A stretch of DNA of 64,000 nt from Chrysomallon squamiferum (Eukaryota; Animalia; Mollusca): the NCBI GenBank assembly GCA_012295275.1, contig CM022668.1, forward strand, positions 13,392,001-13,456,000, given 5' to 3'. Made by a program: the position numbers and the translations under genes. This document shows positions 1 through 64,000 of the stretch, in pieces; positions within the stretch are counted from its first letter, which is position 1; each line of letters begins with the position of its first letter. The notes beneath the pieces were generated by a model that searched no databases, was not told the DNA's origin, and was given only the letters and a program-made list of their open reading frames with translations.

Positions 1-648
1 CATTTTTTGGAAAAAGGAACAATAATTTCCTGATTAATAATTTTTAGTTTCAATTTTACAGTGATATATTAAAAAATTTTAACATTTTTGTATAAAATGT
101 CACAATAAAAATTTGCATAGCAAAGTATATGTATGAAGCAGTATATAAATAAAAATTAACAAAAATAATCACAGCACTCCTGAATACATAATAATGTACC
201 ATCAGTTCAAAAAAATAAAACTCAATCCCACCATAAAATACAAAGATCCTCCAAATTTGATAAATTGAAAAAAATATATATTTGTTTTAATTAGTTTTCT
301 TTCAAAATAATTCCTTTTTAATAGCATTTTGCCATTATCAGAATTATGAATAGTTAAAAATTGTTCGGATATAATAAAAGACAAAAAAATTGATTTAACA
401 GCAATAAAACTTTCATTAAACACTTATTAAAATTTAATATTTTTCTTGTATGACTGATCCTTTCTCTTCAACATCATCCTCATTTCCAATAAAAATTTTC
501 TTTTCTTTAAATCTTTTCTATTCACTTTCTTTTATCAAACATTAATTCTGTTCCATGTGGCAATTATTTTTTCCTTCACATCCAATCCCGGTACATACTT
601 CTTTTCTTTACAGTCAAAACAAAATCCCATTCCACATTGTTTCTCAGT

Positions 649-13861
<13,213 letters not shown>

Positions 13862-14008
13862 CTGAAGTAAAAAATTTATATTTTTAAAAAAAATAAAAAT
13901 TAAAAATAAACTAAAGTAAAGCAGAAACATATAATAAATAGTGTGATGTAATGTAGGACAGTACAGAGTGTATGACAGAGTAAATGACAGAATAATGTGA
14001 GTTTGAGT

Positions 14009-14094
<86 letters not shown>

Positions 14095-14734
14095 ATGGGC
14101 TGTATGTGAATAGTGTAGTGTGTGTGTATGTGTTTGTGCTTTGTATGTATGTTTAGTATGTTTGTATACATATTTATTGTGTCAATATATTTATGTAAGT
14201 ATGTAACTGTGCATATTTGGGTATGCAAGTATAATATTCATATGCAATATGTCTATATCAGTGTGTGTGTTTGAGTATGTCTGTAAATTTTGAAAGCTGT
14301 TCAACAAAATATATTTTTAAAACACAAAATCAAAATTTGAATACCCTAAAAAACACAATATTATTATAACATTTTAACAAATATCTAGTAATTAAATGAC
14401 AGTACCTCTCATAAACAGAATATATACTATGCACCTACCTCTTTATGATAAAACCATTCAATTACAAAACAAAATGTGATTCTCATTCTTGCAGATATTA
14501 GATAAATGCAATAATTTTAAAGAAGAATTTAAATCAAGAAAATGAAAATTGAACAAAAATAATCTGTTTAAAAAACAGTATTCATTCGATGCTATTGAAG
14601 GATTATGATCATAAGCACGTGCTGAATAAAGGCATGTGATTTAAACCAGGAACACTGAAAACCCCAGTCACGTTAAAAGATATTCAAAGGAAGGTTACTC
14701 ATTATGTATCACTGAGGGAATTCCAGAACTTGAC

Positions 14735-14840
14735 CTTTCATGTTTCCGCCAAAACTGAATCTTACAAATTGTAAGTGATAAGGGTATTTACCTAATGGTT
14801 ATCACGAGGTTACTCATAAACTTTCCAGAGAAACCACAGC

Positions 14841-14894
<54 letters not shown>

Positions 14895-15276
14895 AACAAT
14901 AATAACAACAATAATATAAATAAATAAATAAATAATAATATTAAAAAATATATTTAAATGAAGAAAAATATTAATTAAAAAAACAAAAACAAAAAACCAA
15001 AAAAAAAAAAAAAGAAGAAAAAAAGACAGAAGAAGAGAATTTTTTTTTTTATAATAATAATAAAATAAAAATACAAAAACACGAGCAACATTATTCTGGT
15101 TTACAGTTTTTAAAACACTGATATTATCTTGCAGTCTGCAGTAAAGTAAATTATAGTTTAAGACTGTTTGTTTATACAGAGAGGATAGTGAAAAGTTGTG
15201 GTGTCACCTCAAACTGTCTCGTATAATGTAGAATGGGATGTCTGACAAATGGGAGATGAAGACATGGAAGAACATT
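14735..15276 (-). CDS. Candidate upstream exons of the ankyrin gene (15208-15276 and a 20-nt microexon 14735-14754)
   Basis: Both are bounded by AG/GT; joined in phase they read MFFHVFISHLSDIPFYIIRDSLSFGGNMKG into IDQQFEDG. Splice sites are non-consensus and no domain is recognised. Confidence 0.3.
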
Positions 15277-16252
15277 CTGAAAACAGGACAGAACTGTAAA
15301 CTACCCCTAAGGGTTTATGCTTCTATCTTAAAAACATGAAAAAAAACCCCAATAAAATAAAAGAAAGAAAGAAAGAAAAAAAAAACCTTCACATCAAATC
15401 TATTTTTTAAATATTACCTACATCTTATTAATGCTTTGGTGAGCGATATGGATAATTTACCAGCCTAAGGCTGTTTGAGCACATAATGCCTTTTTAATCT
15501 CAATATAAATTTTATGTAATATGTAATACCATGTGTAACATTCATTTGCCATTTGCTACCAGGAAGGTATGAATGCATATGTGTGTGTGTGTGTGTCTGT
15601 GGGTGTGTTATAATCAATCAAGAACAACATATAAAATATAAATTTGACACTGAAAACATATTAATGGTAAAAAAAAACAAGGATAATATATCCTTGATTA
15701 CAAATTCTTCAGTGTATGTATGTGTCTGCACACACCACACCCACACCCACACAAACACACACACACACACACACAGAGACATGAACAGAAACGTTTAGCA
15801 AATTATGATAATGATCTAACAAGTAAAATGAATAACTAATCTGTTTGTAAAATAGTTTGCTGTTATTTATTAAAAGCTCTAAGTTGCATTAATAAGAACA
15901 TGAAACATTTGTAAATCTTTTAAACTGAAGTGAAAAAATAATTTTACAAAACTTGAAATCTTTTGTGTCAGTATTTAAATATTCCCATAAATAAAAATAT
16001 ACAAGCTTACATACATACTCACATACACTTATACATAATACATTCATATGCACACACACACACACACACATACTCACAAACACAGACATAAATACACATA
16101 CAATCCAATTATTCATCCAGAATTAAAAAGTTATAAAAAAGAATATTCATAACTATATAAATATTTTATATAAAATGTAGTGTTTTTAAATGTAGGCTTA
16201 CTGGTATATAACACTACTTACTGCATAGACACATATATGCATATATACACAT

Positions 16253-16303
<51 letters not shown>

Positions 16304-16965
16304 AAATACACTTTCACCGAACTCTTTTAACAAAGAAAAAAACAAAAACAAAACAAATACTAAATAAATAATAAAACAAAATCATTTTAAATAGTTAGAA
16401 AACAAAACAAAACAAAACAAAGAAAAATCTCTTCAAAATAAACACACACACAGAAGAAAGCTAGAAGACTGACATTACTAATCTATAAAAAAAAAAAACC
16501 CATAAATCATAATATCTAAAGTTATTTTTTTATATATATTCTTTTATCTTAAGACAGCAACAATGAAGAATTGTTTATCTGCATTTCTTATAATACTGAA
16601 TAGAAAACATAAAATATAAAATAAAAAATAATGAAATGAAAGTAACAATAAATAAAGACTAGAAAGAGTAAGATCAAAAGTTTAAAAAAGAAAAAAGAAA
16701 AAAGTTAAGTTTTATTAAGCTGCTCTAGATTGTTCTGAAACTGTGAGAGATCACGTATTTAAAAATAACATGTATGTACTACAGCCAACAATTTAATTTA
16801 TATTTTACTTTTTACTCTGACTGAATAATTAATAAATTTACAACTAAGTCTTACTAAACACACACTGAACAGGCAATCAACATGATCTAATTTGCTGACC
16901 CAAAGACACATCCGCAAGGATTGAAGACAAACTAAATGTATCAAGTTTCTGCTATATTATGAGCT

Positions 16966-17018
<53 letters not shown>

Positions 17019-17882
17019 AGCCACCCACCCAACCACCCACCCAACCACACACACATACACACACATACACACATATATATACACATACACACACACACAT
17101 ACATACATGCATGCAAATGCACACTACTAACCTTTTAATGACTTAATGAAGAAAATTAACATCCTGGAACACACATTTCACATCTTCAGATGTTGATTAT
17201 GAGATATCAAAAAATGAAATATGCTGAATCAAGATTACATCTGATTTATTGCAAGATTTAATACCTTTCAATGTATTTATTCCCATTGTTAACCAACAAA
17301 AGGCAATGACTTAGCAAAAAAATCAGGCATGAGTAACCAGTAATTGGAAAGTGACATTAATGACTGTAGAGAAATTAAAAACAACCACAAGAAAAGAATT
17401 TTACATACAGGTATGTACTGTCATAAGCAAATGATTAACTGTACACTTTGTACTTGTTATCAATGTATGTTATTACGTAAAACCATCAGTAATCAAGGCA
17501 ATATATACGTGAATGTAAACAAGTATTGTATTTCGTATCAGACTAGCATTAGAAGTAGAGTAATAGCAGTAGCAGTAGTAATAACTGTAGTAGCATTAGT
17601 AACAGTATTAGTAGTAATAGTAGTACTAGATGTACTAATCTTCATTGTAGTAGTAACTGTATTATTAGTAGTAATAGTTTAGATGTAATAAAAGTAGTAT
17701 TATAATAGTAGATATAGCTGTAATAGCAGTCACAGGTCATGGTAAAAATAGTAGTTGTAATAACAGTTGTAGTAGTTGCTGTAATAGTACTAACAGTAAT
17801 GGTACCATAGTAGTAGTGGTTGGAATGATAATAATAATGAAACAAAAAAATAATCAACCTAAAAAAAAAAAAAAAAAAAAAA

Positions 17883-17913
<31 letters not shown>

Positions 17914-18425
17914 TAAAATAACAATAATAAAAAAACTGGATATCTTTCTTTCAAAAGGTCTCCTATGCTCACTCTGCAAAAAGCTAAAAAAAAAAAAAAA
18001 AAAAAAAAAGCCTAAATGAACATTTGTTAAACTACAACAATTACCTCTACTGGTAGCAGTGTATAAACATAACAAAGTGTAACAAATAGGGCCTGCTTGA
18101 ATGAAATTTGTAAGGTCACTTGATATACACAAACACACAATACTTACGCTATAAAATAACATATCCAAAAATATCAATTACGCACTTGTACACAAATAAT
18201 AATAGAAAATGAAATCTGCATTTCTCACATTATAACATGTTAAAACAGGATGCAGAACTAAAACTGGTTAAAAAGAGGGAGATAGACAGAGGTGTTAAAG
18301 GTGTATGATAAATGACAGGTCTCTTATGACCCAGAAAATTAATACACGTTATTCTATTTATGGGTGTACTGGGTTAAACATTTATATAATTATGATAGTG
18401 TTTATGTATGTTTTTGAGTGTCTGT

Positions 18426-18507
<82 letters not shown>

Positions 18508-18706
18508 ATGTGTGTATCTGTTTATATGAGCTTATATGTGATTGCAAATATATTTGTACCAAATTTAAAAAAATATATATATAAAAAATAGAAATTTACA
18601 AACATGCCCAACATACTGAAATCTTTTTAATACCCTCTACAGTTCCAGAATAAGGCAGAAAAAGGCAATGAAATGAAGATAATTTAAATAAAATAGATAA
18701 ATATTA

Positions 18707-18753
<47 letters not shown>

Positions 18754-19528
18754 AATAATACATACAAATAAGACAAGAAGAAAAGAAATAAACTTTTAAA
18801 ATACTCTTCTATATCATTCCCACAGTGTAAATATTACAATTAAATTAAGATTTCAAAGATAAATTACAACATTAATATCCATATCCTCTTGGCTCACTGT
18901 AAGTAATTTTAGGTAAATATAACATCATGGTATGTACTGTCTTAATATACATTTCTTCTGATAGTAAATAACTATAAGATTTCTTCTCTTTACAGTGAAC
19001 TATAAGAACATCTTTCTATGACTTGGATAAAATGAGGTTAAATTCATGACACTGTGAGATTAAGATCAAGAGAGTAGGATGGTCTTTTGTTTATTTTATC
19101 AGGAATGCTGCTACTGATAACATATGTTAATTAATCTGATGGTTTTTCAGATCTAAACATTACTGTTTTACATATATATATATGGGCTTGTCAAGACATT
19201 ATAACATCATAGTTTAATTCTGTTATCACAATATTATATTTGAAATATTTAAAATTTTATTTGCAGTTCTAATGGTAATACACACTGCAATACTCTTGTA
19301 CAAACACATTAATATGTATGCATATACAAAAAGAAGTGTAACATAAGTAATGATTTATGTAAACAGCCAGAAATATAACACCAACATATACAAATGCATG
19401 CATAACCATATACACAGAAGAAGCCTACACATAAACTCATCCAAACCAATTCTCACTTCCTCACAAACCACAATTTCATCACTTAAACTTACTGTTAACA
19501 TATTATTATTATGTGTATTATAAGTAAA

Positions 19529-19563
<35 letters not shown>

Positions 19564-20984
19564 TATTTTATATTCATTATATTCTTGTTACCAAAACATA
19601 ATACATCAAGCAGGATACTTTTCTGGGTATTCAAAACAGTAGAAAAGTGAGTATTAATCAGACTGGCTGATAAAGTAATTAATCTGATAACTTACATACT
19701 TGTACTGACTGGTACCCAGTATCATCAACACTGTGTTTGTTAAACGATATCTCATCTATAGGATTTTATCAAGAAAAAAAAGTAAAATTAAAAATAAAAC
19801 AGAATAACAAAATAAAAACAAAACAACAAATGAATCATTTGATCATACTTCCTCAAACAGATAAGTAGTGGTATATATTTATCTACAGCACTAGAAACAT
19901 ACAATTTCACTATCTCTGAATTTTGAATTCTTCACCTTCCTATTAGAAAATGTAACTGTACACAGACATATACACAGACAGACATATACACGAACAAACA
20001 TATATGAACTCACACACCTACATACACACACACACACAAACACAAACACAATATATTTGCATTTTATAAATTTCTTTAAAAAATACAATAGTATTATAAA
20101 TTCAGAAAACAATTTTAAACCAAAAGATTATTATAAAAATTCAATTCTATTTTTTTAACCAACATATTTTTCCTCTAGCTGCATATAATTCTTCTCTTTG
20201 TTTTGTATTCAAATCAGTAAATAGAATTATTTTCAAAAACTTATTTACATATATATGCACTAATACACAAACTGTAAATATTCAAAAACAAAACCAGTTA
20301 TTAAATATTTTATAAAATAACAAAATAAAAAATAAAAATAAAATAAAGATAAAGAAAAAAGATAAAGAAAAAAGAAAAAGGAAGAAGAATAAAAGGAAAC
20401 TATAAATATAAATACATTAATATAAGAAATTAAAAATATTTTCCAGTTACTTCAAAATCAAAACAAACCTCTAAAAGAAACATCCTTGTTAACTAACAAA
20501 ATGCAGCACTGATACACATAAGAAATACTGTACACATTAACAAATACTAACCCAAGTTATAATACAGATAATTTAAAATATCTCACCACTTTCTTGCAGA
20601 CAACTCAGAAAGTGACTAAGCCTAGTAAATTATGAATATACTGACATTCCCATTGGCTGACATTTAAAATTAAAGAGAGGCAGATTTTTCAATTGGCTCA
20701 TGTGTGAAAATAAATAAATTACTGGCGGTTCTGTAAAAGTGATGTTGAAATGGTCATGAAGTGTAATATATACTGTTTTTCTACCATGTTTTAACACTAC
20801 AAATGCAATTACATACAGGGATTTCAAAAGTATCAGAAAAGATTAAAAAATCAGAAATATTAGAACAGAATAAAATGTGATTTAAGAGTTTAGAAGATGT
20901 ATGTGTATGTATGGGAGAGTAAGAATTTGTGTTAGGGAGTGAAATGCTAAATCCAAATATTTCTGAAGTGTACCTAAGTATTTA

Positions 20985-21025
<41 letters not shown>

Positions 21026-21442
21026 TTTCTGTACATATGTATCTGCAAAGACACTGGGGTCTCAATGTGTCTGTTTATGCAGTTTGTGTATGTATATGCA
21101 AGCATATGTATTTAAAGTTATCCTTATATGTATTTGCGTAAGTGAATATATATATCAACCTTAATACTAGTGGATATGTGTCTGTATAAGCATGTGACTG
21201 CGGACATATAAATAAATTAAATTAATAAATATTTAAGAAACAGGATTTGAAGTAACATGCACTTATTGACTTGCCCTGAGGTTTTTTTTTTTTTTTTTTG
21301 TTTTAACTGTAAACAACTGAAAACTATTTGTAGTTATGCATGGTTGAAATTTACAACCCTGAAGGATTAGTGAAAATTAAATTCTTGAACTTTTTTCACT
21401 ATAATTACATTTATTAATGTTATGCAAAAATATTTGTTTTTA

Positions 21443-21477
<35 letters not shown>

Positions 21478-22675
21478 GTTACTAGAAATAAACATGAGTA
21501 GGGTGACATTAAAAAAAGTACAGTTTTAAAAATTATAAAAGAAATAAAAAGATTAAAATAAAAAAAATAACTGCCAACTAACATCAAGATATTTTCTTTT
21601 CTTTTTCTTCTATTTTCATTTTTTTTTTGGCTAAAAGATACAAGCAATTACAGTGAATGTCATCTTTCTCAAATATTTGCATAAAACAGTAATAATTATT
21701 TAAAATGTACAGCTTCAAAAACCTGTTTCCCTTTTTCCAAACAGTTTGGGCTTCAAGTAAATATAAAAACATTCAGCACATTTCTAGTAAACATCCTGAT
21801 TCTGGGTCATTCACACCATTAGCCTGAAAGTGTGCGCTGAATAACAAATGATGTGCAGATCAAGAATGTTGAGATATCATACCTACATATGCTTGGAAAC
21901 AGTTCTTGGACAGAACTAGGGTAGGGGATATGCTTCCAAAAATTAACCCAGCAATAAGGCCTACATATTGGCATAAGGTATTTTTATGTTTTTTTTTTTT
22001 AAACTGATTTTTTTTTTTTTTTTTTTTTTAGATTTATCGTTTTTAATGATGGGTTACAAACAGGTAATCCCATCATTAGATCTGCTACTGTTAATACAGT
22101 TTTGTATGGTATTTTATTTATCATGTTGCTACAACTGTAATACAGAAATTTTGAATGTGTCAAAGTGTCATAAAAGATGCCAGACTTCAGCTTACATAAA
22201 AACAATAAAAACAAGCTTATCTGTGTTCAAGATAAGTTTGGTTAAAATGTTAAAATAATAAACAGAGAGCAGAGTTTGTCTAATAAAATTTCTTCCACCA
22301 TCTCATTTAAATCCAAAACTCAGAATTAAATCTGAACAGATACTGAATCCTATATCTCATCTTAACAAAAATTACTCAGCTTTAGTAAAATAACAATCAT
22401 TTTGCCACTGCCATACAAAACAGATTTTGGACCAAATGTTTCAGTGATTATCCTAAATACCATAAACCACTGTATTTTTATGATTCATATTTAATTTTGA
22501 AATGGCAAAATTATGCACCTATTTCTATTTGAAATGAAAATCAAAACTGGCATGTACAGAAAAAAATAAAAAGCACATATATGTGCTTGTCTGCAGTTAT
22601 GTGTGTTTGTGTGTGTGATAATGTTTGTATGAGTATGTAATGTACATCTTTAAATAGTATAATATAGGTATAAAT

Positions 22676-23542
22676 CTAAAAAAAAAAAAAAAAAAAAAAA
22701 AAACTACGGACAAGAGAAAGGTCAATTAGGCACTTGAGAAGTCTGACAGGTCCACAGGTCACTGACAGTTTGCAAAGGTCAAGGACAGCACCTCGAATCA
22801 ATGTTAGCTGTAACCCAGAATTTCTTAAAAGATTTTTCAACTCTGCTTCTTTTGGCCACAGTGAGGAAAACTCAACCAGCGAATCGCCCTGCTTGAAGGG
22901 ATGAAAAGACAATGCTGGCAACCAGAAGATATTTCTCGGATCATCGTAAGTATCACTCGGAATACATGATTCATCATATGACGTCAAGAGGTTTTTTCTC
23001 TTTAGTGCCTGATTAACAATTACTCTGTTTCTGGGAGGATCAAAGAACTTGTGCCTATGGAAACGCTTGCATGAACATGGTGAAACTGCATAAGACTCAT
23101 GAAAAGCCTTTTGTTCTTGTAAATATGTCGACCGAGAAAGATAAAGCTGTGTTGATTGTGTCTTTGAAGTCTGCGATCTTTCAAGCTGTTTCTTACGTAT
23201 TTCTGGATTTCGAATATTGTGTTGAAATTTGGAGGAAGCTAACTGGACGCCATGCGACAAATCTTGCTGTGAATCAATTTCTCGCTTGTCTTGGTTTTGT
23301 CTGTATCTTGCTGCAGAATGTGGCGTGTGTCTGCTTGTGCCCCATGGACTAACTTGAACACTTTCAGTGAAGCTTTTTTGGTGGGTGTGGTCCAGATTCT
23401 GAGTGTCTGAATGCATGGCTTCCACCCAAAGAGACTGAGTAAAATCCTGTCCAGTTCTTTGGCCACCACGCCAATACAAAGCTCTCTTTGGGATACTGTT
23501 TCCTGAACTGATTTGAACCGAATTTGGAACATAGGGAAGCAT
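22676..23542 (-). CDS. Uncharacterised 288-aa ORF, apparently single exon
   Basis: Long non-repetitive ORF, more GC-rich than its flanks, ATG in tcaaaATG context. No recognisable domain; it runs into a poly-T tract, so the C-terminus is uncertain. Confidence 0.5.
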   Translation of the reverse strand: MLPYVPNSVQISSGNSIPKRALYWRGGQRTGQDFTQSLWVEAMHSDTQNLDHTHQKSFTESVQVSPWGTSRHTPHSAARYRQNQDKREIDSQQDLSHGVQLASSKFQHNIRNPEIRKKQLERSQTSKTQSTQLYLSRSTYLQEQKAFHESYAVSPCSCKRFHRHKFFDPPRNRVIVNQALKRKNLLTSYDESCIPSDTYDDPRNIFWLPALSFHPFKQGDSLVEFSSLWPKEAELKNLLRNSGLQLTLIRGAVLDLCKLSVTCGPVRLLKCLIDLSLVRSFFFFFFFF

Positions 23543-24975
23543 TTTGATAATTTTTAAAAGAAATTTACTTAAATAATTAGTTTAAAAAAAATTAATTTCA
23601 ACTCGATTTTAAAAATTAACTTTATTACCATTTTAATTATAATTTTAAATCTTTTTGCTTGTTTTAAAACCATTTTTTTTTTATTTCACATGATTTTGTC
23701 ATATAGTTACCATTATTTATTAAAATGACAGATAATTTATTTTATAACTATTTGGAATTCATAATTTAAAAATAAAATGTTGAATAAGATTTCAGTAGTA
23801 GTCTCCCCTTCAGTGTTATCAATTTAAAATTCAGCATGATTAATATTCTAAATCATAAATGAAATAAATAAATAAGTAAAAATATAAATGTTCTTGTGAT
23901 TAAATAAATATTGTATTGTTATGGTTTACCTGTGGGAATAAAAATATTATGGGTGAATAAGCAAAGGATAAAAAAAATGAGTTCATTAATTTATTAAGTA
24001 TAATAATAAATGTTTCTGGGTGAAAATTAAGTTTGTAAAAGCTGATTTAATTACTCTACTTATAATATAAGAACTACAAAAAGTTCTAATTAAAAAAAAT
24101 ATAAAAACAGATGTCATTATTATTACTACTGCTGTTTTATTAAGTGGCTTATTAATCACCCAGTCTTTTTAGTATATTAACACCAGCAGGGCGAAAAATC
24201 TAAGAATTGTTAAGTCTGTTTGTTCTCTATTGCCAAGGAGCATTAATCTCATTGTAAATTCTATGAATATTCATAAAGCTGTATAGCTTGCTGTCTTTAC
24301 ATGATTAAACACACAAATGTTTTCTCCAAGAACAAAACTTAAATATTTTAAGGGTTCAAGCATAAAAGTGAGTGCTGAGCATGTTTGAAGCAGAGGTGGT
24401 GAGGTTGAAAAGTTAGTGCCATTTGTGATTGTCATAATCATCTATACTGAAAGCAGTATTTAAGATCACCAGTTGTCCTTTCTTGATTTTCTTCTTCAGT
24501 TTATGAGAGTAGGAAAAGTATAGTTTTTAATAATTACTGCAAATGAAGAATTAAATACATTCATTGATCAATAACATAGAAATGTTAATCAATTTTTAGA
24601 ATAAACTTTTGTTACTTTAGAATAAACATTATGTTATGGAAATAATTTTTGGCTTTTTCATAATAAAAACAAAAATGAAAACAACAATTAAATAAATAAG
24701 TCAGAAAATAACCCTAAATAGTTAAAAAAAACTAAAAACTTTCATAATTGTAATCACTTTGAACTAAATGTAAGATCAGTATAAGTATGTCTGGTTTAAA
24801 GACATTCATGTTTTTATTACTATATGGAAAAATTATTTTGAACCTAACTTTATTTAGTATCAGTATTATAATTAATGAATATTCATGTACATTACAACAG
24901 AAATACAAAAACCTTAATTATTATGTATGTACATAAATATTTTAACTAATCTTGTTAAAGCCAATATTTACTGAC

Positions 24976-25006
<31 letters not shown>

Positions 25007-25030
25007 TAATAAAAATAATACATACATACA

Positions 25031-25062
<32 letters not shown>

Positions 25063-25758
25063 CATTGATACATAAATATACATGTGGCTGTCCAGATAGC
25101 CTAAATAGACCTGGCAGATCTCCAAATATTTGTTGTATTTGCTAATTGACAATAATATAACAAACAACCTGGGATGCATCATGATTTTTTTTTACCTATT
25201 TTCATGATACTATTACAAGTCCATGATAAACTGAGAATGTGACAACAGTACAATGATAAAATTCAAGTCTTTTTCTAACATACAAAGGACATCAAAGTAA
25301 TACATCTTATCAAGGTTCTTGTCATTCTTTATTATTAGAAAAGACCATAAAATAAAAAGTACTAAGGAAATAGAGTGACTAGCATTTCCCTTCAGCTGAA
25401 TCAGCTTTTAGTATGTAGAATATTTTAAAGAAGTAAAATGAATTAATAATAACAAATTGCTGATAAATGAAGATAAAATAAATTTCCAGTAATTTTCTGG
25501 ATAAACCTTCTTCTTCTTCTTCTTTTTCTGGTTTTGTTTACCAAATTTTGTATCATGAATGTAAAATGAAAATGTGTCATATATTTATTATATTAGGCTT
25601 ATTATTCTATTGTTTAATTTTAAATTGCAAAGTTCATTTATGCTGGAATCACTGGAACAAAATGTATTTAGGTTATTATTATTATTATTATTTATGAATA
25701 ACATTAATGTGGACTATGTAAAACCTGCATTATTGATATACAAATGTTTATATCGTTC

Positions 25759-25835
<77 letters not shown>

Positions 25836-26605
25836 AATAAATAAATAAAAAAGAACTTGTCTTTAGACATATAATTTTGATTTTAGGGCGGGTTGCTTTG
25901 ATCCCTAGGGCCTCTTAAGCCTACAAAACGCCAGTTAGTTGAGTAAAAATAAACTTAGGTCAAGATAGTAACAATCATGGAGACCCAGTCTAAATAATTT
26001 TAGGACAATTGCAGATTCAGAAATTCTGGAATAAGATATACTGTTTAATGGAGTTAACGGGTAGAGTGTACATCTTTATTAATGAACATCACAGGTAATT
26101 ATCTACATGTTCATAATCATCGTAACAGATTTTGAGATTACGTGTTATTACGACGATTATGGAAGTATATCCGCCCCCATCAGGCTATGATATTCTATAA
26201 TCCTAATAAATAAAAGCTTTACAAACAATAACGCAACCAAAATGTTTAACCTGATAACTTATAAAAAATATGATATCAAAGGTACAAACCATTGTTTTTG
26301 CAAGGTTACTCTGTTTTGTTTTGACAGATCAAAACAAAATACGTCTGCTGACTCGTTTGTTGGACATACAAAACTCCTCCTTTTTACATTGCGCACTAAC
26401 AAACCAGAACAGAGAATGAAGTCTCATAAGTAATAAATATTGTTAGAAATATATTATATCTTTTCGTTCGTCTTTCAGAAAGATATAAATTTGCTTATCT
26501 AATTTTGTGTTTAATAATTTTATTATTACAAATCTACAATTAAATTCAGGATACTTTTTTATAACGTCATTTGAAACCAATATATATTATTGATAACACA
26601 AGACA

Positions 26606-26641
<36 letters not shown>

Positions 26642-27011
26642 ATATATATAGATATATATTAATTAAATAGGCTCGATATTAAAAATATAAATAGATACCA
26701 TGGCAGTAAATATTTAATTAAATATTAACACTGATGACAGATATGTATGAGATAAGTTATCTCCCCTAAACAAAATCTTTATAAAGTTTTCTGAAAAGTA
26801 CGAAAATACTTCCTGTTTTGTAAGTTTCTGTGTTCGTAAATTCTTTTTCGTTGGATATTTATAATGTATTCTTCTGAGACGTGAATATTGCGTAAAACAG
26901 TAAGAACACATTTTAATTGTTTTTATACTGAACAATCGTTTTATTAATATAATTTTAAGGCAACATTTTAAACAGTTAATTAGGGTTATGACTACGTTTA
27001 CTTTTTAGATT

Positions 27012-27050
<39 letters not shown>

Positions 27051-28488
27051 ATTATTTTATTTTCACATACGACTCTTCATTTCTGTAACCCTTTAGTCTT
27101 CATAAGTTAGTAGAAAAGTCATTAACACCAGTTTACAACTTTATTTTTAGGATAATATATATAATATATAATTATCTAGCATGCTGTTTGGATGTTAATA
27201 GCCGTGATCTGTTATCTAATACTACTAAAGTACTAGTAATAGTAGTATACTATATACTAATACTAATACTGTAATACTTACCGGAATCAAATAACGATGT
27301 AAATAACGAATAATATATACATAGCGGCAGTCACCTTGCCAAAATAACTTAGTGACAAATAATTAGTTTTCATTTTTAAATGATAAACACTCATTGTCAT
27401 TGTGTACACAAATTACCAACATACAAACATGGACGTTTTCATTCGTACATCATATATATATAATGATATCTTCTTTTTGCAGAATCTGTCAAATAAAAGT
27501 TTTGTTCTTGACACTGTGTACATACATAGTGGAATACGTAGCCTTTGATAGTAAACCTTTCTGAAGAGATTTGCCAGCAAGTAAACAATTAGAAAACGTT
27601 TACATGTTCTGAAAATATTAGATCACTGTATACATCACTGACTGAAAAACAAACAACAACAAACAATAAAAAAACCCTCCCCCCCAAAAAAAAAATAAAA
27701 TGAAAAAAAAAAAAAAAAATTATTACAATTTTTACCTTTCCTAATATAAAGTGAAGATGTGCCCGAAATGTCCATATACTACTAAAAATATCAGCAATCT
27801 AAGATCTAGTACTCTGGAATAATTTTAAAAACTGATATCAAGTCATTTTGTTTAGACAGGAATACACAAAACAATGTTGTATAATAAACAATACATAAGA
27901 CACTGGAACTGAAGTAGTGCGATAAGTCACCAGCAAGGATTGATCCTGGAACATATTATTCTGTGAAGTAACTGTACCCTATAGCATGATAATCCCTTTT
28001 TTATTTTTTTTTTAAAAAAAATTTATAATGAAATTGTCTGTTTAACAAGCCAAAGAGATCTGTACATATGGAAATCACATTATACCCTCCTGTTGTAAAC
28101 CAGCCATGGGGCACTGCCTGAAGTGATAGATAATCCAGTGTGGGTGTGGCAGTTAGGACTGAATCCAGAATATATTGCTCCTTAAATCCTAAATAATCTG
28201 TCAACCATAGGCTTTATAATTATATATTGAATAACAACAACAACAAGTAAATAAATAACTAAATAAAAACATTTTGGCTTTATGCTTGCCAGCTGAGTCA
28301 CTAATTATGACTCAGTATCAAAACTAGGAATTAAACCATAATAAGATGTGACTTGTAGTCCATTAATCCTTGAAGAATCCTCCATCTCTTAACAAGTAAC
28401 AACTACATAATGTTACATTTTCTGCAGATTAACTATGTGAGAAAGAACGACACCGATGCATGTAGGAGCCTAGGAGTAGGAGCCAGAT

Positions 28489-41366
<12,878 letters not shown>

Positions 41367-42095
41367 CGGACAAACATAACATAACTAAACTCCGCCCACT
41401 TGTCAATGTGAAGAAGAGACTAAGAGGTGTGGGGGGGTTTTGGTTTTTTTTTTTTTTTTATATTCAAGAGGATTTTGAGTGATAGTTCTAGGTTCAACCC
41501 ACCAGTCAAATCAGAAAAAAAAAAAAAAAAAAAAAAAAAAACGTTGTCCAAGTACGATAATTTATTTAGCACGGAAGGAAAGAGGATATTATATATACAT
41601 GAATAATTTGTGTATAAGACTTTTGAATTCAAAATTTGATCGACTCCGCCCACCTGTCAGTCATTTGAAGAAGCTAAAAAAAAAAAAAAAATTAAAATAT
41701 CTTTCTGTCTCCCAGTTACATCAGTTTGACTGCCATTTCAATCTTTAGTTAAAGACAAAAAGCAAAACAGAGCAGGGTAAAAAAAAAAATATATATATAT
41801 TTGTAAATACTGAAGCATGATTATAAATATCAACGAAGGAGTGAATTTATTGAAGGATGGATGGATGGATGGATGAAAGAATGAAAGCTAAACACTAGCA
41901 AGCAGTCTTTGGCTTAATTGTTTATACGTTTATTTATTATGTAAATATGCATTACTTTTGTATAATGGTTGATAATCTATGTAAATTATGAGGGCTATGC
42001 AAAAAATCACAATACTGTTATGATTTATGCATGTAAACTGAACTCTTTTTTTTATATATATATTATTTTAAAATATATATTTACTTAGCATGATG

Positions 42096-42409
42096 CAGGT
42101 ATTCCTTATTTAGCGTGGTAACGGTTTTCTCGATAATTTTAATTTCAACCATCATTTTATGTACACGGCAAAAATAATGATTAACTCGCTTTCGAATTTC
42201 CCGCCTGAAAGCTATCGTCAATATCAAGTGACTGGGAGACTACGTCACACGCGTGTCGATGCGGTTGCCATTAGCGACTTTGTGGCAGGCAGATTCAGCC
42301 TCGGTCATTAAATACTGAGAGCGCATGCGTCCACGATAAGCACTTTATAAAAAATTTGTGCCGCTAACGATGTCAACGAAGACGCAACCTATAAAGAGGG
42401 AGGGGGGAA

Positions 42410-42443
<34 letters not shown>

Positions 42444-42520
42444 TAAATAATAAAATAAAATAAAAAAAATATAAAAAAAATTATAATAAAATGAAAATAA
42501 TAAAATAAAATACTACTAAT

Positions 42521-42560
<40 letters not shown>

Positions 42561-42985
42561 AGATAAATAAAAATAGCAAAAATAATAAAAAAATAAAATT
42601 TAAAGGAAAGCAATAACTTTAGAAATTAAACTTGATATAATTAAATGTTTTACAGAACTTGATGGAATGTTTCGTAATTTTGAGTCGTTTAAGTAATTAA
42701 TAATGAATATGGCGCAATTTAAAGAAACGGATTGCATGCAGCCGCAAACTTTATGCCGAAAAAAAATGCTAAAACTATTGAAACTACTCAAATTTTTTAA
42801 AATTTAAAATGGCGTAAAAATTATTAAAACTGTTACTTACATTTAATTATTTTCCTTATATTAAGTATATTTTAGTTAGAATGTAGTCGAATGTAGTTAC
42901 TTATTTATTTATTTTAGTCAATATTCGATCGAGGATCAGTTATAATTTTTACCACGGATTAATCGAATTAATCAAGGGATACCTG
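42096..42985. mobile_element. Tc1/mariner-pogo-like non-autonomous element (~890 bp)
   Basis: Left end CAGGTATTCCTT...CGTGGTAA; right end reverse-complements to CAGGTATCCCTT...CGTGGTAA; flanked by TG and TA; CpG-rich interior 42180-42390. Confidence 0.55.
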
Positions 42986-43430
42986 TATGTTTAGTGGTTT
43001 AATTTTTTTTTTCTTTTTTTTTATCTTAATTTTAAGGAATTTTGAAACAGAACTATATTTTAAAGCTTAAATAAGTAATTTTTTTTTTTTTTAAAAACAG
43101 ATATCTATTTATCTATGGATTAAATAAATAATGAAAATCTTATGAAGTTAAACTTTTTAAATATTTAAATTAAGTCAAAATTTCTTCTTTTTTTTCTATT
43201 TTAAATTCACTGGAAGGTGAACGTAAAATTCATAAATATTTATTTCGTAATTCAGTTTTGTAGTCAATATTTTCTGGTTTCTAGTTTATAAAATTATTTC
43301 ATGCGTAATATTTAGTAAAACGCACACACGCACGCAGTCTGATTTAACTATTATTATTAGGTCTTTGATTTTGTTTTGTTCTGCTTCTTTATAATCAACG
43401 GGTGCCTTATAGATAATAATGACTGTTTTC

Positions 43431-43488
<58 letters not shown>

Positions 43489-43507
43489 TTTATTATAACT
43501 ATTTATT

Positions 43508-43538
<31 letters not shown>

Positions 43539-43552
43539 ACTTTTATTATAAC

Positions 43553-43594
<42 letters not shown>

Positions 43595-44235
43595 TTTATT
43601 ATTTTAATATTATTATTATTATTATTATTATTTTAAATAGATTGACGCGATATTAATTGTTATATTTAAGAAGAGGCAGTTTTACATTTAAAGCCTAGGG
43701 AATCAAAGTTGGTATACTTCTTTTCAGCTTTTAAAATAAAGTGGCTACTGTTATGGAATATTTATTAAGTTTGAAAAAAAACTGTTATATTTATGCATCG
43801 CATATGAATATGAATATATTATTAGCATAATAATAAAATATTTTCAAGTTTTCGTTATCGTTATTTTGTTTTTATCATCAGGGTGTTTTTTTTTTTTTTT
43901 TTTTTTTTTTTTGTCCAAGGTCTTTCATTCTGTAGTTTGTGTGTCATTATGAAAAGGACTAATCCAAAGTTTCTGAAAAAAAGGGTGATGTTCATAAGGA
44001 GAATCTAAATTTCATTGTAGGGTGAGAGGAAGAAGAAAAGTAAAGATATGAAGGTCAGCATCTGTCTACTCTGGATAATAACGAGGTGGTAAACCATTAT
44101 ACGACGCATTCCGCACCTATAAGATTTTTAATTTTAACAATAAAAACCAAAAAAAAAAAAAAAAAACCAAACCCAAAACACATTTAACGATATAAATAAA
44201 TTTAAGATGACAGTTTTTAATTCTCACTCATATGC

Positions 44236-44281
<46 letters not shown>

Positions 44282-44589
44282 GAGAGAGAAAAACTGCAGT
44301 TTCACTGTGGGCACTCTTGCCGATTAATAAGAAACAGGGCAGCACCAACCACGGCGACTGATAAACAGGACTAACAAAGCTATATTTAGAAAGGGCGAAA
44401 CTGGCAATTTGTACTCCTATTTTTCATATGCTAGCAGAAAAGAAGATTTAAAATATTTATCTGACCTTTATAGTGTTGTTTTCCCGTTCCAGCCACTAGT
44501 GGGTAACTGATGCATTAAAGGCTATGATATGTGGATTTGAAATAGGAAAAATTCGTGCTTAAAGATTTTAAAATTGTTAATGGGTCATG

Positions 44590-44810
44590 CAGTCGCGTGC
44601 AGAGGTCTGGTGATGTCCGGGGCCAACTCCTTGATTGTCTGCCCCAAAGACTCAAGTATAAAGACTGAGAAATATTATAAGAAAGGACGATATTTTGAAT
44701 ATGTAAACACAGATGAAACAAAAAATTAAATATAAATCAAACAAATTTATTAAGTTCTTGTTTCTGATTGGATGCCACCCCGGGGCCACCGCCCCTTCTG
44801 CACGCCACTG
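44590..44810. mobile_element. hAT-type MITE (221 bp)
   Basis: TIRs CAGTCGCGTGCAGAGG and (reverse complement) CAGTGGCGTGCAGAAG; 8-bp target duplication GGGTCATG / GGGTAATG (one mismatch). Confidence 0.75.
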
Positions 44811-44843
44811 GGGTAATGGGATCAAATCTATCAGTCATTTTAT

Positions 44844-44898
<55 letters not shown>

Positions 44899-45192
44899 CG
44901 GCTAATATTTAATAATATTTAATTAGGTTGAGAAGTTTTAGCAATACATTTTCGTTCATTCATGTTTATCCAAAAATACAGTCCTTTCTCTAATTGCTCT
45001 TTTTTTCTGACACTGAATTGGCGGGAAGTTTTCAGTTTCACGTGCCATCCGGCGCACGTGCATGTGTCATTTTCTTTATTATTTAACAAAACATTCGTGA
45101 AATTAACAAAACATTCGTTTCATGAAAAAATGTTACAATGGAAGATTTTATTCTAAAACTAAGCGATTCTTATTATTACAATCATTTTATAT

Positions 45193-45223
<31 letters not shown>

Positions 45224-46278
45224 ATGTAAAAACGCACAATTTCGAATTGCTCATCTTTTAAGAAATATTAATTGTTTTATTTTAATATTATTTTGTGTTG
45301 CTTTCTTTCTTCTTCTGTTTCATCATCACCTTCGTATTATTATTGTTATTGCTGTTGTTATTGTTTAATGATACAATTAAAAACACTTTTTTTTAAAGTT
45401 TAATGATTTTTTCCCGCCGTACAGTTTGTTTAATATGAAATAATTATTAGGTATTCTGATTTCAGAACAAATCCGCTAAATCTTTACATTTACATAAAGG
45501 CTGGTTTATGTGTGTGTATTTGTTGGTGGCTGGGTTTGTTTTTGTATGTGTATGTGTTTGTATTAATAAGTTTAGACAAAGAAAACATTCTATGGGCTAT
45601 TCCTACTTATTGGCAGCAGCATACTATATTTTGTGTCTACCCTCCCACAGAGGGAAAAATATCGGTGACTCTGCTCGGGTTGGAATGGGAAATATATATA
45701 ATTCTGTAACTACACCTGCGACTGCACTCTTTTACTACTGCTTATTTTACTTCTACTCTCCCTTCTAATACTACTGCCATAAATAAATAAATAAATAAAT
45801 AAAATAAAATAAATGAAGAAATGAAATGAAATAAATTTCTTTCTGAATAATTTGAATGAACAACAACAACAACAACAACAACAACAAAATAAACAATAAA
45901 AAATTTAAAAAATATATATATTAAAAAAAAAAAATATAAAAAAATATAAAAAATTCTTCCACCATTCAAAACGAAACATTCATTCTCTCATTCAGTGCTT
46001 TAAGAAAATGTTCTTCCAAATCATGTCGTATGTGTCGAACCTTTACGTGGCAAACATTTTCTGTGAGCCGCACGTGCTGGTAACTTTCCTAGCAGACGAG
46101 TATGTTGAGACAGAAAATGATCCGATGTTAATTAAAAGACTAAATAACAGCAGACGCAATCTCTGCGATTGCTGTACATTTTAAATCTTTCATTTCGACC
46201 GTTGGTTTATTTAACGGTGATTTGTTTGCGACTGTTTCCATTTGATTTGAAATCCTATTCTACTTTCACTAACCTGAA

Positions 46279-46913
46279 ATGGAAAGCAGTTCCATTGCTG
46301 AATCACGTACAAAAGCGATGATAAATCTGAGATTTGTTCAAGGAAAATACGAAGAAGTATTTAAATTGTTAACGGTAAGGATATTTTTATTTTATTTCCA
46401 CGTAACCAAAAACTGAACAATCGAATATATAATAAGAATATATTTATTTTATTTCATTTATATAGGGTACCTTTTTCATTTGATTTAAAAAAAAAAAAAA
46501 AAGATTTTGACTACATAATATATATATTTTGTTAGTCAGACTTTATTGTTTTAGTTCATTGTATTAAAATGTTGTACATTGTTATATAAATCTTTATAAA
46601 GTTTTACAGATTATTAATTTGTATCTAAATATTAAACTTTGTATTACATTTGTTAAAAAGTTTGTAAAAGAATCGATCTTAATGTTAAATAATGTTATAT
46701 TTTGTTATTCAAGTGTTAAACTATTTAAATTACTTTTTCGCGCCTACTAAAATAGTCATTTTGTATTAAAGTGTTATACTTAGCATTTTAAATGTTGCAT
46801 TATTAAAGACTGTTTTTATTTATTTATTTATTTATTTATTTATTATTTTTTTTATATATAATATCGTTATTAATTTTAATTTTTTTTTTTTTTTTTGAAT
46901 ATTCATATCATTC

Positions 46914-46957
<44 letters not shown>

Positions 46958-49442
46958 TAATAATTTTGTATTATTGAAGGAAAACACATTTTCGGATAAA
47001 ACTGGACTTCTTGATCTGTGGGATGACGCACATTACAAGGCGTATGAAAATAAATGGGGACGGAAACTAACAGCTCTTATGCGATTTAGAATCCGCAAAA
47101 GGTAATAAATTAATTGTAAAAAAGACATTAGATGACAAATGTATAAGGTGTTCATTTAGCTGAAATTTTGTATAATGAATTGACGAAGCCAATAAACTAT
47201 TAGGAATTACTGTTAATTATTAAATTGCGTGCATTACTATTATTATTTTTTTTTGTATGTGTATACATTTGCGCGCGTCTGCGAAAAAGAGGGAGACAGA
47301 TGTGTGGATAGAGACAGAAAGAGACAGAAAAATGATGATTCAGAATAATTTTAATATCTTAAGCCAAGTGAAAAATTAATTGTCTTCACATATAAGTGAA
47401 TATGATTATACTTGGTGATGAAGGGTCATACGTTGAAAATGATCTAGAGTATTTTTATCGGCAAACTTTTAGATTAAAAATAACTTAATTATCGATACGT
47501 TTCTAGGTTCCTGTATTTATCTAACACGTGACCGGCGTTTATAATTCAAAACAACAATGTATTGTCTTTAAAACATATGCATATTTCTAACTATATATAT
47601 ATATATATTGAGTGGAAAATACCACAATTAAAATACCAACATCAATATTTTATTAAATAATTTATTTGGACTATCCACCGACTTCAAAATATTTGTCAAA
47701 AGGTATTGAGAAAAATATTTTGTTACATAATTTCGTCCAGATATCCAGCACCTCCAAATAATTCTCCAAAAAAAGAAGAAATTAATTAACAAACAATTAA
47801 ACAAATAAATAATAAAATTCAAAAAAAAAAAAGAGAGGAAAATGCGTATGCAGTAATGAAGGAAAAAAAAAAAAAAATACAAATTTTGTAAATAATTTCG
47901 TCCAGATATCCGCCACCTCCGAACGTCTGTCCAAACGGAGTGAGGCCGTCCGCGCGCCTCGGCGAACCAGCGTGTCGTCTGCTCAAGTCGTGGTTCCTGG
48001 AGCACCAGCATCACCCCTACCCTTCGAAGGACGAGAAGGAGAAGCTGTCGACAGTGACGGGCCTCTCCCTGGAGCAGATAAAAACGTGGTTCGCCAACGC
48101 GAGGAGAAGAACGAAGCTGAAAATGACGAGCAGCAGCATCATCAGGAAGAACGAGAAATGGTGAGTACTGAAATTTTTAAGGGATTGTATTTAGGGATTA
48201 TTTTTCTGAATTTTTTTTAAATCAAGAGATGGTTTCCCTTCTAAAAAAAAAAAAAAAAAAGACAGATGTCCCGCGTAAAGCAGACATGTCATTTGATAGA
48301 CAAAAATTCTTTGTTGGGGTCGTGTAAATGTACATCCTGTACACCCCTTGTTCAATAGTGGTACTGCTCCAATCTGTTCAGCAAGCAAGTGAAACATCAG
48401 AGTTGATCAGTTAGCTGACTGATTTATTTCATCACACTATTGTTATATATGGCACCTGTTTAAAGTGTTTTCTTATAATCTATACAAGCAACAGCGAGAG
48501 CCTAACTGCAATCTGGTAAATCCAGTTAACACATCTTTATAAATAAATCCACAAATGAATCAATATAAATAAAACTAACTTCAAAAAATTTTGTTCTGTG
48601 TTTAGTTGTATCATACTTGGGTTTCGTTGCCAGGTAACGACCAGTTTCCACACATGTCATTGCAGCTGTGGTTGCTAAAGACCTCGTTGATGCCATCAGG
48701 TCCTCTGTCCAGCTCTCCGTAGGCACGTTCAACTGAGTGAACTGTCGGCCCGGAAATTACAATTTCTGTTAAGTCGGGTGAAATAACACCTTGAAGACCA
48801 CACACAACGCATTCACCTCCACTCGCGTGATAAGTAAAATGTACGAAAGCAGCCAGAACATTGTCATCAGTGTCGTTAACGACTTCGCCATTTCGACTGA
48901 CAAAAGCTTTAAAATGCTTGTCGATTTTGGCTTCGAACATGACCAAGTCTCCTTCGCTGAGAGAACGATGCCGCCGTTTCACAGCGTGCAGCGATGCAAC
49001 GTCGCACACTTTAGCGAAGAAGGGAAGAAGAACGGTAACTCTCGTCTTCGTGAAACGTTTTTCGTTAAACTGCTTGGCGTGTTGCTGAGCGACTTTGCAC
49101 CTGTTTATTTCAGCGTCCCTTTCGCCGTCTGTCCATTTCCCAGAGCGCTTCACTTTGACGCAGACTTTCTCTGCGTTGAGAGGGCCATCGCCTTGTGCAA
49201 TTCCCACGTACACCTTCTTCCTTGTGCCCTTTCTCCATGAGGAGTCCTCAAAATGCACGCTGTACGCAGCACCATCGTTGTCTGTACTTCTGTAAGTACT
49301 GTTGCACAGGAGACTCATTGCGGTTTCTAAAATGAATCGTTAATACAGTCCCATTGTAACAAACGTTTTCTGTGTTTTTTGTCTCTCTCTGTCTCTGTCT
49401 CTCTCTCTCTCTGTGTCTGTCTCTGTCAGTCTCAGTTTCTCT

Positions 49443-49513
<71 letters not shown>

Positions 49514-51184
49514 TCTGTCTCTCTCACTCTCTCTGTCTCTCTCTGTCTGCCTCTTCAGCATCACTTATATATAGATATATCAGTTGTAATACACTAATTT
49601 AACTATTGACAGGTAAAATATTGCCATTTACTTACATCATCTATTCAAAAAAGATATAAGGTACAATTAACACGAAACGCTACTTTAACATTTTACTTCT
49701 AATAAACGAAATTTAAACAAATTAAATTAAATTAAATTTGAAAAAAATAATAATAATAATAAAAATAAAATGAAAGTAAAAAATGAAGCAAAGTGAAAGA
49801 CAAGATCTTACCTCACACAGAAAAACACTATGAAAGGATTCTGGGTATTGCAGTTTTCAAATGAGTATGTTCTATAAATACATTTCACAAGAAAGATGAC
49901 GTCAACTTGTAGTGGAATCCCTTGATATATATATATACACTATTACACTTCATTGGCAACAATGATACAATAGGCTAATTCTTTTTCAACAGATATCTAA
50001 CACATTCGTATGCTGGGCAGTGAGTTTCCTGTCTAATACTACCTACTGGAATACATTAAAAAATAACTGGGTTAATCTATTCTGTAAATGAATTTTCAAA
50101 GAAATGTGAGTCAACTAATAGGGGAATCCCCTGATGCATATATACACTGGGAAGATTACCCAGCAGGCCACTTCTATGCATAAAGTGTCAACTGTATTGT
50201 AGCATGCTTACAGCATCATTTATAATAAATAAATTCAGAAAAATAATATCTGAATTAAAGCCTGTATTAAGCACCTTAAATCGAAACATTATGACATAAA
50301 TAATTTTAAAAAAAAATAAAGATAATTACACACACACAAAAAAACAACTTTATTTCATACAAACAACAGTGAGAGTCTAATTGCAATCTGGTAAATGCAA
50401 TTAATAAATCTGTAAACAAATTCATAAATAAATCTAATTTTATATGATTTGTTTTTCTGTATTTAGTTGCACTGGACTATTCCATTATTTATGACATCTA
50501 TTATTCAAGGTAAACTGCAGGTCGTTATAAATGCGCTCAACCGTGACGTGTTTGATAGCATCTGAATGTATGGGATGTTGGCTCTTTTGGGAGGTATATA
50601 CCTCAGCGATATATCACGGTTGTAACTAGACTCTTTTTGAAACAAGGGAAATACCTGTTTTTTTGTCTTATGTTTCTTAAGTCAGTTATGTTTTTCATTG
50701 CAACAGTGGTAACCATAGACATAAATGAATTCAAAAATGTTGGTGTCTTGTTTGTAAGGTGTTGGGGTGAGTCTTCTAGTGTTACCTGTACCTAAAACAG
50801 ATTGGGGTGATGTAGATTCGAGAGCTTACGAATTAAAGTGTTAAAATGAATTATCACCTGATTGTAGGCTGTAGAATCAAAACAATAATCTAGTATTGGA
50901 AAACTGTTTTTGAAGTACTTTACTCTTAAAAAAAAAATAAAAATAAAAAAAATAAACCTAAAAAAAAAAATATATATATTTTAATAATAACAAAATAAAA
51001 TAAAAAAACTAACAGTTAAAACAAAAAAAAGAACATTTTACTTATTCTTGAAAAATTATCAACACGGAGAATAACAACAAACTAGAAACGAATTCCTTGC
51101 ATCAAAAAAATAAAAAAATGAAATAAATAAATAAATAAATAAATAAATAGAAAAATAAAATTAATAACAATAATAATAATAATC

Positions 51185-51232
<48 letters not shown>

Positions 51233-52564
51233 TAAAAAAAATGAAAGACAAAAAATTATTTAAAAATTCTATTTCTGTTTTTACTGCAGCAAAGAAAAAG
51301 CGAACGTAGGGAAAATAAAAATAAAAAAGGAGAACGAAACCAACACGCAATGGGCCAACTACACAGACATTTCAGATGATGGAAGAGAGACAGCACCACT
51401 GGAAACAACTTTGGTGGAGCCCAGAATTGAACCTGCACCCCTGGACATGCGGTGTCCTTCGAAAATCACTGAAGTGGAACGAAAGACGGCTTTGGCAAAC
51501 ATGAGGAAAAATTTGCAAAATTCACAACAGTATCAGGAAAGGTTGGTTGTGATACCTGATTGTCAGTGTTAATAATAGATGAATTGATGTGCAGATATGC
51601 TTATAGGTGAATGTTTGTATTAAATAGCAGATATTAATGGTTTATGAAGTATTTGGAAAATGTATTTTTTGTTGTGTCTTTTGTGCTTTCTTTTTAATGT
51701 TAGACATACACACACACACACCCACACATGCATGCACAAATTCACATATATGTAAACACACAAACAATTAAAAAAGATATTCAGCATTTCCAGATTACAT
51801 GTTGACAATCACAAATAACAACAACAACAACAACAACAACAAAAATAGAAATAATAAATAAATAAATAAATAAAAAAATAAATAAAATAAAATAAAAATA
51901 AAATAAAAAATACTTTTTATGTTTATGGAAAATGGGCTACAAAAAAAAAAAAAAACATGCATTTGTACCTAGCACAGTTGAAACATTTTTCACTCACCTT
52001 ACGTAGTATTTATCTATTTCAGCTTTTCACCACAGCAAACACACTACTACAGCAGCCACTATTTGTCCAGTTTAGTAAACTTTGTGAATAACAGCAACAG
52101 CAGCAGCAGCAGCAGCAATACACTGACAGCCACAAATTTTTCCACAGGGAATCATCATTTGCCATATTCTCCATCGTCCAGTAACCCATCACATTTCTTG
52201 AGATCATCCTACAATTGGCACAATCATTCGGACCACAAGATCTGGTTGCCGAGGCAACAACATCCTGTTTCATCATCACATTCTGCTGACAGTTGGCCAG
52301 TGACAGCTGTTGATATGCAGAGAAGTGGTGAGTGTGTGATTCAGGTTGTGAATAAATAGTGTGTTCCATTTTAGAGCTGGTTAAATGCTGGATGTTATTT
52401 TGTTTCTTGTTGAACTTAAGAGACAGAAAAGTACACCTGTAGAGTATTGAGGTGCTTCAGGTGTTTCTGTTTTTTACTTGTTTTGTTTGTTTGTTTTTTT
52501 TTTTTTTTTTTTTTTATATTATTCTTGTGTGTTTTGCTTTGTATTATTTGTTTCATTTATGTAT

Positions 52565-52632
<68 letters not shown>

Positions 52633-53114
52633 TTAATTTATTTATTTATTATTAATTTATTTCTTTACTTGTTTGTTTTGCTTTGATTTATTATTATTAT
52701 TATTTATTGTTTTTTAGAAATTATTATTTTTTTAAATATTTTTTGTCCTTTTTTTGGCATGAAGCTATTTTTGTTTTAACTAACACAGTAAGTAATTCAT
52801 TTTCTGAAATCATGGATAATTTTTCAAGTTCTTTTATGCTAAATGTTGACATACAGGATTTATATTAACAAGGGAGATAACCTCTGAATTGAAATGAATC
52901 AGGATAAGACAAAAATGTATTTTTACATTTTCGTAAAATTATTAAATCTGCACCTAAGTATTATATAACCAAAAAAACACACAACAAAACCCCATCAACA
53001 ACAAAAAAAAAATTAGTAAAGATGTTTGAAGTATTTATTTCTTAGATGAAATTAATATATCAAGTAACAAAATGAAAACTTTACTCTTTTCACAAGCTGC
53101 AAGTATATGAGGCC

Positions 53115-53184
<70 letters not shown>

Positions 53185-54365
53185 CAAGGAAACAAGCCTT
53201 GGAGATAAAAATAAATAATACATATATATATATATATTTTTTTTTAAATTGACTTTCAACAAATATAAACAGATACATCAAATAAACGGAATATTTTATC
53301 AACAGGTGTGTAATATATTTCAGTATTCTATTTCAGAAAGTACACCACCAGTTACATCACCATCATCAATCACCTGTCCGACATCAGACGGTGGACGTCT
53401 GCCACCTCTGTCTCCTCAGATATTCGGCTGGACTCCAGGCTCCAGGGCAGTCTCCACCCCACCACCCAGCCAGTTCATATATTACAACAATCAACCACTG
53501 GTCAGTTCCAGACCACTGTCCACTTCAAGTCCACGACAAGTGCCTAACTACAGTACCTTTAATCTGAGACCGTGTCTACCGGTGAATCAGATATGGCTTC
53601 AGAATTTGTCTCAGTTTCCACATCATTATCCTCTTCCTTATGGAATGGTGACACCAGTCAGGCAGCCATGTTTGGATGCTGCAGTGGTTGATGTTGCACC
53701 AGTAACTTCTGCAGGCTTCTCTGGATACTCTTCTTCGTATGTGATGATGTCAAACAGAGGAGGTGCAGTATTTTATATTGCTGATTGGTGGTTTTGTAAC
53801 ATAATATATATTTTTTTATATATTTCCAGCTAATGACAAGAATTATTTTGGTATTACTTCTGTGGTGAAATACATATTTATACACATCCAAAAATTGTAC
53901 ATCATTTAAATATTCCTTTAGTTGACTTATAAAGTATACTGTTTGCTACTTTTTCTATGGTTTAAATACACTTCCAAATAAGGAAACAAATTATTGTAGT
54001 AGAAATATTTTCCCTGTAATTCCAGTACAAATTATAATAGTAGTAATCTTTTCCCTGTAGTTCCAGTACAAATTATTATAGTAGTAATCTTTTTCCTGTA
54101 GTTCCAGTACAAATTATTACAGTAGTAATCTTTTTCCTGTAGTTTCAGTCTCTCATTTGTTCATCTTCAAATTTCTTTAACTTATGCTGCAGCTTGTAAT
54201 GGTAAATCGGTTGTTTCTACTTCACCTTTGAATGGCTACCAGGGAGATAACTCTAGGTGTTTTGAATCGGGTTGGAGTGTTGTTGCAGATCATCAACATG
54301 ATAACGTCTTTGTTCCTTCAACAGTCAGCAACAGTGTTGAAGAATCAGTTGAGAAAATGAGGTAG
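46279..54365 (+). CDS. Homeobox transcription factor: partial SIX-type domain plus TALE-class homeodomain (ANHX-like / SIX-like), ~550 aa with a long S/P/Q-rich tail
   Basis: Phase-consistent exons 46279-46374 (MESSSIAESRTKAMINLRFVQGKYEEVFKLLT), 46980-47101 (LLDLWDDAHYKAYENKWGRKLTALMRFRIRK), 47906-48160 (YPPPPNVCPNG...LKSWFLEHQHHPYPSKDEKEKLSTVTGLSLEQIKTWFANARRR), 51290-51541, 52023-52327, 53337-53736, 54143-54365. The first six exons are well supported; the 3' end is less certain. Confidence 0.85.
48611..49318 (-). CDS. Alpha-kinase (eEF2K/MHCK/TRPM7 fold) domain-only protein, probable pseudokinase, nested in the homeobox gene intron
   Basis: 235 aa with alpha-kinase landmarks VCVKVK, AQQHAKQFN, MFEAKIDKHF, LAAFVHFTYHASGG, VVCGLQGV, ISGPTVHS, YGELDRGPDGI and zinc ligands HSCNDMC. 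CDS has no intron; putative 5'UTR intron 49327-49811 (GAG|gtaaga ... ttttag|AAACCGCAATG); minus-strand AATAAA at 48423-48428. Confidence 0.9.
   Translation of the reverse strand: MSLLCNSTYRSTDNDGAAYSVHFEDSSWRKGTRKKVYVGIAQGDGPLNAEKVCVKVKRSGKWTDGERDAEINRCKVAQQHAKQFNEKRFTKTRVTVLLPFFAKVCDVASLHAVKRRHRSLSEGDLVMFEAKIDKHFKAFVSRNGEVVNDTDDNVLAAFVHFTYHASGGECVVCGLQGVISPDLTEIVISGPTVHSVERAYGELDRGPDGINEVFSNHSCNDMCGNWSLPGNETQV
49870..50165 (-). promoter_or_regulatory. Putative promoter of the nested alpha-kinase gene with a duplicated STAT / AP-1-CRE / NF-kB motif module
   Basis: TATA-like TATTTATA at ~49873-49880 (minus strand). Module 1: TTCACAAGAA 49884-49893, TGACGTCA 49897-49904, GTGGAATCCC 49912-49921. 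Module 2: TTCAAAGAA 50095-50103, TGAGTCA 50107-50113, GGGGAATCCCC 50121-50131. Confidence 0.55.
53995..54150. repeat. ~41-bp tandem repeat ending at a candidate acceptor
   Basis: gtagtaatctttttcctgtagttccagtacaaattatta, 3-4 copies. Confidence 0.85.
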
Positions 54366-54743
54366 TGAACTCGTTTTTTTGCTAAATTTTATATCTGTTT
54401 TATTGTTTCATTTTTATTATATTTAGCTATGCATAGCATACTGCACTGTCGCACCATTACATAATATTTAATATTTAACCTCGACTGATTGTTATTATAT
54501 ATTTGTTATTCCTCTCTCATTCTCGTTGTTTTTCAATCTCTGAGTGTTTTCTGTTTCTTTGTTTTTTTGTCTCTTTTGTTTTTCTGTGTGTGCCTTTCTC
54601 TTTTGTATCTCCTCTTTGGTTTTTGATTTATTCCTTCCTTATCTTTTTTTCTTTATTTATGTCTCTCTGGCACAGTCAGTCTGTCTAAATTTATTTATCT
54701 AAATCTATATCTATATCTATTTCTGTGTGCATATAGATAAATG

Positions 54744-54774
<31 letters not shown>

Positions 54775-54801
54775 GTATGTATGTATCTATATATGTATCT
54801 A

Positions 54802-54832
<31 letters not shown>

Positions 54833-56494
54833 AGTTAACTGTCTTTCTATCTGTATATATCTACATCCTTCTTACCCACTCACCGTCAATAAACCCTATA
54901 CTGTTACAAACGCTGGTGTTCGTCACATTTGTTACTAAGAACAAGTTTTGAAATAAAATGCCCAATAAACTGTGAAATGATATTTCCAGTCAATTGCTTT
55001 GTATAAATGGCATCCTGTCATTTCAGATACAGATACATATCGTATTTAATATTAATGTCTTGGCTTGAAGCCGATACTTCCTGATGTTAGGATACAAGGT
55101 GATTCCTTCAGAATAGTGCATTGTTCGTTCTTTTGTCAGCTATACCGATAAAAGTAATGGAGTATTTGGCTTTATTTTAATGATTAATGGTATAGGTATA
55201 TGTCATTTCAACCCTTACAGGATGTGGTATTAGTGTTTTCCTGTCCTAGACACACAGGAGCAGTACTAAATATCTCTTCCAAAAATTATATTTTTTTAGT
55301 TCTAATCATTTGAGATATAATTCCTTGTATAATATTGTTTTATTCCTACAGTTAAAAGTCTAATTCAAATATAATGGTATAGCTCTTTACATTCCAGATA
55401 TTAAAGAACTGTAAATCAGATTATTTTCCTATTAATTTCTCTGTTAAATTCTGGAACATCCAATTTAAAATTTGCAAACAGGATTCACACTTAAAATTAA
55501 TAGCTGTACACAATTTCCCGTTCCAACCTTCCGAGAAGAGCTATTTAGCAGTGAACTGTCTGGAAATAAAACTGGTGAATATGCAAGAGAGAGAGGGTCA
55601 CAAATAAAAATCCTGGCTGTGTTAATTTATTTATCAGTACTGTATAACAGTGTAACATCTACTGTTAGAATACGTTTTAACGTGTAATACATAATGACTT
55701 GTAATCCCCACGAGTAAAATACATTAATTATCTTAGTCAGCGGTGTCATACAGGACAGTATGACACAGCTGTGTATACATTCATGATCATATTTAAATTT
55801 ATTGATACTTGAATTAAATATAGAAATTATAAAAACAAAATACTAACATTAGTGAATTACTGTATAATAAAATTTTGTGTAGCACGTAATTATTGTTAAT
55901 ACATAAACGTAAAGCAAAAAGATGAATAAAGTGATTAATATTAATAAGTTGTATATAATTTGACATGAAATGTTTAGTTGGATTTTTTCTTTTTTAGTTT
56001 TGTTCAGTGCTCTGAAAATACTACAGCTTTGAACACAGAAATCAGAATAGAGGTAAATACACTTAGATTTCAAATGATACTAAATCCCAAAATTATCTTA
56101 TTATAATTATCACTGTTACTGTTGCTATTGTTGTTCTTTTATTATGATCATTATTATTATTAATATTATCATTATCAATACCATTATCATCATTTTGTAT
56201 GACAATACAACTTAATTATAAAAACCATATCCCTGACAGAGTAAATGAAAACATCATTCCCTGTTCATGCTTGTGAACTTACATTACAGGACTTCAAAAC
56301 TTTATTATTAGCAAAGATTGGGAATTAGCAATACGCAAACCAGAATCGCATGAACATGAGTATAGAACAGTTCTGAACTGTTATCAGCTATCTGAATATA
56401 TCGGCACATCATTGGATAGATATATCAGCATATAGCTAGCTGTCCTATACATATTGTATTGTGTCTGGTCCCCATAAATAATTATTGCATTCAG

Positions 56495-57649
56495 GCAGCC
56501 ATTGTACCTGGTGAGTTTCGTTGCTTATTGTATCTGCATCAACCAGATACACATTGCACCCAGGTCATCAAGCAGATGTATGCTACACTCTTTCTTCCTG
56601 ATAAACCAGGCTACCTGAATCTGTCAGTTAGAAAGTGTATCTCCTGCCATTAAATAACTGTGTCGTACTGTGGTACCAGGACATTCAGCTTGTTCAGTGA
56701 TGGATTACATGGATGGATGGTCCAGTTCGTCACACGTTGAGGGTTTTTTCTCTGAATTAGTACCCGAGCAGGGTTTGTTTCAGGTAGCTGCATCATGAAC
56801 AAAAGCGAAGGGGGATTTATGTAAATGTTTGGTGGTTTTTAATTTCAGATCCTGTTCAGTGATATACTATTACTCATTGCCACAGGCCCCCATAAAACAG
56901 GGAAAATTCATGTCGTGACCTTTTATCTGACCCTCGGAGCATTTTGTGAATGTATAACCTTGATTTTATAACACTGTTAATCATCATGAACAAAGAATTT
57001 TTTATCTTTTTTAAAAGAATCCCTGTTAATTATGTAGGCTACAAAATTTTGTAAAGTCGAGTATTTTGTATAGTGGTTATTTTTGGTTAACGTTTTTGTT
57101 AATGTTACATGCACGAAGAAGCGATGTAAATAATTTTTCTATGGTTACAAGTGATTTTAATAATTAATTCGTGGCACCATCATGTGATGATAATAAAGTA
57201 AGATAGTAATGCAGAAAAAAGAGGCCGATATTGGGCATGGAGGTGGTCATTTTCCCTTTCTTTTTGGTGATGTGTGTAGAACATAAAGTATATTCTGATG
57301 GATTAGAATTGGATTAATTGTCAATTTGTCAGGGCATTTAGGGGTATTTACCTCAGTAGATGGAAGCACAACCATGAAAAGATCCATTAATCTCTTGTTT
57401 CTTCTCTTGTATGGTTAAAAAAGAAAAAATAAAGAAAAAAGAAAAAAAAAAAAAAAAATAAAATAAAAGTAGCCTGCCTGTACCTTTATGAGGATTAATA
57501 TTAAAATAAGGTTAAGATGGTTGAGAACTGTTCACGATGTCTCCATTTTCATCTATTTTTAGCAACACGAGGCAGCACAGCTTCTGTTGAATCTGCACAG
57601 CAACAAACAGCCAGTTTCCATGGCAACAGATCCATCCTACAACAAGTGA
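56495..57649 (+). CDS. Candidate extra 3' exons of the homeobox gene: 16-nt microexon 56495-56510 and terminal exon 57563-57649
   Basis: Using donor AG|GTAGTG after 54361, ttcag|GCAGCCATTGTACCTG|gtgagt converts phase 2 to phase 0 and joins ttttag|CAACAC..., giving MRQPLYLQHEAAQLLLNLHSNKQPVSMATDPSYNK*. Confidence 0.45.
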
Positions 57650-57819
57650 AGAAAATTCCCTTCTTGACAAGAAATCCCGGTTAACTGTTAGATGCATTTT
57701 TTTTTATTATTATTATTTTTTTTAAATATTTTTTTATTTAAATGTTAAAGTATTTTGTTTTGTAGTTAAATTCCTTAGGAATTTTTTACCTTTTTAATGT
57801 AACTGTTTGTTGTATCTTT

Positions 57820-58150
57820 CTAGAACTGGACTGTTATATCTTTCTCAGATTTGATGATTCTACCTTTCTAGAGAAGTTTACCGTTCTAGAATTTAATGGT
57901 TCTATCTTTCTAGAATTCGATAGTTTTGTTTTTCTAGAATATGTTCTCTGGTTTCTTTCAGAATTTGCTGAGTTTTTTTCTAGAATTTGCTCTGTCAGGT
58001 TTGAATTAGATTTTTTTTAGAATTTGGATTGTTTTATCATTCTAGAATTGTTACTGAATTTAATTATCCTTTGTCTCTAGAATGTGATTGTTTTGTCATT
58101 CTGGAGTCTAGTTGTTCTTGATAGATACTGATTGTTCTATCTTTCTTGAA
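57820..58150. repeat. Degenerate tandem repeat with a TCTAGAA core
   Basis: ttctagaatt-like cores recurring every ~20-30 bp. Confidence 0.7.
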
Positions 58151-59867
58151 TTGACAATTGTGTTATTATTTGACTGTTTCTGGCTTTGTAATTTTTGATT
58201 GTTAATTCACTGTGATTGAGTAACTAGTCCAAATCAGTAAGAATCATTGTATTTTAACACGGCATGTAGATGAGTGGATGTTTTTGTTTTAAATTATGTT
58301 ACTAATGTATCTTAATGGATAGTTGAATGATTTAGCATATTAAAATGAGAATTGAACAGTTTTAGTACAAATGTATGGACAGAGAGATGGACAAGTAATT
58401 GGAACAAATTATCAAGGCTCTTATGAATATAAGAACAGATAAATGAATGATTTGAGAATATTTTTTTTTTTTTTTAAATATAAAGCTGATGGATGGATGT
58501 ATGGATGACAAAAGGATTTTATGATCTTGTTTGAAAAGAAAGCTCTTACACCAGTAGTTCTTATCTGAAATACGTAGCAAATGAACTAATTTTAATATTA
58601 ATATATGGACAGACGTATGTATGCATGGATTTTATTGTCTTGTTAACAGCTGGACATGTTTGTTTTGTACTGAACGGAATAACTGTTTATTCAAATGCAT
58701 GAGAATGAGCTTGGTTTTCCTTGGCACGCTTGAATGCAATGTTATTAATTTTATAATGAAGTTGTTAATTAGGTAAATCCTTTTTTTTTCTTAATTATTA
58801 TTATTATTTTTTTTTTTTTTAACAAGGTGTGGCACTGAAGAATAAATTAAGTCATTTATGGATTCATAGCTAAACAGTATAGTATAAATGGAATCTTTTT
58901 ATTTTTTATTTTTTTTATTTTTTTAAATATAATTTGTTTTGAATAATTTTAATAGAGTTATTTGTGTGATGATAAACCAATAGAAATATTTTTTTATATA
59001 TTTTTTTTTTTTTTTTTTTTAATTTAAAACTGGCTCATTTTTAGGTGTGTCTCTGTATACATGAGTGTATTCAGGTTTTCAGTGGTTTTGTATTACACAT
59101 GTAATAGATCAGTGCCCAAATGGAGAGAAAAGTTTTTTAATAGAATCTAATTTATTCTATAGTGCTGAAGTGTAGGGTTTATGAATATTTTTGTGTCTAA
59201 ATGCACTGAGTGATTACTGCCTGGGGAGCAGAATAATAATAATAATAACACCAACACCAACACCAACACCAACACCATCACCAACACCAACACCAACACC
59301 AACACCAACACCAACACCAACACCAACACCATCACCAACAGCAACAACAGTGCTAAAAGTAACTTATCATCATTGTTATTTCTATTATTATTATTATTAT
59401 TGTTATTATTTTTCTTATATATATAAACTTTGTTTTTACAAATAAATAACCTAAATAATAAAAAAATAATACTAAATGCTTAAGACTGCTTTATAAAATG
59501 GTTTTTCGTCGGGGTTTAATGTAGATAAAACAGTTTTAAGCATTTAGTATTTTACTTTTTTATTTTTAAAAACAAAGTCAAATGATCATGTGTAGTCTTC
59601 TTCAATCGTTTTGTTATATTTACCGATGTTTCTTCATGTTGATCAGTTAACTGATGACAATTAGTTTTACAGGAAGGGAAAAACAGATGTATGGTGTCAT
59701 TTCAAGATTATTATTATTATTTTTTTTTTTTTTTTAAATGATTTTCTTATTTAAATCCAGGGAGAAGATAATAAAAATAATAAAAACGTAAATAAAAATT
59801 AACAAAGTATGAAATGTAATAAAATATAAAAAAAAATAAAATAAAATAAAAATAAATAAATGATTAG

Positions 59868-59912
<45 letters not shown>

Positions 59913-60681
59913 AAACTACAACAACAACAAAGAATTTAAAACAAGATTAAAATAAAAATAATTTTTTTATTTTTATTTTTATATTTTTTAATTTTTTTTT
60001 TTTTTTTTTTAAATATTTTCAAAAGGGAACAATTTTATCACTTGGTCACGAAGGGGAACTTTTATATACATTTTTACCGTGCATGGTTCACGCTCTTCTA
60101 TTCTTCTGCCCCGTTTTATTTTTCATTTTCGCTTTGCGTCATCCTTATGGGGCGATTTAACAATCTTTGTTTAAATCCTATATTCGTGCATTCCTCTTGT
60201 ACAGGTAGAGTTTTCGTTTACATGTCAAGACAACCGAATGCAACACCTGTAATGTGCAACTGTGCTATTTCTACATGGGGCGCCGAAAAATTCAAAAGGC
60301 ATTTTTCTGTCTTTTCTTGTTTAAGAGAAGTTAAAAAAAAAAATAAAAAATAAAAATAAAAAATACAAGGGGGATAGAACATTCAAAAATTAAATTTTGT
60401 AGCAAAAATTTGGATCTTGAAGTTGATTTAATAGTTTGTTAGGTAAGATACTAGTTCCGTTTTTTTTTTTTTTTTGTTTGTTTGTTTGTTAGAAGTTGGT
60501 TCGTTAGCTTAATCAGGTTAAAATTATTTATTCCAATATTGATTGAATTCTCGTTAATGCATGCTGTTTTAACAAACGCAGTTCGCATGTTGCGTACTAA
60601 TTTAATTTCTAGTTTTAATAAAAATAAAAATTATACATTCGTTATTTTTTAATTTTTTTATTTGGTTTGTCGGTTACAATT

Positions 60682-60758
<77 letters not shown>

Positions 60759-60864
60759 GTTTAAAAATGAAATGTAAACATTCAACAAGCATAAATTTAA
60801 GAAAAAGCTATACTTAAGAAGAAAGAAGAAGAAAAAACAAATAATAATAATAATAATAATAATA

Positions 60865-60909
<45 letters not shown>

Positions 60910-61459
60910 ATAACCACAATAACAAAACGATGTAATACTGGTTGTAATAACAAAGATGATGACATCAGTAACATAGATATAAATGAACTCGAACAAATAA
61001 ATAAACAAAGAAAAACAAACAAACTGAAAACCACAACAAAAACCTACCGGACCAGGTGTCGGAAAGAAAAACAGTGACGTTGTTAAGGGAAACGTATCTA
61101 TGACGTCAGAACGTTCGTCATGTCCTGGCATGAAGTAAGTAATGGACTATTTAGAAGTTAAATTAACTTGGCTTAACTCGAATGAACGATGAAGTTCGAT
61201 TGTCACCGTTCAAATACAGTAAATAATAGAGACGGTTTCAGTGGTATCGGCAATAAAAGCTATTATACGTTGGTAAATTTATTTTCAATTATTTGTTCAG
61301 TATATTTGCCAAGCTTCAGTGATTTTAAAGTAACTGTGAGAAAATATTTTTTAAACGTCCATTTATTTTCTGTTTGTCACTTGAGATGTTAGTCGTTTTC
61401 TGTTAAATTTCATATCTCTTTTTTCTTTCTTTTTCCTTCTGTTACACACAGACGCACAC

Positions 61460-61511
<52 letters not shown>

Positions 61512-62028
61512 TGATGATGATGATGATGATGATAATTCGATCCAATGGATAATCGTAAATTTTCTATGTGTGTGTGTGTGTGTGTGTTTTTATTAATTAA
61601 AGTACGCATTAGCACAGGAAATTCTTTTATTATTAAAACAATTTTTCATTTTCTAACGATTCGAGTTGACGTAAAGCTGATCATTGTATTATTTATTACA
61701 GTGTGCTTCGGTCCTTTGTCAATATATTTATTATGTGTTGTCGTATTTTAAAAATAATATTTATTTATATGCATGAAACCATTTAAAGCTATATGCAGAA
61801 GCTCTCAGACATGTTTAAAAATACGTTTCTAAAGCAAAACTACACTTATAAATATATTTAAAACTATTTTAAAAACTATTTAGAAAGTATCCTTTCTAAA
61901 AACAAATCTTTAAAATATTTAATACAAATACACTTCTAGAAACAGATATATTTTAAGAATCTATTTAAAACTATTTTAAATACTCTTTAGAAGATATCCT
62001 TTCTCAAAGTCTGTGAAAAAAAAGTAAC

Positions 62029-62063
<35 letters not shown>

Positions 62064-62940
62064 AAAGAAAATAAATTAAAAAAATGAATTAATTCGTAAA
62101 TCCTTTGGAAACATAACTTTATAAAGGAATTTGTATGTATGTATATATATGTATGTATGTATGTATGTATATATATATATATATGTTTGTATATAGATGT
62201 ATGCATGTATGTATGTATATGTGTGTAATATAGTTATGTGTGTATGTGTGTGTGTATTTGTATATATACATATGTGTGTGTGTCTGTGTGTATCTATGTG
62301 TATATATATATGTATGTGTATGTATGTATATATATGTGTGTGTGTGTGAGTGTGCGTGTGCGTGTATATATATTAAAGAATTATAGATGTGGGTGCACAC
62401 ACACTTACGTATACAAATCGCCTCCGTTTATTGTATTTAACCACTCGATCATTCAGGCAGCGCGTGGTTTTTGTATTTAAAAATAATTGTAACTATTTAT
62501 GAAAATCACGTTTTCTTGCCTTCATAAAACAACCCACTGACGCTGTGAAATTCAACCATCTCACGTTCTTGTTTGACTTTTCAGCACTGATTTAGTGGTT
62601 TTTTTTTTTTTTAGAAGACATCAAAATCATGTTTAACATTAAGGTATTTACAATTATGTTATCTGAGCACGGGCATATTGTTTATCTGCCAGTGCAAATA
62701 CGATTTAGATGATATTCTGTATCCGCAATGAAAACATGAGCAGGTGTTGTGCATTAGTATTCGAATTCAAAATTAAAGTTATTACCACACGATTAATGTT
62801 TCGAAAAGCATTTCAAATAGACAGGGATTAATTTAAACACGAACAGTCTACATCCGGGTTTACACAATCTTTAGGGGCTTCTTAAAGTTTCAGACATGAT
62901 TAATTTATTTGTGCTTTGTCCTCTTTTAGCTATGTTTGGA

Positions 62941-62971
<31 letters not shown>

Positions 62972-63673
62972 TTGTGCATGTTATCGTTTAACAACCTCTA
63001 CAACCCCCCAAGTAGTAGTATCACGACTTTTATAATCACAATTCTACAGTTACATCTACAGCTATTACTACGACTGCAACTACAATAACTAGTACATTTA
63101 GAACTACATCTCCTATTACAACATCTAAAAATAATAAATAAAAGAAAATAAAGAAATGAAAAGAAAAGAAAAGAAAAGGCAACAAAAACAGCTACTACTA
63201 TTACAAATACATCTGCTACAGTTGCATTTGCAGCCACAACCCACTACTGTTTATTACTGCAACAACTATCACTACTGCCTGTAACATTAACGTCTACAGC
63301 TACTATTACAACTACTACAACTACAACTACTATTATTACTATTAGTACTACTGCTGTTACAACTGCATTATTACAACGACAACTACTGCTGGTACTACTA
63401 ATACAGAAACAGTGAACACTACTATTACTAACACCATCATTATTACAGATACAACTACTTCAGCTGCCACCACTCCAGTTACAACAACAATTACCACTAC
63501 TACCACCACTACTATTACTACTTTTACTACTACTGCTATTTTTATTAATACTACTACTGCTACTTTTGCAACAACAACTATGTTTTGTATAACGAGACAA
63601 AATTCGCAGTCTACATTTCTTTGACCAATCATCAGTTGAACATGCGTACATCTTTACCAAAGTATGAAAACTG

Positions 63674-63749
<76 letters not shown>

Positions 63750-63855
63750 ATCTGTCTGTCTGCCTCTCTGTGTCTCGTGTCTCTCTCTTTCTCTCTCAAT
63801 TTTTTCTCTTTCTATCTCTATTTCTATTTCTATCTCTCTTTATTTCTCTCTCTTT

Positions 63856-63938
<83 letters not shown>

Positions 63939-64000
63939 TCTGTGTCTCTATCAGTGCTTGTCTGATTTCTATTTTGTCTCTTTCTGAATTTCTGTCATTT

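Follow-up and report, generated by a model that had tools for sequence, protein, structure and literature searches.

A gene joining a SIX domain to a TALE-class homeodomain in Chrysomallon squamiferum, with relatives in molluscs and cnidarians

One locus of the mollusc Chrysomallon squamiferum carries part of a SIX domain directly before a homeodomain of TALE type, and its family mixes features by which homeobox classes are defined. Is this a SIX gene, a TALE gene or a chimera of the two, and how old is the combination? We analysed the locus within a window, the whole stretch of 64,000 nt of contig CM022668.1 described here. The explanation that fits best overall, and that we hold to be fairly probable, is an old SIX-plus-TALE family made up of TALE clade XIII, cnidarian relatives and probably ANHX, in which both domains would read DNA jointly and the Chrysomallon protein would act as an Eya-independent repressor. 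Papers are cited by PMC identifier.

Gene structure and the extent of the SIX domain

An earlier note on this DNA had placed a three-exon gene at 46279..48160. The three exons have GT-AG ends and intron phases 0 and 2, and they are free of stops when joined in frame. The proposed gene end at 48160 did not hold, however, as a phase-2 donor at 48161 leads to six further predicted exons ending at 57649, for a total of nine exons and 575 aa in one open frame. The model is as follows.

46279..46374, + strand: exon 1 from the ATG, 96 nt; SIX-domain helices 3-4, without helices 1-2 (helices assigned by alignment to the Haliotis model)
46980..47101, + strand: exon 2, 122 nt, phases 0/2; SIX-domain helices 5-6; SIX1_SD E 3.4e-7; an exon of contig L002 is equal in length and phases
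47906..48160, + strand: exon 3; proline-rich SIX end, CPNG linker and 63-aa TALE homeodomain (Ser5, PYP loop, Ala50); Homeobox_KN E 3.8e-20
51290..51541, + strand: predicted exon 4; motifs YTDISDD and PLDMR common to Gigantopelta; tblastn E 1e-5, with a frame check
52023..52327, + strand: predicted exon 5; Ser/His/Asn-rich; placed by splice sites and phase only
53337..53762, + strand: predicted exon 6; LSPQIFGW motif common to Gigantopelta; tblastn E 5e-6; donor picked by phase
54193..54361, + strand: predicted exon 7; placed by splice sites and phase only
56495..56510, + strand: candidate micro-exon 8, 16 nt; takes phase 2 to phase 0, with AG/GT ends and a matching phase; the weakest part of the model
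57563..57649, + strand: predicted last exon 9; C-terminal motif EAAQLLLNL of the family and stop; best match of the motif profile in the window, E 0.006

Homology supports the predicted exons 4, 6 and 9, and splice sites and phase place exons 5, 7 and 8; the 16-nt exon 8 is in the model only because it fixes the phase. A near-identical version of the 575-aa model aligns over its full length with Gigantopelta P0002 (36% over 632 columns, E 3e-100). All junctions of the Chrysomallon gene are predicted splicing, and three RNA runs gave no cover on exons 2-3, which is uninformative either way. DNA run X1 covers exons 2-3 and has four exonic allele differences, three of them silent and the fourth located after the homeodomain. 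The locus is likely an intact transcription-factor gene with predicted splicing and, judged from its sequence, the gene is real and probably functional. A truncated SIX domain and, at 47730, a degenerate second copy of the acceptor of exon 3 could be taken as marks of a decaying pseudogene, but such decay is very improbable with the frame open across nine predicted exons, core identity to Gigantopelta at 73% and allele differences that are mostly silent.

A degenerate tandem copy of the intron 2/exon 3 boundary lies at about 47710-47790 (+), 165 nt upstream of the real boundary, and is also found in run X1; its acceptor 47741, if used, would give a short SIX-fragment protein without a homeodomain. 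Nested antisense in intron 3 is an intronless alpha-kinase ORF (48611-49339, - strand; Pfam E 3.5e-27). A pseudokinase or a decayed copy is possible, as it reads GLQG and ISGP in place of the usual alpha-kinase DLQG and LTDP. The upstream neighbour (about 28480-40650, +) is likely KRIT1 from its matches to KRIT-type NUDIX_5 (below the cut-off), ankyrin and FERM_M. Further upstream are a multi-exon ankyrin-repeat gene (about 2076-12100, -) and a 301-codon stop-free frame with no Pfam match (22679-23581, -), possibly an antisense shadow or a mobile-element remnant.

The C-terminal part of a SIX domain had been recognised by eye in exons 1 and 2, and profile searches agree. Exon 2 alone exceeds the SIX1_SD cut-off (31.1 bits, cut-off 27.4; profile positions 74-107 of 113), and Homeobox_KN matches exon 3, as anticipated. 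Exon 1 alone has no Pfam match; it is the sole match among 2716 six-frame segments of the window to a profile built on the N-terminal half of the SIX domain in this family (E 6e-4, the next 0.6). The in-frame TAA reported just upstream of the ATG is located at 46270-46272. The protein starts at about position 44 of SIX1_SD, like Gigantopelta P0001, and at about residue 72 of the Haliotis model; it lacks the helices at residues 38-53 and 57-66 of that model, which include the Eya-binding helix 1.

The N-terminal truncation proposed on these grounds is in our view quite probably real: P0001 has the same start, both RefSeq isoforms of Gigantopelta begin at the identical place, and no missing upstream SIX exon was found by the N-half profile among the 2716 window segments, a search that short exons might escape. 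One candidate upstream exon (46008-46099) was rejected when the profile score fell (16.5 vs 18.3 bits). It is rather unlikely that the truncation is only apparent and that an unseen upstream exon supplies SIX helices 1-2, leaving the protein full length and Eya-competent. In-phase AG sites directly 3' of the ATG speak for such an exon, as do the whole SIX domains of nine of the ten scanned relatives and the case of the old oyster model K1P313. That model is N-terminally short and newer models are whole, so truncations can be annotation artefacts. With truncation preferred, the Chrysomallon copy offers a test, made by nature, of how a SIX protein works when the Eya helix is missing.

A homeodomain between TALE and SINE

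The TALE spacing and Ala50 described in the earlier note are present (W-x7-PYP and WFANARRR), and so is CPNG at the linker position where SINE proteins have WDGE. SIX1 has W-x4-PYP, which leaves a 3-residue gap against the Gigantopelta relative, and the 63-aa homeodomain has three extra residues between helices 1 and 2, as TALE homeodomains do. Compared alone with PDB proteins, the homeodomain scores 51 bits with PKNOX/MEIS, 47 with TGIF, 40 with PBX and 32 with SIX1. For the whole unit of SIX domain and homeodomain, SIX1 is best by sequence (profile E 1.7e-32). SIX1 is also the best fold match of the AlphaFold model of the Haliotis member (pTM 0.58), with Foldseek E 2.4e-7 and VIA Z 13.1, 161 aligned, rmsd 11.9; the two domains are probably set at another angle to each other, which would account for the high rmsd. 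Homeodomain position 5 is Ser in Chrysomallon and is Arg or Lys in none of 19 family homeodomains. A non-basic residue here is a SIX trait, unlike canonical TALE classes (PMC4901127). At position 50, 13 of 16 family rows compared have Ala, Chrysomallon included, and three have Ser; Ala50 also occurs in Irx and Mkx (PMC4901127).

Among the features that define SINE genes, a SIX domain N-terminal to the homeodomain (the C-terminal part only) and a non-basic position 5 are found here, whereas a 60-aa homeodomain, Lys50 and the Eya-binding helix 1 are absent; relatives with a whole SIX domain do have helix 1. Since it departs from both the 60-residue length and Lys50, the gene should be described as having a TALE-class homeodomain with a SIX domain and should not be filed as a SIX gene. 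That SIX-domain helices 3-6 are directly joined to a TALE homeodomain is, from the predicted protein, nearly certain.

Relatives, shared introns and the ANHX question

Gigantopelta aegis P0001 is the nearest relative (identical start and 65% identity over 158 aa; one match of 41 candidates). The two genes are sisters with support 98/98, which suggests a gastropod-like mollusc as host. Further searches gave 8 matches from 939 candidates and 16 from 2202. In the HMMER search with exon 3, multi-homeodomain proteins took up many of the places; among the matches listed (150 of 8181) there were at least 12 family rows and no ANHX. Named mollusc members come from Haliotis, Mizuhopecten, five oysters, Octopus and Argonauta, and cnidarian members from Clytia and the corals Oculina and Montipora; databases call them 'sine oculis-like', 'six1-like', 'ceh-34-like' or uncharacterised. 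The protostome scope first given to the family was thus too narrow, as the cnidarian members lie outside it. All ten members scanned passed the SIX1_SD cut-off, nine of them over nearly the whole profile, compared to neither of two other TALE controls. The W-x7-PYP spacing occurs in 15 of the 16 rows compared, the exception being Montipora (W-x5-PYP). Oyster members have Ser50 and a whole SIX domain, and the Haliotis and Clytia members share 46% identity in the core. A PLDMR-like motif occurs only in Gigantopelta, the Chrysomallon gene and, loosely, octopods, while the C-terminal motif is found in 12 of 17 relatives and was not found in Clytia or the two corals. Montipora P0180 and Oculina P0178 are long-branched and miss five residues before SIX helix 6, and the P0180 homeodomain loop is two residues shorter than in TALE.

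The best evidence that mollusc and cnidarian genes form one family is the shared introns, as the homeodomain tree cannot show it. In contig L001, which matches the Clytia protein at 99% identity, intron 1 falls at the same codon and phase, and intron 2 is absent. Contig L002 (1578-2061) encodes a whole SIX domain with both introns, and one of its exons measures exactly 122 nt; the homeodomain exon is outside the matched part. In the homeodomain-only tree, built with 45 of 98 ungapped TALE homeodomains from 138 non-family matches, with no mixture model and with Montipora omitted for its shorter loop, the best tree does not keep the 19 family rows together (3 changes), and they form a single group in 0% of 200 bootstrap trees; one family clade is nevertheless not rejected (AU p 0.48). 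The mollusc group including CgTALE5 has support 83/89 in this tree and 96/95 with the SIX domain added, TALE-XIII being represented in both trees by its mollusc members. Taken together, a single family of mollusc and cnidarian genes is highly probable from these sequences, and with shared introns it would be at least as old as the cnidarian-bilaterian ancestor.

Part of the family is already in print under another description. The oyster member K1P313, in the 90% cluster of match P0006, is Cgi_TALE5 (CGI_10014640), listed as TALE clade XIII, a clade that 'only just' met naming criteria (PMC6118893). It was classed by homeodomain only (PMC6118893, PMC5322547); Table S1 of Paps 2015 leaves 'other domains' blank for TALE5, and the text of that paper gives its expression as following the trochophore stage. 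In calcisponges, SciHD35531 and LcoHD71216 have a partial sine oculis domain and a homeodomain similar to both TALE and SINE (PMC4083861, 2014). Novelty is therefore partial: the homeodomain family and the calcisponge SIX-plus-TALE-like genes were on record, but we did not find the SIX domain of TALE-XIII in print. The terms 'SIX domain' and 'ANHX' have 0 occurrences in the main texts of PMC6118893, PMC5322547 and PMC8524836, and a search that left most subscription papers outside, so that absence is unproven, found no paper joining TALE-XIII, the SIX domain, the cnidarian genes and ANHX. With its SIX domain, pre-bilaterian age and likely ANHX link, TALE-XIII has apparently gone unrecognised as part of one ancient family. 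The upstream domain was also considered as the spiralian PADRE domain; this was dropped, as SIX1_SD explains the region and the family is TALE-XIII. A starred group of 12 homeodomain rows, judged SPILE-like by eye, does not include the family, and CgTALE5 is outside SPILE by the text order of Fig. S1 in PMC8524836.

For the likeness to ANHX suggested in the earlier note, a language-model score gives a lead. The Haliotis and the Clytia domain pairs both have 'ANHX protein (Fragment)' as their top ESM Atlas cluster, at 0.93 each (215 and 211 of 256 features). The score comes without alignment or E-value, and per the tool shuffled proteins get to 0.9 in 4-10% of trials. The next cluster, a canonical-looking 'SIX homeobox 9', scores 0.87. 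Orthology of the family with vertebrate ANHX appears somewhat probable to us. The family could instead be unrelated to ANHX, which would then be a fast-evolving vertebrate offshoot of canonical SIX genes, alike only as a divergent SIX-domain protein. This we consider doubtful, since ANHX comes first for two members 46% identical in the core; it draws on the listing of ANHX under the SIX class and its grouping with SIX1 and SIX6 in a homology-group table (PMC5928047), on the small Atlas margin over other SIX clusters (0.93 vs 0.87) and on the lack of a named deuterostome member in the word-based family searches. Those searches returned no canonical SIX proteins either and are thus too insensitive to show absence of deuterostome members. 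A DNA-pattern search of genome contigs for canonical SIX homeoboxes gave 0 matches. The naming of ANHX is given in PMC5094009, and the gene is reported as a spermatogonial marker (PMC9713473). Membership of ANHX in the family would provide an orphan homeobox gene of humans with an ancient ancestry and with model species.

Origin, proposed function and comparison with known systems

The word 'fused' in the earlier note may mislead, because the closest relative is collinear with SIX1. The alignment of this Gigantopelta relative with SIX1 begins in the middle of the SIX domain, runs through the whole homeodomain and has gaps of only 2, 1 and 3 residues. Collinearity across domain, linker and homeodomain favours common descent of the whole unit over shuffling. 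A chimera, in which shuffling had placed a SIX domain of early animals before an unrelated TALE homeobox and the gene would be silent on SIX-class origin, is unlikely. The homeodomain does score as clearly TALE-like and a phase-2 intron lies near the domain boundary; this intron is, however, inside the SIX1_SD region, upstream of the proline-rich end, and is absent in L001, and position 5 is SIX-like. Under common descent, the loop may have been lost in SIX or regained in the family.

We tentatively suggest that the SIX domain originated next to a TALE homeodomain before cnidarians and bilaterians diverged, and perhaps even before sponges. The loop of three residues would later have disappeared from canonical SIX genes, which also came to have Lys50. 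Human ANHX and TALE-XIII, together with the calcisponge genes and the 'six1-like' genes of cnidarians, would make up an overlooked fourth SIX-domain family. The Montipora loop, two residues shorter, indicates that loop loss can happen within the family. Trees in which TALE and SIX classes mix have been put down to artefact (PMC2211742). The family makes it testable whether SIX genes descend from TALE genes. A clade called 'lophotrochozoan-specific', with weak support, proves to have a SIX domain as well as relatives among cnidarians.

In SIX1, helix 6 of the SIX domain makes contact with DNA jointly with helix 3 of the homeodomain, and helix 1 is where EYA2 attaches (PMC4901127). The basic helix-6 motif has three arginines invariant in seven aligned relatives and is present in the Chrysomallon protein, so two-part DNA binding is likely kept, and helix 6 and homeodomain helix 3 would read DNA jointly as in SIX1. 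With Ala50 instead of Lys50, the protein would favour a different DNA site. The Chrysomallon and Gigantopelta copies, which have no helix 1, would not recruit the Eya co-activator; for Chrysomallon this follows if the helix is truly absent, no missing exon having been found in the window. PLDMR and the last-exon motif appear to resemble CtBP- and Sin3-binding motifs, and with such C-terminal motifs the protein could act as a repressor. An Eya-independent repressor is the most likely role for the Chrysomallon protein, one to which we would give even chances.

Compared to known systems, the gene resembles the SINE class (SIX1-6, sine oculis, Optix) in having a SIX domain directly before the homeodomain, collinear with SIX1, and a non-basic residue 5; it differs in the 63-aa looped homeodomain, Ala50 for Lys50, CPNG for WDGE and the missing Eya-binding helix. 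With Irx and Mkx it shares a TALE homeodomain and Ala50. SPILE genes, which have a PADRE domain, also have a TALE homeodomain, and a SPILE-like two-homeodomain control has no SIX1_SD match. ANHX is known from chordates and was compared with the family by language-model score only; about 99-100% of its cluster members have SIX1_SD and a homeodomain. The calcisponge genes, by description only, are alike in their partial SIX domain and TALE/SINE-like homeodomain, the Sycon gene having a four-residue insertion. TALE clade XIII with Cgi_TALE5 is the same family, joined with the Chrysomallon gene in the mollusc group (96/95), and the two differ in that oysters have Ser50 and a whole SIX domain, whereas the Chrysomallon gene has Ala50 and is without helices 1-2.

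Follow-up and report, generated by a model that had tools for sequence, protein, structure and literature searches.

The window, by which we mean the whole 64-kb stretch of DNA analysed, is AT-rich (GC 0.23–0.40 per 2 kb) and laden with microsatellites. On its minus strand, positions 48611–49318 hold an alpha-kinase gene with one coding exon, recognized from an open reading frame (ORF), a Pfam match, and a structure model. The ORF comprises 235 codons and is translated into 235 amino acids (aa) with zero internal stops, as had been claimed when the locus was first annotated, and its start methionine aligns with those of relatives; a profile search of the 64-kb window returned no second alpha-kinase. 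Third-position GC was 0.51 in the kinase ORF, 0.46–0.54 in other exon-like pieces of the window, and 0.82 in the homeobox exon described below. A pyrimidine run ending in AG and resembling a splice acceptor (49327–49340, minus strand) is found 8 nt upstream of the ATG, hinting at a 5′ non-coding exon for which candidate donors are present near 49635 and 49813. About 185 nt after the stop codon is a candidate polyadenylation signal, AATAAA (48423–48428, minus strand), the sole one on this strand between the kinase stop and the upstream host exon. The DNA directly 3′ of the stop codon (48482–48561, no strand assigned) is an element of roughly 80 bp that is 81% identical to 50357–50434; contig depth over it was raised in sequencing run X1, and it is likely a dispersed repeat. 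That the coding sequence occupies one exon, with a 5′ non-coding exon likely, is not in itself proof of retrotransposition.

The whole kinase gene lies antisense within a 3.1-kb intron (48161–51289, plus strand), the third of a host gene modelled with six plus-strand exons (46279–46374, 46980–47101, 47906–48160, 51290–51541, 52023–52327, and 53337–53833) that have GT-AG ends and compatible phases. The product of the host gene (46279–53833, plus strand) combines a SIX1_SD match of 31.1 bits with a TALE-type Homeobox_KN domain of 71.9 bits. Homeobox genes of the SIX and TALE types form distinct classes, and this hybrid presumably resembles the ANHX-type or spiralian novel homeobox genes. A 42-bp duplication (47717–47758 versus 47883–47923, 88% identical) covers the splice acceptor of the homeodomain exon, and its upstream copy at 47717–47758 could function as a decoy or alternative acceptor. 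Elsewhere in the window, KRIT1-like exons span 28480–39130 on the plus strand, with a NUDIX_5 match at 30877–31248 accompanied by NPxF motifs (20.6 bits, below the cut-off) and a FERM_M match at 38756–39127 (29.2 bits). The minus strand carries an ankyrin-repeat exon at 2073–2447 (PF00023, 34.5 bits) and, at 22676–23581, an ORF of about 300 codons with a weak LicD match (E 0.014, below the cut-off). Self-alignment delineated long minisatellite arrays at 35330–36350 and 12859–13466, where the apparent ORFs are repeat artefacts.

The 235-aa protein was aligned to the Pfam Alpha_kinase profile (PF02816), a check that the initial annotation had proposed, and scored 96.2 bits (E 3.2e-27) over profile positions 3–185 of 185, above the curated cut-off of 21.3 bits. 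PF02816 was the sole Pfam match: no vWA, WD40, or channel domain was found in the ORF, and only 12 residues separate the last zinc-binding cysteine (C223) from the end of the protein. Its PDB sequence matches, 11 of them distinct, are alpha-kinases without exception. A structure model built from a 42-sequence alignment had a pLDDT of 93.7 and a pTM of 0.89; a single-sequence fold of the same protein reached a pLDDT of 34.5. Superposition gave a Z of 21.8 with MHCK-A (3lmh; rmsd 2.4 Å over 205 residues) and, in the comparison with the TRPM7 kinase that had also been proposed, a Z of 18.8; over all alpha-kinase entries Z ranged from 13 to 22, and the best fold other than an alpha-kinase reached 7.6. 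A homodimer prediction scored 0.00 and gave no answer either way.

Alignment to PDB sequences placed glycines at both catalytic aspartates. G174 (codon GGT, 48797–48799, minus strand), within CGLQGV at residues 173–178, aligns with the aspartate of DLQGV/DIQGV and occupies the position of MHCK-A Asp756; G190 (codon GGG, 48749–48751, minus strand), within ISGPTVHS at residues 188–195, aligns with the aspartate of TDP and occupies the position of Asp766, the phosphorylated and catalytically essential aspartate. The engineered alanines of 4zs4 and 3lmi, two MHCK-A mutants titled “Inactive ... D756A” and “Inactive ... D766A” and each solved with ATP, stand in exactly the G174 and G190 columns, which confirms the substitutions as first annotated. 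The degenerate F.K(Y/F)N.N motif was likewise found to read FKAFVSRN at residues 136–143 (48890–48913, minus strand), with A138, V140, and R142 in place of Lys, Asn, and Asn. Since A138 stands where MHCK-A Lys722 aligns, a third catalytic residue has been lost, one more than the heading of the initial annotation allowed. Of the active motifs quoted there for comparison, LTDPQIHS is not the TRPM7 sequence, which reads LTDPSVI. In the excerpted text of PMC4876393, Asp766 of MHCK-A is described as catalytically essential and Phe720, Lys722, and Asp756 as required for catalysis; an excerpt of PMC2827801 states that TRPM7 has the same invariant lysine and two aspartates and that its zinc site is structural.

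The ATP-positioning lysine of the beta-strand (K55, in CVKVK at residues 53–57) and the hinge glutamate (E129) are present, as are Q176, G31, an aromatic residue at 28, and a basic residue at 34. The His-His-Cys-Cys zinc site of the C-lobe (H160, H217, C219, and C223) is complete by alignment, so that zinc binding is predicted, and together with D204 of the glycine-rich loop, also kept, it maps to 48650–48841 on the minus strand. The protein thus shares its fold, zinc site, beta-strand lysine, hinge glutamate, and LQG-motif glutamine with MHCK-A (3lmh, 4zs4, 3lmi), TRPM7 (1ia9), eEF2K, and the Entamoeba alpha kinase (4kuj), and differs from these kinases in having Gly, Gly, and Ala as the equivalents of Asp756, Asp766, and Lys722 and in lacking a vWA, WD40, or channel domain in the ORF. 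From these residues we consider the protein probably catalytically dead. The residue mapping, the confident model, and the conservation of family columns given below together lend good support to its description as a domain-only protein that folds but is predicted to lack catalysis.

An exhaustive search of 1.84 billion representatives returned 1580 matches at E 0.001, of which the best 150 were analysed. The closest of these 150 are 35–37% identical to the protein, and direct mollusc relatives are 29–37% identical. A word-index search with the single protein produced 178 candidates, none at E 1e-5; alignment searches produced 15 and 5 matches; and atlas searches recovered generic alpha-kinase clusters only. 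The one match from a metagenome scan, 15 residues long and on L001, a GC-rich contig with no relation to the gene, was dismissed as chance. Among the best 150 of the 1580 relatives, both aspartates are absent from 76 (hereafter aspartate-less), both are present in 59 (two-aspartate), and one is present in 15 (one-aspartate). The protein had originally been treated as a single oddity, but it stands within a mollusc family that is both large and old. The species lookup covered 30 clusters; in 15 of them a full-length member could be tied to a named species, each time a mollusc (Patella, Haliotis, Elysia, Nucella, Physella, Mactra, Sinanodonta, Potamilus, and Octopus), although the unnamed half could hide other phyla; the alignment search added the mollusc genera Mizuhopecten, Pinctada, Saccostrea, and Batillaria. 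Every named aspartate-less relative among the best 150 of 1580 is a mollusc, be it gastropod, bivalve, or octopus, and two-aspartate relatives occur in molluscs too (P0147). Neighbouring locus tags (SNE40_017457, 017460, and 017461; LOC124138542 and 545; ACJMK2_035397 and 035399) suggest that aspartate-less genes often stand in tandem arrays. Eight sets of close homologues (89–100% identical), taken from named species of Haliotis, Patella, Elysia, and unionids, have retained the dead state without exception. As a possible family marker, an N-terminal Met-Gly was dismissed, being present in 18 of 76 aspartate-less and 16 of 59 two-aspartate proteins among the best 150 of 1580. The protein therefore appears to belong to a large, old, and apparently undescribed mollusc family of likely dead alpha-kinases.

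Within this family, the substitutions differ in how widely they are shared. Position 174 is glycine in 48 of the best 150 of 1580 relatives and in 18 of the 26 members of the protein's own clade, itself included; G174 is thus inherited rather than a private change. G190 is rarer, with glycine in 4 of the best 150 of 1580, yet the position is non-aspartate in all 26 clade members. At position 138, lysine is found in 6 of 74 aspartate-less versus 49 of 58 two-aspartate relatives (best 150 of 1580), and while the two-aspartate relatives in this set keep the Lys, Asn, and Asn of positions 138, 140, and 142 in 49, 44, and 53 of 58, the aspartate-less group has lost the two asparagines (140 and 142) too. 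H160, G177, C219, and C223 are kept by 76 of 76 aspartate-less relatives among the best 150 of 1580, and the zinc ligands by 75–76 of 76. These comparisons bear on whether the protein might be a rewired enzyme, in which D204 or E70 of the long helix replaces the aspartates or the substrate is not a protein. D204 is invariant in the aspartate-less relatives (75 of 75 among the best 150 of 1580), and ALPK3 has been called a pseudokinase by one group and active by another (excerpt of PMC11358020). D204 is, however, equally invariant in the two-aspartate relatives of that set (58 of 58) and so represents no gain; positions 174 (G/N/K) and 190 (T/N/I and others) vary across the aspartate-less group of the best 150 of 1580, whose conserved columns include no new invariant acidic residue; and, by the PDB titles, a single Asp-to-Ala change already inactivates MHCK-A. 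A rewired enzyme is accordingly very unlikely.

The seven trait columns were taken out before tree building, which produced a quick tree from those 120 of 151 rows whose cover reached 80% and a careful one (LG+G4) from 87 rows, comprising 75 ingroup and 12 two-aspartate outgroup rows. In the careful tree the protein falls in a clade of 26 (support 99/98) whose 11 named members are all gastropods and in which both aspartates are absent from 23 members, one is absent from 3, and the second aspartate is kept by none. Given those names, the source of the window is itself probably a gastropod. Its nearest rows are P0030 (Haliotis asinina) and P0029, both of them tailed as described below, in a sister pairing that is not starred (99/74), and its own branch measures 0.56 substitutions per site. 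The sister clade has five rows (100/97; joint support 100/92), four of which are two-aspartate proteins that already have tail motifs. These four (P0022, P0051, P0064, and P0133), with PSAP or PPxY tails in the sister clade of the dead gastropod clade, may possibly represent an intermediate state. A second clade of 26 rows (99/99) has three named members, all bivalves, and no two-aspartate member, and monophyly of the 75-row ingroup is weak in the careful tree (54/61). The aspartate-less label requires 14 changes, at least nine of them forced by starred branches, when one-aspartate rows are counted outside the group; this count does not support a single origin of aspartate loss, and requires either that several lineages lost the residues or that some regained them.

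Conservation and read data bear on whether this copy is maintained or is instead a redundant duplicate under relaxed selection, one that lost its tail, came to lie in an intron, and is on the way to becoming a pseudogene within a family that is itself real. The gene is the sole alpha-kinase in the window, is nested in an intron, and has a repeat-like element right behind its stop, all of which would fit drift, as would the contigs at 85–88% identity in runs X1 and X2: these appear to be close paralogues or relatives, and because their match stops at 48624, near residue 231, they end differently from this gene. Against drift, the ORF is intact here, and the contig from run X1 that spans it (record 6) shows no frameshift, differing by 27 letters and a sole indel, an in-frame 18-nt insertion at the C-terminus; this is an independent contig, from a run that may be related to the window's source. 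At least nine ORF differences are listed for this contig, four synonymous and five non-synonymous, with neither the G174 nor the G190 codon among them, and for those listed omega is about 0.35, a synonymous excess that is not significant (p 0.11) and is to that extent compatible with drift; the paralogue-like contigs have 6 synonymous changes among the 15 differences listed (p 0.10). Along its branch of 0.56 substitutions per site, the protein has kept 27 of 30 family-conserved columns (those shared by 80% or more of the aspartate-less relatives among the best 150 of 1580), which equals the median, with 34 of 77 lower; less favourably, it keeps 38 of the 45 columns conserved in its own clade (0.84 versus a median of 0.90, 7 of 26 lower). 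The acceptor-like site and AATAAA flank the ORF, and tail-less aspartate-less genes have been kept in three to four Haliotis species. In the RNA library X2, contigs of about 85% identity reached depths of 2.5–3.1, which is no demonstration of transcription of this gene. We regard the gene as probably maintained and drift toward a pseudogene as unlikely.

The relatives' tails, defined as the residues after the last zinc cysteine and compared with an expectation from 200 shuffles of each tail, are enriched in short binding motifs. PPxY or P[ST]AP is found in the tails of 53 of the 76 aspartate-less relatives among the best 150 of 1580, where 5.0 would be expected; by motif, PPxY occurs in 44 and P[ST]AP in 37 (4.1 and 1.1 expected). 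In the same best 150, tail motifs are present in 5 of 59 two-aspartate (0.9 expected) and 7 of 15 one-aspartate proteins, and when only tails of at least 40 residues are counted the proportions are 47 of 59 aspartate-less, 5 of 39 two-aspartate, and 6 of 10 one-aspartate. The clade of 26 has them in 18 members, and they are kept, where present, across the eight homologue sets, two of which are tail-less across three and four Haliotis species. On the tree, tail motif and aspartate loss form one independent pair when starred branches are used and four when all branches are; the motifs being a clade trait with one to four independent pairs, co-evolution of the two cannot be claimed. Neither PPxY nor P[ST]AP occurs in the protein studied here or in the three frames after its stop, where there is no tail remnant. 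As the two nearest rows and the two-aspartate sister clade are tailed, loss of the tail in this copy is the simpler reading.

PPxY binds the WW domains of NEDD4-type ubiquitin ligases, and alpha-arrestins such as ARRDC1 carry the same pair of PSAP and PPxY motifs. The enrichment of both motifs therefore suggests that the tailed relatives are adaptors for NEDD4-type ligases and ESCRT-I; the link of the present protein to ubiquitin and ESCRT comes through those relatives, its own motif being absent. In SIMPLE/LITAF, according to an excerpt of PMC3514783, PSAP binds TSG101. The tailed relatives resemble that protein in their PSAP and PPxY tail motifs, whereas the core domains of LITAF and the alpha-arrestins are unrelated to theirs, and the analogy with LITAF and ARRDC1, in which binding is predicted, applies to them and not directly to the tail-less copy.

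We tentatively propose, as a reading that is plausible but short of probable, that this gene encodes a dead alpha-kinase domain whose role is that of a binding decoy without a tail, in a mollusc family of long standing whose members are pseudokinase adaptors. The 235-aa domain is predicted to fold normally, would transfer no phosphate, and would serve as a binding module. In tailed members, such as XP_046361202.1 of Haliotis, a client could be bound through the dead kinase domain while PPxY recruits WW-domain NEDD4-type ligases and PSAP recruits TSG101/ESCRT-I, and the client would thereby be sent to ubiquitination or endosomal sorting. The present copy, having putatively lost its tail after the family arose, might occupy the same kind of client without recruiting a ligase, so that the pathway would be damped. 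A broader version is somewhat doubtful: that a short mollusc alpha-kinase gave rise to a large family of dead adaptors coupling kinase-fold recognition to NEDD4-type ligases and ESCRT-I, the tail coming first, catalysis later disappearing from two or more lineages, and copies without a tail acting as built-in antagonists.

The dead domain might also be a nucleotide-binding switch: by taking up ATP or ADP and shifting conformation, it would serve as a sensor or as an allosteric partner of an active paralogue, a role that is compatible with that of a decoy. The protein keeps K55, E129, Q176, G31, the aromatic residue at 28, and the basic residue at 34; in the aspartate-less relatives among the best 150 of 1580, position 55 is Lys or Arg in 58 of 61 and position 129 is Glu in 70 of 74; by their PDB titles, both inactive MHCK-A mutants, D756A and D766A, have structures that contain bound ATP; and two-aspartate relatives that might be partners are present in molluscs (P0147). 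On the other hand, both aspartates have been lost together, the hinge lysine and glutamate may serve the fold, and residues of the nucleotide site vary in the aspartate-less group of the best 150 of 1580, Gln176 being kept in 26 of 76 and the P-loop arginine, present in 35 of 48 two-aspartate relatives, being variable. We consider such a switch rather unlikely. The initial annotation had named a decoy, a scaffold, or a nucleotide sensor as possible roles; the relatives' PPxY and PSAP tails favour an adaptor family with a tail-less decoy over a pure nucleotide sensor, without deciding directly among them.

No description of aspartate-less mollusc alpha-kinases was found in the open full-text literature searched, for the most part main texts, and the same literature held no paper combining “alpha-kinase” with “PPxY”. 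ALPK3, described in an excerpt of PMC9698156 as the first alpha-pseudokinase, is the only one found in print in that literature. Its status is disputed in PMC11358020, so that calling an alpha-kinase dead from sequence is contestable. ALPK3 has the alpha-kinase fold and is proposed in these excerpts to be a scaffold tied to protein turnover; of four residues that vary in it, two (TRPM7 G1725 and K1729) are changed here too, as K134 and A138. ALPK3 is a muscle protein of vertebrates, 201 kDa in mass, that still has its aspartates (D1774 and D1784, which were edited in PMC9698156), whereas the mollusc proteins have lost theirs, are for the most part short, and make up a large multigene family. 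An arrestin-like adaptor role, if true, would be one described for no alpha-kinase in the full-text literature searched.

Direct relatives annotated as “alpha-protein kinase vwkA-like” or “alpha-protein kinase 1-like” (for example XP_050399528.1, XP_071092062.1, and XP_046361266.1) are likewise aspartate-less; their names imply active kinases, and many carry the PSAP/PPxY tails that are absent from the present copy, which also differs from Dictyostelium vwkA (excerpt of PMC2827801) in having no N-terminal von Willebrand A domain in its ORF. Because the aspartates have been lost outright across gastropods, bivalves, and octopus, many mollusc “vwkA-like kinases” are probably not enzymes, a status that would change the reading of shellfish expression results. 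An excerpt of the oyster kinome study (PMC4883820) lists nine atypical kinases whose functions it calls unknown, and the word “pseudokinase” is absent from that excerpt and from one of PMC11515245. Mussel (Mytilus) VwkA, according to PMC9283884, is expressed in the larval shell field, rises at low pH, and is treated as an active kinase; it is set beside the mollusc family here by name alone. A table in an excerpt of PMC7217437 includes a vwkA match from a brittle star. The interest of the finding lies more in the family than in this one gene: its two-aspartate, one-aspartate, dead-tailed, and dead-tail-less relatives would offer a natural series from enzyme to adaptor to decoy, and the PPxY/PSAP tails make the adaptor hypothesis directly and cheaply testable. 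In two very long relatives, P0065 (3296 aa, Octopus sinensis) and P0020 (1530 aa), the aspartate-less alpha-kinase domain is N-terminal.

What the first reader, a model, noticed from the sequence alone, without database searches (positions are those of the whole stretch)
49870..50165. Duplicated STAT + AP-1/CRE + NF-kB module upstream of the nested pseudokinase
Seen: two homologous ~55-bp modules about 210 bp apart (ttcacaagaaagatgacgtcaacttgtagtggaatcccttgatatat and ttcaaagaaatgtgagtcaactaataggggaatcccctgatgcat), directly upstream of a TATA-like box and the putative noncoding first exon. The copies diverge between motifs, yet each still shows a GAS-like site, a bZIP site (CRE in one, AP-1 in the other) and a kB site (one is GGGGAATCCCC). 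Inference: an infection- or stress-inducible dead alpha-kinase, possibly an undescribed feedback component of invertebrate innate immunity. Vertebrate ALPK1 is a known alpha-kinase in NF-kB signalling, but no direct link is shown here.
Basis: partly seen in the sequence, partly recalled or inferred. Interest (0 to 1): 0.8.

Follow-up and report, generated by a model that had tools for sequence, protein, structure and literature searches.

The report
Immune-type promoter on snail dead kinase
A snail gene hidden inside another gene's intron encodes a kinase-shaped protein lacking both catalytic aspartates, and just upstream lies a duplicated stretch of DNA with predicted NF-kB, AP-1 and STAT sites, so it is likely switched on by infection or stress; its relatives form a mollusc family whose tails carry motifs predicted to recruit protein-sorting machinery.

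Summary
The duplication is real: 49870-49938 and 50080-50147 are 77% identical (E 2.7e-7). The repeat is 69 bp and includes the TATA region. The distal copy has a consensus GAS, AP-1 and kB site, the only such triad in 64 kb. The proximal copy is weaker: a perfect CRE, but an N4 GAS and a one-mismatch kB site. Extra conservation of the motifs is marginal (p about 0.05). On the minus strand the geometry fits a promoter: TATA-like box, a CA 31 nt on, a 38-nt exon, a strong donor, then a 235-aa alpha-kinase ORF inside an intron of a SIX-type homeobox gene. The protein lacks both catalytic aspartates. It belongs to a mollusc clade that is mostly dead, and 49 of 60 dead relatives with tails carry PSAP or PPxY motifs (5 of 46 intact ones); this copy has no tail. 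Transcription, induction and conservation of the promoter could not be shown, and nothing links it to ALPK1 or to feedback. Verdict: a likely inducible promoter of an ordinary kind on an apparently undescribed pseudokinase family. The family is the more interesting part.

The parts
50080..50147 (.). Distal copy of the 69-bp repeat: degenerate TATA region, GAS N3 (50095-50103, overlapping a TCF word), AP-1 (50107-50113), palindromic kB site (50121-50131), short TA run
49870..49938 (.). Proximal copy: TATA (49873-49880), GAS N4 (49884-49893), CRE (49897-49904), one-mismatch kB site (49912-49921), TA run
49873..49880 (-). TATA-like box, TATTTATA on the minus strand (TATAAATA on the plus strand); first T 31 nt before the predicted start
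   Evidence: sequence; function inferred
49812..49849 (-). Predicted 38-nt noncoding first exon, from a CA at 49850/49849 to the donor GAG|GTAAGA; no ATG in the predicted leader
   Evidence: only 1 of 469 TATA-like words in the window has such a donor 40-120 nt downstream; not seen in RNA
49327..49811 (-). Predicted 485-nt 5' UTR intron holding a GA microsatellite
   Evidence: sequence; inferred
48611..49318 (-). Single-exon ORF, 235 aa, alpha-kinase fold. K55, E129, Q176 and the Zn ligands H160/H217/C219/C223 are kept; both catalytic Asp positions are Gly (G174, G190); no C-terminal tail
48482..48610 (-). Start of the kinase 3' UTR; second copy of the element at 50357-50470. AATAAA near 48428
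50357..50470 (.). Copy of the kinase's proximal 3' UTR sequence upstream of the promoter (81% over 80 bp): remnant of a tandem copy or a dispersed repeat
   Evidence: high contig depth in run X1 points to a repeat
48161..51289 (+). Host intron, after the homeobox exon (47906-48160) of a SIX1_SD + homeobox gene; holds the whole kinase gene on the opposite strand
   Evidence: splice sites read and in frame

Best explanation
The duplicated 69-bp stretch is likely the promoter of the nested snail alpha-pseudokinase gene, and its NF-kB, AP-1/CRE and STAT-like sites likely switch the gene on after infection or cell stress. Shown: the duplication, the motifs, the nested position, the loss of both catalytic aspartates and the lack of a tail. 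Inferred: a short local duplication doubled the module; the proximal copy kept the TATA-like box and acts as core promoter, while the distal copy, which has the better kB, AP-1 and GAS sites, acts as upstream enhancer; Rel and Jun/Fos/ATF proteins bind them; transcription starts near 49849 on the minus strand; a 38-nt leader splices to one coding exon. The product is predicted to fold, bind zinc and perhaps ATP, but not to transfer phosphate. It would act by binding partners. Since most relatives carry PSAP/PPxY tails that would recruit TSG101 and NEDD4-type ligases, the tail-less copy would most simply hold the same partners without sending them to sorting or degradation; this last step is a guess (about 0.2 by itself).
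For: Duplication beyond chance. Only GAS+bZIP+kB triad in 64 kb, 1 of 5000 shuffles. Order kB, bZIP, GAS, TATA, CA at 31 nt, strong donor, acceptor 8 nt before the ATG, no upstream ATG; 1 of 469 TATA-like words has such a donor. Core at 77% identity while its flanks do not align (p 0.30-0.78), and motif columns better kept than others (p 0.048). Intact ORF, Pfam PF02816 at 96 bits (cut-off 21.3), pLDDT 93. The contig of run X1 over the ORF differs at 24 letters and has an in-frame 18-nt insertion before the stop. G174 and G190 align to MHCK-A D756 and D766, whose Ala mutants are deposited as inactive and ATP-bound. A mussel gene annotated VwkA rises under low pH (PMC9283884, passages; family membership not checked).
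Against: No call shows transcription from this start, factor binding or induction. The proximal kB and GAS sites are off consensus. The motif panel was chosen after the fact; 17 clusters of three motifs from a 25-motif panel occur in the window. No listed X1 substitution falls in a motif, but that has probability 0.23-0.36 by chance. Listed differences to paralogues are 4 synonymous and 13 non-synonymous of 17 (0.22 synonymous expected if neutral; 60 rows not shown), so purifying selection on this copy is not shown. Term searches in the supplements of five mollusc immune transcriptome papers found no vwkA or alpha-protein kinase row.
Confidence: 0.5

Rival explanations
1. It is the real promoter, but its main inputs are not immune. 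The CRE/AP-1 and TCF-like words drive developmental, shell-forming or cAMP-linked expression, and the kB palindrome is minor.
For: The mussel gene annotated VwkA is expressed in the larval shell field (PMC9283884, passages). Pearl-oyster AP-1 activates biomineral genes (PMC4585884, search listing and start of abstract). The copy next to the TATA box has a perfect CRE but an imperfect kB site. The distal GAS word overlaps a TCF word.
Against: The distal kB site is a full palindromic consensus, one of 2 strict loci in 64 kb, and GGAATCCC is kept in both copies.
Confidence: 0.22
2. The locus is a young, dispersed and tail-truncated duplicate under little constraint. The 69-bp repeat is a fairly recent neutral duplication and the second set of motifs was simply copied.
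For: Near-neutral ratio against paralogues (4 synonymous, 13 non-synonymous of 17 listed). Tail absent, and a repeated element begins right at the stop codon. Motif-over-linker conservation only p about 0.05. A similar short duplication lies at the homeobox exon acceptor (47717-47758 against 47883-47923).
Against: ORF intact with all fold and Zn residues; the X1 indel keeps frame; X1 allele differences are 4 synonymous and 5 non-synonymous of 9 listed (P 0.11). A tail-less member of 238 aa is kept in four Haliotis species. Both indels inside motifs leave a recognisable motif. A near-neutral ratio also fits diversifying selection.
Confidence: 0.2
3. The module is an intronic enhancer or a plus-strand start for the host homeobox gene, not the kinase promoter.
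For: It lies in the host intron. The perfect TATAAATA reads on the plus strand; the minus-strand word has one mismatch to the consensus. The motifs are near-palindromic.
Against: On the plus strand the motifs would lie downstream of the TATA box. On the minus strand the CA, donor, acceptor and ATG line up.
Confidence: 0.08

Closest known systems
Signal-inducible promoters with clustered NF-kB, AP-1/ATF and STAT or IRF sites (vertebrate cytokine genes, Drosophila antimicrobial peptide genes; recalled, no call)
   Same: Clustered consensus sites just upstream of a TATA-like box, with repeated kB-type sites.
   Different: Here only sequence; no binding or induction shown. The whole module, TATA region included, is duplicated. 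The proximal kB and GAS sites are off consensus.
ALPK3, the vertebrate alpha-pseudokinase (PMC11933305, passages)
   Same: Alpha-kinase fold without catalytic activity; presumed to act by binding.
   Different: ALPK3 is a large muscle protein with two Ig domains. This is a bare 235-aa domain, from a multi-copy mollusc clade with PSAP/PPxY tails.
MHCK-A, EhAK1, eEF2K and TRPM7 alpha-kinase domains (PMC2827801, passages)
   Same: Fold (TM-score 0.69-0.75), ATP-site Lys, hinge Glu, Zn finger.
   Different: Both invariant aspartates are Gly; 16-18% identity in the fold alignments.
ALPK1, the ADP-heptose sensor upstream of NF-kB
   Same: Alpha-kinase fold (TM-score 0.55-0.60).
   Different: No N-terminal sensor domain and no catalytic aspartates; predicted to lie downstream of NF-kB, not upstream. 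No evidence of orthology.
Database-annotated mollusc 'alpha-protein kinase vwkA-like' proteins
   Same: Same clade, 30-37% identity; most lack one or both aspartates.
   Different: These are automatic names. The window copy has no tail and sits alone in a homeobox intron, whereas Patella and Haliotis members have neighbouring locus numbers, which suggests tandem clusters.
PSAP + PPxY adaptors such as ARRDC1 and viral late domains (PMC8402826, passages)
   Same: Relatives' tails carry the motifs that bind TSG101 and NEDD4-family ligases in those systems.
   Different: Applies to the relatives only; binding is untested; the window protein has neither motif.

Membership tests
NF-kB/AP-1/STAT-inducible promoter | Consensus sites clustered upstream of a core promoter | tested here: met
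   Distal copy meets all three consensus words; only such triad in 64 kb. Proximal copy meets CRE only; its kB has one mismatch and its GAS is N4.
NF-kB/AP-1/STAT-inducible promoter | Transcription start just downstream of the module | tested here: inconclusive
   Geometry fits; only contigs were available and none of the listed RNA pieces covers the 5' end.
NF-kB/AP-1/STAT-inducible promoter | Factor binding and stimulus-dependent induction | not testable with these tools
   Needs challenge RNA-seq, reporter or binding assays.
NF-kB/AP-1/STAT-inducible promoter | Motifs conserved at orthologous promoters | tested here: inconclusive
   One close allele only; 0 of 11 listed substitutions in motifs, chance 0.23-0.36. 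No homologous flanks could be fetched.
Alpha-kinase family | Alpha-kinase fold and profile | tested here: met
   PF02816 E 3.2e-27; Foldseek E 2.9e-14.
Alpha-kinase family | C-lobe zinc finger (His, His, Cys, Cys) | tested here: met
   H160, H217, C219, C223, each in 143-144 of 145 aligned relatives.
Active alpha-kinases | Invariant Lys and two invariant Asp (TRPM7 K1648, D1767, D1777) | tested here: not met
   K55 kept; both Asp positions are Gly.
ALPK1 | N-terminal heptose-sensing domain plus active kinase (domain role recalled) | tested here: not met
   235 aa, Pfam kinase match over residues 30-222 of 234, no other family.
ALPK3 | Two Ig domains before a pseudokinase domain | tested here: not met
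   No Ig match; ALPK3 layout.
Dictyostelium VwkA | von Willebrand A domain joined to the kinase (recalled) | tested here: not met
   No vWA match in Pfam.
Mollusc dead alpha-kinase clade (defined here) | Groups with relatives lacking the aspartates | tested here: met
   Quick tree: sister to Haliotis asinina P0030 (SH-aLRT 92, under the 95 mark) inside a 28-row group with no intact member.
Mollusc dead alpha-kinase clade (defined here) | C-terminal tail with P(S/T)AP and/or PPxY | tested here: not met
   Stop 12 residues after the last Cys; no such motif in any frame downstream.
Nested antisense gene | Whole gene inside an intron of a gene on the other strand | tested here: met
   Host exons on both sides match Gigantopelta aegis LOC121387672; host splicing itself inferred from homology and frame.

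The most novel reading that the evidence does not exclude
Molluscs have an undescribed, repeatedly expanded family of dead alpha-kinases that work as inducible immune adaptors: the kinase fold grips a target and the PSAP/PPxY tail hands it to TSG101/ESCRT and NEDD4-type ligases. This snail has made a tail-less copy under a doubled NF-kB/AP-1/STAT promoter that competes with the tailed paralogues and so tunes the response.
Probability: 0.2. Interest if true: 0.75.

Novelty: new variant of a known kind. Interest (0 to 1): 0.45.

Why it matters
Few direct NF-kB or STAT target promoters are mapped in molluscs (own knowledge). A compact module with two natural variants side by side is an easy reporter for the site preferences of mollusc Rel, AP-1/CREB and STAT. 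The larger point is the protein family. Databases call these proteins vwkA-like or eEF2K-like kinases, and one mussel paper treats such a gene as an active kinase, yet most members examined lack the catalytic residues and carry sorting motifs. If they are adaptors, they would be a second, separate use of the alpha-kinase fold without catalysis, besides ALPK3, and a new arm of signalling in farmed shellfish. The promoter alone is an ordinary kind of element.

Tried and rejected
No whole genome is held for this window, so paralogue promoters could not be read. Word-based homologue search with the kinase found nothing; the HMMER search did. No RNA holder was listed. Runs X1-X4 are contigs only. 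RNA contigs over the ORF were about 85% identical and share substitutions with paralogue contigs of X1, so they point to a paralogue, weakly, since DNA can be in such libraries. Among the listed pieces only one X1 contig covers the module, and depth is flat there; a lack of cover proves nothing. The one metagenome locus, L001, is a 15-residue chance match in GC-rich DNA. Viral contigs held no relative. Idea that the repeat is a 210-bp tandem duplication including exon 1: flanks do not align above shuffles (p 0.30-0.78); an old long duplication with erased flanks is not excluded. No second kinase copy or remnant in the window. No Rfam match in 47000-52000. Oyster CGI_10025610 ('eEF2K-like') is listed at log2FC 2.56 after poly(I:C), but its RPKM equals the seawater control (285 against 283) and its family was not checked, so it was set aside. 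Paper searches for the family listed no description of it. Supplements of PMC6182001, PMC7772429, PMC7773633 and PMC6353905 gave no hit for the terms used; these genes are often named 'uncharacterized', so this is weak. The supplement of PMC4346834 could not be read and bioRxiv supplements are closed; both may bear on induction. Earlier scan findings held nothing on this locus or family.

Full report
Setting. No whole genome is held. The window is AT-rich animal DNA. The finding lies in an intron (48161-51289) of a plus-strand SIX1_SD + homeobox gene whose homeobox exon is 76% identical to Gigantopelta aegis LOC121387672; four further exons on both sides match the same protein. The animal is therefore likely a snail near Gigantopelta. 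On the minus strand of that intron is a single-exon ORF, 48611-49318, 235 aa.

The observation. The two quoted sequences are there. They belong to a 69-bp repeat, 49870-49938 and 50080-50147, with 53 of 69 columns identical (E 2.7e-7; score 55 against at most 36 in 2000 shuffles). The repeat includes the TATA region and a TA run. Its flanks do not align above chance (four tests, p 0.30-0.78). The distal copy has a GAS N3 word, an AP-1 site and a palindromic kB site. The proximal copy has a perfect CRE, a GAS with N4 spacing 3 nt from the TATA box, and a kB site with one mismatch. In 64 kb there are 2 strict kB loci, 3 CRE, 6 AP-1, 14 GAS N3 and 13 GAS N4 words. The triad occurs once and in 1 of 5000 shuffles of the local 1 kb. 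Against that, a panel of 25 recalled motifs gives 17 three-motif clusters in the window and a panel of 7 immune or stress motifs gives 3, this one included. Motif columns are better kept than the rest, 22 of 24 against 33 of 46, p 0.048, with edges chosen after the fact. One X1 contig spans the module with 16 substitutions; none of the 11 listed is in a motif, which has probability 0.23-0.36.

Promoter anatomy. On the minus strand the order is kB, bZIP, GAS, TATTTATA (49880-49873), a CA at 49850/49849 31 nt from the first T, a 38-nt exon, the donor GAG|GTAAGA at 49811, a 485-nt intron, an acceptor 8 nt before the ATG, and no ATG in the leader. Only 1 of 469 TATA-like words in the window has such a donor 40-120 nt downstream. 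This is good circumstantial support for a promoter. No RNA confirms it.

The protein. It matches PF02816 at 96 bits, folds with pLDDT 93 and superposes on EhAK1, MHCK-A, eEF2K, TRPM7 and, last, ALPK1. The review PMC2827801 (passages) names one invariant Lys and two invariant Asp. K55 is kept; the Asp positions are G174 and G190, aligned to MHCK-A D756 and D766, whose Ala mutants are deposited as inactive, ATP-bound structures. The Zn ligands are intact. So it is a predicted pseudokinase. ALPK3 is a known alpha-pseudokinase (PMC11933305, passages), so the idea is not new in kind.

The family. The HMMER search gave 1580 hits at E up to 0.001; the best 150 were listed, at most 37% identical over the full domain. 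I dropped 5 longer than 700 aa and aligned 145: 72 lack both Asp, 58 keep both, 15 keep one. Among those with a tail of 30 aa or more, P(S/T)AP or PPxY occurs in 49 of 60, 5 of 46 and 7 of 12. In the dead group P(S/T)AP was seen 35 times against 0.8 in shuffled tails and PPxY 40 against 3.2. These counts are not independent: in a quick tree of 127 rows (those with at least 170 aa of domain) the dead label needs 14 changes, at least 6 forced, and four intact kinases with the motifs lie on the same side as most dead ones. The tail is thus a trait of the clade, and catalysis was probably lost more than once. Of 30 hand-picked clusters looked up, 18 carry an organism name, all molluscs: limpets, abalones, Aplysia, Elysia, Physella, Nucella, Gigantopelta, mussels, scallops, clams. 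Of 18 named proteins checked, 15 lack the first Asp, none of the 16 readable has the second, and 15 carry a tail motif. Neighbouring locus numbers in Patella and Haliotis suggest tandem clusters. PSAP binds TSG101 and PPxY binds NEDD4-family ligases in other systems (PMC8402826, passages); binding here is inferred. The window protein stops 12 residues after its last Cys and has no such motif downstream. A tail-less member is also kept in four Haliotis species.

History of the locus. About 110-130 bp just after the kinase stop recur upstream of the promoter (48482-48610 and 50357-50470; 81% over 80 bp). This is a remnant of a tandem copy or a dispersed repeat; high X1 depth favours a repeat. 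X1 also holds paralogue contigs 84-88% identical. Of 17 listed paralogue differences 4 are synonymous, as expected without selection; of 9 listed allele differences 4 are (P 0.11). Many rows were not shown. This fits relaxed or diversifying selection and does not show constraint.

Expression evidence. None for this copy. A mussel gene annotated VwkA rises under low pH and is expressed in the shell field (PMC9283884, passages); a Mytilus protein of that name is in the family, but I could not check that it is the same gene. A sponge alpha-protein kinase rose on symbiont exposure (PMC11229196, one passage; family unknown). Term searches of supplements in five mollusc immune papers gave no clear row (of PMC7064767 I also read part 1 of file 5).

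Mechanism and odds. Most likely (0.5) this is the kinase promoter and is induced through Rel and AP-1/CREB sites, with STAT the weakest of the three inputs. Rivals: a real but mainly developmental or shell-linked promoter (0.22); a neutral duplication at a weakly constrained copy (0.2); an element of the host gene (0.08). The feedback role and the ALPK1 link have no support. The adaptor-and-decoy model is inference from motifs (0.2).

Novelty. The promoter is a known kind of element. Eight paper searches listed no description of the mollusc dead alpha-kinase clade or of its tail motifs; the library lacks most subscription journals. I rate the whole a new variant of a known kind, interest 0.45.

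Noticed in passing
proteins P0002-P0151 (relatives of window 48614-49318): A mollusc clade of alpha-kinases mostly lacking both catalytic Asp, with PSAP/PPxY tails (49 of 60 dead members with tails). About a quarter of all aligned hits begin Met-Gly, a possible myristoylation signal. Worth its own study.
   Followed up: partly
window 46275-53800 (+): Host gene with SIX1_SD and a TALE-like homeobox, orthologous to an uncharacterized Gigantopelta gene; the layout recalls vertebrate ANHX (recalled, not tested).
   Followed up: partly
window 47717-47758 and 47883-47923: A 42-bp duplicate (88%) of the homeobox exon's splice acceptor and first codons lies 166 bp upstream of the real one; possible decoy or alternative acceptor.
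   Followed up: no
window 48482-48610 and 50357-50470: Repeat that starts right at the kinase stop codon and recurs upstream of the promoter; it may have truncated the tail or mark a lost tandem copy.
   Followed up: partly
window 50440-50750: Multi-copy element with high X1 depth; contigs of three RNA runs skip 50643-50708.
   Followed up: no
window about 28400-40700 (+): Exons matching KRIT1 domains (NUDIX_5, FERM_M).
   Followed up: no
window about 2070-12100 (-): Exons of an ankyrin-repeat gene; ORF 22676-23581 (-) has a weak LicD match (E 0.014).
   Followed up: no
window 49636-49646 (-): A second donor-like GTAAGT just after an AG inside the predicted 5' UTR intron; possible alternative leader or micro-exon.
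   Followed up: no
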